IMG/VR virus record: IMGVR_UViG_3300030107_001856
Location: 1-55,298 of that record
Origin: a virus
Lineage: Duplodnaviria; Caudoviricetes
DNA length: 55,298 nt
Strand: one strand, 5' to 3'
Position numbers and translations under genes: made by a program. The notes under the pieces were generated by a model. It searched no databases and was not told the origin of the DNA. It worked only from the letters and a program-made list of their open reading frames with translations. Position 1 is the stretch's first letter. The number at the start of each line of letters is the position of its first letter. Positions 1 to 55,298 of the stretch are shown one piece after another.

Positions 1-93
1 CTGTGGGATGAAGAAACGCAGGGCATATTTGCTGCTATCATCTCATTCTGGTTTGGAAGTCGGGCCTTGCAAAGATCAAGGAGTAGTTCGTAA
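1..93 (+). CDS. Partial (3' end) copy of holin-like gene
   Basis: Translates LWDEETQGIFAAIISFWFGSRALQRSRSSS*, identical to the C-terminus of 54437..54898. Confidence 0.85.
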   Translation: MWDEETQGIFAAIISFWFGSRALQRSRSSS

Positions 94-371
94 TGACTGT
101 AAAGAAGGGCAAAGAAACATTCTCTGGTTACAATAAACCAAAGAGGACACCTGACCATCCTACTAAATCTCATGCCGTACTAGCTAGGGAGGGTGGTAAG
201 GAGAAGCTCATACGCTTTGGACAACAGGGCGTAAAGACTGCTGGTAAACCTAAGAAGGGTGAGTCAGCTAGACAAAAGGCGCGAAGGAAATCATTTAAGG
301 CTAGACATGGTAAGAATATTGCCAAGGGTAAAATGTCAGCTGCATATTGGGCGAACAAAGTAAAATGGTAG
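93..371 (+). CDS. Small basic conserved phage protein
   Basis: K/R-rich 92 aa, IRFGQQG and SAAYWANKVKW motifs; the 8 differences from the second copy are all synonymous, supporting coding status. Confidence 0.85.
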   Translation: MTVKKGKETFSGYNKPKRTPDHPTKSHAVLAREGGKEKLIRFGQQGVKTAGKPKKGESARQKARRKSFKARHGKNIAKGKMSAAYWANKVKW

Positions 372-3300
372 AGCGAACAACAAATCAACAAATGGATGAG
401 TTAATATCTAAGATGTCAGCCGTAAGAGATACGGATGATCCGCTATCTGATGCAGCTACAAATCAACTAGGGGTTTTTAAAGGGGAGCCTAAAGAAGATC
501 TTAGAAAGATAACTAAAGAAACAGATATGTTATTAGACGTAGCAGGTAAAGATGGTTTTATCCACGAACCTGATCAAAAACTAGATTACAAAGATGCTAT
601 GGGTTTGTTATTTCCAATAACTCCTAACGATCCTATATTTGAAGACATTAAAACTATGTTTGAAAAGGAAGAGTACGGATCTGGAGTTCTTATGTCAACT
701 CTTACTGCCCTAGCTATGATACCAGGCTTTGGAACATTGCCAAAAGCAACAGCTAAAAAGATAGCTAGGGATACTGCCGAATCAATAAAACTAAGCGAGA
801 GAGTAGCACCTAGCGTAACAGATTTAGAAGTCATTGACCCTAGTAAACGTCATGGTACTATGAGGCCCCTACCTAATCTTGATTTTGATAGAAACACATT
901 AACAAAAAATAAGCGAAAACCTAAACCAGAAGACCGTAAATTAAATCCATACCCACAATTAGAAACACCATCAAAAACAGGAAGATTTACAGAACAAAAT
1001 ACATATGATCTGCCCATAAGCAACTCAGTCTATGATTACATTGATGGAAATGATAATTATTATTCTAAATTATTTGAGGATATAGACACACAGTTAGGTA
1101 AATCAGCAGATAAAGATGGAAACATAAAGTTAAAAGTATTTGAAAAATGGCTTGAAAAGAATGCCCCGTTAGGTCAGGCAAAATACACTGGCCTACAAAA
1201 TCTTGTAGACAATGCAAAGAAAGAAGGGGTAGAAAAACTTTCTATAGAGAACGATATAAAAACTAGATATATTAATAATGAAATTGTATTTCAGGAAAAA
1301 GTTAGACGTATTGATCCAAATGATAACGCATTTGATGAATATGGAAGACTACAAGATATTCCGCATAATGTAGATGATCCTAAATATTTGTCTTTTAGTG
1401 ATCACAACAATGCTCCTTATACTGGAAGGGGCGGTTCTAATTTTACCACAAATAATATAACAATAGATCCTACTATAAATGATGATTATAATATAGTAAG
1501 TCGCATGGAAAGGCAGAACCCTAATGCTAATTTTGGAGCAATAAACAGAAAAAATAAAGACTATGTTGAAAATGTTCTTTATCCTAATGTAGAACCGCTT
1601 ATAAAAATTAAAAATTACGAAGAGGTAACAGTTGGTGTACCTGCATTACCAAAAGAAACTAAAGTAACATCCTCTCCTATGCCTCGTACTAAAACGGATA
1701 TAGATGCAGAAGAACTATTTAAAGGTACAATTACGTCTAATTATTTGACTAGGCCTGACACATTAAAAACATTTCCAACTAGAAAAGACTATACGCATAG
1801 TCACTATCAAAATGATTTAACTAACTTATTTCATATTAGATATACAAAAAATGCAGATATAGGAGATGGTGTAGATGATACTTTTATCTGGCATGAAGGT
1901 CAATCAGACATAGCACAAAAAAGAAGTCATCCAAAAACAGGAGAACCTGTACCAGTGCAGGTAGATAAAGCAAATCCAAAAACAGGTATAGCAAGAAGTT
2001 TAGAAGGTAGATATAGAGAGGCAGAACTTGCCGATGAATTTTTACAAAAAAGAAGCAAGGCAATAGAAGAAAACAAGCGTAGAGAAGCTAGTATACAAAG
2101 GGGAGAACGAGTAACCCCTACTGTTGGAAAAAGGTTCTTGGATGATAATCCAGATTATTTTACACTTAGGCCTGGTGATAACAGAAAACCTGCATCTGCA
2201 CCAATAATAGACGGCACGATTGCACGTAAAAAAATTGCAAGGCTTCTAGGAAAAGAAACAGATGACATAGAAGCATTAAATGAAGATGAGTCTATTAGTA
2301 GAGTTATTGATAATATTGAAAAATCTGTTAATCCTGCTAAAAACGAAATGTCATTAATAAAGGACATAGATTATTTACACAAAGAACCAACAATAAATTT
2401 AGCACAACCAGCAAATGAAGCTATAAAAACAAAAATTATTCCAGAAATTCCTTTTATAAAAGGAGATGTAATTGATAAAAGTAAAATAGATAATCTTATG
2501 TTTCAAAGAGCTTTAAAACAAGCAATAGATTCAGGACATACTAAATTTGCTTGGCCTACAAGTGAGACTATTAGTAAATTTAGCGGTGGGCGTGATGCAC
2601 CTATAGGCGTTCTTAAAACATATGATGTTGATTTTATTAACATAGCTAAAAAAATATACAATGGTACAAAAAAATCAAACGATCCTTCTTTTGAAGAGTG
2701 GTGGCGTATGGAAGAAAGAGTACGACCTATATCTTTTGAAGGAACATTTAAAATAAAAGAGGATGTCAGTTTACCTGATTTACTAGAAATAGGTGAAAGT
2801 GTAGTAAATGGGTTAGCTATAAAAAAAGAAAATAGAAGTAAGGCTATACAAAGATTAGAAAATGCAATTCCTAAAGAAGTTGTTCCTGAGGCATTAGTAT
2901 CTATCGAAGAAAGAAAACAAGCTATAAATTTTGCAAAATTAGAACTTAACGCTATGCCTGACGGACAACCCATTTTAGATAGAATTTTTCAAATTGAAAA
3001 CTTTATAAAAGAAAACAATTTACCTTCAAATTTTGAAGACGATTTTCTTATAAACATTTTACCTGAAGATTATGAACAAATAATGTCTTACAAAAAATAT
3101 ATAATCAAAAGTATAAATGAGATATATAGAAAACCAGTAGGAGATACTGTAAAAGAATTTAAACCCCATCAACTCCCAGGAGTAAAAGGCAAGGATGGTA
3201 AGCCTGTAATTGTAAATAATTTAATGCCTCACCCAGAAACAAATTCTTCTGTTGGAGATTTAGGAAAAAATTCAAATATACAAAATTATTATGTAATGGA

Positions 3301-3424
3301 AATAACTCCTGAAATGAAAGCTATGTTTTCGCGTCCAATACCTTTTAACAGAGGTGGGATCGTACAAGACAAAATGGATACTCAGATGAATAGTTTGTTT
3401 GGACAGGAACAAATAGAACAATAA
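365..3424 (+). CDS. Large putative internal virion/injected protein (polyvalent-protein-like HxR...ExQSD domain)
   Basis: ~1019 aa from ATG 365, overlapping the upstream stop; motifs HSHY...FHIRY...HEGQSDIAQK and ALKQAIDSGHTKFAWPT; C-terminal FNRGG. Confidence 0.7.
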   Translation: MVERTTNQQMDELISKMSAVRDTDDPLSDAATNQLGVFKGEPKEDLRKITKETDMLLDVAGKDGFIHEPDQKLDYKDAMGLLFPITPNDPIFEDIKTMFEKEEYGSGVLMSTLTALAMIPGFGTLPKATAKKIARDTAESIKLSERVAPSVTDLEVIDPSKRHGTMRPLPNLDFDRNTLTKNKRKPKPEDRKLNPYPQLETPSKTGRFTEQNTYDLPISNSVYDYIDGNDNYYSKLFEDIDTQLGKSADKDGNIKLKVFEKWLEKNAPLGQAKYTGLQNLVDNAKKEGVEKLSIENDIKTRYINNEIVFQEKVRRIDPNDNAFDEYGRLQDIPHNVDDPKYLSFSDHNNAPYTGRGGSNFTTNNITIDPTINDDYNIVSRMERQNPNANFGAINRKNKDYVENVLYPNVEPLIKIKNYEEVTVGVPALPKETKVTSSPMPRTKTDIDAEELFKGTITSNYLTRPDTLKTFPTRKDYTHSHYQNDLTNLFHIRYTKNADIGDGVDDTFIWHEGQSDIAQKRSHPKTGEPVPVQVDKANPKTGIARSLEGRYREAELADEFLQKRSKAIEENKRREASIQRGERVTPTVGKRFLDDNPDYFTLRPGDNRKPASAPIIDGTIARKKIARLLGKETDDIEALNEDESISRVIDNIEKSVNPAKNEMSLIKDIDYLHKEPTINLAQPANEAIKTKIIPEIPFIKGDVIDKSKIDNLMFQRALKQAIDSGHTKFAWPTSETISKFSGGRDAPIGVLKTYDVDFINIAKKIYNGTKKSNDPSFEEWWRMEERVRPISFEGTFKIKEDVSLPDLLEIGESVVNGLAIKKENRSKAIQRLENAIPKEVVPEALVSIEERKQAINFAKLELNAMPDGQPILDRIFQIENFIKENNLPSNFEDDFLINILPEDYEQIMSYKKYIIKSINEIYRKPVGDTVKEFKPHQLPGVKGKDGKPVIVNNLMPHPETNSSVGDLGKNSNIQNYYVMEITPEMKAMFSRPIPFNRGGIVQDKMDTQMNSLFGQEQIEQ

Positions 3425-3473
3425 TATTACTATGGGTTACTACAGATATTATTATATGCAACGGGAGTACTAT

Positions 3474-3620
3474 ATGAAAAAGCCTATGTTTGATTCTACA
3501 GGATCATTGATAGAAGACGAGGGTGAAAAAATATTAGTAGAAGATAAGTGGATTAAAGTAAAACCAGTAGACAAAGATAAGTATTTAAAGAGCAAAGAGT
3601 TCTGGAGGAATAGACAATGA
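3474..3620 (+). CDS. Hypothetical protein
   Basis: GGGAG SD before ATG 3474; ATGA overlap with next ORF. Confidence 0.5.
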   Translation: MKKPMFDSTGSLIEDEGEKILVEDKWIKVKPVDKDKYLKSKEFWRNRQ

Positions 3621-3784
3621 TTAGCGGAAAAGTATTTTATGGGGGATCTAATGCCGTTGTTAATAAAGAGAATACAATAGTAGAAGAAGGTGATACTATG
3701 GTAGTAGATAATACTGACACTTTAACCATGACTTGTGAATGTGGAGAAAATTTAAAGTGTGAGTGTGAACCTGAAGTAAGTTAG
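3617..3784 (+). CDS. Small acidic protein with CxC...CxC tail (not in ORF track)
   Basis: GGAGG SD; 55 aa MISGKVFYGG...TCECGENLKCECEPEVS. Confidence 0.55.
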   Translation: MISGKVFYGGSNAVVNKENTIVEEGDTMVVDNTDTLTMTCECGENLKCECEPEVS

Positions 3785-3839
3785 TGTGGTTGTCACGCAA
3801 ACGTATACTATCAGGATATTTTAAATGGAGAACTAGACT

Positions 3840-3956
3840 ATGCCTATGCACAAAAGTAAAGCAATGAAAAAGAAAAAGATGGCTAAAGGAATGGCTAAAG
3901 GTGGTATGAAGAAGGCCAAAGGTTACGCAAGGGGTGGGGCAGCTAAACGTAGATAA
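3840..3956 (+). CDS. Very small basic protein with MAKGG/YARGG motifs (not in ORF track)
   Basis: GGAG SD; 38 aa MPMHKSKAMKKKKMAKGMAKGGMKKAKGYARGGAAKRR; TAATG coupling to next gene. Confidence 0.7.
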   Translation: MPMHKSKAMKKKKMAKGMAKGGMKKAKGYARGGAAKRR

Positions 3957-4633
3957 TGTCCTATCTGATAAGTAATATCCCATACTTTAAATGTTGGGTG
4001 CGTAAGGAATTTACCAGTAATCATCAAGCATATCACGGTGAGTTCCTTCACGCTTTAGCCTTCGCAGTAAACACCATACCTGATAGGTCACTAAGTTTTC
4101 AGGTAGTATTTACAGGGTGTGAAATAGACAGGGAAGATGGCCCTGACGAAAACATTCATGGCGGTGCAATGTGGGCTAGGATGCCGATACAGGCCCTAGT
4201 AGCCGATGTTCCCGTAGAGGAATGGCCCGAACCAATGGATGATCATCTATGTCAGCCTTGGGATTGTGAGTCTAGACATCACAGTGTAGTAGTGATGGAT
4301 AGGGTAAGCTCCTCCCCTTGGTTGTGTAAGATAGATGGTGAGTTTCACACTGGTAAATATATGTTTACTGTGGATTACACTGATCACGAAATAGCAGATG
4401 ATCCAGCGCAACACAAACAGTCCCATGTAATCCAACTACTGGATGCAGGGAGATGGACAGGGAATATAGTAGCACTGCCAAACAATAGGGTAAGAGCAAC
4501 TAGTCCTGCCTTGTGGCGAACAGGAGAGGGTGTGCCTGACTTTGCACCTTCGCAATGGACACACTCAGCAGAATCCCATGAGTCCTATCTAGATCCATCT
4601 GTGACTTTCAATAACCTATACTCAGATAACTAA
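3956..4633 (+). CDS. Conserved marine phage hypothetical protein
   Basis: 225 aa; WVRKEF..NH..YHGEF, QPWDC, Y.FTVD, HKQSH, ALPNNRVR motifs resembling a widespread marine-phage family. Confidence 0.75.
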   Translation: MSYLISNIPYFKCWVRKEFTSNHQAYHGEFLHALAFAVNTIPDRSLSFQVVFTGCEIDREDGPDENIHGGAMWARMPIQALVADVPVEEWPEPMDDHLCQPWDCESRHHSVVVMDRVSSSPWLCKIDGEFHTGKYMFTVDYTDHEIADDPAQHKQSHVIQLLDAGRWTGNIVALPNNRVRATSPALWRTGEGVPDFAPSQWTHSAESHESYLDPSVTFNNLYSDN

Positions 4634-4642
4634 GGATATACT

Positions 4643-5089
4643 ATGAGGCGTATGACTGATGAAGGTTTAGATTTAATTAAGTTATACGAGGGTTATAGTT
4701 CCTCCCCGTATCTTTGTCCTGCACAACATTGGACTATAGGATACGGGGCTATCTGGGGCATGGATGATACAAGAGTTAAAGAAGATCACCCTGATATAAA
4801 CGAAGATCAGGCAGACTATTTATTAAGAAGAGATGTCAAGAAGTCTGAGATGGCAGTTCTCAGGCATATACGAGTTCCACTAGAGGATGGACAGTTCAAC
4901 GCTCTATGTTCATTCGTATTTAATTTAGGCAGTGGTGCGCTACAAAGCAGCACACTAAGACGTAAGATAAACAGGGGAGACTATATTGGTGCAGCTAACG
5001 AATTTCCAAGGTGGGTATTTGCTGGAGGTAGAAAGTTAAAAGGATTGATAAGAAGGAGAGAACATGAACGCTTGATGTTTATTGGATGA
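4643..5089 (+). CDS. Endolysin, GH24 phage lysozyme
   Basis: E-x8-C-x5-T catalytic triad (YEGY..PYLCPAQHWTIGYG), QFNALCSFVFNLG, GLIRRR. Confidence 0.93.
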   Translation: MRRMTDEGLDLIKLYEGYSSSPYLCPAQHWTIGYGAIWGMDDTRVKEDHPDINEDQADYLLRRDVKKSEMAVLRHIRVPLEDGQFNALCSFVFNLGSGALQSSTLRRKINRGDYIGAANEFPRWVFAGGRKLKGLIRRREHERLMFIG

Positions 5090-5157
5090 ATTACGCAATA
5101 GCATATAAGCACTGGTATCCTCCCTAGTAAGGGAGATAGTATAATTAAGGAGAAGAC

Positions 5158-5346
5158 ATGGCTACTAAAAAGAAAAGTAAAAGTAAAGTAAACGAAGCAG
5201 GTAACTACACTAAACCCACGATGCGTAAGAACCTATTCAATAGAATAAAAGCTGGTGGTAAGGGAGGAAAGCCTGGGCAGTGGTCTGGAAGAAAAGCCCA
5301 AATGTTAGCAAAGCAATATAAAGCAAAAGGTGGAGGATACAAGTAA
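5158..5346 (+). CDS. Small basic protein (DUF5872-like N-terminal half)
   Basis: AAGGAG SD; YTKP..R...IKAGGKGGKPGQWSGRKAQ...YKAKGGGY motif. Confidence 0.75.
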   Translation: MATKKKSKSKVNEAGNYTKPTMRKNLFNRIKAGGKGGKPGQWSGRKAQMLAKQYKAKGGGYK

Positions 5347-5486
5347 TGCCCATGAAAAAGTACAGCCCAAAGCAAAAGAAGTTGGCAAGAGTTGCACCAC
5401 CTAGAAATAAAATAACTGGTGCAGATCTTAAAAGGTTAAGAGGTGGAAAAAAGAATGGCTCTAAAAAAATCACAAAGAAGTCTTAA
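5346..5486 (+). CDS. Small basic protein (not in ORF track)
   Basis: TAATG coupling; 46 aa MPMKKYSPKQKKLARVAPPRNKITGADLKRLRGGKK... Confidence 0.65.
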   Translation: MPMKKYSPKQKKLARVAPPRNKITGADLKRLRGGKKNGSKKITKKS

Positions 5487-5709
5487 AAACTGGACTAAAC
5501 AAAAGTGGCGCACAAAATCAGGTAAGCCATCTACTCAAGGCCCAAAGGCTACTGGGGAAAGATACCTACCGTCAGCTGCTATCAAGTCACTTAGTTCTGC
5601 TGAGTATGCAGCTACGTCTAAAGCAAAGCGTAAAGGAACAAAGGCTGGTAAACAACACGTAAAACAGCCTAAGAAGATAGCAAAGAAAACTAGAGGCTAT
5701 CGTAAATAA
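5455..5709 (+). CDS. Small basic protein (DUF5872-like C-terminal half)
   Basis: SLKNWTKQKWRTKSGKPS...GERYLP.AAIKSLS motif. Confidence 0.75.
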   Translation: MALKKSQRSLKNWTKQKWRTKSGKPSTQGPKATGERYLPSAAIKSLSSAEYAATSKAKRKGTKAGKQHVKQPKKIAKKTRGYRK

Positions 5710-5721
5710 TGAGGATGAGAC

Positions 5722-5877
5722 ATGGAAGATACGTGGTCAGTTTTAATTTCAGGATGGCCTATAGCGTTTGGGGTTATAAGTTTGATTATAGTACTGGCAA
5801 AGATGCACGGTGAGTTAGAGACACTGAAAGAAAAAGTTAAAGTCTTATTTGAATTGTGGAATAGTAAAGATAAATGA
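5722..5877 (+). CDS. Small single-TM membrane protein with coiled coil (lysis accessory/holin-like; not in ORF track)
   Basis: 51 aa MEDTWSVLISGWPIAFGVISLIIVLAKMHGELETLKEKVKVLFELWNSKDK; ATGA overlap with next gene. Confidence 0.65.
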   Translation: MEDTWSVLISGWPIAFGVISLIIVLAKMHGELETLKEKVKVLFELWNSKDK

Positions 5878-6227
5878 AAGAGCTTACAGATATAAACAGT
5901 ATGTCTATAGAACTTGTAGAGCTAATAACTCCTATGCTAGTTATTATGTTAGCCTTGATACTTACTCTCATGGTCAGAGACTTTGCTACTAACTTTATGA
6001 ACGGAATTAAGTTTAGAATGCACTCTAGTTTTAATGAGGGCGATACGTGTTTGTTAGATGGTGAGCGAGGTATCATAGTCAAGATAGGATTCTATGAGAC
6101 AATAATACAGATACATAATGGCAGAGGTACAGTTTGGCGGTACTTACCCAATGATCGTATAAAATTCTACAAATTAGAGAAAATTATTAAAGATATAGAA
6201 AAAACAACCTCACAGGATGAGGCGTAA
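5874..6227 (+). CDS. Truncated MscS-like mechanosensitive-channel protein (TM + beta domain)
   Basis: TM helix followed by RDFATNFMNGI...FNEGD...DGERGIIVKIGFYETII...YLPND, the MscS TM3/middle beta-domain pattern. Confidence 0.65.
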   Translation: MKELTDINSMSIELVELITPMLVIMLALILTLMVRDFATNFMNGIKFRMHSSFNEGDTCLLDGERGIIVKIGFYETIIQIHNGRGTVWRYLPNDRIKFYKLEKIIKDIEKTTSQDEA

Positions 6228-6305
6228 GGGGCTGCAAAGATAGTCTCTGGTAGGTAGTGTCCAGATTATAGTCACTTCTTTTGTAGCCCCCCTTAAAATG
6301 CCTCA
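6218..6305. terminator. Long imperfect hairpin at the convergence of the two genome arms (bidirectional terminator/processing site)
   Basis: TGAGGCGT-AAGGGGCTGCAAAG pairs with TTTTGTAGCCCCCCTT-AAA-ATGCCTCA; inner TCTGG/CCAGA stem. Confidence 0.6.
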
Positions 6306-6427
6306 CGTTTGATTTGCCTATTTTTACAGTAAAATTTCTACTACAAATGCTGATAATAGCATCAATACTGTTATACCTAGTCCAATTATTAATTTAAATA
6401 TAGGATCGTTAGGATCAGGCATAGTAT

Positions 6428-6748
6428 TTACCAGCTTTTAGCACCTTCTTTTTTTATTTGCTCACCTGTAAAGCCTGAGTCAACCCAACATAGTAATTGT
6501 GATGCCTCTGGTCTTACGATAGCAGCAGTCCAAGTTCCAGATGTATCATTAAGAAATATAAATGTTACGTGTCCTCTAGCTGATATTCCACGAAATACTA
6601 TTTGTTCTCCGTGTTTTTCTTGAATAGTAATTTTAGCCTCTGCCAAATCTTTACACCCTGTTCGCATGGGTACTTGACTATACGATGTTGAAACATTGAA
6701 TGCAATAATACATAGAGCAACTAAACCTCCGATGAATGTTTTAGTCAT
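6428..6748 (-). CDS. Secreted/periplasmic hypothetical protein
   Basis: N-terminal signal-like hydrophobic segment; C...KHGE...G.S..G...SGTWT...C motif resembling small alphaproteobacterial exported proteins. Confidence 0.7.
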   Translation of the reverse strand: MTKTFIGGLVALCIIAFNVSTSYSQVPMRTGCKDLAEAKITIQEKHGEQIVFRGISARGHVTFIFLNDTSGTWTAAIVRPEASQLLCWVDSGFTGEQIKKEGAKSW

Positions 6749-7179
6749 ATTAAGAATATCCTTTTTAAATGATTTATAAGATAGTCCTTGGCTCTATTTA
6801 ATACTTCTAAATCATCATCAAAACCACCCAAGGCACGATTGCATTTGTGGCACAACCATCCCCTAAATGTTTCTGTATCGTGACAATGATCTAAAACCCA
6901 AGGCCCATTTCTTGTGTTACCTTTGCCTTTTACTTTTTCTGCATCCCCACAACAGATGGGGCAAATGTATCCCTCTTTTGGCATACCATGTTCTTCTCGC
7001 AACCTCTCTCTTACTTTCTGTAATTCATTGTTACAAGCCTTGCATTCAGGTCGTAGAAAGTTAGCACCTGAACTTGGTGAAAATGCAGAGAGGGGTAGAT
7101 ATATATTGCACTTGCAACACACCTTACCCTCACCTGCACCTAGATCCTCATGTTCTATGGGAAATAAATTTAATTGCAT
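6745..7179 (-). CDS. Endonuclease VII-family nuclease
   Basis: CPIC...LDHCHDTETFRGWLCHKCNRALG Endo VII signature; extra N-terminal CxxC...CxxC zinc finger. Confidence 0.88.
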   Translation of the reverse strand: MQLNLFPIEHEDLGAGEGKVCCKCNIYLPLSAFSPSSGANFLRPECKACNNELQKVRERLREEHGMPKEGYICPICCGDAEKVKGKGNTRNGPWVLDHCHDTETFRGWLCHKCNRALGGFDDDLEVLNRAKDYLINHLKRIFLI

Positions 7180-7184
7180 AGCTA

Positions 7185-7349
7185 TTAATCTTCCTCATTT
7201 TGTGAGCCTGTCCTTGCCTCAACATAAGAACCACACTTTGGACAACTAAGATTAGCTATTATGCCATCGCCTTCTAATCCATAGTCTTCAAAGTCGTGAT
7301 CTCCTCCCCATATTAATTGCTGATCAGGGCCACAAAACCAACAGTTCAT
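7185..7349 (-). CDS. Small zinc-ribbon protein (not in ORF track)
   Basis: 54 aa MNCWFCGPDQQLIWGGDHDFEDYGLEGDGIIANLSCPKCGSYVE...; fills the gap between neighbours exactly. Confidence 0.8.
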   Translation of the reverse strand: MNCWFCGPDQQLIWGGDHDFEDYGLEGDGIIANLSCPKCGSYVEARTGSQNEED

Positions 7350-7350
7350 A

Positions 7351-7548
7351 TTATGCAACCTTATTTATTCTGTTTAAATTAATAAAGTATTGCCTGTTAT
7401 AACCTCGTTCCCACTCTTTGTGTTCAAGAGATTTTAACCTGTATGGGTTATAACTATTTACTCTAAAGCCCTCTCTTCCTTCAAAGAATGCTTTTTCATT
7501 AAGGTGCTTACGTCTTTTCTTGTGTGTAGACCTGTGTCTGTTAAACAC
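7351..7548 (-). CDS. Ribosome modulation factor (RMF)-like small protein
   Basis: GAGGAG SD before GTG; AFFEGREGF....NPY......KEWERGY matches the RMF A..RGY.AG...CPY......W..GW pattern. Confidence 0.55.
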   Translation of the reverse strand: MFNRHRSTHKKRRKHLNEKAFFEGREGFRVNSYNPYRLKSLEHKEWERGYNRQYFINLNRINKVA

Positions 7549-9247
7549 CACATACTCCTCCTGTACCGCTAATCTCACATATATCGTGAGTCTCTACGTG
7601 TTCGTCAAACTCTTCTCCAAGTTTGTCCACTGCCTCAGAATAAGGAACAGAGGTAAGAGGTTGACCTCCCCTAGATCCATCAGGGTATACTGTAAAGCCC
7701 CTGAGTCTATGAGCATACTTAGCAAGTGTATCTGCGAAGTCGTCTACTACATCTGGGTTATTTAATTTAGTACCCCATGCAGGTAGATTAATTGTTGAGC
7801 TAATAGACATATCAACGTAGTCCTGTACATCTGCCTGAAAGCGCATACGCCGTTTGTAATCTTCTGCTAAATCTAGTGCAGATTCTATGCTCTCAGGATC
7901 TACTCCATAAGTATCTATTAGCTCTTGTGCAGAGGAGTCTACCACGTACTGGTATTTCCATCTGTGTCCTCCCGTAAGATACCTTCTCTTATACGCAACA
8001 GCAAAGATAGGCTCTATCCCACTGGAGCTACCAGCAAGTATACTAATAGAGCCAGTAGGAGCAATAGCACGGTTCGCCACGGGCCTAGATATTGATAGTG
8101 CATCCGCAAATCGTCTAGATACATCATCACTGACTCCTTTGTATATTGCCAACCAACGGTGAAGCTCTCCAGTAACCTCATACTTTTCTCCTTTTTTAAT
8201 TAACCATTCATGTAATCCCATTATACCTAAACCTAATCGCCTATTCTTTTCTCTAACATCATAGACTTTTTGATAAGGTAACTCTGCTCTTAATGTTCCG
8301 CATATTAAAAACTTTGTAGCTAAATCAACAATCTCTGCTAGTTCAGATATGTCTTCAATCCTGCCAAAATTAATACTACCAAGATTGCATACATCACTGT
8401 CATCGCTACTGCACACCTCAGTACAGGCATTACGAAGTGTTTCATTTTCATCCTCCATAAAATTAAAACTAAACCCAGGCTCTCCTGTACGCATAGCTTG
8501 GGCTATGTTTTCCTTAAAGGTATCCCCATATCCTTCGCCATTCCAATAGTTTAGCAACCACTCTGTATCATAGTTAATAGATATGTTTGTCATATCCAAG
8601 GGTGCAGGAAAATTAAAGTCCTGCTCTTTTATTTGCTTTAGTGTAAATCCAGTGTTACCAACTGGCATAGTATCCCAATTTTTTGCGTTAAGAAATGTTG
8701 ATACATCTTTGTGTTTCCAATTAAGAGATGCGTATATGGCAGACCTACGACTACCTCCTTGCATTACCTTTTGGCCTATACTGTTAATCATTTGCATTTT
8801 GGGAATAGGGCCAGATGCCAGACCACCAGACCCACCAAGAACTTTACCTGATTCTCTATACACAGAATAGTCTACCCCGATGCCACCTCCCGTCATCAAG
8901 CAAGACTCCGCTTTCCAACTTAGGTTAGCCCAATCCTCTCGCGTATCTTCCTCTGCTTTTAGTAGAAAACAATTATTATAAAATCTTTTCTTTCGTCCTG
9001 CATAATAAAGATACCTACCTCCAGGAATAAACTTCAACTCATCTATATATTTAGTAAGAGCATCCTGTTCGTCCATAGTCATTAGGTTTTGCTCACCTGC
9101 ACGTAATGAACCGCATACATCTTTTACTAAAGTAGAAGCTAGATCAGACCACGTTTCACACCCATCGTGAGCATACTTATATTTAAATATATCTTCTGAG
9201 AATTTATTTCTAAATTGAGGATTGTTGTTAGATTTAAATGATGACAC
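7541..9247 (-). CDS. nrdJ: Ribonucleotide reductase, probably class II (B12-dependent)
   Basis: NNCF, GGGIG, GGSRRSA, NACTE (N-x-C-x-E), CNLGS, APTGS, C-terminal Cys pair; no NrdB/ferritin-like subunit in the genome. Confidence 0.82.
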   Translation of the reverse strand: MSSFKSNNNPQFRNKFSEDIFKYKYAHDGCETWSDLASTLVKDVCGSLRAGEQNLMTMDEQDALTKYIDELKFIPGGRYLYYAGRKKRFYNNCFLLKAEEDTREDWANLSWKAESCLMTGGGIGVDYSVYRESGKVLGGSGGLASGPIPKMQMINSIGQKVMQGGSRRSAIYASLNWKHKDVSTFLNAKNWDTMPVGNTGFTLKQIKEQDFNFPAPLDMTNISINYDTEWLLNYWNGEGYGDTFKENIAQAMRTGEPGFSFNFMEDENETLRNACTEVCSSDDSDVCNLGSINFGRIEDISELAEIVDLATKFLICGTLRAELPYQKVYDVREKNRRLGLGIMGLHEWLIKKGEKYEVTGELHRWLAIYKGVSDDVSRRFADALSISRPVANRAIAPTGSISILAGSSSGIEPIFAVAYKRRYLTGGHRWKYQYVVDSSAQELIDTYGVDPESIESALDLAEDYKRRMRFQADVQDYVDMSISSTINLPAWGTKLNNPDVVDDFADTLAKYAHRLRGFTVYPDGSRGGQPLTSVPYSEAVDKLGEEFDEHVETHDICEISGTGGVCGV

Positions 9248-9248
9248 T

Positions 9249-9485
9249 TTATATATTCCTTTCGTTTTCTTCTTCCTCTACACATTCTATTAGTTTATTT
9301 AAATACCATTGTGCCTTCTTTAAATCCTCAGTAGGTTTACCTTTGTAGTCAAACCGCCAAAGATACTTCAGTATGTTGCCTTGCAGGTAATATTTAAAAT
9401 TAGGTAGTAGTGCAGCTTCTATTGCATCTATGCATTCTATCCCACTCTGATTATAATGTGGTGGGTTGTTTACCATGTCCTTCAT
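9249..9485 (-). CDS. DUF3310 protein (T7 gp1.7-like nucleotide kinase family)
   Basis: DMVNNPPHY..IECIDAI...GNILKYLWR..YKG...EDLKKAQWYL. Confidence 0.88.
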   Translation of the reverse strand: MKDMVNNPPHYNQSGIECIDAIEAALLPNFKYYLQGNILKYLWRFDYKGKPTEDLKKAQWYLNKLIECVEEEENERNI

Positions 9486-9502
9486 AGTATGTCCTTGTTG
9501 TA

Positions 9503-9832
9503 TTAGTGTCTAGTTACGGGTGGGAAAGGAAAAGGTATGACGATGCCTTCAGCCTCTTCTTGTTCTTTCATTCTTTCCATGTCTTTAAACTTATCATAGT
9601 ATATATCAAGCAAAACATCTAGTGCAGGTGGCTCAAGAACTGCGACAGCACACATTGCTTTCATTATATCTGTAATGGTATCTATAGCAGAGTCTGATAG
9701 CTCTGACATATCTTCGTGAAGTATGGGTAGTATGTCAAATTCAATTTGTTTTTCTTCGGGTAGCTCTGACTTTACTTTTATTAGTACGCACAGTTCGTTT
9801 GGTTGTAGGTTCATTCGGTTTTTTATTCTCAT
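9503..9832 (-). CDS. Hypothetical protein
   Basis: GAGG SD; fits the operon; acidic protein ending VIPFP. Confidence 0.65.
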   Translation of the reverse strand: MRIKNRMNLQPNELCVLIKVKSELPEEKQIEFDILPILHEDMSELSDSAIDTITDIMKAMCAVAVLEPPALDVLLDIYYDKFKDMERMKEQEEAEGIVIPFPFPPVTRH

Positions 9833-10235
9833 TTTTGCCTCTCTTTTTTTCGTTTATCCATTCTTCAGGTATAAGCTGATCGGCAAATATAAAACCGTAT
9901 TTGTTACACCAATCGGCATACGTAGTTTTACTTCCTTTTCTTAGTTTATTTTTAGAGTTAGAAAATACAAACCTTAAATCTAAATCAGGATATTGTTCTT
10001 TTACTAGTAAGTGTTTTTGTCTATCCTGTACAGTAAATATACCTTTTGTTTCTACTACTATTCCGTTAGGTAACCAAAAGTCTGGCGTATAATTTCTATG
10101 CTTTTCTGGTTGAACAAAGGGTATCTTTTTAATTTCATAGCAGTCTAGTATATTTAAGAAGGCTAGTTGTTCAGATACCCTTTCTTCTAAACCTGATCTA
10201 AAACCATGCGCTAATCTATAATCTAATGCGACCAT
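9741..10235 (-). CDS. T7 gp3-like endonuclease I (Holliday junction resolvase)
   Basis: FRSGLEERV, YTPDFWLPNGIVVETKG, DRQKHL, TTYADWC. Confidence 0.92.
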   Translation of the reverse strand: MVALDYRLAHGFRSGLEERVSEQLAFLNILDCYEIKKIPFVQPEKHRNYTPDFWLPNGIVVETKGIFTVQDRQKHLLVKEQYPDLDLRFVFSNSKNKLRKGSKTTYADWCNKYGFIFADQLIPEEWINEKKRGKNENKKPNEPTTKRTVRTNKSKVRATRRKTN

Positions 10236-10479
10236 AGTTTATTGAACCAAGGGGGCGATTATAAACGTACGTTCTTTGTACGTTTCCACCTACTGCATTC
10301 TTATATGATGCTTGGGCTTCTTGTAGGTTTTCCCATGCCTCACGTACTATAGCAGTCTGACGATGTTTTGCTTCATTTCTTAAATCACGTAGCTCGTTAC
10401 TAAGTTCTAAGATACGTTCACTAAGATCATCGTCTGTTAAATCTACATATGGGTTTACATTTTCTTCTTGTGTATTCAT
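10216..10479 (-). CDS. Coiled-coil hypothetical protein
   Basis: 87 aa in operon, ATGA-type overlap with upstream gene. Confidence 0.7.
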   Translation of the reverse strand: MNTQEENVNPYVDLTDDDLSERILELSNELRDLRNEAKHRQTAIVREAWENLQEAQASYKNAVGGNVQRTYVYNRPLGSINYGRIRL

Positions 10480-11351
10480 GCTGCTTCTCCTTCCATGTTG
10501 TTTAGTTCTGTGTATGCTACCATAGGTTTGCTCTTAGCCTTAGAGAATACTGACTCCCTCTCTTGCATATTAGGCCAACAACTAAATCTATATTTACACC
10601 AAGAACATTCCATACCAAGTTTTCTGTTTCCAGTAATCACTCTGTTAAATGTTTCTGGCTCATCCTCAAAGCATCTTTCAAAGGGTGCATCTGAAACCAA
10701 TGCATCTATCTTCTTCTCTGCTTCTTTTAAAATGCTAGATACTTCTTCTTTAGTATCTGTGCTTTCTATTCTGTTAAGTTCACCAGTAGTTATGTTCATT
10801 GCCCATATACCACCAGCAGGTTTGCCAGTAGCTGAAGCGTATACGTGTAACTGTGTTACGTATCCAAAAGAATCTTTCTCTTTCAATGCATTCCAACTGA
10901 CAAATTTATTTCTAAAAGCAAAGTCTGAAGTAGATTTTATGTCATCAATTCTGCCATCATCAAAAGATAAATCTGCCTCTCCTGTTACTGTATGCTCACC
11001 TATTTTAGTAGTGAGATTTTGAGAAGATTTATATCCTTCTAGATTAGTTTCTTTTATAACGCCCTTTAATACCGCTTCTACTATATCTCCTAATATCATT
11101 CGTAGTAAGAAATTATATGAAAACGCTACTCCTTTTTCCCCTTTCTTTTCCATCTGTAATTGGCACAAGGGCCTACCAAGATTAGATGGTCTTACTTTAA
11201 ATTCTCTTCTATTTGTTGAAGAAGCAAACTGCTTACGTAATGCGTCAGCTACATCATTACATACGGTGGAGATAGTGTCCTCTGTCATGGACACCTCCCC
11301 ATCCATATTCTTTTGAAGCCAACTAATAACCCTCGCTAACTTCAAATCCAT
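10476..11351 (-). CDS. PD-(D/E)xK exonuclease (Cas4/RecB-like)
   Basis: RPSNLGRPLCQL, GEADL...DDIKS, GYVTQLHVYA, CSWCKYRFSCW Fe-S cysteines. Confidence 0.85.
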   Translation of the reverse strand: MDLKLARVISWLQKNMDGEVSMTEDTISTVCNDVADALRKQFASSTNRREFKVRPSNLGRPLCQLQMEKKGEKGVAFSYNFLLRMILGDIVEAVLKGVIKETNLEGYKSSQNLTTKIGEHTVTGEADLSFDDGRIDDIKSTSDFAFRNKFVSWNALKEKDSFGYVTQLHVYASATGKPAGGIWAMNITTGELNRIESTDTKEEVSSILKEAEKKIDALVSDAPFERCFEDEPETFNRVITGNRKLGMECSWCKYRFSCWPNMQERESVFSKAKSKPMVAYTELNNMEGEAA

Positions 11352-12223
11352 TAAGCAGCATCCTCACTAAGATTTATAAAGTCATCATCCCCATCAGATC
11401 CTGCCGAACCACTTGCTGTTGTGTGCTTGTCCATAACCCATTTATTAATCTGAGCTATATGATCGTGAAACTTACCAAAAAGTTCTACAGTATCATCGTC
11501 CATAGGGTAGGAAGTATCATCCGTAACAGATATATCTATATCGTAGTACGTGACACCACCAGATACTTTCTTGCTCTTCATCTGTACTGATCTAGAATTA
11601 GGAAGAACACGTTTCTTTGAAACCATATCTAAGAAAAATTTAGATAGAGTTTTACCAGAGGTCTTACCTGATAGTTCTATTTCTACAGGCAATGTAATCT
11701 CAGTCTTCTTGCCCTCTTCATTGACACCCTTCATAGTTGCTTCGCCATAAAAAATAATCATTAACCTACAAGATCGCAAAAACTCTTGCCTATCTTTGCT
11801 AAGAGACTTCCAATCTTTGATGTACTCAAGGGGTCTACCACACTGGAAGTCACCATCATCAGATGGAGCCTCATCGCGTGGCCCTTTAACTAGTACAGAG
11901 TGTATGTAAGATCCCTGTACCTTGTCACCATCCTTAGTAGTGCGCTCCGCATACGCATCGTACCTTTTGTATCTGTAACGATGTTCATAATAACGAAAAG
12001 TTACTTCCTTCGCGTATACTTTACCTTCATCGCTAGTAACTGAGAAGTATCCAGATGGACATATAATATCTCCGTTGCTATCCTCTAAGTTTTCCCTCTC
12101 TATTCTTAATCTAGCTAGAGAACTAGAGGAGGTAGACTCACCACCTGTTTCACCAAAACTCTTGGCTAACTCTGCCAATACAGCAGACTCCTCCATCTTT
12201 ACTATTTCTTGTGTTTCAGTCAT
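11351..12223 (-). CDS. Putative ssDNA-binding/annealing protein
   Basis: Position between PolA and exonuclease; acidic C-terminal tail DDDFINLSEDAA; own promoter. Confidence 0.55.
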   Translation of the reverse strand: MTETQEIVKMEESAVLAELAKSFGETGGESTSSSSLARLRIERENLEDSNGDIICPSGYFSVTSDEGKVYAKEVTFRYYEHRYRYKRYDAYAERTTKDGDKVQGSYIHSVLVKGPRDEAPSDDGDFQCGRPLEYIKDWKSLSKDRQEFLRSCRLMIIFYGEATMKGVNEEGKKTEITLPVEIELSGKTSGKTLSKFFLDMVSKKRVLPNSRSVQMKSKKVSGGVTYYDIDISVTDDTSYPMDDDTVELFGKFHDHIAQINKWVMDKHTTASGSAGSDGDDDFINLSEDAA

Positions 12224-12259
12224 TCTTTTTCCTTTCTTTGTGTAAAGACAAGACCTTCA

Positions 12260-12288
12260 GTTATACACAAAACAACCCTCTTTGTCAA
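12260..12288 (-). promoter_or_regulatory. Sigma70-type promoter
   Basis: TTGACA-17 bp-TATAAC upstream of the SSB-like gene. Confidence 0.75.
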
Positions 12289-14354
12289 GACATATTAAGC
12301 CAGTTGCTTCCTGTTTTTGTATCAATAGGTAAGGGTACATCCATGTTTATATTGTAGTATAAATGGATACGATCCTTCGTTGAACTGGGAGATAATGTAG
12401 CCTCTATAAGTTGCTCAACCCTATCGACTTCTTCATTTGGGCAATCAAGTAGCACACTGTCATGCACCGTATTTACTATTGTAGTTCTTAATTTATTTTT
12501 TTGTAGCTCCTCTCTTAATGCGACCAGACATAATGGAACAATGTCTGCCGTAGCTAGTGCCTGTACAGGATAGTTCTTTATCTTTGTAGCCCCTGTTGCA
12601 CCCCCTGTCTTAGTTCTTTTAGCATGGGGAAATGCAAACTGCCTACCTGTTGGCAACGTAATACATTTATTCTTAATAGCCTCTGTCTGTAAACTCTGAT
12701 GCCATTTTTTTATACCAGAGTATTTGTCAATGAAGTGTAAGTTGTATGCTTTCTCAGCAGGTGTACCACTCATGGCCCCATACAGTGGAGCAAACGTCCT
12801 ACCCTTGGCCTCTTGTCTAGACGTAGGTTGACCGTTGTTGGTTAAATAGTCTGCTGTATATGTGTGAACATCAAAGCCTGTTTCTATTTCTTGTCTAGCT
12901 GTTTGGTCAGCCGATAGGAATGCAGCTACCCTAAACTCCAGTTGTGCAAAGTCAAACTCAAACAGTGTGCCACCTTCGCCATACCTTGACACGAATGCCT
13001 CTTTAACAGGGAAGGTATTACCCCGTGGCATATTCTGCATATTAGGTGATGATGAAGATAGTCTACCCGTAGCAGTTCGACACTGATTGAAGTCAGCGTA
13101 TAGCATATTACCTATCAGTCTTTTTTTGATACCTTCTACAAACGCAGATAGGTATGTCTCAACAGCACCAAGACGCTCAACCTTTTCCAAGAACTCAATA
13201 GCATCTGAATGTTTGTCGGGGTTTAAAGATCTAAGTTGTTTAGCTAGAACCCGTAGTCTATTTTTATCTGTGCTAAATCCGTTAGCAGTCACCCATGTAC
13301 TATCGGGTGGAAATATCTTTAGACCACCAACATCACCTGTTTCCATATATCTCATACCTGCACCACCGCACTCATGGCAGGTGTGCGCTCTTGAAAAGGG
13401 AGTACCATCTTTTTTTATCTTATGTACTTTACCTGTTCCGTTACACGTTTTACACACAGAAGCTACTGTTTTCATTACCTTTTTACAGCCACTGCGAACA
13501 AGTCTCCTAAATTTATCTGTCTTTATCTTGGGTCTAAACGGACTGTCCAACTGATATGTTATGGCGTGGCTCTTTTTATCCCTTGGAGTATAAGAGAATA
13601 TCATAGAAGATACCTGCTCTGGACTACTAAGATTGATAGGCGTATCACCCATGTAACTGTGTACTAATTCCTGTAGCCTTCTTATTAGATCTTTTTTTTC
13701 CATGCGATAGTTAAACTCAACGTGATCGAGCTTTGCCTCATCTATAGCCAACCCACCATACTCTATCTCAGACAAACACATACACATCCTATTACTTAGA
13801 TTAACTGTAGGCATAAGCGTGGTGTTATCTAGATCTTTTATCTGGGCTAGATACAGATCCCTCGTAGCACGAATGTCTGCTCTACCATACTCCTCTACAA
13901 TCTCCCAAGGCATGGCCTCGTATCCTATACCCTTATCCCAATACTCTTTAGTTATGTCAGATTTTTTATTGGCTAAGTCTCGCCTCTCACAACAAGCACT
14001 AAGAGACATACTCATCCTCTCTCCTCTAGCCAGTATGTATTCACCTATCATAGTATCGTATATGTCACGGTCATACTGGATACCCACTGACCAGAGCCAT
14101 TGCAAGTCATACTTTATATTGTGTCCTATAAGAATGTCAGCATTCTGTATTTTATATTTAACTTCGTTTATACTATGTGTTTCATGTGAAACATCACGAT
14201 GGTAAACAGCCACATAATCTTCTTCACCCGTATCTACATCCAGTATACCAATAGAAACTAATTCATTATTTTTATTGTGGGGCTTGTTATCTATTATGTT
14301 TTCTTTTCTTGTCACACTATTTTCTATATCTACTACTAATCTTTTAATCATCAT
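12285..14354 (-). CDS. polA: DNA polymerase A with DnaJ-type zinc-finger insertion
   Basis: Exo motifs VDIE, GHNIKYDL, YGRAD; TATGRLSS, DFAQLEFR, AKGRTFAPLYG, NYPVQ, TVHDS; insertion CKTCNGTG...CHECGGAG. Confidence 0.95.
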   Translation of the reverse strand: MMIKRLVVDIENSVTRKENIIDNKPHNKNNELVSIGILDVDTGEEDYVAVYHRDVSHETHSINEVKYKIQNADILIGHNIKYDLQWLWSVGIQYDRDIYDTMIGEYILARGERMSMSLSACCERRDLANKKSDITKEYWDKGIGYEAMPWEIVEEYGRADIRATRDLYLAQIKDLDNTTLMPTVNLSNRMCMCLSEIEYGGLAIDEAKLDHVEFNYRMEKKDLIRRLQELVHSYMGDTPINLSSPEQVSSMIFSYTPRDKKSHAITYQLDSPFRPKIKTDKFRRLVRSGCKKVMKTVASVCKTCNGTGKVHKIKKDGTPFSRAHTCHECGGAGMRYMETGDVGGLKIFPPDSTWVTANGFSTDKNRLRVLAKQLRSLNPDKHSDAIEFLEKVERLGAVETYLSAFVEGIKKRLIGNMLYADFNQCRTATGRLSSSSPNMQNMPRGNTFPVKEAFVSRYGEGGTLFEFDFAQLEFRVAAFLSADQTARQEIETGFDVHTYTADYLTNNGQPTSRQEAKGRTFAPLYGAMSGTPAEKAYNLHFIDKYSGIKKWHQSLQTEAIKNKCITLPTGRQFAFPHAKRTKTGGATGATKIKNYPVQALATADIVPLCLVALREELQKNKLRTTIVNTVHDSVLLDCPNEEVDRVEQLIEATLSPSSTKDRIHLYYNINMDVPLPIDTKTGSNWLNMS

Positions 14355-15570
14355 ACCTCGCAACTCTTCCATCTAACATTACATTTATTTGTCCATGCCA
14401 ACCGCTAATTTTATTCTTGGCTATATTAAATACTCTGCGTGGATCACCCTCATCTGATCCTTCTATCATAGCGTACTTGCCAATCAGTATCATAAGATCA
14501 GCTTCAGCTGCCTTACCTGTCCTACTGTTTTCCATCATACTCAGGTTAAGATTTACCCTACCCTCTGCATCTGCTGACAATTGGGAGTACCCAAAGATAG
14601 CACACTCATACCTTGTAGCTAGATCCCTAGTGCGTCTGTATATCTCACGTAGCTTTTCATGTTGAGCAGTTATGTGTTTGCTATCAGGTAGTGTTACCTT
14701 GTCTAACATATCTATAACAAGTATGTCTGGCCTATGTTCTTTTAGGTGGGCCTCGATACCATCTATACCATACGACTCCTCTATCCTATCTATAAATAAA
14801 TTATCCTTTTTCCATTCTCCATTGATAAGACTACCGCCACCCCCTAGTAGTTCTTCCTCTGATTTATTTGTGGCTGAACTTAGATACCTCAGTGCTACCC
14901 TATTGGCAGGTTCCTCATTACAGAGTACGTGTACCTTTGCCCCCTGCTCTATCCAGCCATACGGCCCCATCGCAAACGATGCATGGCTAGAAGTCTTTCC
15001 CGTTTCTGGTCTAGAGCCTATCACTATAAAGTGTCCTGCCGATACACCCGACACCCTCTCCGCAAGGGAAGATACATTGAATGCCCATTTAGTTTGCACG
15101 TTCATGGAGTCAATTAATTTTTGTGGATCTAAGTCTATACCTGAGAAGGGGGATGCATCCGTAACAAAGCCAGAGGCATAGTCATCTATTAGTTTAGATA
15201 AACTATCTAGGCTATTCTCATCACCCTCTGTCAGGGCATAGCCTATCTCAGATACTCGCCTACCAATTTCTATACGCCACAGATTATGCATAACATCCTT
15301 GGCTACATCGACAGATATATCCTCCGACTGTTTCATCTTGGCAAAGAGAAGTTTATAGCTATCCTCTTGCGCTTTTGTTAGCGAGTTGTTGTTACTGAAG
15401 AATAGATTTTCTAACTCAGATAAGTTAATTGAAGTATCATACGCATCTTGCGCGGATATGATTGTCTCTACAATTCGTTTAGGTTCTTTCTCAAAAGCAG
15501 TAACGGGTACGCTTCGTCCGATCTGCTCATATATTTCTTTGTTGCATAGTGCCTTGACTAGTTCCAACAT
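14344..15570 (-). CDS. Replicative DNA helicase (DnaB/SF4)
   Basis: Walker A GSRPETGKTS, LCNEE, VIDMLDK, YSQLS, GKAAEADL, AKNK. Confidence 0.9.
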   Translation of the reverse strand: MLELVKALCNKEIYEQIGRSVPVTAFEKEPKRIVETIISAQDAYDTSINLSELENLFFSNNNSLTKAQEDSYKLLFAKMKQSEDISVDVAKDVMHNLWRIEIGRRVSEIGYALTEGDENSLDSLSKLIDDYASGFVTDASPFSGIDLDPQKLIDSMNVQTKWAFNVSSLAERVSGVSAGHFIVIGSRPETGKTSSHASFAMGPYGWIEQGAKVHVLCNEEPANRVALRYLSSATNKSEEELLGGGGSLINGEWKKDNLFIDRIEESYGIDGIEAHLKEHRPDILVIDMLDKVTLPDSKHITAQHEKLREIYRRTRDLATRYECAIFGYSQLSADAEGRVNLNLSMMENSRTGKAAEADLMILIGKYAMIEGSDEGDPRRVFNIAKNKISGWHGQINVMLDGRVARYDD

Positions 15571-16327
15571 TTTGTATTTCCTCTATAGCCATATCTTTAA
15601 TGTCTAGTTCTAATGCAACCACCTTACACTTGTCAACGCCTACGAATATTCTCCTAGACATTTGTATAGCTTTGTCCGTTGCATCCTTATCAAGCGCGAT
15701 AGTTACATTCTGGTATGTATCCCATATCTTATTTAGATTGTTAGTAGATAATGATGTACCTAAAAGGGGCATGGCATCTGTATCTTTTAGATATGTTACT
15801 GCCTTCCATGCCGATATGATATCCTCTACTATAATTAGATTAGGTTTTGATGGGGCATCAAACGGTACAACAATCGCACTGTCAATGTCACTATATCTTT
15901 TCCATTTGGGCTTTCGCCAAACGTCCAATGCCCTACCAATAGCGTCCACATTTTCGCCATATTTCTGGATCATAAACGCCACCCGTCTTTCTAGCGGATC
16001 GTATAGGACAGGGATACTTATATTGTTTATACAATAAGTGTCTAGAAAATCGCTACAAATATTAGCATAAGCCAGATTACTGAGAGTAGTGGTTCTGTCA
16101 TTTTGTATTCCTTTCGTTTTGTTTCGTTGTTGTTGATTAAATCTAATATCTTCTAGTGACATACTTGAATTATGTTTTACTCCACGATAATTACACGAAG
16201 CAGAGTAGCAGTTCCATTTAATTGTATTGCCCTCCCTACTTAAAGTAAAGGTGTTATGGCGGTGGCACTTGGGGCAACTACCCCTTTTGCTTTCGCCAGA
16301 TCGTATGTCATCGAAGTCAATATTCAT
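15527..16327 (-). CDS. DNA primase (Zn-binding + TOPRIM)
   Basis: CPKC...C....C, PKWKRY, IVEDIISA, LLGTSL, ALDKDAT, DIKD. Confidence 0.88.
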   Translation of the reverse strand: MNIDFDDIRSGESKRGSCPKCHRHNTFTLSREGNTIKWNCYSASCNYRGVKHNSSMSLEDIRFNQQQRNKTKGIQNDRTTTLSNLAYANICSDFLDTYCINNISIPVLYDPLERRVAFMIQKYGENVDAIGRALDVWRKPKWKRYSDIDSAIVVPFDAPSKPNLIIVEDIISAWKAVTYLKDTDAMPLLGTSLSTNNLNKIWDTYQNVTIALDKDATDKAIQMSRRIFVGVDKCKVVALELDIKDMAIEEIQNVGTSQGTMQQRNI

Positions 16328-16758
16328 TTGTAAAATATATGATCCTCTATCTGAAGAAGGTACTGCCTATTCCATTGGGGATCTACATTAATAGAGTGAT
16401 AAAATACTGCCCCTTCAAGTAAAGGTATAGATAAGCCATAGGTATAGTGAACCTCCTCTGCTATACGTATAGCTTTATCCCAGGATCTTTTATCTTTTGG
16501 TACATCAGATAAGCCATCACAGTAGAATGAGAATTGGCAACGATGCTTCACTGGATAGTTTTGTTTCCAGCTATACGTAGGCCCCTCCTTTACCACACCG
16601 CACACAGTGTTAGGCCAACGGCTATCATGGGTACGGTTCAAGACCACTTGCGCGACAGCCATCTGACCTACGGTAGGTTGATCCCTAGCCTCAAAGTATA
16701 TTGCTTGTGCCAGACAGGTTATGGATGCACCGAATGCTAGTACTGTAGCTTCAAGCAT
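16324..16758 (-). CDS. Cell wall hydrolase, SleB family
   Basis: CLAQAIYFEAR, GQMAVAQVVLNR, P.TVCGVV, CQFSFYCDG, HIFY. Confidence 0.92.
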   Translation of the reverse strand: MLEATVLAFGASITCLAQAIYFEARDQPTVGQMAVAQVVLNRTHDSRWPNTVCGVVKEGPTYSWKQNYPVKHRCQFSFYCDGLSDVPKDKRSWDKAIRIAEEVHYTYGLSIPLLEGAVFYHSINVDPQWNRQYLLQIEDHIFYK

Positions 16759-17081
16759 TACCTGTTATCTCCGCTTCCACCTATCTTACCGCGATCCATA
16801 CGGGAGCTTAACTTATCTAAATTAATTTCTACAGCCTCAGTTAGATCTATATCCAGATCGTCAGCAACACGGGCTAGATACCAGAGAACATCACCTATTT
16901 CTTTTTTAAGATCCGTCTTCCGTACCGTACTTATCTTCCCGTTATCATCACGGTAGATCTTTTTAATCTGGTTCATTAGTTCGCCCACCTCACCAGATAA
17001 ACCTAGTGATGGGTAAATAATGTCGTCACTGTATATCTTGGTCTTACGGGTTTCGATTTGATATTTGTTAAAGTCTAACAT
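16758..17081 (-). CDS. mazG: MazG-like nucleoside triphosphate pyrophosphohydrolase
   Basis: GGAG SD before MLDFNKYQ; LGLSGEVGE..IKK..RD, EIGDVLWY, GSGDNR. Confidence 0.88.
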   Translation of the reverse strand: MLDFNKYQIETRKTKIYSDDIIYPSLGLSGEVGELMNQIKKIYRDDNGKISTVRKTDLKKEIGDVLWYLARVADDLDIDLTEAVEINLDKLSSRMDRGKIGGSGDNR

Positions 17082-17085
17082 ATTA

Positions 17086-17691
17086 TTACTCCTGATAAAG
17101 TTTTGGATAATTATCTTCAATAGTATATCGAAGCGCATTACGCAATGTCTTTTTATCTTTCTTTGATCCGATAAAATATACGTAGCGGTGCTTCGCGGAT
17201 CTATTAATTCTGTTTTGTCTATCGCCTAAATGATGACGCGAGTGCTTACCGTCTGCACTTGCCATATCTGTACGGGCTTTTGTTGTGCCAGTGAATAGGA
17301 AATTACAGGCTTGATAAATAATACCAGCATGGTCTTGAGCAGTGTCAGCATAGGACACTACGACCTTGGGCTTCGGTAATAATTTGAGGGAGCGAGACAC
17401 CAAGAACGATGCCTGATTAGGTAGGTTATCTTTCAAGACCAGCCTGTTTAATTCAATTACGTTATGCCTATGCTCTTCGCCACATATGCCCTTACATAAA
17501 AAGGGAGAGGCTGGTGTACCATAAGATACCATGCCGACAAGTTCATCGTAGTGATACAAGCCATAGGCGAAGCTAATGCTAGGCATTCTTTTCGCATAAT
17601 GGATATTGAGTATCCAGTCTTTTGTTGCAGAGTATGGGATTTGAACCACCTCATATTCACTCTGCATTTGGTTTGACCAACCAACAAACAT
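17086..17691 (-). CDS. Mom-like GNAT-fold DNA adenine modification protein
   Basis: HYAKR, GMVSYGTP, ELNRLV, ASFLVSRSL, VVSYAD..Q.H.GIIYQACNF...G, K.RY. Confidence 0.78.
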   Translation of the reverse strand: MFVGWSNQMQSEYEVVQIPYSATKDWILNIHYAKRMPSISFAYGLYHYDELVGMVSYGTPASPFLCKGICGEEHRHNVIELNRLVLKDNLPNQASFLVSRSLKLLPKPKVVVSYADTAQDHAGIIYQACNFLFTGTTKARTDMASADGKHSRHHLGDRQNRINRSAKHRYVYFIGSKKDKKTLRNALRYTIEDNYPKLYQE

Positions 17692-17754
17692 AACACACCT
17701 CCTATATAAACTCTATTTGCTTTGTCGTTTTACTGAAGTTTTATTGGGTTGTTG

Positions 17755-17943
17755 TTATGCCACGAAGCGGTGGTTTTTTATAACCCCTATTATATACCCT
17801 TTAGGATAAGTACGGAGTATACTATCGTATGCTTTACGGGGGGTTGTCTCATAAGATGGTAGCACTTCTACAGTACCGCCATATTGTTTTTTATAAACTA
17901 CTTTAAAAGGCTGATTAGGAAAACATTTTAGTTTTATACGCAT
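17755..17943 (-). CDS. Hypothetical early protein
   Basis: AAGGA SD directly downstream of a promoter. Confidence 0.6.
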   Translation of the reverse strand: MRIKLKCFPNQPFKVVYKKQYGGTVEVLPSYETTPRKAYDSILRTYPKGYIIGVIKNHRFVA

Positions 17944-17987
17944 GGATTTGTATCCTTACTTGTTTGTTTGTGTTTTAATTAAAGATT

Positions 17988-18016
17988 GTTATATCACAAT
18001 GTTAGTTGAAAGTCAA
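17988..18016 (-). promoter_or_regulatory. Sigma70-type promoter
   Basis: TTGACT-17 bp-TATAAC. Confidence 0.7.
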
Positions 18017-18030
18017 ATAGTTTTTAGCTA

Positions 18031-18264
18031 CTACTGCCTGACCTTTACCTCTGAGATATCCCATTCTACTGCCTTATAACTAGATTTATACTTGGCCTGT
18101 TTGCCAAGGCTATATACCTTCTTTACATCCAGCCCATGCATATCTGCTATTAGTTGTGCAGTTTGCATAGACCAGTTAGGGTTAGCCTTGGCAGAGTGCC
18201 AGATAAATTCCATGATAGAATTATACTCTAGTTGTTTTTGAAGTTGTTGTTTAGTCAGGCTCAT
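18031..18264 (-). CDS. Hypothetical early protein (possible small HTH)
   Basis: 77 aa; TAQLIADMHGLDVKKVYSL is HTH-like. Confidence 0.6.
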   Translation of the reverse strand: MSLTKQQLQKQLEYNSIMEFIWHSAKANPNWSMQTAQLIADMHGLDVKKVYSLGKQAKYKSSYKAVEWDISEVKVRQ

Positions 18265-18682
18265 TTGATTTTACTAAACCATCATCAACTAACGCAGACT
18301 TGAGATCATCCATCTGATCCTCACCCCATGCTGATATTTTGACGATAGACCAGTCGGGCCTATTGTGATATTGCTCTTCATTTAATCTTTTAAAGATACC
18401 AATAACATCCCCAGCTTGAGCATACTTTTTAAGACCAGATATACTAATCCGTTTATCGCCCCTAGTCTTAGCCTTATAGCATCGGATACAACTAATGACG
18501 TTATCATAAACATACGGGGGAAAGTACTCGCTCTTAAATGCTATGCCATCCCCATTTGTTAGGATATTATATGTACCCTCGAACAATTTAATAACGCTTT
18601 TGTTTGCGTCTATGATGTGCTTGTCCAACATGGTTTGAGTAACCTTGATCTCAGCGTAGTCTGTATTAAACATAGAAGTCAT
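18251..18682 (-). CDS. Stand-alone B3/EcoRII-N-like DNA-recognition domain protein
   Basis: AAGGA SD before ATG 18682; IKVTQTMLDK.IIDANKSV...CYKAKTRGDKRISISGLKKYAQAGD resembles the N-terminal domain of MvaI/BcnI-associated restriction proteins. Confidence 0.55.
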   Translation of the reverse strand: MTSMFNTDYAEIKVTQTMLDKHIIDANKSVIKLFEGTYNILTNGDGIAFKSEYFPPYVYDNVISCIRCYKAKTRGDKRISISGLKKYAQAGDVIGIFKRLNEEQYHNRPDWSIVKISAWGEDQMDDLKSALVDDGLVKSNEPD

Positions 18683-18839
18683 ATTTGTTTTTCCTTTTTG
18701 TGTTGTTGTTGTTAGTTTGTTTATCTTTAGTTCTATCGTACGCACCTTTACCCTTTTTGGGTTTGACTATCTGTTGACGGGGGCGATTATATGCAACCGC
18801 CCTCGCTACAGGATTGATAGGTTTTATTCTATCTGTCAT
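18666..18839 (-). CDS. arfA: ArfA-like alternative ribosome-rescue factor (not in ORF track)
   Basis: 57 aa MTDRIKPINPVARAVAYNRPRQQIVKPKKGKGAYDRTK...; N-x-x-A...RQ.IVK.KKGKG[SA]Y.R signature; overlaps both flanking genes. Confidence 0.72.
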   Translation of the reverse strand: MTDRIKPINPVARAVAYNRPRQQIVKPKKGKGAYDRTKDKQTNNNNTKRKNKYDFYV

Positions 18840-18990
18840 CCGTTGTCAATTGATTAATATAATTGTTTACAAATGCCATGTACTCGGCTGTCTGCATGAT
18901 AAATTTATTTAAATCTCCGGAAAGGTAAAGCTCCCTACCCTCTTCCTCAAATTTTTTTTTACGAAATTCGTAATCACTATAGCTTATCAT
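18829..18990 (-). CDS. Hypothetical early protein (not in ORF track)
   Basis: AGGAG SD right after promoter; 53 aa MISYSDYEFRKKKFEEEGRELYLSGDLNKFIMQTAEYMAFVNNYINQLTTDDR. Confidence 0.65.
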   Translation of the reverse strand: MISYSDYEFRKKKFEEEGRELYLSGDLNKFIMQTAEYMAFVNNYINQLTTDDR

Positions 18991-19027
18991 TTGTTTGTGT
19001 CTCCTAAATAAAAATTAAAGATACCCT

Positions 19028-19056
19028 ACTATAACTAAGCCAGAATAAACTGTCAA
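19028..19056 (-). promoter_or_regulatory. Sigma70-type early promoter (leftward)
   Basis: TTGACA-17 bp-TATAGT. Confidence 0.8.
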
Positions 19057-19068
19057 GTTTTTTTTTAG

Positions 19069-19097
19069 TTGACAACCTTATTTTTTTTTGCTAAACT
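19069..19097 (+). promoter_or_regulatory. Sigma70-type promoter (rightward) for the inverted gene
   Basis: TTGACA-17 bp (containing T9)-TAAACT with extended -10 TG. Confidence 0.75.
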
Positions 19098-19224
19098 ACG
19101 TTCACTAATTGGTTGGGGTTAATTACTAAAGCAAGTTAATTTTTTTTTTTTGCGAGGGGTATACATATAAAACATAATATGCGATATTAGTTTTTTTTTT
19201 AATCTTATTAAGGGGCGATACAAA

Positions 19225-19881
19225 ATGCCAATAAGAGATCCTAATAAAATCCATTTTTCTAATATGACGGGCAAGTTGAAGGGACTGCGGGCGATTAGTA
19301 CCAATACAATTACTAATCCATTTTGTATTAAAATGAGTAGTACGAAAAAAGAAAATATAATCTGCGGTAAATGCTATTCGGTGAATATGTTAGAAACCTA
19401 CCGAAAAAATATGCAAGATTGTTTACAGCACAATAGCGACTTATTATCTAATTCAATTATTCAGTTTAGGCATTTACCATTCATTGTTGACGCCTATATC
19501 AGAGTAGACGCGCATGGCGAGTTGATAAACGATATACATCTAATTAACTTGTATAGATTAGCTGACAAAAATCCGCACACTACGTTCGCTATATGGACCA
19601 AAAGAAAAGATATAGTTAACAGTGTAAATAAGACGCGAGAAACGCCCTCTAATGTCATATTGATATTTTCTAATGCTATTATAAATAACGTTAACTACTC
19701 GCCCCCTAAACATTTCCACAAGGTATTTAATAACGTTACAGATAATCATAAGAAAAGAGAACAGAATTGCACGGGTCAAATCTGTATAGAATGCATGGCG
19801 TGTTATAAACACGATAGCGGTATAAACGTTATTATCGAAGCTGAGAAAAAGAATGGTCGCACTATTAAGACTAAACATTAG
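19225..19881 (+). CDS. Gp88-like Cys-rich protein (radical-SAM-like fold), inverted in the early arm
   Basis: NPFC...ICGKCYS, IRVDAHGEL, NP.TTFAIWTKR, P.NV.LIFS, C-terminal NCTGQICIECMACY. Confidence 0.65.
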   Translation: MPIRDPNKIHFSNMTGKLKGLRAISTNTITNPFCIKMSSTKKENIICGKCYSVNMLETYRKNMQDCLQHNSDLLSNSIIQFRHLPFIVDAYIRVDAHGELINDIHLINLYRLADKNPHTTFAIWTKRKDIVNSVNKTRETPSNVILIFSNAIINNVNYSPPKHFHKVFNNVTDNHKKREQNCTGQICIECMACYKHDSGINVIIEAEKKNGRTIKTKH

Positions 19882-19886
19882 GCAAT

Positions 19887-19922
19887 AAAAAACCCCCCAA
19901 GCATTACAGCAAGGGGGGTTTA
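19887..19922. terminator. Bidirectional intrinsic terminator between convergent genes
   Basis: AAAAAACCCCCC...GGGGGGTTT stem with A/T tails. Confidence 0.8.
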
Positions 19923-19938
19923 ATTAGGGCTAGTTAAT

Positions 19939-20898
19939 TTATGCGGCTAGTCTCAAAAATTGCTCACTTCCAACTATTCGCGCTACTTCCCGTTCTCTGG
20001 TATCCAACGTGATAGCAATATTATCTACATTAGCTGAGTTTCTAACGGGGAAATCTACAGCATGAGAACTATACGCCGTTAGGGCTGAGTATAACGCCCA
20101 TACAGTTCGCCCCCTATCGTGTGCTTCGTTCTCCAATTGTTGCATCATCAACTTGACCTTGCGCCCTGCCATTCCGCAATCATTCAAGACCGCTTCCGCT
20201 TGTTCGGGGGTAATAGACTTTTGCGCCCATTGTCTCCACGTATTAACACGGGTTAAAAACTGAGCGCATTGCTCTTCGATAAACCCTGCGAATATGGATG
20301 GAGTAAAACCGCTAGTGTGACGGGCTGATTTCTTATTGTATTCCGCACTAGTGCAACCGTTAGTACACCATAAGTCTTCAGCCCCCGAAAATAAACGAAT
20401 AGATCCGCCACCATTAAATGAATTAGTTAATCCAATCTTAAATAATAACTGGGTTGATGATCCCGATAACTGCCGTATGTCCGCGCCTAGTCCGCTGAAT
20501 AATAAATCAATGCGGGTAAACTGGCCCCCAAAGCTAGAACGCTCAGTCAATTTAATATCGCGCAATGCTTCGCGGGGTAAAGCTGTTTCAGCCCCTTCTT
20601 TAATCATATCATAAAGGGGGGCGTTATCTGCTATCCCGTAAGTAGATCCAACAATGCCTAAATTGCGTCCATTGTCAGTACGTTTCACAAATCGGCCTAA
20701 CGGGTCTTCTTTAAACCTAGTATGGGGGTTATATTCTAGCCCGTATGAATTATCCAAGTATTCCGATCTAACGGCATCATAGACGGGAGATAATACCGCA
20801 TGAAAATCTGTTTTATCAGTCAATGACGGCCATTCAATACCATTTAAAGAAGAATTATTGACTGCGAAATTATTTAAAGTGATTACGTTATTATTCAT
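19939..20898 (-). CDS. DUF932-family protein
   Basis: RTD.G..LGIVGSTY.I.DN, LTNSFNG, LWCTNG, ARHT, G.TVWALYSALTAYSSH. Confidence 0.82.
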   Translation of the reverse strand: MNNNVITLNNFAVNNSSLNGIEWPSLTDKTDFHAVLSPVYDAVRSEYLDNSYGLEYNPHTRFKEDPLGRFVKRTDNGRNLGIVGSTYGIADNAPLYDMIKEGAETALPREALRDIKLTERSSFGGQFTRIDLLFSGLGADIRQLSGSSTQLLFKIGLTNSFNGGGSIRLFSGAEDLWCTNGCTSAEYNKKSARHTSGFTPSIFAGFIEEQCAQFLTRVNTWRQWAQKSITPEQAEAVLNDCGMAGRKVKLMMQQLENEAHDRGRTVWALYSALTAYSSHAVDFPVRNSANVDNIAITLDTREREVARIVGSEQFLRLAA

Positions 20899-21006
20899 AG
20901 TTTTGTATCCTATTCCTATATATCAGTTAAAAAAGTAACAATTAACAATAGCATAATTAATGCTAATGTATAGACTGAAAAAGATAATAATAATAATCCC
21001 ATACTA

Positions 21007-21198
21007 TCATACTTCAATTATATATGACTGGGTACGGGAATGATTAGTTATCTCAATCTTATTAGATATCCATTTCCTAAGATCAACCCTATACCCTAGA
21101 TATTTAAGAGTAGTATGAACATCCGATCCAGTCGCATTACCACAACAATAGTCGTATATAACGTCTTCAATTGCGGTTTGTATCTTATCGTTTAACAT
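21007..21198 (-). CDS. Hypothetical first early protein
   Basis: GGAG SD and upstream promoter. Confidence 0.6.
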   Translation of the reverse strand: MLNDKIQTAIEDVIYDYCCGNATGSDVHTTLKYLGYRVDLRKWISNKIEITNHSRTQSYIIEV

Positions 21199-21234
21199 AG
21201 TTTGTATTACTCCATAAGTTATTTAAGATAAGTT

Positions 21235-21263
21235 AAGATAACGTATTATGTATTTTTAAACAA
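21235..21263 (-). promoter_or_regulatory. Putative sigma70-type promoter
   Basis: TTGTTT-17 bp-TATCTT upstream of first early ORF. Confidence 0.45.
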
Positions 21264-21609
21264 GCGATTTAAACGCCCGCATTAGAAAAGCGACACTATA
21301 CCCCCCCTAGTATAGGGTATATATCTGTTAAATTAATGGGGTGTATTTATTCAATACGAATACTATTTATTTAAACTTCTTTTTCTTTTTTTTTTATAGC
21401 ACATAGGTTGTTGAAAACCAGCTATTTGCCCAGGCATTAATACTAGGTTGTTTTTGCTGGTTAATTTTATTCTTTTTTTACCCTAGGGGGCAAGGGCCAC
21501 CGCCCCTCCTCCGTACGTTATGTATGAAGTGTGCAACGGATAGGGTAAATACAGTGTCAACCACTTTGTCGCATATTACTAGACCCACACACGGCTCCTA
21601 CAGAAAACG

Positions 21610-21638
21610 TTGACATATCGCGGAATATTAAATATAGT
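21610..21638 (+). promoter_or_regulatory. Sigma70-type promoter at start of late arm
   Basis: TTGACA-17 bp-TATAGT. Confidence 0.75.
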
Positions 21639-21692
21639 ATTACTACTTGCGAGTTAGGGTATATATTTACCCCTCCCTATTCGATAACGAAT

Positions 21693-21721
21693 GTTATAAC
21701 ACATAAAAGGGAGTTCGTCAA
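21693..21721 (-). promoter_or_regulatory. Sigma70-type promoter facing the late-arm promoter
   Basis: TTGACG-17 bp-TATAAC with extended -10 TG. Confidence 0.6.
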
Positions 21722-21735
21722 GTAAAAAAGGTAAT

Positions 21736-22032
21736 ATGATGAAAAAAAATAACTTGACAAACAAAGACAAATACATACAACTATACTCAGATTCAGGTAA
21801 GTATTTACTAGAACGGTTCTACGCCGTATTAGAGCAGGGGTTTTTAGTTGACCCATTGTCTCTACCAACTAGCGATCAATACTATATCTGGGTAAGATTG
21901 CGAGAGTTGTTTCCATCTCGTAATTTAACATTGGGCGAGGTATGTAGGCTATTGCGTGAAGAGGGTTATACCAATAGTAAGGGCATACTGGAATCTAACG
22001 AGGAAGTAGAGGGGGAAGACCAGCCAACCTAG
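21736..22032 (+). CDS. Hypothetical protein
   Basis: AAGGT SD; 98 aa; first gene of late arm. Confidence 0.65.
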   Translation: MMKKNNLTNKDKYIQLYSDSGKYLLERFYAVLEQGFLVDPLSLPTSDQYYIWVRLRELFPSRNLTLGEVCRLLREEGYTNSKGILESNEEVEGEDQPT

Positions 22033-22089
22033 CTATGCTAATTCTTGCGAGGTTTGTTGTGGTCTAGGTTTGGACAGACGGTAGGGTAC

Positions 22090-22141
22090 GGCAGGGTTGT
22101 TCGTAGTCCTTATTGGTACGAATGCCCTGCCTTTTATTTTT
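22090..22141 (+). terminator. Intrinsic terminator/attenuator hairpin
   Basis: GGCAGGGT..TTCGTA / TACGAA.GCCCTGCC followed by TTTTATTTTT. Confidence 0.7.
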
Positions 22142-22169
22142 GTACATTACAGAGAAAGATTAGTGCGCT

Positions 22170-23135
22170 ATGACAACACAGGGAAATAAGGGCGATAGGG
22201 CTAGAAAAGTTGGTCGCAATAAAATTAGACAATTGGGCCTCGAACAACAGAGAAAAAATAGAGAAGCTGAGATAGCAAAAATAATAGAACAACTTGAACG
22301 CTATGAGGTATCTGGTATACGAAGAGTGCCTTTTGGAATTAAAAAAAGTAAAGATCAACTACTAAAAGAATTTAAAAATTTAATGGGCATAGATTACAAA
22401 AACTATAGGGGTATAACGCAAAGGTATTCTACAGAAGATAAAGGAACATCCAGATTTGATTTGCGTGGAAGAGGTAGAGGTTCAGAATTAGATGTAGGTA
22501 GAAATATACCTTTAACATCTTCTAAGCAAAAAAATAAAAAGCCCACTCAATTTTTAAATCAGAATAAACAAATAAATAAAGAAGAAAAATTAAAAGATTC
22601 TATTCCACGTAAAAAACCACTTTCTCCACCTATACCAAAACAAAACCCTAGAAGAACACCTAGCTTAGAAGAGACATTAAGAAAAAATCCAAAATTTAAA
22701 AAGGTAATGGATAATCAAATTATACAAAGATTCAACTACCCTGAAGCAGGAGATGACTCTTTTGAAGACGGACCACAAGCACCTAGTATAAAAAAATTAA
22801 AAGAAGCCCCACTATCTGCTCCAGAAGATAGAAACATAATAGAGCAACTCGTAAGTAAACTACTAGGCCGTGATATAAAATTTGAAGACATACCCGATGA
22901 CGATCCAGAATTTGGACAGGGCGAAGGGGGCATAGAATATCCAGCAGGTAGACCCGACTTGCGTATGGGGGGCATGACCGCTAGATCGGGCGCGACAACT
23001 AAATTTAAGAAGCCACTTGGTATGAAGGGTGGTGGTGCTATTTCTAGTGCGGAAAGAAAACGCATTGCCAGAATAGTGCAAGACTACAAACAGAAGAAAG
23101 CTAGAAAATCTAATGGCAAAAGAACTAACAGATAG
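22170..23135 (+). CDS. Basic, disordered hypothetical protein (possible internal head protein)
   Basis: 321 aa K/R/P-rich; LRMGG and MKGGG motifs near C-terminus. Confidence 0.65.
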   Translation: MTTQGNKGDRARKVGRNKIRQLGLEQQRKNREAEIAKIIEQLERYEVSGIRRVPFGIKKSKDQLLKEFKNLMGIDYKNYRGITQRYSTEDKGTSRFDLRGRGRGSELDVGRNIPLTSSKQKNKKPTQFLNQNKQINKEEKLKDSIPRKKPLSPPIPKQNPRRTPSLEETLRKNPKFKKVMDNQIIQRFNYPEAGDDSFEDGPQAPSIKKLKEAPLSAPEDRNIIEQLVSKLLGRDIKFEDIPDDDPEFGQGEGGIEYPAGRPDLRMGGMTARSGATTKFKKPLGMKGGGAISSAERKRIARIVQDYKQKKARKSNGKRTNR

Positions 23136-23517
23136 ACAGAGTACATTCCTAGACTGCTTGTTTGACGATGCCAATGGCAACATACGAACTGCTATGAAGA
23201 TTGCAGGGTATAGCGAAAACACTAAGACTAGCACCGTACTACAGACACTACAGAACGAGATAATAGATAGGACGCAAATGTATCTAGCGTCCAATGGGCC
23301 AATGGCAGCAATGGCAATGACAGGCGTACTAACTGACCCTACCGCTTTAGGTAATCGGGATAGGATATCAGCAGCCCGTGAAATTTTAGATAGAACGGGC
23401 ATAGTTAAAACAGAGAGAATAACAGTACAGGCTGAACCAGCAAGTATGATAATGTTCCCACCAAAGGCAAAGCCAAAGTATGACGAAGATGAGGAAGATG
23501 GAAGAAACACCCACTGA
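23113..23517 (+). CDS. terS: Terminase small subunit
   Basis: LTDRQ..FL...A...AGYS HTH; AAREILDRTG; position upstream of TerL. Confidence 0.75.
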   Translation: MAKELTDRQSTFLDCLFDDANGNIRTAMKIAGYSENTKTSTVLQTLQNEIIDRTQMYLASNGPMAAMAMTGVLTDPTALGNRDRISAAREILDRTGIVKTERITVQAEPASMIMFPPKAKPKYDEDEEDGRNTH

Positions 23518-23917
23518 AAACACTTGGAGGCCCGTAGTACGTAAGAGCCGACAGATACCGTTTGGGTATAAGGCTGATTTAAATGACGATACTATACTGT
23601 TGCCTATACAGGAGCAATTAGATGCATTACTTGAGGCTAAAGAGTATTTGAAAACGTGTAGTTATAGGGAGGTTTCTAGATGGTTATCTGCTAAAACGGG
23701 AAGGACTATAACGCATCAGGCACTACACAAATTAATAACAAAAGAAAGAGATAGACAGAATGCAGTCCAATCGTACAGACATTATGCCTCCAAAGCGAAA
23801 GAGTACGCCGAAAAGGAAAAGAGCATCCAAGAAAAAATCCTCTACGCTTCAGTTGAACAAAGAGGTGATAGAATCGACACCAGTTGGGCAGACGGACTCT
23901 TATCCTCCCAAGGTTAA
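23498..23917 (+). CDS. Conserved DNA-binding protein (recombinase-like IPFGY/HTH fragment)
   Basis: GAGGA SD; RQIPFGY...SYREVSRWLS..TGR.ITHQAL. Confidence 0.7.
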   Translation: MEETPTENTWRPVVRKSRQIPFGYKADLNDDTILLPIQEQLDALLEAKEYLKTCSYREVSRWLSAKTGRTITHQALHKLITKERDRQNAVQSYRHYASKAKEYAEKEKSIQEKILYASVEQRGDRIDTSWADGLLSSQG

Positions 23918-25337
23918 GGAACCTGTAGAGCAAGAACAAGACCCTAATAGAATACAGATAAACAAAGGCCCACAAGAAAGTTTTATAAATGCACCAGAGC
24001 GAGAGGTATTGTATGGTGGTGCTGCGGGGGGAGGTAAAAGTTTTGCGCTATTAATAGACCCACTAAGATACTGTCAGTATCCTGATCATAGCGCACTTAT
24101 ACTTAGGAGAACAAATGACGAACTTAGGGAACTTATTCACAAATCTACTGAATTATATCCGAAGTTTTATCGTGGGGCCAAATGGTCTGAAAGAAAAAGC
24201 CAATGGACTTTCCCTTCGGGTGCGAGAATTTGGCTCACGTACTTGGAACAGGATAAAGACGTATTGCGTTACCAAGGTCAGAGCTTTTCGTACGTGGGTT
24301 TCGATGAGCTTACGCAGTATCCTACATCGTTTCCGTGGGATTATCTCAGGTCGAGATTGAGGTCAACAAACCCTGAGATAGATGTATATATGAGAGCTAC
24401 TACAAACCCAGGAGGGCCAGGACATTCATGGGTTAAGAAGATGTTTATAGATCCATCAACCCCAAACAAATCGTTTTGGGCTAGAGATCCTGAAACAAAG
24501 GAGGTACTAAAGTACCCGAAAGGTCACACTAGAGCAGGAGAGCCATTATTCCAAAGAAGGTTTATACCTGCTAGTTTAAAAGATAATCCATATCTATATA
24601 ACACAGGTGACTATGAAACAATGTTGTTGTCTCTGCCAGAGGTACAAAGAAAACAATTACTATACGGAAGTTGGGATATTGCAGAGGGTGCTGCGTTTAC
24701 AGAGTTTGACAGAAAGACCCACGTAATAGAGCCGTATGACATACCTAGTGGGTGGAGAAAATTTAGGGCGTGTGACTATGGTTATGGTTCTTATTCTGCT
24801 GTTCTTTGGTTTGCTGTTACGCCAGATGATACGTTGGTTGTGTACAGGGAGTTGTACGTAAGAAAAGTTTTAGCAGTAGAGTTGGCTAGAATTATATTGA
24901 ATTTAGAAAGCCAAGATGGTAAAATGGCGTATGGTGTTTTAGACTCCTCTTGTTGGCATAAAAGAGGGGATACAGGCCCTAGTCTAGCGGAGCAAATGAT
25001 ACTAGAGGGTTGTAAGTTTAGGCCATCAGATAGAAGTAGAGGTAGTAGGGTAAGTGGTAAAAACGAAATACACAGACTACTACGTGTAGACGAAGACACT
25101 GACATGGCTGGTATACAGATATTTAATACGTGTACAAATTTAATTGCACAATTACCTATCTTGCCATTAGACAAGAGAAACCCAGAGGATATTGACACAC
25201 ACTCAGAAGACCACCTATACGATGCACTAAGATACGGAATACAATCTAGACCAGTGCCTAGAAATATATTTGATCTAGATCCTTCAACATCAGGCAAAGA
25301 GGCATTTAAACCTGCTGATGCAGTATTTGGATATTAA
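23784..25337 (+). CDS. terL: Terminase large subunit
   Basis: YGGAAGGGKS Walker A, FDELTQ Walker B, TTNPGG, RACDYG, DHLYDALRY; start codon uncertain. Confidence 0.95.
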   Translation: MPPKRKSTPKRKRASKKKSSTLQLNKEVIESTPVGQTDSYPPKVKEPVEQEQDPNRIQINKGPQESFINAPEREVLYGGAAGGGKSFALLIDPLRYCQYPDHSALILRRTNDELRELIHKSTELYPKFYRGAKWSERKSQWTFPSGARIWLTYLEQDKDVLRYQGQSFSYVGFDELTQYPTSFPWDYLRSRLRSTNPEIDVYMRATTNPGGPGHSWVKKMFIDPSTPNKSFWARDPETKEVLKYPKGHTRAGEPLFQRRFIPASLKDNPYLYNTGDYETMLLSLPEVQRKQLLYGSWDIAEGAAFTEFDRKTHVIEPYDIPSGWRKFRACDYGYGSYSAVLWFAVTPDDTLVVYRELYVRKVLAVELARIILNLESQDGKMAYGVLDSSCWHKRGDTGPSLAEQMILEGCKFRPSDRSRGSRVSGKNEIHRLLRVDEDTDMAGIQIFNTCTNLIAQLPILPLDKRNPEDIDTHSEDHLYDALRYGIQSRPVPRNIFDLDPSTSGKEAFKPADAVFGY

Positions 25338-25350
25338 GAGAAGGTAAAGA

Positions 25351-27507
25351 ATGACTGACGAAACACAATTTTTAGAAGACAGTACCAGTTCTTATTTAGA
25401 AGATGGTAGTCAAGAAACTGAAGATGCTTCGGGTATAACTGACCACATATACAAATTATTTTCTAGGGCAGAAGATGCAAAGTATCAGGAGGAGTCAAAC
25501 TGGATACGTGCGTACAAAAACTATAGGGGCATATACTCTCCTGATGTACAGTTTACTGAGGCAGAAAAGTCTCGCGTATTTATAAAAGTAACAAAGACAA
25601 AAGTGTTAGCAGCATACAGTCAATTAGTAGATGTATTACTTGCTAACAATGAGTTTCCTCTATCCATTGAGCCAACAACTTTACCAGAGGGCGTTGCAGA
25701 AACTGTAAACTTTGATCCTAACGAACCTAAAGATGTAGATGTTGGTGAGATGCCAAAAGATCTATACGGCTACGAGGGTGACGGTAAAGTTTTACCTGCT
25801 GGTGCTACAGAGTTAAATGAGCTATCAGAAAAACTAGGCCCACTAAAAGATATACTAGAAGATGTAGACATTTTAAAAGAAGGATTTGGCATAACGCAAT
25901 CTGCTGTCAACTTTCATCCTGCAATGGTAGCTGCAAAGATGATGGAGAAGCAGATAAAAGATCAGCTAGAAGAGTCTGACGCTAGTATGCATCTAAGAAA
26001 CACTGCATTTGAGTGCGCTCTGTTTGGTACTGGTGTACTCAAAGGGCCATTTGCTACAACTAAAGAGTATGCAAACTGGAACGATGAGGGAGAATACGAT
26101 CCAACAATTAAGACAGTTCCTAAAGTATCCTATGTTTCTGCTTGGAACTTTTACCCTGACCCTGACGCATCTAACATGGAAGAGTGCGACTACGTAATAG
26201 AGCGTCACAAACTTACCAAGACACAATTAAGAAATCTACGAACCAGACCCTTCTTTAGAGAAGAGGCAATTGCAGAGGCAATAGATATAGGCCAAAACTA
26301 CAACATCAAGTGGTGGGAGTCTAGCCTACTTGATTCTCAAGACGAAGAAAGTTCCCGTGGATATGACACATATAGATACGAGGCCCTAGAATATTGGGGC
26401 GTAATGGACAGAGAGCTTGTAGAAGAATCTGGCATAGAAATACCAGAAGACTATGAAGACGTAAATGAACTACAGGTAAACGTGTGGATATGTAATGGCG
26501 AAGTGCTACGGTTTGTGGTCAATCCATTCCTACCAAAGCGCATACCATACTGCGCTGTTCCGTATGAAGTAAACCCATATGCTTTCTTTGGCATTGGGGT
26601 TGGTGAAAACATGGACGATACACAGACACTAATGAATGGTTTTATGCGTATGGCAGTAGATAATGCAGTCTTGTCAGGTAACTTACTTATAGAGGTTGAT
26701 GAAACAAACCTAACCCCAGGACAGGATCTTACAGTATATCCAGGAAAAGTATTTAGAAGACAGGGGGGTGCGCCTGGACAGGCTATATTTGGCACTAAGT
26801 TTCCTAACGTAAGTAACGAAAATATGCAGTTGTTTGACAAGGCCAGAGTGTTAGCTGACGAGTCAACGGGCATACCATCCTTCTCACATGGGCAGACAGG
26901 TGTTACAGGGGTAGGTAGAACGGCAGCTGGTATCTCTATGTTGATGGGGGCCGCAGCAGGTTCTGTAAAAACGGTTGTCAAAAACTTTGATGACTATATG
27001 CTACGCCCATTAGGTCAGGCTATGTTTGCATTCAATATGCAGTTTAACTACAACAAAGATATAAAAGGTGACCTAGAAGTTAAGGCTAGGGGATTAGAAA
27101 GCCTAATGCAAAATGAGGTAAGATCACAACGCCTCATGTCTTTCTTGCAGATAACTAGTAATCCTGTACTTGCACCGTTTGCTAAGTTTCCTTACATAAT
27201 ACGAGAGATAGCTAAGTCGATGATGCTAGATCCTAACAAAGTTACTAATACTCCAGAAGAAATGTTGAGGCAAACATACTTGATGCAACAACAACAGCAA
27301 GGGCAACCACAACAACAGCAAGGCGAAATGGATATGACAGGTGCAGGTAATGCTAACATAGGTGTAGGAGGAGTACCAGTACCAGGAGAACCACAGTTCT
27401 CAGGTAACCCACAACAAGCACCACAACAAGCACCTCCACAACAACAACAACAACAGATGCAACAACCACCACCTGATGCTGGGTTACCCCCAGGATTATT
27501 ACAATAA
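25351..27507 (+). CDS. Portal protein
   Basis: 718 aa after TerL; ALFGTGVLKG, FYPDP, FFGIGV, ADESTGIP..GQ, RTAAGISML; Q/P-rich tail. Confidence 0.9.
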   Translation: MTDETQFLEDSTSSYLEDGSQETEDASGITDHIYKLFSRAEDAKYQEESNWIRAYKNYRGIYSPDVQFTEAEKSRVFIKVTKTKVLAAYSQLVDVLLANNEFPLSIEPTTLPEGVAETVNFDPNEPKDVDVGEMPKDLYGYEGDGKVLPAGATELNELSEKLGPLKDILEDVDILKEGFGITQSAVNFHPAMVAAKMMEKQIKDQLEESDASMHLRNTAFECALFGTGVLKGPFATTKEYANWNDEGEYDPTIKTVPKVSYVSAWNFYPDPDASNMEECDYVIERHKLTKTQLRNLRTRPFFREEAIAEAIDIGQNYNIKWWESSLLDSQDEESSRGYDTYRYEALEYWGVMDRELVEESGIEIPEDYEDVNELQVNVWICNGEVLRFVVNPFLPKRIPYCAVPYEVNPYAFFGIGVGENMDDTQTLMNGFMRMAVDNAVLSGNLLIEVDETNLTPGQDLTVYPGKVFRRQGGAPGQAIFGTKFPNVSNENMQLFDKARVLADESTGIPSFSHGQTGVTGVGRTAAGISMLMGAAAGSVKTVVKNFDDYMLRPLGQAMFAFNMQFNYNKDIKGDLEVKARGLESLMQNEVRSQRLMSFLQITSNPVLAPFAKFPYIIREIAKSMMLDPNKVTNTPEEMLRQTYLMQQQQQGQPQQQQGEMDMTGAGNANIGVGGVPVPGEPQFSGNPQQAPQQAPPQQQQQQMQQPPPDAGLPPGLLQ

Positions 27508-27713
27508 TGGAGTACAAAAAACTACGGGATATAGTTACGCATCCTCGATATGAAGAATTAGAAAAGCACATAAGTTACATGAGAGAAAGGGCTGTTGCTA
27601 ATCTTTCATATGCAGATGCTCCTGTAGAAATACACAGGTATCAAGGCCAGATATCCATATTAGATCAGCTATTAAAGCTAAAGGCTAATGTTATAAATGA
27701 TGGGAAAAAATAA
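27507..27713 (+). CDS. Small conserved post-portal protein
   Basis: IHRYQGQI..L..LL.L motif typical of the small gene following podovirus portals. Confidence 0.75.
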   Translation: MEYKKLRDIVTHPRYEELEKHISYMRERAVANLSYADAPVEIHRYQGQISILDQLLKLKANVINDGKK

Positions 27714-29118
27714 CATGATGAATGAAGAACCAGAAAACGAAGTACCATTTGGCTCTTTAGAAGAAGAAGTAGCTGACGATATACCTGTTATGTTATCAGA
27801 GGGTGAGTACGTAATACCTGCTGACGTTGTAAGATACTGGGGCCTAAAACACCTTGAAGAAATGCGTATGATGGCAAAGTGTGGTCTTATGTCTATGCAA
27901 CAGGATGGTAGATTACATATGGTAGATGAAGAGGGTGAGCCTGTTGAGACAGATATGCCAGAAGCACCACAGATAGAAGTTGTAGAGATAGATATACAGG
28001 CAATGCAAGATGATATGTCCGAAGAAGACGAAGACGAAGATGATGATGACGATATGGACAGACAAATGGAAATGTTTGAAGATAACGTAATAGAAGTAGA
28101 CTTTGATGGTAAGGATGAGGAAGATATATTAATGTTGAACGGTGGTGGAAGTGTAGGTGGTGATGGGCCAGCAGATGGTCAAGGTGATGATGTAGAGGAC
28201 AAAGATGAAGATGTTGGAACAGGAGATACAGGAACAGGTGGTGTTGGAGATACCGCTACAGAAGCCTCAGAAGCAGGAATAGCAGGTATTGCTGGAACAA
28301 ACCCAATAGGAGGAAGAGGAACTGATGGTATGTCAGATGACACTGCCGAAGACCCTGAAGTAAATCCTGGTAAAGATGCATCTGTAGCAGGGGCTAATGT
28401 TTCTGGAGTAGAAGAAGCAGCAGCAATATCTTCTTTAGTAAATAATATGACTAAAGCAGAAGCATCAAGAGCAAAAGCATATGGTGTTTTTAACACTCCA
28501 GAGTTAGTAGACAAACTAGGGTTAAAATCAAATGAAGATAGAGAAAAAGATATCGATGCCATACAAGAAGCTAGACACGCAAACAATCCTACAAGCAATC
28601 AAATGGATTTAAATGCTCTTACAGAAAAAGGTTTCCAAACAGAAAACCCAGGAGTTGTAGGAGTAACTAACGCATTAGCAGGTACATTAGCTTCAATAAA
28701 CCCTGCAATAGCAGCAACTTTAGCGGTAGGAAATATTGTAAATGCAGCGACAGGAAGAGAAACAATTGCTGGTTTTGGTGTTCCATCCATAGTAGGTGAG
28801 GTTTTTGGATTAGGAGAAACTTCAATAGCACAAGCCATAGGCGAACAACTATCTGGACTTGCACAAGATGTAGTTGATTTTTCTGAAACAGTTCCTGGTA
28901 ATATAGAAGATACAATAGATGCAGGTGTAGAAGCAGGAAAAGAAGTAGGTAGCTCTGATGACGATCAACAAAAAAGACAAACAGAATTACCTGATATGAC
29001 AAAACTTCTTAGCCTTACTACACAGTTACAAGGCATAGACACAAGAGTACCAATTAGAAATAGTTTAATGTCACAGGCTATAAATAATAATAGAGCCTCA
29101 CAACCAGTAACTACATGA
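27697..29118 (+). CDS. Head-associated protein with DDIPxxLSEGEYV domain and acidic low-complexity region
   Basis: N-terminal VADDIPVMLSEGEYVIPADVVRYWGL; sits between portal and scaffold. Confidence 0.7.
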   Translation: MMGKNNMMNEEPENEVPFGSLEEEVADDIPVMLSEGEYVIPADVVRYWGLKHLEEMRMMAKCGLMSMQQDGRLHMVDEEGEPVETDMPEAPQIEVVEIDIQAMQDDMSEEDEDEDDDDDMDRQMEMFEDNVIEVDFDGKDEEDILMLNGGGSVGGDGPADGQGDDVEDKDEDVGTGDTGTGGVGDTATEASEAGIAGIAGTNPIGGRGTDGMSDDTAEDPEVNPGKDASVAGANVSGVEEAAAISSLVNNMTKAEASRAKAYGVFNTPELVDKLGLKSNEDREKDIDAIQEARHANNPTSNQMDLNALTEKGFQTENPGVVGVTNALAGTLASINPAIAATLAVGNIVNAATGRETIAGFGVPSIVGEVFGLGETSIAQAIGEQLSGLAQDVVDFSETVPGNIEDTIDAGVEAGKEVGSSDDDQQKRQTELPDMTKLLSLTTQLQGIDTRVPIRNSLMSQAINNNRASQPVTT

Positions 29119-29196
29119 CATTAATTATTACGGGCTACCCGATACCCCTTTCAAGGTGAAAGGCTACTTGAGGCCCCTGATGCTAGGAGAATACTA

Positions 29197-30069
29197 ATGG
29201 CAATCGAAGAACAAATCGAAGATACATCCAACATTAAAGGACACGTTGTAAATACCAAAAGAAAATACAAAAGAGACATAGACGAAGAGACAGAGCTAAA
29301 AAATTTACTGGCTCAACGAGAAGCCTTGACGCAAGAGCAAGAGGAAATAAAAGCAGATGAGGAAGAAAACGAAACCTTAGATGCTGAAGAACTCACGTTT
29401 AAGAAAAGGTATGGTGATCTACGTAGACACAATCAACGTGTACAGGACGAACACAAAAAGCAACTTAAAAAGTTACAGTCTCAAATAAATGACCTGACTA
29501 AAAAATCTGTAAATTTACCTAAGTCAGAAGCAGAGATTTCAGAGTGGTCTAAAAAATATCCAGACGTTGCAAAAATGATGGAGTCAATTGCAATTAAAAA
29601 GTCTGGAGAAATGTCAGATGATCTGCAAAAAGAAATGAAAGAACTACAGGAGATGCGTAAAAATGTAGTTCGTGAGAAAGCAGAGTCTGAATTAAAAACA
29701 TTTCACCCTGACTACGATAACATACGTAAAGACCCTGCCTTCCATGAGTGGGCATCCGTGCAACCAAAATGGGTGCAAGAAGCTCTTTACGAAAATGATA
29801 CAGACGCTTACGGTTGTGCAAAAGCAATTACGCTTTACAAAGCAGAAAGAAAAGCATTTAAAAAAACAAATACACCTACAAATGCAGCAGATAATGTATC
29901 TGTAAAGGGTACTCCTAAAGCAGACACTGGTGCAAATAAAAAAGGTGGGTTTAAAGAATCTGACGTTCAGAAAATGACAGGCAGAGAATATGAAGCAAAT
30001 GAAGAGGCAATTACGGCATCTATACGTAATGGTAGCTTTATTTACGACATTTCTGGTGCAGCAATGTAA
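29197..30069 (+). CDS. Capsid scaffolding protein
   Basis: Coiled-coil, acidic, FKKRYGDLRRH, HPDY, C-terminal helix; immediately upstream of MCP. Confidence 0.8.
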   Translation: MAIEEQIEDTSNIKGHVVNTKRKYKRDIDEETELKNLLAQREALTQEQEEIKADEEENETLDAEELTFKKRYGDLRRHNQRVQDEHKKQLKKLQSQINDLTKKSVNLPKSEAEISEWSKKYPDVAKMMESIAIKKSGEMSDDLQKEMKELQEMRKNVVREKAESELKTFHPDYDNIRKDPAFHEWASVQPKWVQEALYENDTDAYGCAKAITLYKAERKAFKKTNTPTNAADNVSVKGTPKADTGANKKGGFKESDVQKMTGREYEANEEAITASIRNGSFIYDISGAAM

Positions 30070-30076
30070 TTAAGTG

Positions 30077-30105
30077 TTGACAAAACATTTTAATTAAATA
30101 TAACT
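30077..30105 (+). promoter_or_regulatory. Putative promoter for capsid gene
   Basis: TTGACA-16 bp-TATAACT. Confidence 0.55.
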
Positions 30106-30295
30106 ATATATCACTTGCATGATATGCCCCTGTTTAAAACAGCTACGTATATAAAAATGCAAAATCATATATATTTATAATAGAAGAAGAAGTAGGTTGG
30201 CTACCATTTTACTAGTTGGCCCCTCACGGTTAGAGGTCACCCACATATAGAAAATGCCCTGTACTTACGTGATATAAGCTATAACGGAGGAATCA

Positions 30296-31354
30296 ATGGC
30301 TTTTAAAACAGCTGCTGGTTACGGAAACCTCCCGAATGGTAACTTTTCACCTGTAATTTACAGTAAAAAAGTTCAGTCGGCTTTTCGTAAAACTAGCATT
30401 GCAGAAGATATCACCAACAGTGATTACTTTGGTGAGATCGCAAACTTCGGTGATACAGTGCGTATCATCAAAGAGCCTGAAATTACCGTTAAAGAGTATG
30501 CCCGTGGAACTCAAGTAACTCCACAGGATCTCGATGACGAAGATTTCACGCTCGTTGTGGACAAAGCAAACTACTTTGCTTTTAAAATAGATGACATCGA
30601 AGAAGCACATTCTCATGTGAACTTTGAGTCAATGGCAAGTGACCGTGCAGGTTACCGCCTAAAAGATCAGTTTGACCAAGAGGTATTAGGTTATCTTTCT
30701 GGCTTCAAACAGTCTGCAATAAACTCTGTTGCAGGTACAGCAAACGATGTTAAATCGGGTACAGATCCAATTGGTACTGTAGGATCAGATGGACTACTAT
30801 CTTCAATGTTACTTACTCATGGTGACTTTGCATCTGGTGGTACTGCTGCTAATTCAGTTGCCATATCTGCATCTAACTCTTCTGCTACTACTACTCCACT
30901 AGCAGTACTTAATCGTATGTCTAGACTTTTAGATCAGCAAAACGTAGACCGTGATGGTCGATGGGTTGTTGTTGATCCAATCTTTGCAGAAGAACTAAAC
31001 GATGAAAACTCTAAATTGCTAAGTAGCGATTTTTCTTCGGGAAATCCAGATATTCTACGTAATGGTAGAATTGTTTCTGGATTGATTCGTGGGTTCAGAG
31101 TTTATATGTCAAACAATCTACCGTCAGTAGGAACGGGTGCTGGAACAATCGCAACAGGTGGTTCTGGTTCTCACTTTGGCGTGATCGTTGCAGGACATGA
31201 CTCTGCTGTTGCTACTGCCTCGCAAGTAGAGAAAGTAGAAACATATCGTGACAACGACAGCTTTGCTGACATTGTTCGCGGTATGCATTTGTATGGACGC
31301 AAGATTCTTCGACCTGAAGCTCTTGTTCGTGCCAAATACAACTTGTACTCATAA
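30296..31354 (+). CDS. Major capsid protein (HK97 fold)
   Basis: GGAGG SD; FSPVIYSKKV, YFGEI..FGDTVRII, FAFKIDDIE, DIVRGMHLYGRKILRPEAL. Confidence 0.92.
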   Translation: MAFKTAAGYGNLPNGNFSPVIYSKKVQSAFRKTSIAEDITNSDYFGEIANFGDTVRIIKEPEITVKEYARGTQVTPQDLDDEDFTLVVDKANYFAFKIDDIEEAHSHVNFESMASDRAGYRLKDQFDQEVLGYLSGFKQSAINSVAGTANDVKSGTDPIGTVGSDGLLSSMLLTHGDFASGGTAANSVAISASNSSATTTPLAVLNRMSRLLDQQNVDRDGRWVVVDPIFAEELNDENSKLLSSDFSSGNPDILRNGRIVSGLIRGFRVYMSNNLPSVGTGAGTIATGGSGSHFGVIVAGHDSAVATASQVEKVETYRDNDSFADIVRGMHLYGRKILRPEALVRAKYNLYS

Positions 31355-31367
31355 GGGAGAATAGATC

Positions 31368-31892
31368 ATGGCAACATATGATATGACTAGCTCCGATACA
31401 GTTGGTGTTGGTGCTAATAGCATTGCAGCTTTACCATCAAAATTTGATAGCCACGTAGCATATACTATTGAGGCTACTTTAGATATTGATGATATGGTTC
31501 TAAAAGGATATTCTGGAGCAGATGGAGACATCTTTCAGCTTCTAGAAATTCCAGCAGGAGTCCTAGTTATCAATGCTGGTGCAGAAGTTATGAAGGTTTT
31601 CAATTCTTCTGTGACCGCAGACATAGACTTTGGTGAAGGAGATGATATTGTTGATGGTGCAGACGTAACATCAGCAGGTTTCTGTGCAGCAGGGTCTAAC
31701 GGTCAAACCAATGTTATTGGCACTGGTTCAGCTTCAACTTATACTCAATTTATGGCTTCTACAGACACAATTGATGTTAAGTTAGCAGGAGCAGCACCAA
31801 CAACAGGCAGACTTAGAGTTTACGCCGTTCTCGTTGATTGCAACGAACAGGGCGCGGAACCCGCAGCTGCCGCTAGGGATGCTCTAGCTTAA
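31368..31892 (+). CDS. Capsid decoration/minor capsid protein
   Basis: Follows MCP; GDIFQLLEIPAG.LV..AG...DTIDV...GRLRVYA jelly-roll-like pattern. Confidence 0.65.
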   Translation: MATYDMTSSDTVGVGANSIAALPSKFDSHVAYTIEATLDIDDMVLKGYSGADGDIFQLLEIPAGVLVINAGAEVMKVFNSSVTADIDFGEGDDIVDGADVTSAGFCAAGSNGQTNVIGTGSASTYTQFMASTDTIDVKLAGAAPTTGRLRVYAVLVDCNEQGAEPAAAARDALA

Positions 31893-31899
31893 TTGATTT

Positions 31900-31935
31900 A
31901 GGGGTGGTTCATTAGTTTGGGCTACCCCTTTATCT
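31900..31935 (+). terminator. Intrinsic terminator after capsid genes
   Basis: AGGGGTGGTTCA-loop-TGGGCTACCCCT followed by TTAT. Confidence 0.75.
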
Positions 31936-31951
31936 TAATTTTGGATATAAT

Positions 31952-32668
31952 ATGGCTACAACTTTTATTACATTAGTTAATGATGCGTTGAGGCGGTTGA
32001 ATGAAGTGGAGCTTACTTCCACAGATTTTGCAACCGCCACTGGCTTTAGGGCATTAGTAAAAGATGCAGTAAATGCGTCTTTGCAAGAAATATCGCAAAA
32101 AGAATTTGAGTTTCCATTTAATCATACTACTGGCTCTCTTACACTTGTAGCAGGTACATCCCAATATACTTTGGCAACAGACTTAAAAGTAGCAGATTGG
32201 GATAGCTTTAGAATAAACTATGACTCTAGTAATAACTATTCTGCTAGAGTGTTAAAGCTACTAAACTATGACTCATATAATAGAAGATATTTTGAAAGAG
32301 ATTCAGAAGCAGATACTGGCGATAGAGATCAGCCTATTTATGTATACAGAACACTAGATACTAAAGCAGGATTTACCCCTATACCTGACGCAGCTTATAG
32401 TGTAAGCTACGATTACTTTGCATATGCAACAGATTTGTCTGCATCTACAGATACAATGACTGTACCAGATGCATTTAAACACGTTGTATTAGACGGTGCG
32501 CTATATCACTGTTTTATATTTAGAGATAACTCTCAACAGGCAGGAATAGCCAAGGCAAAGTTTGACGAAGGCATAGAAAGAATGCGTACCCTTCTTATAA
32601 ACAGATTTGTAGATGTAAGAGATACTCGCGTAAATCGCGTATTGAATGTTCCGCATGGTAATGCGTAA
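31952..32668 (+). CDS. Tail adaptor (tail tubular protein A-like)
   Basis: LVNDALRRLNE, PIPDAAY...YDYF, VPDAFKHVV; position after head genes. Confidence 0.75.
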   Translation: MATTFITLVNDALRRLNEVELTSTDFATATGFRALVKDAVNASLQEISQKEFEFPFNHTTGSLTLVAGTSQYTLATDLKVADWDSFRINYDSSNNYSARVLKLLNYDSYNRRYFERDSEADTGDRDQPIYVYRTLDTKAGFTPIPDAAYSVSYDYFAYATDLSASTDTMTVPDAFKHVVLDGALYHCFIFRDNSQQAGIAKAKFDEGIERMRTLLINRFVDVRDTRVNRVLNVPHGNA

Positions 32669-34779
32669 TGGTGGATGCGCTAAGAGATGTAACCGTAAGT
32701 AGTAGAGGGGGTCTATATACTAATGAGGACGCACTTACATTAGCTACTACTTTCCCTGGCTCTGCATTACGAATGTTGAACATGGAAATATCTCAGTTTG
32801 GTGGATATAGAAGAATTAACGGATATACATCTTATGACTCTAGCTATGGAACTATTTCAGGAGTAGGGCCTGTCTTAGGATTATTTATACTAGAGGATAC
32901 ACCTTACGCCATACGAAGAAACGATGGAGATTTTACAGGATCACTTGGGGCTAACCCTTTTACAACTAGTAGCAGTAGTGCAACAATTACTGTAGCCCAT
33001 ACTAGTCACGGTCTAGCGGTAAGCGACAGAGTTATATTTTCAGGATCTTCTGCTGTAAACGGCATAACGCCAAACGATGTAGAAATGACTGTTGCATCTG
33101 TTGTTGATGCTAATAGTTACACAGTTGCCTTTACATCTAACGCCAGTGGTTCAGGCAGTGGCGGGGGTAGCTCAGTAACATTTAAATACTTTGACGTATC
33201 GGCAGCAAAAACATTTACTTTAGGGTCAAACCCTTTAAGCGTTTCAAATGAGAGTGCAATAATAACCGTTGCTCACACTGCACATGGGTTATCTGTAGGT
33301 AACTTTGTTACTTTATCTGGTAGTGATGCAATAGGTGGCATAACGCCAAACGATGTAGAGATGACAGTTGCTACAGTTCCTGATGCAAATAGTTATACCC
33401 TTACCTTTACATCCGCTGCTACTTCTACAGTTAGTGGTGGAGGTGGGTCTTCAGTAACTGCTAAGTATAGTCAGTACTATACAATATTTAAATATAATAC
33501 AGGTGGTTGGACAAGGGTGCATTCGTTTAGATCGTCAATAGGTGTATCTAAAGTACGTCATTCGTTTAATGATTTAGAAAGTAGTGTGAGTGTAGTTTTA
33601 ACAGACGGGGTAAATTTACCTTGTAAAATTACAGGAACTACATTTAGTACACACACTGCAAACACAGACCCTAAAGACCCTGAAGGTGCAAAAGTATCTG
33701 CGTTGTTTTCTGGTAGAGTGTTCTACGCAGGGTTTCCAACAGGTGCAGGTGCAGGTGGCCCTAGCTTTGTATTATTTACAACGTCTGGTGATGATGATGA
33801 CTTTACTGGATCTGCAAATGTATTGGACATGGGATTTAGCGTTGTAGGTATTGCCCCATTTAGAGATTCTCTGTTTGTGTTTGGGGAAAGAGAGATTAAA
33901 AAAATAGTTGCGGATGCAACCACTGTATTTGCTGTTCAAGATGTAACCACTAATGTAGGATGTATTGCCACAGATAGCATAATAGAATTAGGCGGTGATA
34001 TTTTATTTCTAGCGTCAGATGGTATTCGGCCTATTCAAGGTACGGCAAGAATTGGTGACGTAGAACTACAAACTATTTCTAAACCCATACAACAACTATT
34101 ACAAGGTTTGCCTAGTAGTCACGATTTAGATAACATGACCTCTGTAGTTATAAGAAACAAATCTCAGTTTAGGTATTTTTTTCCCTCTACTAGTACAGCA
34201 GCATCAGATACAGCAGGTATAATAGGGGGCTTACGTTTTGCAGATAGAAGAGTTGGTTGGGAGTTTGGTGAACTATTAGGTATACGTGCGTTTGTAGCAA
34301 CTAGTGGTTTAATAAACAAAGTAGAAACAGTGCTACATGGGGATGGCAATGGTGAAATATTTAAACAGGAGAGTGGTAGTACATTTAACACTGCTGATGT
34401 TACTGCTGTTTACGCATCGCCATTTTTATATTTCGACTCTACCGAAAGACGTAAGATATTTCAACATATTACGTTATTCACCAGACCAGAGGGTGAATCT
34501 ACAATTAACTTGGGTATAGCGTATGATTGGGATGATCCTAATACACCTGACCCAAGCACCTATTCTATAACGACAGCAGGTTCGTTGGCTAGGTACACAA
34601 CTACGGGTAGCACATATGATGCTACATTTAGATATGACGGGTCAACTAGCCCCGTATTAGAAACAAACATTCAAGGATCAGGTAGGGCAATTTCTCTGGT
34701 TATAACATCAACAGGAACCCAAGCACCCTATAGCATTAGTGGGTTTTCCATAACTTATCAGGATGCAGGATACAGATAA
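32668..34779 (+). CDS. Tail nozzle/stabilisation protein (tubular B-like) with two inserted FCCH-like beta domains
   Basis: GGL...GGYRRINGY, VGCIA.DSI.ELGGD..FLA.DG.R; duplicated ITVAHT.HGL.V...V..SG domain. Confidence 0.75.
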   Translation: MVDALRDVTVSSRGGLYTNEDALTLATTFPGSALRMLNMEISQFGGYRRINGYTSYDSSYGTISGVGPVLGLFILEDTPYAIRRNDGDFTGSLGANPFTTSSSSATITVAHTSHGLAVSDRVIFSGSSAVNGITPNDVEMTVASVVDANSYTVAFTSNASGSGSGGGSSVTFKYFDVSAAKTFTLGSNPLSVSNESAIITVAHTAHGLSVGNFVTLSGSDAIGGITPNDVEMTVATVPDANSYTLTFTSAATSTVSGGGGSSVTAKYSQYYTIFKYNTGGWTRVHSFRSSIGVSKVRHSFNDLESSVSVVLTDGVNLPCKITGTTFSTHTANTDPKDPEGAKVSALFSGRVFYAGFPTGAGAGGPSFVLFTTSGDDDDFTGSANVLDMGFSVVGIAPFRDSLFVFGEREIKKIVADATTVFAVQDVTTNVGCIATDSIIELGGDILFLASDGIRPIQGTARIGDVELQTISKPIQQLLQGLPSSHDLDNMTSVVIRNKSQFRYFFPSTSTAASDTAGIIGGLRFADRRVGWEFGELLGIRAFVATSGLINKVETVLHGDGNGEIFKQESGSTFNTADVTAVYASPFLYFDSTERRKIFQHITLFTRPEGESTINLGIAYDWDDPNTPDPSTYSITTAGSLARYTTTGSTYDATFRYDGSTSPVLETNIQGSGRAISLVITSTGTQAPYSISGFSITYQDAGYR

Positions 34780-37412
34780 TGGCAGGATACACTAGACAAT
34801 CAGCAGCTCAAATTGTTAGTGGTGAGGTTATATCAGCAGCACCACTTAACGCAGAACTAAACCAAGTATTAGCAGCATTTAATAATTCTACAGGCCACTC
34901 GCATGATGGCACAGCAGCAGAAGGCCCACCCATAGATCGTATAGCAGATGCAGACCAGAAGAATGCTGTATTAATAGATACCTCTAACGATCATATTGAG
35001 TTTTACATAGAAGATAGTGGTACTGCTACGCAACAAGTTCATATTGCAGATGGTGCTATACTTCCTACAAATAATAATGATATTGATCTAGGTAGTACAT
35101 CATTAAAGTTTAAAGACATACACTCATCAGGTACAACTAGAATGGAAAATGCTACTGTTGCTGGTACATTAACTGCTACAGGTGCATTTACAGGGTCTAG
35201 TACATTACAAGGAACTACAATAACTGCCACAACTGCATTTGTACCTGATGCATCTGACGGTGCTTCTTTAGGCACTACATCATTAGAGTTTAGTGATCTG
35301 TTCCTTGCTGATGGTGCAGTAATTAATTTAGGTGATGATCAAGACGTTACACTAACTCACGTAGAAAATACAGGTGTTTTACTAAATAGTACTAATCAAC
35401 TACAATTTGGAGATAGCGGTACTTACATACATCAATCTGCTGATGGTGTATTGGACTTAGTAGCAGATACTGAAATAGAAATAAATGCAACAACTGTAGA
35501 TGTAAATGGTGCGGTAGAAATTAGCGGTAACGCAACTGTAGGTGGAACACTTACTTCTACTGGTAAAATTACTGCTGATGCTGGTATTGATATAGATAAC
35601 TTTAACATTGATGGTACAACTATAGCATTATCTTCTGGTGATATGACTGTAGATGCTGCTGGAGATATTATATTAGATGCAGATGGTGCTGATGTATTAC
35701 TAAAAGATGATGGCACACAGTATGGTGCATTAACAAACAACTCAGGTAACTTAATAATTAAATCTGGTTCTACTACCGCTGCTACATTTACTGGAGCTAA
35801 CACTGCATTAGCTGGAACTCTCAGTGCTACTGCAATTAGTGTAGGTGATGGTAACATAACTAACGTAGGTGATATTGCTGTTGACTCTATCTCTGCTGAT
35901 GATACAGATATTAATGTAGCTGTAACAGATAACTCAGCTACTGCATTTACAATTAAACAGGGATCAGATGCTTATCTTATTGTTGATACAGCTAATAGCA
36001 GTGAGTCCGTATCTATCGGTACTGGCGTATCTGGTACTGCTGTAACAATAGGACACGGTACATCTGAAGTAACTATAGGCGATAACTTAACTGTTACAGG
36101 TAATCTTACAGTTAGTGGAACACAGACAGTCGTAGATACTGTTACGATGAATGCTCAAAATGCTGTAGTGTTTGAAGGTTCTACTGCTGATGAGAATGAA
36201 ACTACACTTACCATAATAGATCCTACTGCTGATCGTACAATTAATCTACCTAACCAATCTGGTACAATTCCAGTACTAGCTGCTGTAAGTACAACACAGA
36301 TTACATCTACACCAGAAGAACTAAACATATTAGATGGTGTTACATCAGATGCTTCTGAGTTAAACATACTTGACGGAGCTACAGTTACTGCTACTGAACT
36401 AAACATTATGGATGGTGATACAACAGCTTCAAGTACTACAATAGCAGATGCAGACAGAGTAGTTGTCAATGATGCTGGAACTATGAAGCAAGTTGCAGTT
36501 ACAGACTTAGCTGCATACTTTGATGATGAAATAACTGCAATGCCTAATTTAGTTTCTACTGGTGCATTAGATAGTGGTAGTATAAGCTCTGGATTTGGTG
36601 CAATAGATAATGGCTCATCTAATATCACAACAACAGGCACAGTATCCTTTGGATCACTTACTGATGGTTCTGTAACAATTACAGACATAGCTGATGAAGA
36701 TGACTTTAGTAGTAATAGTGCAACCAAACTAGCTACACAACAAAGCATCAAAGCATATGTAGAAGCTAACAGAGATGTTCAAGGTGTTACTGCTACAGGT
36801 ACAGAAATAAATACAAGCTCTGATGGTGATACTTCAGTAGGCACTACAGCAGTTGCAGGTAGTGATGGTATTGTCACTAACGATGCAGGTACAATGAGAC
36901 AAACATCTGTAGATACATTTGATACATATTTAGCAGCAACCACTAAAACACTTACAAACAAAACGCTTACTGCACCTAAGATAGTTGATGGTGGTTTTAT
37001 TGCTGATGCAAACGGTAATGAAGGTATAGTATTACAGACAGCTAGTTCTGCCGTAAATGCTGTAGAGATAACTAATGCAGCATCAGGTGGATCTGTAGTT
37101 GTTGGAGCTATGGGAGATGATTCTAACATCGACATAGACATTACACCTAAAGGTACTGGTGAAGTAAATATAGCAGCAGGTAATTTAAACTATGGTGGAA
37201 CAGCAGTTACATCTACTGGTGCAGAGATAAATAAACTAGCTGGATACAATGGGTCTGTAACTGAATTGAACTATCTTAAATCATTATATGATACTGATGT
37301 TACCAGTACAGAATATGATTACTTGAGCGGTGTATCAAGTAACATACAAACACAATTAAATTCTAGAGCATCGACAGGTAAGGCTATTGCAATGGCAATG
37401 GTATTTGGCTAA
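34779..37412 (+). CDS. Tail fibre protein
   Basis: N-terminal MAGYTRQS...GHSHDG anchor, G/T/D-rich beta repeats, ELNILDG repeats, C-terminal GKAIAMAMVFG. Confidence 0.8.
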   Translation: MAGYTRQSAAQIVSGEVISAAPLNAELNQVLAAFNNSTGHSHDGTAAEGPPIDRIADADQKNAVLIDTSNDHIEFYIEDSGTATQQVHIADGAILPTNNNDIDLGSTSLKFKDIHSSGTTRMENATVAGTLTATGAFTGSSTLQGTTITATTAFVPDASDGASLGTTSLEFSDLFLADGAVINLGDDQDVTLTHVENTGVLLNSTNQLQFGDSGTYIHQSADGVLDLVADTEIEINATTVDVNGAVEISGNATVGGTLTSTGKITADAGIDIDNFNIDGTTIALSSGDMTVDAAGDIILDADGADVLLKDDGTQYGALTNNSGNLIIKSGSTTAATFTGANTALAGTLSATAISVGDGNITNVGDIAVDSISADDTDINVAVTDNSATAFTIKQGSDAYLIVDTANSSESVSIGTGVSGTAVTIGHGTSEVTIGDNLTVTGNLTVSGTQTVVDTVTMNAQNAVVFEGSTADENETTLTIIDPTADRTINLPNQSGTIPVLAAVSTTQITSTPEELNILDGVTSDASELNILDGATVTATELNIMDGDTTASSTTIADADRVVVNDAGTMKQVAVTDLAAYFDDEITAMPNLVSTGALDSGSISSGFGAIDNGSSNITTTGTVSFGSLTDGSVTITDIADEDDFSSNSATKLATQQSIKAYVEANRDVQGVTATGTEINTSSDGDTSVGTTAVAGSDGIVTNDAGTMRQTSVDTFDTYLAATTKTLTNKTLTAPKIVDGGFIADANGNEGIVLQTASSAVNAVEITNAASGGSVVVGAMGDDSNIDIDITPKGTGEVNIAAGNLNYGGTAVTSTGAEINKLAGYNGSVTELNYLKSLYDTDVTSTEYDYLSGVSSNIQTQLNSRASTGKAIAMAMVFG

Positions 37413-37425
37413 AAGGAGATAAAAT

Positions 37426-37800
37426 ATGGCAGCACCTAATATTGTCAATGTAGCAACCATTACTGCAAAGACAGCAACCGCATTATTAACAGGAACTTCA
37501 GCAGTCAATGCTGTAAATAATCCTGCATCATCTGGTAAGGTAATGAAAATAAACAGCCTCATTATATCTAACGTAGATGGTACAAACGCAGCTACGGTAA
37601 CTGTAGCAATATATCCAAATGATGATTTAGCAGGAACAGCAGTAGTTATTGCTTCTACTATAGCAGTACCAGCAGATTCATTCGTAGTTATTATAGATAA
37701 AGATCAGGGATTATACTTAGAAGAAGATAAGTCTCTTGGTGTTACTGCAAGTGCAGCTAACGATTTAACATACACAGTTACATACGAAGAACTTTCATAG
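37426..37800 (+). CDS. Tail-fibre-associated protein
   Basis: MAAPNIVNV...SNVDG...IAVPADS...YLEED...YEELS; typically follows AIAMAxVFG-ending fibres. Confidence 0.7.
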   Translation: MAAPNIVNVATITAKTATALLTGTSAVNAVNNPASSGKVMKINSLIISNVDGTNAATVTVAIYPNDDLAGTAVVIASTIAVPADSFVVIIDKDQGLYLEEDKSLGVTASAANDLTYTVTYEELS

Positions 37801-37808
37801 GAACTTAA

Positions 37809-40388
37809 ATGAGATCTGTAGGTGACATAGCTTTAGATGCTGAAGTACGAGCTATTGCTAGTGGTGCAATAACAGATGGTGCGCCAGTTGTTGTAAACTC
37901 TGCTGGTACTGTTAGCGGTATTAGCGGAAGTGCAGCATCAACAGGCACTGCTGTTGTATTTGCAACTGCTAGTACAGGAGCAGCAAGTGCTGCTTTTGAT
38001 AGCAGTAGTAATAAAGTTGTTATAGTTTTTACAGACTCTGGTAATAGTAATTATGGTACAGCAATTGTAGGTGATGTTTCTGGTACATCAATTTCTTTTG
38101 GCTCAGAAGTAGTTTATGAAAGTGGTAATCATTTTTATGAGGATGTTACATTTGATAGTAATAGTAATAGAATTGTAATTGCTTACGCTGACGGAAGTAA
38201 CTCAAATTATGGTACTGCTGTAGTAGGAACGGTTAGTGGGACATCTATCTCTTTTGGAACACCAGTAGTTTTTGAAAGTGCGTATCCAGAAGAAAGTCAA
38301 ATTACTTTTGATAGCAATTCTAATAAAGTTGTAATTGCTTATAGTGATCAGGGAAATAGCGCACACGGTACAGCAATTGTTGGCACTGTTGATCCATCAG
38401 ATAATAGTATTTCTTTTGGTACGGCTGTTGTATTTGAAGCTGCCGATTCAAGAAATTGTGGAATAACTTTTGACAGTAATAGTAACAAAGTAGTTATAGC
38501 ATATAGAGATGCAGGTAATTCTAGCTATGGTACTGCTATCGTAGGAACAGTCAGTGGAACAAGTATCTCATTTGGAACACCTGCTGTTTATGGATCTTAT
38601 ACAGCCCAACACAATAGACCACGTTTTAATAGCAATGATAATACAATAGTTATATCTCATACTAATGCTACAGCTTCAACAGGTTCAGTAATTGTAGGGT
38701 CAGTTAGTGGAACAAGCATTGGTAGCTTTGGAACCGCTGCTAGTTATGAAACTTCAACTCCTAGTGATCCAAGAGCAACTTTTGATACTAGTCGCAATCA
38801 AATAGTTATCGCTTATAGAGATCAAGATGATACAAAAGGTAAATTTATAGTAGGAACTGTAAGCGGTAATTCAGTTACTTTAGCAGACGCTATTATTTAT
38901 GAAGCTGGTGCGCCAAATACTCCTGGAATAACATTTGACAGTAACAGTAATAAGGTAGTTGTAGGATACGCAGATGGTGGAGATAGTAATAAAGGTAAGG
39001 CTGTTGTATTTAATGGAAGTGATTTAAACCTAACCTCAGAAAACTTCATAGGCTTTGCAAACGCAGCATATGCTGATGGACAAAAAGCTACTGTAAAAAC
39101 TACTGGATCGATTGCTAGGAATATACCGCAACAGGCATCTGCTTCTGACGCATTTGGAGATGAAACTGTATTTGAAAGTGCAGATTCTACTTGGATTGCA
39201 AGTACCTTTGATTCTAACAGCAATAAAGTAGTTATAGGATATAGAGATGTTGGAAACTCAAACTATGGTACAGCTATAGTAGCTACTGTAAGTGGTTCAT
39301 CTATAAGTTATGGAACTCCTGTTGTATATAATAGTGCAACAACTACAGAAAATGTACTTACTTTTGATAGTAATAATAATAAAGTTGTAATTGCATATAA
39401 TAATGGTGGTGATTCAGGTCATGGATATGCAATAGTTGGTACGGTATCTGGTACTAGTATTAGTTTTGGTTCTGCTACTGAGTTTGAAAATGCCACTATA
39501 GCCAATCATTCAATTACATTTGATAGTAATGTAAATAGAGTTGTAATATCATTTAAAGATGAAGGAAATAGTAACTATGCTACAGCTATAGTAGGGGCAG
39601 TAAGTGGCACATCTATATCATTTGGTTCTCCTGTTGTATATGAAAGTGCTAATCCAGAGGAACAAGCAATAACATTTGATTCTAATAGTAACAAAGTAGT
39701 TATTGCGTATAGAGATCATGGAAATTCTCAACATGGCACTGCTATTGTTGGCACTGTAGATTCATCAGACAACAGTATTAGTTTTGGTTCAGCAGCGGTA
39801 TTTAATGCAGCACAAACTAAAGTAGGTGGTATTACTTTTGATTCTAATAGTAACAAGGTAGTTATTGTATATAGCGATCTAGGAAATGGTCAAAAAGGTA
39901 CTGCTATTGTAGGTACAGTTTCTGGTACTAGCATTAGTTTTGGTAGTGAATCTGTATTTAAAGATGCTCAAATTGAGATAGAAAGCAGAACTCATGCTAC
40001 CTTTAATAGCGGAATTAATAAAGTAATAATCACTTATATGAGAATTAGTGACGATGGTGCATATTATGCAGGAACAGTGGTAACAGGCACAGTATCAGGT
40101 ACAGATATAACTTTTGAAACACCTGTTGTATTTAATGCTGCAACTTCTTCATATTCAACTCCTATTTATGACAGTAGTAATAATAGAACAGTTATAACGT
40201 ATAGAGATGTTGGAAATAGTAACTACGGCACTGCAATAGTTTTAGTTAATGCTGGAACACCAGAAGACCTTACAATAGGACAACAATATTTCGTACAAAC
40301 AGATGGAACATTAGGTACTAGTGCTGATGATCCATCGGTAATCGCAGGAACTGCAATAGGCACTAGTGATATAATTGTGAAAGGATAA
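37809..40388 (+). CDS. Receptor-binding/virion surface protein A with two 7-blade propellers
   Basis: 14 repeats of FDSNSNKVVIAYxDxGNSxYGTAIVGTVSGTSISFGxxVVF; ends IVKG. Confidence 0.8.
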   Translation: MRSVGDIALDAEVRAIASGAITDGAPVVVNSAGTVSGISGSAASTGTAVVFATASTGAASAAFDSSSNKVVIVFTDSGNSNYGTAIVGDVSGTSISFGSEVVYESGNHFYEDVTFDSNSNRIVIAYADGSNSNYGTAVVGTVSGTSISFGTPVVFESAYPEESQITFDSNSNKVVIAYSDQGNSAHGTAIVGTVDPSDNSISFGTAVVFEAADSRNCGITFDSNSNKVVIAYRDAGNSSYGTAIVGTVSGTSISFGTPAVYGSYTAQHNRPRFNSNDNTIVISHTNATASTGSVIVGSVSGTSIGSFGTAASYETSTPSDPRATFDTSRNQIVIAYRDQDDTKGKFIVGTVSGNSVTLADAIIYEAGAPNTPGITFDSNSNKVVVGYADGGDSNKGKAVVFNGSDLNLTSENFIGFANAAYADGQKATVKTTGSIARNIPQQASASDAFGDETVFESADSTWIASTFDSNSNKVVIGYRDVGNSNYGTAIVATVSGSSISYGTPVVYNSATTTENVLTFDSNNNKVVIAYNNGGDSGHGYAIVGTVSGTSISFGSATEFENATIANHSITFDSNVNRVVISFKDEGNSNYATAIVGAVSGTSISFGSPVVYESANPEEQAITFDSNSNKVVIAYRDHGNSQHGTAIVGTVDSSDNSISFGSAAVFNAAQTKVGGITFDSNSNKVVIVYSDLGNGQKGTAIVGTVSGTSISFGSESVFKDAQIEIESRTHATFNSGINKVIITYMRISDDGAYYAGTVVTGTVSGTDITFETPVVFNAATSSYSTPIYDSSNNRTVITYRDVGNSNYGTAIVLVNAGTPEDLTIGQQYFVQTDGTLGTSADDPSVIAGTAIGTSDIIVKG

Positions 40389-40394
40389 ACACAC

Positions 40395-40652
40395 ATGGCT
40401 AAGACAATCGTAGAGAATGAAACTAAACTAAGTAAATATGTATTCGCTGATGATAAACCAGTGACTATGGGATCTGACATGATCACTGTTGGTAGTGATC
40501 CAGTAGATTTCTATATCGCTGATCTCAACAGTAGCAATGCAACAATGCACGAAGATGTAACTGCACCTGATGGTTGGTCAGGCAATAAGCATTTCTTTGA
40601 TGGAACCAATTGGACTAACAATTCCGATTGGGTAGATCCTAACGCAGAATAA
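40395..40652 (+). CDS. Small fibre-associated protein/chaperone
   Basis: DLNSSNAT.HEDVTAP..W.GNK..FDG..W...W. Confidence 0.7.
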   Translation: MAKTIVENETKLSKYVFADDKPVTMGSDMITVGSDPVDFYIADLNSSNATMHEDVTAPDGWSGNKHFFDGTNWTNNSDWVDPNAE

Positions 40653-40660
40653 GGATTACT

Positions 40661-43315
40661 ATGCGTATCATTGGTAATAATCCACAATTATCTAGGCAGA
40701 CACAAGCAACAGCCTCTGGTGCTATTACTGGAGGTAAGCCTGTAGTTGTGAATACTACTGGTACTGTTACGCAAATTAGTGAAACTACAGAAGCATTAGG
40801 TACTGCTGTAGTTTATGAGTCTGCAAATGCTCAATATGGTTCATCTACATTTGATAGTAACAGTAACAGAGTAGTTACAGTTTATATGGATGACGCTAAC
40901 AGCGATTATGGTACGGCTGTTGTTGGTGCAGTAGATGCATCTGATAACAGTATTTCTTATGGAACACCTGTTGTATTTGTAAGTGGAAGTACTGGAACTA
41001 CTGTTATTAAAGCTACATTTGATAGCAATAGCAATAAAGTAGTTATAGTGTGGTCTGACAGTAGCGACAGTGTTAAAGGAAAAGCGATAGTTGGAACAGT
41101 AGATCCATCTGATAACTCAATTAGTTTTGGTTCTGCAACTACATTTGAAGCTGGTGGTACTTATGAGCCTAATGTTACATTTGATAGTAGTAATAATAAA
41201 GTTGTTATTATTTATAAAGATGCTGGTAACAGTTATTATTTTACCTCCATCGTAGGAACTGTATCAGGTACTTCTATCTCTTTTGGAACTGCTGTAGTAA
41301 TCGTAAGCGCAAATTATAGTTACTTTGCTATTACTTTTGACAGTTCAAATAATAAAGTTGTTGCTGCGTTAAGAGGTGCTAGTAATCATGGTCAGTCTTA
41401 TGTAGGTACTGTAAGTGGAACAGGTATTAGTTGGGGTACTGTAGCTACGTTTCACGAAGTAGCCCCTGCTCATGTTAGCGCAACATTTGATAGTAACTCT
41501 AACAAAACTGTATTTACATATAGGGAAAATATTACGGATGATGGATTTGCAGTTGTAGGCACAGTATCTGGCACAGATATAACTTTTGGAACGCCTGTAG
41601 AGTTTGAAAATGCTGACGTATCTTATACTTCTGCAAGTTTTAATAGTAATGTTAATAAAATTATTCTTGCCTATAGAGATGAGGGAAACTCCAACTATGG
41701 TACATATCTTATAGGAACTGTAAGCGGAACAAGTATTAGTTTTGGATCAGCTGCTGTATTTGAAACTGCCGATTCAGAATATAACTCTGTTGTATTTGAT
41801 AGTAGTACAAATAGATCAGTTATAACTTATAGAGATGGTGGTAACAGCAATTATGGTACTGCAATAGTTTTAAGACCTGCTGTAGCAACAAACATAACAT
41901 CAGAAAACTTCATAGGCTTTGCACAAGATACAGTAGCAACTGGGCAACCTGTTACGATCAATACTAAAGGTGCTATTGTTGATAATATACCACCCACAGC
42001 AGTAGCTGTTCCTACACCTACAAACAGAACAATTATAGAAGAGGTTTCTTCAAATTATCTTTTTAGATCAACAACAATCTCTCTTGGATCAGGAAAATTT
42101 GTAATATTATATACTATATATTTAGGTTCTGGAGAACCTGTAGTGTATTATAAAGTAGGCACTATTGATCAAGCTACCAATACTGTTTCCTATAGCGATA
42201 GAACTTCTACTAACGCTTTTACTGCATATAGTCTATCTGGGATATTAGATACAAATGCTAATAGAATTGTTGTAGCATATGAAAATGCAACAGATGGTAA
42301 AGGTTACGCAGCAGTAGGTACTGTTTCAGGAAACACTATTTCTTTTGGAACTCCTGTTGTTTTTGAAGACGCTGTGGCAAAAGAGATAAATCTTACTTTT
42401 GACTCTACTGCTAATAAAGTAATTATTTCATGGAGAGATCAAAATAATAGCCAGTATGGCACTGCTATTGTAGCAACTGTAGACAATTCTGATAATAGTA
42501 TTTCTTTTGGAACTGCTGTAGTTTATGAAAGTGCCTATACTATTACTTTTCCACCAAATGCTATAACTTATGACAGTAATAGTAACAGAGTTGTTATTGT
42601 ATATAGAGATGTTGGAGACAGTAATAAAGGTAAGGCTATTGTAGGAACTGTATCAGGTACGTCTATTTCTTTTGGAACTGCGGTAGATGTAGATACTGGC
42701 AACCCTACTGATTACCTTACAGCAGTTTTTAATCCCGATGTAAATAAAGTTCTTATTACTTATGATGCAAGTGACAAAAAAGGAAAAAGTAAGATTGGTA
42801 CTGTATCAGGCACAAGCATTAGTCTTACAGGTGTTACTATTTTTAATAATGATACAAACAATGATGGTACTATTTATCAATCTAGTTGTTATGATACAAC
42901 CTCAAATACTCATTTAATAGTTTATAGAGACAATACATTAAGCGGTGACAGTACTAACCATGTATACGGAATAATTGGTACTATGAATGGAGATGGATCT
43001 GCTATCAGTTATGGTACTGAGTTTGCAATCGATCTTAATGCGGTTATTAATCCAGGAGGTAATCAGGATGGTAATGGTTGGAAAACACAATGTATTTATG
43101 ACAGCACAACGGAAAGATTTATAGTTACTTATGATTTTGATGTCTTAAAAAAACTTGCAACTTCTATGGTTATTCCAATAGGAGGAGGACTTAGTATGAC
43201 ACCAGCCCAAACATATTATGTACAGACAGATGGTACATTAAGTCAGACAGCAGATGATCCATCAGTAACAGCAGGAACAGCAGTAGCTGGTTCTACATTG
43301 ATTGTGAAAGGGTAA
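40661..43315 (+). CDS. Receptor-binding/virion surface protein B with two 7-blade propellers
   Basis: Paralog of A; 7 conserved plus 7 more divergent blades; ends IVKG. Confidence 0.8.
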   Translation: MRIIGNNPQLSRQTQATASGAITGGKPVVVNTTGTVTQISETTEALGTAVVYESANAQYGSSTFDSNSNRVVTVYMDDANSDYGTAVVGAVDASDNSISYGTPVVFVSGSTGTTVIKATFDSNSNKVVIVWSDSSDSVKGKAIVGTVDPSDNSISFGSATTFEAGGTYEPNVTFDSSNNKVVIIYKDAGNSYYFTSIVGTVSGTSISFGTAVVIVSANYSYFAITFDSSNNKVVAALRGASNHGQSYVGTVSGTGISWGTVATFHEVAPAHVSATFDSNSNKTVFTYRENITDDGFAVVGTVSGTDITFGTPVEFENADVSYTSASFNSNVNKIILAYRDEGNSNYGTYLIGTVSGTSISFGSAAVFETADSEYNSVVFDSSTNRSVITYRDGGNSNYGTAIVLRPAVATNITSENFIGFAQDTVATGQPVTINTKGAIVDNIPPTAVAVPTPTNRTIIEEVSSNYLFRSTTISLGSGKFVILYTIYLGSGEPVVYYKVGTIDQATNTVSYSDRTSTNAFTAYSLSGILDTNANRIVVAYENATDGKGYAAVGTVSGNTISFGTPVVFEDAVAKEINLTFDSTANKVIISWRDQNNSQYGTAIVATVDNSDNSISFGTAVVYESAYTITFPPNAITYDSNSNRVVIVYRDVGDSNKGKAIVGTVSGTSISFGTAVDVDTGNPTDYLTAVFNPDVNKVLITYDASDKKGKSKIGTVSGTSISLTGVTIFNNDTNNDGTIYQSSCYDTTSNTHLIVYRDNTLSGDSTNHVYGIIGTMNGDGSAISYGTEFAIDLNAVINPGGNQDGNGWKTQCIYDSTTERFIVTYDFDVLKKLATSMVIPIGGGLSMTPAQTYYVQTDGTLSQTADDPSVTAGTAVAGSTLIVKG

Positions 43316-43320
43316 CAGAT

Positions 43321-45087
43321 ATGTCTGGTAGATATAAAGCTGTTCCAACTGGCACAATAGCAAATGGTAAACCTGTATTAGTTAATAGTGCTGGTACTGT
43401 TACGCAAGTTGCACAAACTTCTATATCACAACAGTTTGGTTCAGATGTTCTTTTTAATAGCAGCAATGAATCTTCATATATAACAAATGTATATGACAGT
43501 AGTAATAATAAAGTTGTTACTCTTTATGTAAACCAAGATGGATCAAATGATGGTACAGCTAACGTAGGAACAATAGATACTAGTGACAATAGTATTAGTT
43601 ATGGTTCAGCAGGTGAATATACAACCAATTTTGGTTTCTATAATAGTAGTACATTTGATAGTAATAGTAATAAAGTTGTTCAAGTTTATGCTGATAACGG
43701 TAACTCTAATTATGGTACGGCTGCTGTTGGCACAGTTAGCGGAACAGATATAACTTTTGGTACTCCTGTAGTGTTTGAAAGTGCAGCAATAGGGCATCAT
43801 ACTGCTACAACTTTTGACACCGATAGTAATAAAGTTGTTATTGCATTTAAAGGGACTTCAAATTATGGAAGAGCTATCGTAGGTACAGTTTCTGGAACAG
43901 GTATAAGTTTTGGTTCTGTTGCTAATTTTAACGCAAGTAATACAAACTGGATAGCTTCTACTTTTGATAGCAATAGTAACAAAGTTGTTATTAGTTATAG
44001 AGATGATGGAAACTCTAACTACGGTACAGCTATTGTAGGCACAGTTTCAAGTACTAGTATAAGTTTTGGATCAGAAGTTGTATATAATAGTGCTACTACA
44101 GAAAAACAAGGTGCTGCTTTTGATAGTAATAGTAATAAAGTTGTACTTTTTTATCAGGATCAAGGTAATTCAAATAAAGGCACTGCTATCGTAGGTACGG
44201 TTTCTGGAACAAGTATAAGTTTTGGATCAGAAGCTGTATTTGAAGAAGGTGATACAGAAGAAATTGCAGCAGTTTTTGATACTAGTATCAATAAAATCGT
44301 TGTTGCTTATATAGATAAAGGTGACAGTAATGCAGGTAAAGTAAATGTAGGAACTGTTAGTGGTACGTCTATAAGTTTTGGAACAGCTATTACTTTTGAA
44401 TCTGGATCTACAAGTAATAGTGCTAGAGGAATAGCTTTAGCATATGATGTTAATGCTAACAGAAGTGTAGTTAGTTGGATGGATGGGGGAAACTCTAATC
44501 GAGGAACAACAGCAGTTTATCTAGCACCAAGCACCTCAACTAATTTAACAGCATCTACATCAGAAGGTTATATAGGATTATCTAATGCCTGTTCATTTCA
44601 TGGTGCTACAGAAACATATACAGTAACAGTAGCCTCTGGTGTATTCTACTTAAATGGTTTAGCAAATCCACCAATACAATTACTAAGAGGCCATACATAC
44701 ATATTTGATCAAGCTGATGGTACTAATGATGGTCATCCATTTCATTTTAAAGATACAGGAGGAAGTCAATATACTAGTGGCGTAACTGTTACAGGTACAG
44801 CAGGAACTTCAGGTGCTAAAGTAACTATTGTCGTACCTATAGATGCAACAGAGCCAAGTCAGTATTATTGTACTGTACACGGTAATGGTATGGGTAATGT
44901 AATTACCATAGAAGAAAGTTTTGCAGAGATAGATGTAGTAGGCACAGTAAACAAACATCAATCAGGTCTAACGGCAGGTCAGACATATTATGTACAGACT
45001 GATGGCACATTAGGAACGAGTGCAGATAGTCCTAGTGTAGTAGCTGGTACGGCAATATCTGCAACAGAAATTATAGTAAAAGGATAG
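43321..45087 (+). CDS. Receptor-binding/virion surface protein C with one propeller and a cupredoxin-like domain
   Basis: 7 blades, then TYIFDQ...GHPFHF...YYCTVHGNGMG; ends IVKG. Confidence 0.8.
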   Translation: MSGRYKAVPTGTIANGKPVLVNSAGTVTQVAQTSISQQFGSDVLFNSSNESSYITNVYDSSNNKVVTLYVNQDGSNDGTANVGTIDTSDNSISYGSAGEYTTNFGFYNSSTFDSNSNKVVQVYADNGNSNYGTAAVGTVSGTDITFGTPVVFESAAIGHHTATTFDTDSNKVVIAFKGTSNYGRAIVGTVSGTGISFGSVANFNASNTNWIASTFDSNSNKVVISYRDDGNSNYGTAIVGTVSSTSISFGSEVVYNSATTEKQGAAFDSNSNKVVLFYQDQGNSNKGTAIVGTVSGTSISFGSEAVFEEGDTEEIAAVFDTSINKIVVAYIDKGDSNAGKVNVGTVSGTSISFGTAITFESGSTSNSARGIALAYDVNANRSVVSWMDGGNSNRGTTAVYLAPSTSTNLTASTSEGYIGLSNACSFHGATETYTVTVASGVFYLNGLANPPIQLLRGHTYIFDQADGTNDGHPFHFKDTGGSQYTSGVTVTGTAGTSGAKVTIVVPIDATEPSQYYCTVHGNGMGNVITIEESFAEIDVVGTVNKHQSGLTAGQTYYVQTDGTLGTSADSPSVVAGTAISATEIIVKG

Positions 45088-45093
45088 AGATTA

Positions 45094-45333
45094 ATGATGG
45101 AAGAAATATCGCCAGTAATTTTTTGGAACGTAGTATTAACGCTGGTGATTGCACCTGCTATATGGTGGTTCAGGAATCTTATGGGAGAAGTTAAACGCAT
45201 AGATATACTTCTAAACAGGACTAGAGAAGATTACTCTACTAAGCAAGAGCTACGAGAAGATATGCGTATGGTTACAGAAGCTCTCCATAGGTTAGAGGAT
45301 AAGTTAGATAAAGTATTAGAGAGAGGAAAGTAA
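45094..45333 (+). CDS. Small single-TM coiled-coil protein (holin/spanin-like)
   Basis: WNVVLTLVIAPAIWW TM; LLNRTREDY..K...LEDKLD. Confidence 0.7.
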   Translation: MMEEISPVIFWNVVLTLVIAPAIWWFRNLMGEVKRIDILLNRTREDYSTKQELREDMRMVTEALHRLEDKLDKVLERGK

Positions 45334-45334
45334 G

Positions 45335-46573
45335 ATGGTATCAACAATTACAGGCCCAGGATCAGAATTTGTAAACTATGCTATAGATAATCCAGATGTT
45401 CAAAATCATGCTTTAGCAGTTGCAGCTGGAACTGGGGCAATTCAAGGCACTCCAGAATTTGCAACTGCATATAGAAAAGCAATGGTGGAACACGCTGTAA
45501 ATTTTGGAGTAACAGAAGGAAGGGATAATGTTGGGCCTCTTGCTTCTCTTGCAGGTAATTCAGAATTTCCTGATGTACTTCCTCCTCCTCCTCCCCCTGC
45601 TCCACCTGCTGATACCAGTACTGATACAGGTGGTACAGGTGGTACAGGTGGTACAGGTGGTACTGGAGGTACTGGAGGAGAGGATACTGGAGATGTAACA
45701 TCTGCAATAACTACAGCTTTAGCCCCTTTACTAGATAGACTTACAGATATAGAAAGCAATCAAACCTCTCTTATGTCTCCTACAGCAGTAGGAACAGCTA
45801 CTCCTGCACCCACACCAGCTACCGCTACTGATTTAGAACCCGTAACAGAAGATATAGGTGATGTACAGGCAGATACTACTGCAATACGTGGCGATATAGG
45901 CACTAGGGCAGAGGGGCAACCTGCAACTCTTATGGGGCAGACTGCTGGATTAGCACAAGGCCAGACAGACATAACGGGGCGTATTGGTACAGCCCCTACT
46001 ACAGATGCTACATTATTTAGTGGTCAGGAAGGATTAGCCCAAGACCTTACTACCGCGCAACAGGGTATAACAGGGGTACAGGCAGGTATTGGCGAGGCTC
46101 CAGTTGACCCTACAACGGGTGATCCTACAACTTTGTTTCAAGGTCAGGCAGGTCTAATGGCTGGACAGACAGGGCTAACAGGTGCTATAAGTGGCGTAGG
46201 GAGTCAGGCTTCAGCCATAGGTAGCGATTTAACTGCATTGACAAATCAATTAACTAACTTTGAGAACCTGTCAAATGCAGATAGGGCAAATCTTCTATCG
46301 ACATTAAATACTCGCGCCACTGAGTTAAAAGACCTAGCAAACACATATGGCCTACAAACAAATAGAATAGCAGAGCAACTTACAGGAGTACCTGCACCAA
46401 CAGGTATGATGGCACAAGCTGCACCAGTAGCAGGATCTTTACCTGCCGTACTAGCTGCTGAGAGAGCGCAAAATACAGCTACCCAAAACATAAACAGGGG
46501 CCTCATGGATGTAGCTGAACAGGGGCAAGTAGGTGCGCTAGGGCCAGTTACTCCAGACCCAAGGGTGGGCTAA
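45335..46573 (+). CDS. Putative internal virion protein, low complexity
   Basis: N-terminal Y..NPDV...H..FG..EGR module, poly-Pro, (GGT)n, TLFxGQxGL repeats. Confidence 0.65.
   Translation: MVSTITGPGSEFVNYAIDNPDVQNHALAVAAGTGAIQGTPEFATAYRKAMVEHAVNFGVTEGRDNVGPLASLAGNSEFPDVLPPPPPPAPPADTSTDTGGTGGTGGTGGTGGTGGEDTGDVTSAITTALAPLLDRLTDIESNQTSLMSPTAVGTATPAPTPATATDLEPVTEDIGDVQADTTAIRGDIGTRAEGQPATLMGQTAGLAQGQTDITGRIGTAPTTDATLFSGQEGLAQDLTTAQQGITGVQAGIGEAPVDPTTGDPTTLFQGQAGLMAGQTGLTGAISGVGSQASAIGSDLTALTNQLTNFENLSNADRANLLSTLNTRATELKDLANTYGLQTNRIAEQLTGVPAPTGMMAQAAPVAGSLPAVLAAERAQNTATQNINRGLMDVAEQGQVGALGPVTPDPRVG
45625..45678 (+). repeat. 9-bp tandem repeat encoding (TGG)6 peptide linker
   Basis: TACAGGTGG x4 then TACTGGAGG x2. 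Confidence 0.9.
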
Positions 46574-46596
46574 GATAAAAAGAAAGAGAAAGTGAT

Positions 46597-48324
46597 ATGG
46601 CAAGACCACAAATATTTGATCCTAGTTTAGGACAAGAGGGTGAATACCGCAACCTAACTGATGCAGAGATACGTGAGGCAGCAGAAGGTTTAGATGCACC
46701 AGAGGGCGATGGACCTACTCCCATAGATCCTGTAGTACCTGAAGGTGGGCCTACGCCTACTACAAATCCTAATCTATTTAACTTTGATGAAGAAGGTAAT
46801 CCAGTTGTTACCACTGATCCTACTACGGGGCAACAGTCATTTCAGATACGTGGCGATTTATTGGGCGGTGAGATAGTAGATCAGCGACTAGGCGATCCAT
46901 CCGTAAACCCTAACGTTACAACTCAACAGTTAGATACTAGGGCAGTTGCTATAAATCAAGGGTTTCAAGGAACACCTACAGACGCGACTACTCAAGCATT
47001 TATACAGGATGCAGCTGGGCAGAGGGGGCTAGTAGATCCGTTTGGTTATCAAAGTTCTAAAGGTGTACAGACAGATATATCGCAAGACCCAAGCGCAAAT
47101 TTACCATCTGGTGCAAGACTGACCCCAGCAATGATAGATCCTAATGCAACAGGAACAAGTATAGATCGGACAGACCCTGCATTTCAAACTAGGGATCTAG
47201 CAGCAGGACAAACACTAGCAGGTGTAACGGACGCACAACAGGTAGATAGAACTACAACTAACTTAACTACTGCACAAACAGTAGCAGATGCGATAGCGCA
47301 ACAAGACATGGAAGCAGAGCAGTTCTTAAATGACATACGTTTAGTAAGAGCGCAACAGGAACAGGTAGACGAAAGATCCACTGTAAAGGGCCAACTAGGT
47401 ATTATAATGGAGGACTTTGCAGGTGACTCCGTACCACCTTGGGCAGCAAACGCAATACAAGGGGCAGAAAGTATACTGGCTCGTAGAGGTATAACGGCAT
47501 CCAGTGGCGTATATCAAGAGATGCTATTAGAGACTGCACTTAAATCAGGACTACCTTTAGCACAAGCAGATGCACAGATATATGCACAGTTTCAACAACA
47601 AAACCTAAGTAACAGGCAACAGGCAGAAATAACAAACGCAGCAAACTTACTAACTGCTGATATAAAAGAGTTAGATATTAGACAACAGACAGCCGTATTA
47701 AATACACAGAATAGAGTACAGAGCCTATTTACTGATGCATCTGAGATAAATGCATCTCGTAAGTTTAACGCAACCAGTCAAAACCAGACAGATCAATTTT
47801 TCAGTAATTTGCAACAGGCAGTAAATTTAAACAACGCCAGTCAACGAACTGCTATATCTCAATTTAACGCAGGTCAGGCAAATGCTATATCACAATTTAA
47901 TGTAAACACTGCTAGGGCAAAAGATGAGTTCTATTCTAGAAATCAATTAGCAATAGCACAAGCAAACGCTGTATTTAGAAGACAAGTAAATACCGCAAAT
48001 ACCGCAGCCATAAATGCAGCAAACCAGTTTAACGCAACTAATATTCTTAATAGATCTAATACTGCGCTAAATAATCTCGTACAGTTGGCTAGAGATGAGG
48101 CTGATTATATTTATCAGTCTGGTCAAAATGATATGCAGAGGCAAAACAATCTAGCCGTAGCTACATTACAGGCAGAGGCATCTGTTAGAGCTAAAAAAGA
48201 AGGCAGTGGTGGCAGTTTCTTGGGTGCAGCGGGTAGTATACTAGGTAAAGTATTTGCAAATATAGCAGGTACTGAGACTGGTGGTAAGGCAATATTAAAT
48301 AAAATTGGATTTAATATTACATAA
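46597..48324 (+). CDS. Putative DNA ejection/pilot protein
   Basis: STVKGQL..PPWA, NLSNRQQ, Q/N/A-rich QFN repeats, C-terminal Gly-rich amphipathic segment. Confidence 0.65.
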   Translation: MARPQIFDPSLGQEGEYRNLTDAEIREAAEGLDAPEGDGPTPIDPVVPEGGPTPTTNPNLFNFDEEGNPVVTTDPTTGQQSFQIRGDLLGGEIVDQRLGDPSVNPNVTTQQLDTRAVAINQGFQGTPTDATTQAFIQDAAGQRGLVDPFGYQSSKGVQTDISQDPSANLPSGARLTPAMIDPNATGTSIDRTDPAFQTRDLAAGQTLAGVTDAQQVDRTTTNLTTAQTVADAIAQQDMEAEQFLNDIRLVRAQQEQVDERSTVKGQLGIIMEDFAGDSVPPWAANAIQGAESILARRGITASSGVYQEMLLETALKSGLPLAQADAQIYAQFQQQNLSNRQQAEITNAANLLTADIKELDIRQQTAVLNTQNRVQSLFTDASEINASRKFNATSQNQTDQFFSNLQQAVNLNNASQRTAISQFNAGQANAISQFNVNTARAKDEFYSRNQLAIAQANAVFRRQVNTANTAAINAANQFNATNILNRSNTALNNLVQLARDEADYIYQSGQNDMQRQNNLAVATLQAEASVRAKKEGSGGSFLGAAGSILGKVFANIAGTETGGKAILNKIGFNIT

Positions 48325-48336
48325 GGAGATAATATA

Positions 48337-48537
48337 ATGGTGTTACTAAACCCTTTTAGTAGAGTTCCTACAACAGATATAGGAAAAGCACGTAGTATTC
48401 GTGAAAGAAGAAAAGGTACGTTTATGCCTACTATAGTAAACACAAACGAAACTAACAATCCAGCTAGGATATATCAAGAAGAAATAAGGAAGTTGTTACA
48501 AAGTAATAAACTACCGTCAGACATGGGGAGTGTATAA
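48337..48537 (+). CDS. Hypothetical protein
   Basis: AAGGAG SD; in operon. Confidence 0.6.
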   Translation: MVLLNPFSRVPTTDIGKARSIRERRKGTFMPTIVNTNETNNPARIYQEEIRKLLQSNKLPSDMGSV

Positions 48538-48539
48538 TT

Positions 48540-49151
48540 ATGGTAATGGAAGATATGGAATTTGAAGAAACATTTGAATCAGCAATACCTGGTCAATCTT
48601 TGGCTAGGAAAGACGCAGAACTAGGGTCTGTTCCTTTTGAAACACCTGCTGACTTCCCTGATCCTGATGAGTTTTATATGTATCTATATGATAAATTGTT
48701 AAATGACGAAACAAATCTTATGAACATGGTAAAACTTCTTGAGATGGAAATTACAGTAGACGCTATCGTAGAGGGCCTTCTGATGAACTCATTTATGATG
48801 GGGCAAATATCTCCTGATACAGGGGTCATCTTAAAAGAGCCTGTTACGGATATGGTGCTTCTAATAGCGCAAGAGGCTGACATAACTCCAGCTAGAAGAG
48901 ATGATGGGGCCGATATGCAAGATCAAGTGCGTATAGAAGAGGTTCTATCTAAATTGTCTGCTGATGCATCAGGGGAAGAAGATATGCCTATGCAAATGGA
49001 AGAAGACGATGACATGGGTGAACCTTCTGGCATGATGGCTCCACCTGATGGCATGGACGATATGATGGCTATGGACGATATGGGCGAAGAGATGCCAGAG
49101 CAAGAAGAAGAAGAAAACGAGCAGCAACAAACAGCTTTAATGATGGGATAA
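48540..49151 (+). CDS. Acidic virion-associated protein
   Basis: AIPGQSL...PFETP motif; M/D/E-rich tail. Confidence 0.7.
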   Translation: MVMEDMEFEETFESAIPGQSLARKDAELGSVPFETPADFPDPDEFYMYLYDKLLNDETNLMNMVKLLEMEITVDAIVEGLLMNSFMMGQISPDTGVILKEPVTDMVLLIAQEADITPARRDDGADMQDQVRIEEVLSKLSADASGEEDMPMQMEEDDDMGEPSGMMAPPDGMDDMMAMDDMGEEMPEQEEEENEQQQTALMMG

Positions 49152-49155
49152 TACA

Positions 49156-50268
49156 ATGGGGTTAATGTCAGGCTTAAAAGAATTTGGTCAAAACTTTGTG
49201 CTTACAGCAGGTGATACAATTGCTGATAACATAAAGAAAAGAGATGAGCAATACAGAAAAGATGTATTAGATCAATACTCTAGTCTAAAAGCAAATATAA
49301 AAAAGAATAAGGCCATTGATGCAAAACTATATAATACTATGCTTAGTGAAGCAAATAGTTTAGTTGGTCTAGCCCCAAACTTGCCAGATGAATATATAGC
49401 TTATGGGTTGTCCAGCAAAGACAACTATAAGCAACTTTTAAAAACACTACAAGAAGATAGTGAAAGGGGTAAGTCAGGATTTTTTATATCTGAGTGGGCA
49501 GCTAAGAATAACATGGAACCATCAGAAATATACAACCCTAGAAAAAGAGATGTATCTCGTATGGTTCGTAGCCTACGATCTCCTACAGTTATGTCTCAAA
49601 AACCTTCAGCAAAAGTAACTCCTGATACAGATGATACATTACAGACATTAGCTGGTCTTATATTTGGTGGAGCTACTGGCTCAGACAAAGTAATGGAAGC
49701 TGCTGAAGCTAAAATAAGTACTAAGGGTAGAGGTGCATTTGGAAAAAGCGATCTTGATTATGCGTACAGTACACCTACTAGGGGTATAAGTTTGCCAAAT
49801 AAAAATGTTTCTTTAAAAAGAATTATGAAAAGTAGAGATAAAGAAATTATGTTATTTAATAAAATACAAAATAAAGATTTAAAAGTAGCACAAGAATTTA
49901 ATATCTTACCACCTACAGCAGGAGAAGGTGTAGGGATAGAGGTAAACAATGAAAAGGCTAGAGCATTACTAGCTCAACGCTCTGGATTAGATAAAAAACT
50001 AGACGCTGTTTACAGGGCATTTGTGGGCAGTAATGATATGGAATTTACTAATAATATTATTAGAAAACAATTTCCTGTTACAGAAAATATGTCCGATGAA
50101 GAAGAAAAAAATATTGAAAAGTTTAGAAAATATTTATCTGTTTACACCCGAAGAAATTTTGCAGAAGAATTAACATCACTTAGGGTTACATTAGAAGATT
50201 ATGCAAAACAAGCAGTTAAGCCTACTGTAGGTTCTAGCAGTCTACTAACCCCACCAAATTCACAATAA
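49156..50268 (+). CDS. Putative internal virion protein
   Basis: 370 aa in the ejection-protein block. Confidence 0.6.
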   Translation: MGLMSGLKEFGQNFVLTAGDTIADNIKKRDEQYRKDVLDQYSSLKANIKKNKAIDAKLYNTMLSEANSLVGLAPNLPDEYIAYGLSSKDNYKQLLKTLQEDSERGKSGFFISEWAAKNNMEPSEIYNPRKRDVSRMVRSLRSPTVMSQKPSAKVTPDTDDTLQTLAGLIFGGATGSDKVMEAAEAKISTKGRGAFGKSDLDYAYSTPTRGISLPNKNVSLKRIMKSRDKEIMLFNKIQNKDLKVAQEFNILPPTAGEGVGIEVNNEKARALLAQRSGLDKKLDAVYRAFVGSNDMEFTNNIIRKQFPVTENMSDEEEKNIEKFRKYLSVYTRRNFAEELTSLRVTLEDYAKQAVKPTVGSSSLLTPPNSQ

Positions 50269-50279
50269 GGAAAAAATAC

Positions 50280-53200
50280 ATGGTTGAATTAAGCCCTGCT
50301 GACATAGAGCTTCTTAAACAGTTTGATATAGAGAACAAAGAGAGATTACAAGATCCTCTACTTTATACACCAGAAAACATAAGTAAAACAGCGCGAGAAC
50401 AAATAGACGGTAAGACCCCTGAAGAAGAATCAGACGAGGACGTAGGTATTCTTGAAGACGTAGCTCAAGGAACTTTGTACGGATTATCTGAAGGTATTGG
50501 CTCTATGTATGAACTAGGGCAAAGGGCAGGGGATGCAATTGAAGAGGATGTTGTAAATCGTTTCTTTGGAACAGAGTATGATTTTATACAACCCGAAGAG
50601 TATAAGAACACGTTCGATGCACCAAAAACTATGGCAGGTAATTTAGCGTCTGGTGTTAGTCAATTTGGTATAGGAATGATACCTGCTTTTCGTATATTGA
50701 AATTTGGGGGGGGCGTAGCCAAAATGGTAGGCAACTGGGCATCTATGTCTAAAACCCTTACTAAAGGTACAACTAACTTACTAAACTCACAATTAGGAAA
50801 GAGGGCAGTGTCAGTTGCAAAAGGTAAATCTGCTAAAATAGGTGCAGCTGCTGCTGTAGCTGAACAACTTACGTTTGATCCGTATGACCCTAGACTTGGT
50901 GATTTAGCAGCTAGTACTGAAGTACCTATAGTAAAAGATATTGGAGAGTTGCTAAAAGTAAATAAAGATAATCCTGAAATAGTAGAGCGTCTTAAAATGG
51001 CAGCAGAGGGTTTTGGAATAGGTGTAGTTGTAGAAAAAGGCATAGCAGGTGTTACGTTTTTAGGAAGAACAGTTGCATCTAGAGTAGGCAAAAAAACTAA
51101 ATCAGGAAAAATGACAATAGACGACTTAGAAAAATTGTCTACACAAGCAAACCTGCCTAATCAAAAAGATGAAATATTAAATGCTTCTGGTAAATTAAGA
51201 ATAAAAGAAACTTTAGAAAAGAAAGGATATGATTTAGAGTATATAAATAAATATATAGGTTCTATAAATTTAAATAGAATAAACTCATCTCAATGGGAAG
51301 TATACAATCTAATAAATGAAACGGGCAATGCGCTTAAAAGAAAAGCAAAAGAGGCAGGAGAAGAGTGGCCCCCTACAAAAGGTAATAAAAAATCATTAGA
51401 AGAAGCTGCCTCCTTATTAAATCACGATAACGTAGACACTATGCAAAATGTGCTTCTAGAAAACGATTCTCTACTGAAAATAGTTACAGACGGTGACGGG
51501 GCTATACAACTAGGTGCAGGATTAGAGGGGGCAACATCGTATGCGTTAGCTGCAAGACAGATGCTTCTAGATACCGTAGACGTTACATTTGATTTAGCTA
51601 AACAAATAAAAGAAGCAAAAGAAGCAGGTGTGCCAACCACAGATTTAAAAGCTGCGTATGTACAACAACTATTTTCTTTTGAAACTATGCAATCTACCGT
51701 AAACAATATTGCTAACGAGTCAGGTAGATTGATGCAATCTTTCAACGTAAACATAGGTAATACAGCAAAAGCTAGATTTTTATCAGAAATGCTAGAGACA
51801 GCAGGTAAAGATATTGATGAGCTTATAGAAGGGATGACCCGTAACGACATACGAAGCGTAGAGGACAGAATAAAAACATTTAAAAATATGCAGGAAGAAG
51901 GAGGGCCTTTATCTAAAATAAAAAGCGCAATAGGAGAGTATTGGTATAATTCTATTCTGTCTGCTCCTGACACCAATGTTGTTAATACGTTTGGTAACTT
52001 AGGTGTACAACTGGCTAGAACAGCAATAGAAGGAAGTATAGGTGCAACCCGTGGACACTTACGTTTAATGGGATCTAGAGTTACAGGATCAGATATAGAT
52101 CCTTCTACTGTTATGACATTTGGAGATGTTTGGAACAGAATAAAAGGTATGTCTACAGGTAAATTTAGTGGTGGTGAAAAAGCTAAGGTAGGTGCAACTA
52201 TAGACATTTTATCTAAAAGAGGATATAGGCATCCTGTTGTACTAGATGCAATGATATTAAATGTCCAAAGAGGTATGTACAAAGTAAATGGTAAAGTATC
52301 TACTGACTTTGAAGAAGTAGTAAAAAATTACGAAGGGGGTTATCAAGCCTTATATAATGAAAATAAAGATAAGATACTACATGATTATGGAGCATCTGTA
52401 TCTAATATGGGCAAAACAGTAAAACTATTTAAAGAAACTTTTAGAACAGAAGTAGCACCAGATCCTAGATATAGTAGATATGAAATAGGTGAGGCTGCAA
52501 GTAATAGGGCTATACCTACAGTTGTGGGTAGATTTGTTAGATTTCCTACAACCACCATGTCTGCATTTGATACTATGTTTAAATCCATAGCAGATAATGC
52601 TGCTTTATATGAAATTGCATACAAACAAGTAAGAGCTATGAAATATGAAATAGAAAAAAATGGTGGTAGCTACAATATGCAATTAAAAGATGACTATTCA
52701 AAAGTAACAGATAAAAATTTAACGCCACAGACTAGAGCAGTAAAGGTTACTTGGGATGAAAAAAGATTTACATTCCCAGGAATGACAGACAAAGATGACC
52801 CGTTGAATTTGTCAGCATCTGAAATGGTAGAGTATCTTGTGCAAAATCCTACAAAAAGAATGTTAGATGATGCAGAACAGGAAATGTTAGAGGCTACTTT
52901 CCAACAACAAAACTGGGCAACAAAAGCAGGTGAGTCTTTTCGTAGGACATTAAATAAAAGTGGTATAGGTCTAGGAACAGCCCTTATGCCTTTTGTTCGT
53001 ACACCTTTGAATTTACTTGCATATACTTTGGAAAGAACACCTGCTGGTCTATTAAGTAAAGAAGCAATTGATAATAGGGCAGCACTAAAAAGGCTATCTA
53101 AAGTTGATAGAAGCACATTAACAAAAACAGAAGAACGTAGATACAGAGAGTTGCTAAGAAGAGAAGATGCAATAAAAGATAGAAGAATAAATAAACAAAT

Positions 53201-54440
53201 AACTGGTATGACATACCTAACAGGTGCGTATTTTGCAGCACAAACAGGTATGATTACTGGAGGTGGCCCTACTGATTTTACAGAGCGTAAGAGATTAATG
53301 GAATCAGGGTGGAGGCCATACTCTTATGTTATAGATGGCAAATACTATCCAATATCTAGACTAGACCCCTTTTCACAAATTGCAGGTCTTGCAGCAGACT
53401 TTCAATTTATAACAAATGAATTGGCACAAGCAGAACTAACACCTGCTGCAAGAAGAAATGGATACGTGTACGCAAAGTTTGTTTTTACAAAAATGGGTCT
53501 AAACATTATTAACATGATCTCTGACAAAACATACTTAAAAAGTATGGGTGAAATAATGAGTACTTTATACTCTCCTAGAAGAGAAGATCAAGATGCATTT
53601 GATACCGCTATAGCTGCGGTAGCAAAGACAGGCGGTAGTGTATTAGGTGGAGCAGTACCTAACATAGTATCTCGTATGGGAGAAGCATTTGCAGAAGTAA
53701 ATCCTGATGGTACTAAAAAAAGTAATTTCTTTTATGATCCTATAATACAGGATGCATATATAGATATGGATGCATTGCGTTTGTTTGTAATAAAAGCAAC
53801 CTCTAAGATTCCTGGAGTAAGAGAGTATATAGGTGAGGCTGATGAAGATTTAAAATTTTATCCTAGAATAACTGAGTTTGGTTCTACCCTAGATAGAGAA
53901 AGAAGTGCCTCTATATTAGCTGGAACAGAACCTGCCGAAAGATCTGTTATGTCTACTATATTAGGTGATACTTTTATATCAAGACCAGGGCATAGGGAGG
54001 ATACAGCAGACTTATCTGCTACATTAGCATCTCTGCGTATAAAACCAAAAATAACAAAGACTACTATGAAACTTCCTGGGTCTAATAAAACAATGAAAAT
54101 ACATCCACTTGTTTACTACAACCTATCTAAGAAAGAAGGTATTGCATATAGACAAGGGCTAGAGGAGTTATTTGACAGTAGAGTATATAAAAATCTTTTG
54201 AAAGAAGCAAATGATAACCCTAGTAGAAAAGAGGCGGTAGATAACATAAGAAGAGATCTGATAGAAAAAGTAAAATCTACGGTGGTAGCACAGTACAGGG
54301 CAGAACTGTATAATCCTGACGTACTAGAATTTATGGGTGTTACTGATAAAGAAATATTTAATGCTATTGCTGAAGAAAGAACAGTATTGGAAAAACAATA
54401 CTTTCTTAAACAAGCTGAGATGGAAAGGCTACTAAGATGA
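50280..54440 (+). CDS. Large internal virion/ejection protein (gp16-like position)
   Basis: 1386 aa, helical; NSILSAP.T...N, PFVRTP.N, ITGGGP, GWRPYS, RLDPF motifs of podovirus core proteins. Confidence 0.75.
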   Translation: MVELSPADIELLKQFDIENKERLQDPLLYTPENISKTAREQIDGKTPEEESDEDVGILEDVAQGTLYGLSEGIGSMYELGQRAGDAIEEDVVNRFFGTEYDFIQPEEYKNTFDAPKTMAGNLASGVSQFGIGMIPAFRILKFGGGVAKMVGNWASMSKTLTKGTTNLLNSQLGKRAVSVAKGKSAKIGAAAAVAEQLTFDPYDPRLGDLAASTEVPIVKDIGELLKVNKDNPEIVERLKMAAEGFGIGVVVEKGIAGVTFLGRTVASRVGKKTKSGKMTIDDLEKLSTQANLPNQKDEILNASGKLRIKETLEKKGYDLEYINKYIGSINLNRINSSQWEVYNLINETGNALKRKAKEAGEEWPPTKGNKKSLEEAASLLNHDNVDTMQNVLLENDSLLKIVTDGDGAIQLGAGLEGATSYALAARQMLLDTVDVTFDLAKQIKEAKEAGVPTTDLKAAYVQQLFSFETMQSTVNNIANESGRLMQSFNVNIGNTAKARFLSEMLETAGKDIDELIEGMTRNDIRSVEDRIKTFKNMQEEGGPLSKIKSAIGEYWYNSILSAPDTNVVNTFGNLGVQLARTAIEGSIGATRGHLRLMGSRVTGSDIDPSTVMTFGDVWNRIKGMSTGKFSGGEKAKVGATIDILSKRGYRHPVVLDAMILNVQRGMYKVNGKVSTDFEEVVKNYEGGYQALYNENKDKILHDYGASVSNMGKTVKLFKETFRTEVAPDPRYSRYEIGEAASNRAIPTVVGRFVRFPTTTMSAFDTMFKSIADNAALYEIAYKQVRAMKYEIEKNGGSYNMQLKDDYSKVTDKNLTPQTRAVKVTWDEKRFTFPGMTDKDDPLNLSASEMVEYLVQNPTKRMLDDAEQEMLEATFQQQNWATKAGESFRRTLNKSGIGLGTALMPFVRTPLNLLAYTLERTPAGLLSKEAIDNRAALKRLSKVDRSTLTKTEERRYRELLRREDAIKDRRINKQITGMTYLTGAYFAAQTGMITGGGPTDFTERKRLMESGWRPYSYVIDGKYYPISRLDPFSQIAGLAADFQFITNELAQAELTPAARRNGYVYAKFVFTKMGLNIINMISDKTYLKSMGEIMSTLYSPRREDQDAFDTAIAAVAKTGGSVLGGAVPNIVSRMGEAFAEVNPDGTKKSNFFYDPIIQDAYIDMDALRLFVIKATSKIPGVREYIGEADEDLKFYPRITEFGSTLDRERSASILAGTEPAERSVMSTILGDTFISRPGHREDTADLSATLASLRIKPKITKTTMKLPGSNKTMKIHPLVYYNLSKKEGIAYRQGLEELFDSRVYKNLLKEANDNPSRKEAVDNIRRDLIEKVKSTVVAQYRAELYNPDVLEFMGVTDKEIFNAIAEERTVLEKQYFLKQAEMERLLR

Positions 54441-54898
54441 TTACAATATTAGGATCATTAATTGGCTTTGCAGGATCTGCGCTACCAAAAGCCTTCGATA
54501 TGTTCTCTGATTGGCAGGACAGAAAGCATGAACTAGCCATGATGGATCGCCAGATAGAGGCATCTAAGCTACAACACGTACAGAAGATAGAGGCCCTTAA
54601 CATAGAAGCTGACATAAGCGAGAGCAAGGCTTTGTACAAACACGATCAGTCTATGAAGTCAACGGGCTTCATGGCAGGACTGAGAGCCAGTGTAAGGCCA
54701 GTTATAACATACCTGTTCTTCACATTGTTTGCAGTTATTAAAGGCACTGCGCTATACGGACTAATATATACGGATGGCGTTGTATGGGAGATGGCTATCC
54801 AGACACTGTGGGATGAAGAAACGCAGGGCATATTTGCTGCTATCATCTCATTCTGGTTTGGAAGTAGGGCCTTACAAAGATCAAGGAGTAGTTCGTAA
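54437..54898 (+). CDS. Holin, 3TM (GTA-holin-like)
   Basis: QDRKHEL, SVRPVITY, IISFWFGSR. Confidence 0.72.
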   Translation: MITILGSLIGFAGSALPKAFDMFSDWQDRKHELAMMDRQIEASKLQHVQKIEALNIEADISESKALYKHDQSMKSTGFMAGLRASVRPVITYLFFTLFAVIKGTALYGLIYTDGVVWEMAIQTLWDEETQGIFAAIISFWFGSRALQRSRSSS

Positions 54899-55176
54899 TG
54901 ACTGTGAAGAAGGGCAAAGAAACATTTTCTGGTTACAATAAACCAAAGAGGACACCTGACCATCCCACTAAATCCCATGCCGTACTAGCTAGGGAGGGCG
55001 GTAAAGAGAAGCTCATACGCTTTGGACAACAGGGCGTAAAGACTGCTGGTAAACCTAAGAAGGGTGAGTCAGCTAGACAAAAGGCACGAAGGAAATCATT
55101 TAAGGCTAGACATGGTAAGAATATTGCCAAGGGTAAAATGTCAGCTGCATACTGGGCGAACAAAGTAAAATGGTAG
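54898..55176 (+). CDS. Second copy of small basic protein (same locus as 93..371)
   Basis: Identical protein, 8 synonymous SNPs. Confidence 0.85.
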   Translation: MTVKKGKETFSGYNKPKRTPDHPTKSHAVLAREGGKEKLIRFGQQGVKTAGKPKKGESARQKARRKSFKARHGKNIAKGKMSAAYWANKVKW

Positions 55177-55298
55177 AGCAAACAACAAATCAACAAATGG
55201 AAGAAGTGCTTAACGTAACGGGAGATGATCCGCTATCTGATGCAGCTACAAATCAACTAGGGGTTTTTAAAGGGGAGCCTAAAGAAGATCTTAGAAAG
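55170..55298 (+). CDS. Partial allelic variant of the 365..3424 protein N-terminus
   Basis: MVEQTTNQQMEEVLNVTGDDPLSDAATNQLGVFKGEPKEDLRK, versus MVERTTNQQMDELISKMSAVRDTDDP... Confidence 0.8.
   Translation, partial: MVEQTTNQQMEEVLNVTGDDPLSDAATNQLGVFKGEPKEDLRK

Follow-up and report, generated by a model that had tools for sequence, protein, structure and literature searches.

A divergent ArfA-like protein predicted in an HMO-2011-type marine phage belongs to a broad phage family

A 57-codon open reading frame (ORF) of a marine podophage encodes a homologue of the ribosome-rescue factor ArfA, with a likeness that covers both functional halves of ArfA and not just its lysine/glycine-rich motif. 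We consider it probable that the peptide works as ArfA does, by bringing about stop-codon-independent release on non-stop ribosomes through the release factor of the host. Profile searches indicate that the phage ArfA-like family to which it belongs is large, widespread and mostly unannotated. As an annotation, a phage ArfA has been published before; what is new is how broad the family is.

Results

Genomic setting of the ArfA-like gene

The window, by which we mean the whole stretch of 55,298 nucleotides analysed here, is an entire IMG/VR virus record (IMGVR_UViG_3300030107_001856) with a completeness estimate of 100%. Its gene set is that of a podophage, with DNA polymerase A, a DnaB-like helicase, ribonucleotide reductase and Mom-like and MazG-like proteins, together with virion genes for terminase, portal, P22-type coat and an internal virion protein. 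The coat protein shares 65% identity with that of Puniceispirillum phage HMO-2011 and 59-64% with those of several roseophages, and the polymerase shares 44% with its HMO-2011 counterpart. Judged by these coat and polymerase identities, the window is a complete marine podophage of the HMO-2011 type. The cultured relatives that we found have alphaproteobacterial hosts, which belong to SAR116, the Roseobacter group and SAR11. A blastn search of window positions 17000-20000 against GenBank phages gave no match.

The ORF is located on the minus strand (Table 1) and translates to MTDRIKPINPVARAVAYNRPRQQIVKPKKGKGAYDRTKDKQTNNNNTKRKNKYDFYV, a protein with a net charge of about +12 (10 K, 6 R, 4 D and 0 E, counted by eye). 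Its coordinates and reading are as originally predicted, including the overlap with both neighbours, which amounts to 11 nt on the upstream side and up to 20 nt on the downstream side, the latter value holding if the ATG at 18685 serves as the start of the downstream gene. In seven related viral loci, as placed by tblastn, the overlap with the downstream gene measures about 17-20 nt. The TAA stop codon occupies 18666-18668, a hairpin sits in the middle of the ORF and not at its 3' end, and the ORF has no clear Shine-Dalgarno sequence. The upstream ORF, for which no Pfam, PHROG or NCBIfam match was obtained, is also present in three other viral loci (L006, L010 and L011). The best sigma-70-like site in 16500-19400 precedes this pair, making the ArfA-like gene the second ORF after a promoter, as had been proposed; promoter-like sites as a class are not enriched in the same region (14 observed versus 10.7 +/- 3.0 in shuffles). 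The proposed early-operon position was likewise confirmed, in that the gene closely follows the divergent promoter region with which the leftward block of replication and nucleotide-metabolism genes begins.

Table 1 Features of the ArfA-like locus and RNA-library contigs covering it (window coordinates)
Feature	Position	Strand	Remarks
ArfA-like ORF	18666..18839	-	57 aa, ATG start, TAA stop
Conserved N-terminal block, codons N9-Y17 (NPVARAVAY)	18789..18815	-	aligned without gaps to E. coli ArfA N14-D22
Codons Q22-V25 (QQIV)	18765..18776	-	aligned to E. coli Q27-E30
Codons K28-Y34 (KKGKGAY)	18738..18758	-	aligned to E. coli K33-Y39, start of the mRNA entry channel part
Codons 35-57, basic Asn-rich tail	18669..18737	-	poorly conserved; final codons shared with the start of the next gene
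Upstream 53-aa ORF	18829..18990	-	stop overlaps the ArfA-like start by 11 nt
Downstream 144-aa ORF	18251..18685	-	begins within the ArfA-like 3' end; synteny kept in L007-L012 and L018
Sigma-70-like promoter TTGACA-17-TATAGT	19056..19028	-	11/12; the leftward operon's first ORF follows after 38 nt
RNA-library contig X20	18653-18880		oligo-dT RNA
RNA-library contig X19	18248-18988		
RNA-library contig X18	18707-19010		

We compared the codons of the ORF with those of 14 related viral loci, taking the window as reference, and found the differences to lie mainly at third positions. Locus L013 differs at 7, 2 and 21 sites in codon positions 1, 2 and 3, respectively, with 17 synonymous and 6 non-synonymous codons, and in L007, L008 and L010 every one of the 4, 6 and 6 changed codons is synonymous. 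Because of this third-position bias the frame must be coding, and the ORF is a real coding frame under clear purifying selection. The expectation that the frame would be conserved in relatives is thus supported by these 14 loci as well as by 22 close homologues. The shortness of the ORF, its overlap with both neighbours and the missing Shine-Dalgarno sequence could be taken to mean that it is no gene at all and arose by chance in an AT-rich intergenic or overlapping region; given the third-position bias, the 22 clustered homologues, the occurrence at more than 100 viral loci and the preserved synteny, such an origin is hardly credible.

Contigs from three RNA libraries of three separate studies cover the ORF at 92-97% identity, which suggests that it may be transcribed, with the provisos that DNA carry-over is possible and that two of the three libraries were classed as RNA by guess. 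Two of the contigs end at 19010 and 18988, a faint hint of a transcription start downstream of the promoter. Parts of 16300-19300 are without cover by RNA-library contigs.

Sequence relationship to ArfA

The only Pfam family matched by the window ORF is ArfA (PF03889), and no family was found for it in PHROGs or NCBIfam. The match has an E-value of 2.4e-5 and a score of 24.1 bits (23.8 bits in a six-frame search), does not reach the gathering cut-off of 25.5 bits, and spans residues 21-39 (19 residues), corresponding to profile positions 24-42 only. The ArfA profile match that was originally anticipated is therefore significant by E-value and below the cut-off for the single sequence, and it is far stronger (E 7.1e-11) for the profile of the whole family described below. 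With both E-values considered, the resemblance to ArfA exceeds chance.

Searching clustered metagenome proteins produced 22 close homologues of 51-61 aa, 20 of which carry a precomputed PF03889 hit and one of which bears the JGI name 'stalled ribosome alternative rescue factor ArfA'. Aligned with one another, they hardly vary over residues 1-36 and differ freely in the tail. Invariant positions are K6, N9, P10, V11, A12, R13, A16, Y17, R19, P20, Q23 and K26 and, in the channel motif, K28, K29, G30, K31, G32 and Y34, so the N-terminal block is conserved as strongly as the channel motif. A wider search with the A1 profile of these homologues, which covered 1.84 billion representative proteins, returned 116 clusters at 50% identity (E<=1e-3; median length 54 aa), and 79 diverse representatives of these relatives make up the A2 alignment and profile. 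All 79 match PF03889 at E<=0.01 (best 1e-19), and there are relatives that exceed the Pfam cut-off, for example P0059 with 35.5 bits and L047 with 29.3 bits.

When the two profiles were run against 177,635 distinct PDB sequences, ArfA chains were the only matches for A1 (6/6 sequences at E<=10, best 4.8e-4) and for A2 (6/6 at E<=1, best 7.1e-11). The A2 alignment to E. coli ArfA is free of gaps over ArfA residues 11-54, which comprise the RF2-contacting half and the mRNA-channel half, and any window residue i therefore corresponds to E. coli ArfA residue i+5. The E. coli segment on which the original prediction relied agrees with the PDB chain in the HMMER alignment. Furthermore, the conserved N and the conserved Y lie 25 residues apart in the window protein and in 65 of the 80 family representatives bearing both motifs, as do N14 and Y39 of E. 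coli ArfA by our own count from the alignment. A KKGKGSY-type motif is present in 77/80 viral ORFs and in 89/116 representatives, and both motifs occur together in 76 of the 80 viral ORFs. AlphaFold2, supplied with A2, predicts a single helix at residues 10-17, equivalent to E. coli 15-22, and mostly coil elsewhere (mean pLDDT 73.5; 91 for residues 11-20 and 83-91 in the N-terminal block). The A2 alignment, the 25-residue spacing and the predicted helix together thus show that the homology extends over both functional halves. The roughly 30 alignable residues are too few for a tree of phage and cellular copies.

The same observations bear on the idea that the product is a generic small basic nucleic-acid binder (of DNA or RNA, or a chaperone) that owes its ArfA likeness to the K/G-rich motif and has no role at the ribosome. 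In favour of this idea, the protein is very basic and, by prediction, mostly coil, and the single-sequence Pfam match spans just 19 residues. However, the profiles single out ArfA among all the PDB sequences searched, the N-terminal block, which is not basic, is invariant and aligns to ArfA without gaps, and the spacing is fixed at 25, making a generic binder improbable.

The phage protein departs from E. coli ArfA at functional positions

The window protein and E. coli ArfA (YhdL; PF03889; structures 5H5U, 5U4I, 5MDV, 5MGP and 7OJ0) are both small, strongly basic, largely unstructured and without a catalytic domain. Lacking catalysis of its own, the window protein would therefore depend on a host release factor, as E. 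coli ArfA does. It has 57 aa against about 55 aa for active ArfA, with 16 K+R versus 4 D+E by eye. From N9 to Y34 it aligns to E. coli N14-Y39 without gaps, sharing RQ and K.KKGKG.Y.R, with 11/28 positions identical by eye, and its N-terminus is shorter, with 8 instead of 13 residues ahead of the conserved N.

The functional roles of individual E. coli residues are set out in passages of PMC8012679, according to which helix 15-24 contacts the decoding centre and supports RF2 activation, Q27-E30 forms a strand added to the RF2 beta-sheet, hydrophobic contacts of F25 with beta4/beta5 of RF2 explain the specificity for RF2, the A18T substitution blocks RF2 activation via steric hindrance, and a KH motif, found also in BrfA, contacts the channel. 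The equivalent of A18 is R13 in the window protein, and of the 80 representatives, 75 have K or R at this position and 2 have A. F25 corresponds to P20, which is invariant in the window's clade; across the 80 representatives this position is F/Y in 36, L/I/W in 13, R/K in 21 and P in 2. The KH motif is replaced by D39-K40 and the window tail contains no H, unlike some relatives in which KH is present (e.g., P0047, P0066 and P0107). The strand equivalent QQIV is beta-prone, with Q23 invariant and V25 nearly so; AlphaFold2 gives the free protein no strand. A hallmark of E. coli arfA is its non-stop message, which is repressed by trans-translation, whereas the window gene ends in a TAA stop with its 3' end overlapping the next gene. 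It also differs from E. coli ArfA in being phage-encoded and in scoring below the Pfam cut-off. On account of the R13, P20 and D39-K40 changes and the normal stop codon, the window ORF is to be classed, as far as its sequence goes, as a divergent ArfA subtype and not as canonical ArfA. The original designation as an ArfA-like rescue factor is accordingly sustained with regard to a real gene and to ArfA homology, and qualified by the change of three positions that are functional in E. coli.

ArfA-like genes are found in many viral contigs and cultured phages

In a scan of IMG/VR, at least 145 of 582 candidate stretches were confirmed in viral contigs, and 80 loci were retained for analysis of ORFs and neighbours. 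The seven most closely related to the window (L007-L012 and L018) share one gene order, in which the ArfA-like gene is followed by the 144-aa ORF, a 77-aa ORF, a 62-aa ORF, Mom and MazG and then by a cell-wall hydrolase, a Toprim-like protein and a helicase. The commonest neighbour overall is the cell-wall hydrolase (Hydrolase_2; 31/80 loci), which has no link to translation. MazG falls within the fetched flanks of 8 of the 80 viral loci, which speaks against the suggestion that the gene, MazG and an RMF-like gene make up a translation-control module. The RMF-like ORF of the window lies 11 kb away and scores 17.5 bits against a cut-off of 27.9 bits.

A tblastn search of phages with the window ORF gave five records at E 2-10, none significant alone, and with the family members P0083 and P0081 it gave no match at E<=1. 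Four distinct phages among the five weak records were later confirmed by the A2 profile, namely HTVC027P (E 3.4e-15), CRP-212 (6.5e-18), Cr30 (3.9e-17) and CRP-1 (1.9e-8). Another five cultured phages, picked for coat-protein similarity alone, all matched as well: HMO-2011 (5e-6), CRP-345 (5.5e-9), CRP-13 (2.4e-7), HTVC115P (2.4e-7) and HTVC033P (6e-4). This brings the total to 9/9 for the tested cultured phages that infect Alphaproteobacteria, with two of the matches weak; the matches in CRP-13 and HTVC033P are uncertain, being confined to the N-terminal half and lying in another frame inside annotated genes. Since tblastn with P0083 and P0081 came up empty, short-query BLAST is too insensitive for the ArfA-like family. 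Control phages of Methylophilales, Stenotrophomonas, Vibrio and Pseudoalteromonas were not matched by A2 (0/4), and Sinorhizobium phage phiM6 gave a weak match (E 9e-4). Among the matched phages, only HTVC027P gp30 and HTVC115P gp18 are annotated as coding sequences in GenBank, both as 'hypothetical', the remaining matches being unannotated or inside other genes.

Variants without GKGSY occur in HMO-2011, CRP-1 and CRP-345, all of which keep the N-terminal block, and the channel anchor is therefore not strictly required in the family. Pfam DUF7230 (PF23876) is also matched by 7/79 ArfA-like family members, and the HMO-2011 variant scores 24.1 bits against it (cut-off 27); the window ORF gave no match to it at E<=1. 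DUF7230 appears to be a GKGSY-less sister form with the same N-terminal block.

Cellular copies are sparse in Alphaproteobacteria

In order to cover cells, one genome per species was scanned for K[PAS]KKGKGSY using the A3 profile, which is narrower than A2, with confirmation against the window protein. This gave 393 stretches, of which 25 were confirmed (18 in Pelagibacterales, 4 in other Alphaproteobacteria and 3 in Gammaproteobacteria). In SAR11 the ORF measures about 35-45 aa and is set among housekeeping genes in a conserved arrangement, the ORF layout being common to 9/9 loci examined out of the 18. At one of them, L088, a response regulator, a pfkB kinase, nth, dapB and dnaJ lie nearby, and the ArfA-like copy scores 30.8 bits against Pfam ArfA, over the cut-off. 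Like the window protein, the SAR11 chromosomal ORFs (e.g., L088:3001-3114) have a K/R-type N-terminal block and a motif of the KPKKGKGSY type; unlike it, they are cellular and set in housekeeping synteny, with a shorter tail and an aromatic residue at the F25-equivalent position.

The Pfam ArfA model found 23 of 81 sampled Pelagibacterales genomes at E<=1e-3, nine of them over the cut-off, and the A2 profile matched 9/201 sampled Alphaproteobacteria at E<=1e-4. By these searches the ArfA-like family is present, if sparse, in Alphaproteobacteria, and the putative SAR11 and other alphaproteobacterial members differ from the result of a survey whose Table 1 gives arfA in 0 of 2,376 Alphaproteobacteria (PMC11633108). 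ArfA has been described, in a passage of PMC8012679, as confined to some beta- and gammaproteobacteria. With ArfA-like genes this sparse, activation of an alphaproteobacterial RF2 by such a peptide is hypothetical.

Discussion

A proposed model for ribosome rescue by the phage peptide

From its relationship to ArfA we infer that the window protein binds ribosomes, recruits a release factor and benefits the phage. In the mechanism that we propose, the gene would be expressed early in infection from an ordinary stop-codon-terminated message, and, with a stop codon present, synthesis of the protein would not depend on tmRNA capacity. KKGKGAY and the basic tail would occupy the vacant mRNA entry channel of ribosomes that have stalled at truncated mRNA 3' ends, placing NPVARAVAY and then QQIV at the decoding centre, where they would dock a host class-I release factor, most likely RF2, via strand addition. 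The release factor would then hydrolyse the peptidyl-tRNA without a stop codon and the ribosome would be freed. The window encodes no tRNA or tmRNA gene and no release factor (no RF-1 domain), so a host factor would have to be used. The likely benefit would be the recycling of a small ribosome pool while mRNAs degrade in infection, without the proteolysis tag of tmRNA.

The evidence on this mechanism points in both directions. Conservation of the N-terminal block, which a mere channel plug would not need, counts for ArfA-like action; the single-sequence score below the cut-off, the changes at the A18, F25 and KH positions and the GKGSY-less relatives count against it. A prediction of the complex between residues 1-45 (with A2) and Caulobacter RF2 gave an ipSAE of 0.00 in both runs, was made without controls and counts neither way.

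The serious competitor, which we judge considerably less likely than release through RF2, retains ArfA-like binding in the channel and decoding centre and ends in another outcome, be it a block of SmpB-tmRNA, recruitment of RF1 or of both release factors, or the plugging of vacant ribosomes. By blocking SmpB-tmRNA the peptide would let phage proteins made from processed messages escape the degradation tag, and as a plug it might act in host shut-off or hibernation. The residues for activation and specificity of E. coli RF2 are indeed missing (R for A18, P for F25 and no KH), the site of SmpB in the channel coincides in part with that of the ArfA C-terminus according to a passage of PMC8012679, the GKGSY-less variants retain the N-terminal block, and with its normal stop codon a phage copy would escape trans-translation control. 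Against such an outcome, the helix and the strand-equivalent segment, both conserved, are spaced as in ArfA, and the K/R-type protein on the SAR11 chromosome has a housekeeping context, arguing for a normal cellular rescue role. We thus prefer ArfA-like release on non-stop ribosomes as the function of the phage peptide.

More tentatively, and with clear doubt, we suggest that ArfA-like peptides of the K/R18, often F25-less type might be near-core genes of HMO-2011-type and other marine alphaproteobacterial phages, which would provide stop-codon-independent termination in mostly ArfA-less hosts, possibly through both RF1 and RF2 or as a means against tmRNA tagging, and would represent a phage takeover of ribosome quality control and not a plain copy of a host gene.

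With 116 clusters, members in cultured HMO-2011-type phages and a syntenic SAR11 copy, the predicted ArfA family is much wider than its published beta- and gammaproteobacterial range. If the phage proteins act like ArfA, phages of abundant ocean bacteria would routinely carry a ribosome-rescue factor of their own, which would bear on infection in cells with very few ribosomes and on defences that cleave mRNA or tRNA. The natural variants with K/R18 and without F25 would moreover put to the test the structural model of RF2 activation by ArfA.

Relation to other rescue factors and earlier annotations

BrfA of Bacillus and ArfT of Francisella are two other small basic peptides, which bring release factors to non-stop ribosomes; passages of PMC8012679 describe both as having evolved independently of ArfA and BrfA as having 'very low sequence similarity'. 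Neither was returned by the A1 or A2 profile searches of the PDB. ArfA comes up twice in Burroughs and Aravind 2019 (PMC6514570), which never mentions phages.

In full-text literature on phage ArfA we found one paper that names one (2025; PMC12753301). In the passages concerned, HTVC027P gp30 is said to contain 'an ArfA (PF03889.18) domain', is suggested to promote phage protein synthesis, and reportedly shows high expression at 3 hpi and at 12-15 hpi; the naming rests there on the Pfam domain only, and those passages describe no functional experiment. What the original prediction called undescribed is therefore new as regards the breadth of the family, which is unreported, and not as regards the idea itself, for which gp30 and the single ArfA name assigned by JGI are precedents. 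Like the window protein, gp30 (P0023) is small, phage-encoded and associated with an alphaproteobacterial host, with an N-P-V-A-K/R block and a KPKKG(K/R)GS(Y/F) motif. It differs in having an N-terminal extension of about 25 residues and Y at the F25-equivalent position, and its gene adjoins that of the small terminase, whereas the window copy belongs to the replication block. The two proteins share only 48% identity over residues 8-34 of the window protein.

Distribution and variants of the ArfA-like family

Profile A2, built from 79 diverse ArfA-like relatives of the 57-aa ORF, identified short matching ORFs in cultured phages. The ORF in Caulobacter phage Cr30 encodes 50 residues, carries no annotation and fills the gap between two hypothetical genes, with genes for GMP reductase and RNA ligase nearby. 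Cr30 is a T4-like phage, and its host is genetically tractable. In Roseobacter phage CRP-212, a complete 41-aa ORF with both the N-terminal N-P-V-A-K/R block and the KKGKGSY-type channel motif is contained, in an alternative frame, within annotated gp38 (1204 aa), where that protein's C-terminal part is acidic. The scaffold and coat genes follow just downstream, and the ORF may represent an overlapping gene. Phage CRP-13 gave a weaker profile match (27 bits) that covers the N-terminal half only and lies out of frame inside gp52; its position resembles that of the CRP-212 ORF, with the coat gene about 1 kb away.

The family also includes forms of different architecture. In the long fused form, the ArfA-like block lies close to the N-terminus. 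After it come a region rich in lysine and a conserved C-terminal segment whose last residues are ...GGAPGQWSARKAQM.ASAYKKAGGGY. ArfA is the sole Pfam family that this form matches (22.4 bits). The variants lacking KKGKGSY retain the N-P-V-A-K/R block and feature shorter motifs in its place (..VVPDKTKYNRKKDK, ..VVPPKKGNKRK). The HMO-2011 form scores 24.1 bits against Pfam DUF7230, whose cut-off is 27; this match suggests that DUF7230 is a sister family of ArfA.

Passages in PMC8012679 and PMC11633108 describe Alphaproteobacteria as lacking ArfA. Pfam ArfA was matched by 23 of the 81 Pelagibacterales genomes sampled, and the ORFs on SAR11 chromosomes are syntenic, flanked by a response regulator on one side and a pfkB kinase/nth/dapB/dnaJ block on the other.

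Features of the window and related loci (L-numbers, fetched loci; E, profile A2 unless stated)
Feature	Location	Strand	Remarks
ArfA-like ORF, Cr30	L004:1444-1596; record 11136-11246 region		E 3.9e-17
ArfA-like ORF, CRP-212	L003:1489-1614; record 39016-39195	minus	E 6.5e-18
Long fused form	L077:3938-4711; L081; L083; partial in L074, L084, L085		about 258-266 aa
Variants without KKGKGSY	L124:1293-1439 (HMO-2011); L115, L121 (CRP-1, CRP-345); L056; L078		
SAR11 ArfA-like ORF	L088:3001-3114; 17 other Pelagibacterales loci (L089-L097, L099, L100, L105-L110)		about 35-45 aa
Stable mRNA hairpin	window about 18777-18806	minus	codons A12-R21 of the 57-aa ORF
RMF-like 75-aa ORF	window 7351-7578 (match 7396-7515)	minus	RMF PF04957, weak
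SleB-type cell-wall hydrolase	window 16324-16758		among replication genes
MazG-like pyrophosphatase	window 16758-17138	minus	
Mom-like DNA modification protein	window 17086-17691	minus	Pfam Mom, E 1e-34
Cys-rich 218-aa protein	window 19225-19881	plus	first gene of rightward divergent transcript

A hairpin within the ArfA-like ORF

The hairpin has a stem of about 9-12 bp, and the 231-nt region holding it scored z = -2.25 against shuffled sequences. Its sequence is nearly invariant in the closest relatives, and an AAT-to-GAC change in two loci (L009 and L018) leaves its base pairs intact. In the L013 clade the hairpin is absent.

Other genes of the window

The RMF-like ORF, directly downstream of a ribonucleotide reductase gene, matched ribosome modulation factor at 17.5 bits (cut-off 27.9; E 2.8e-4 for the window genome). 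The Mom-like and MazG-like genes overlap by ~50 nt in one leftward operon. The Cys-rich protein, kept by relatives at 59-90% identity, scored 22.5 bits against mycobacteriophage GP88 (PF17338), below the cut-off of 24.4.
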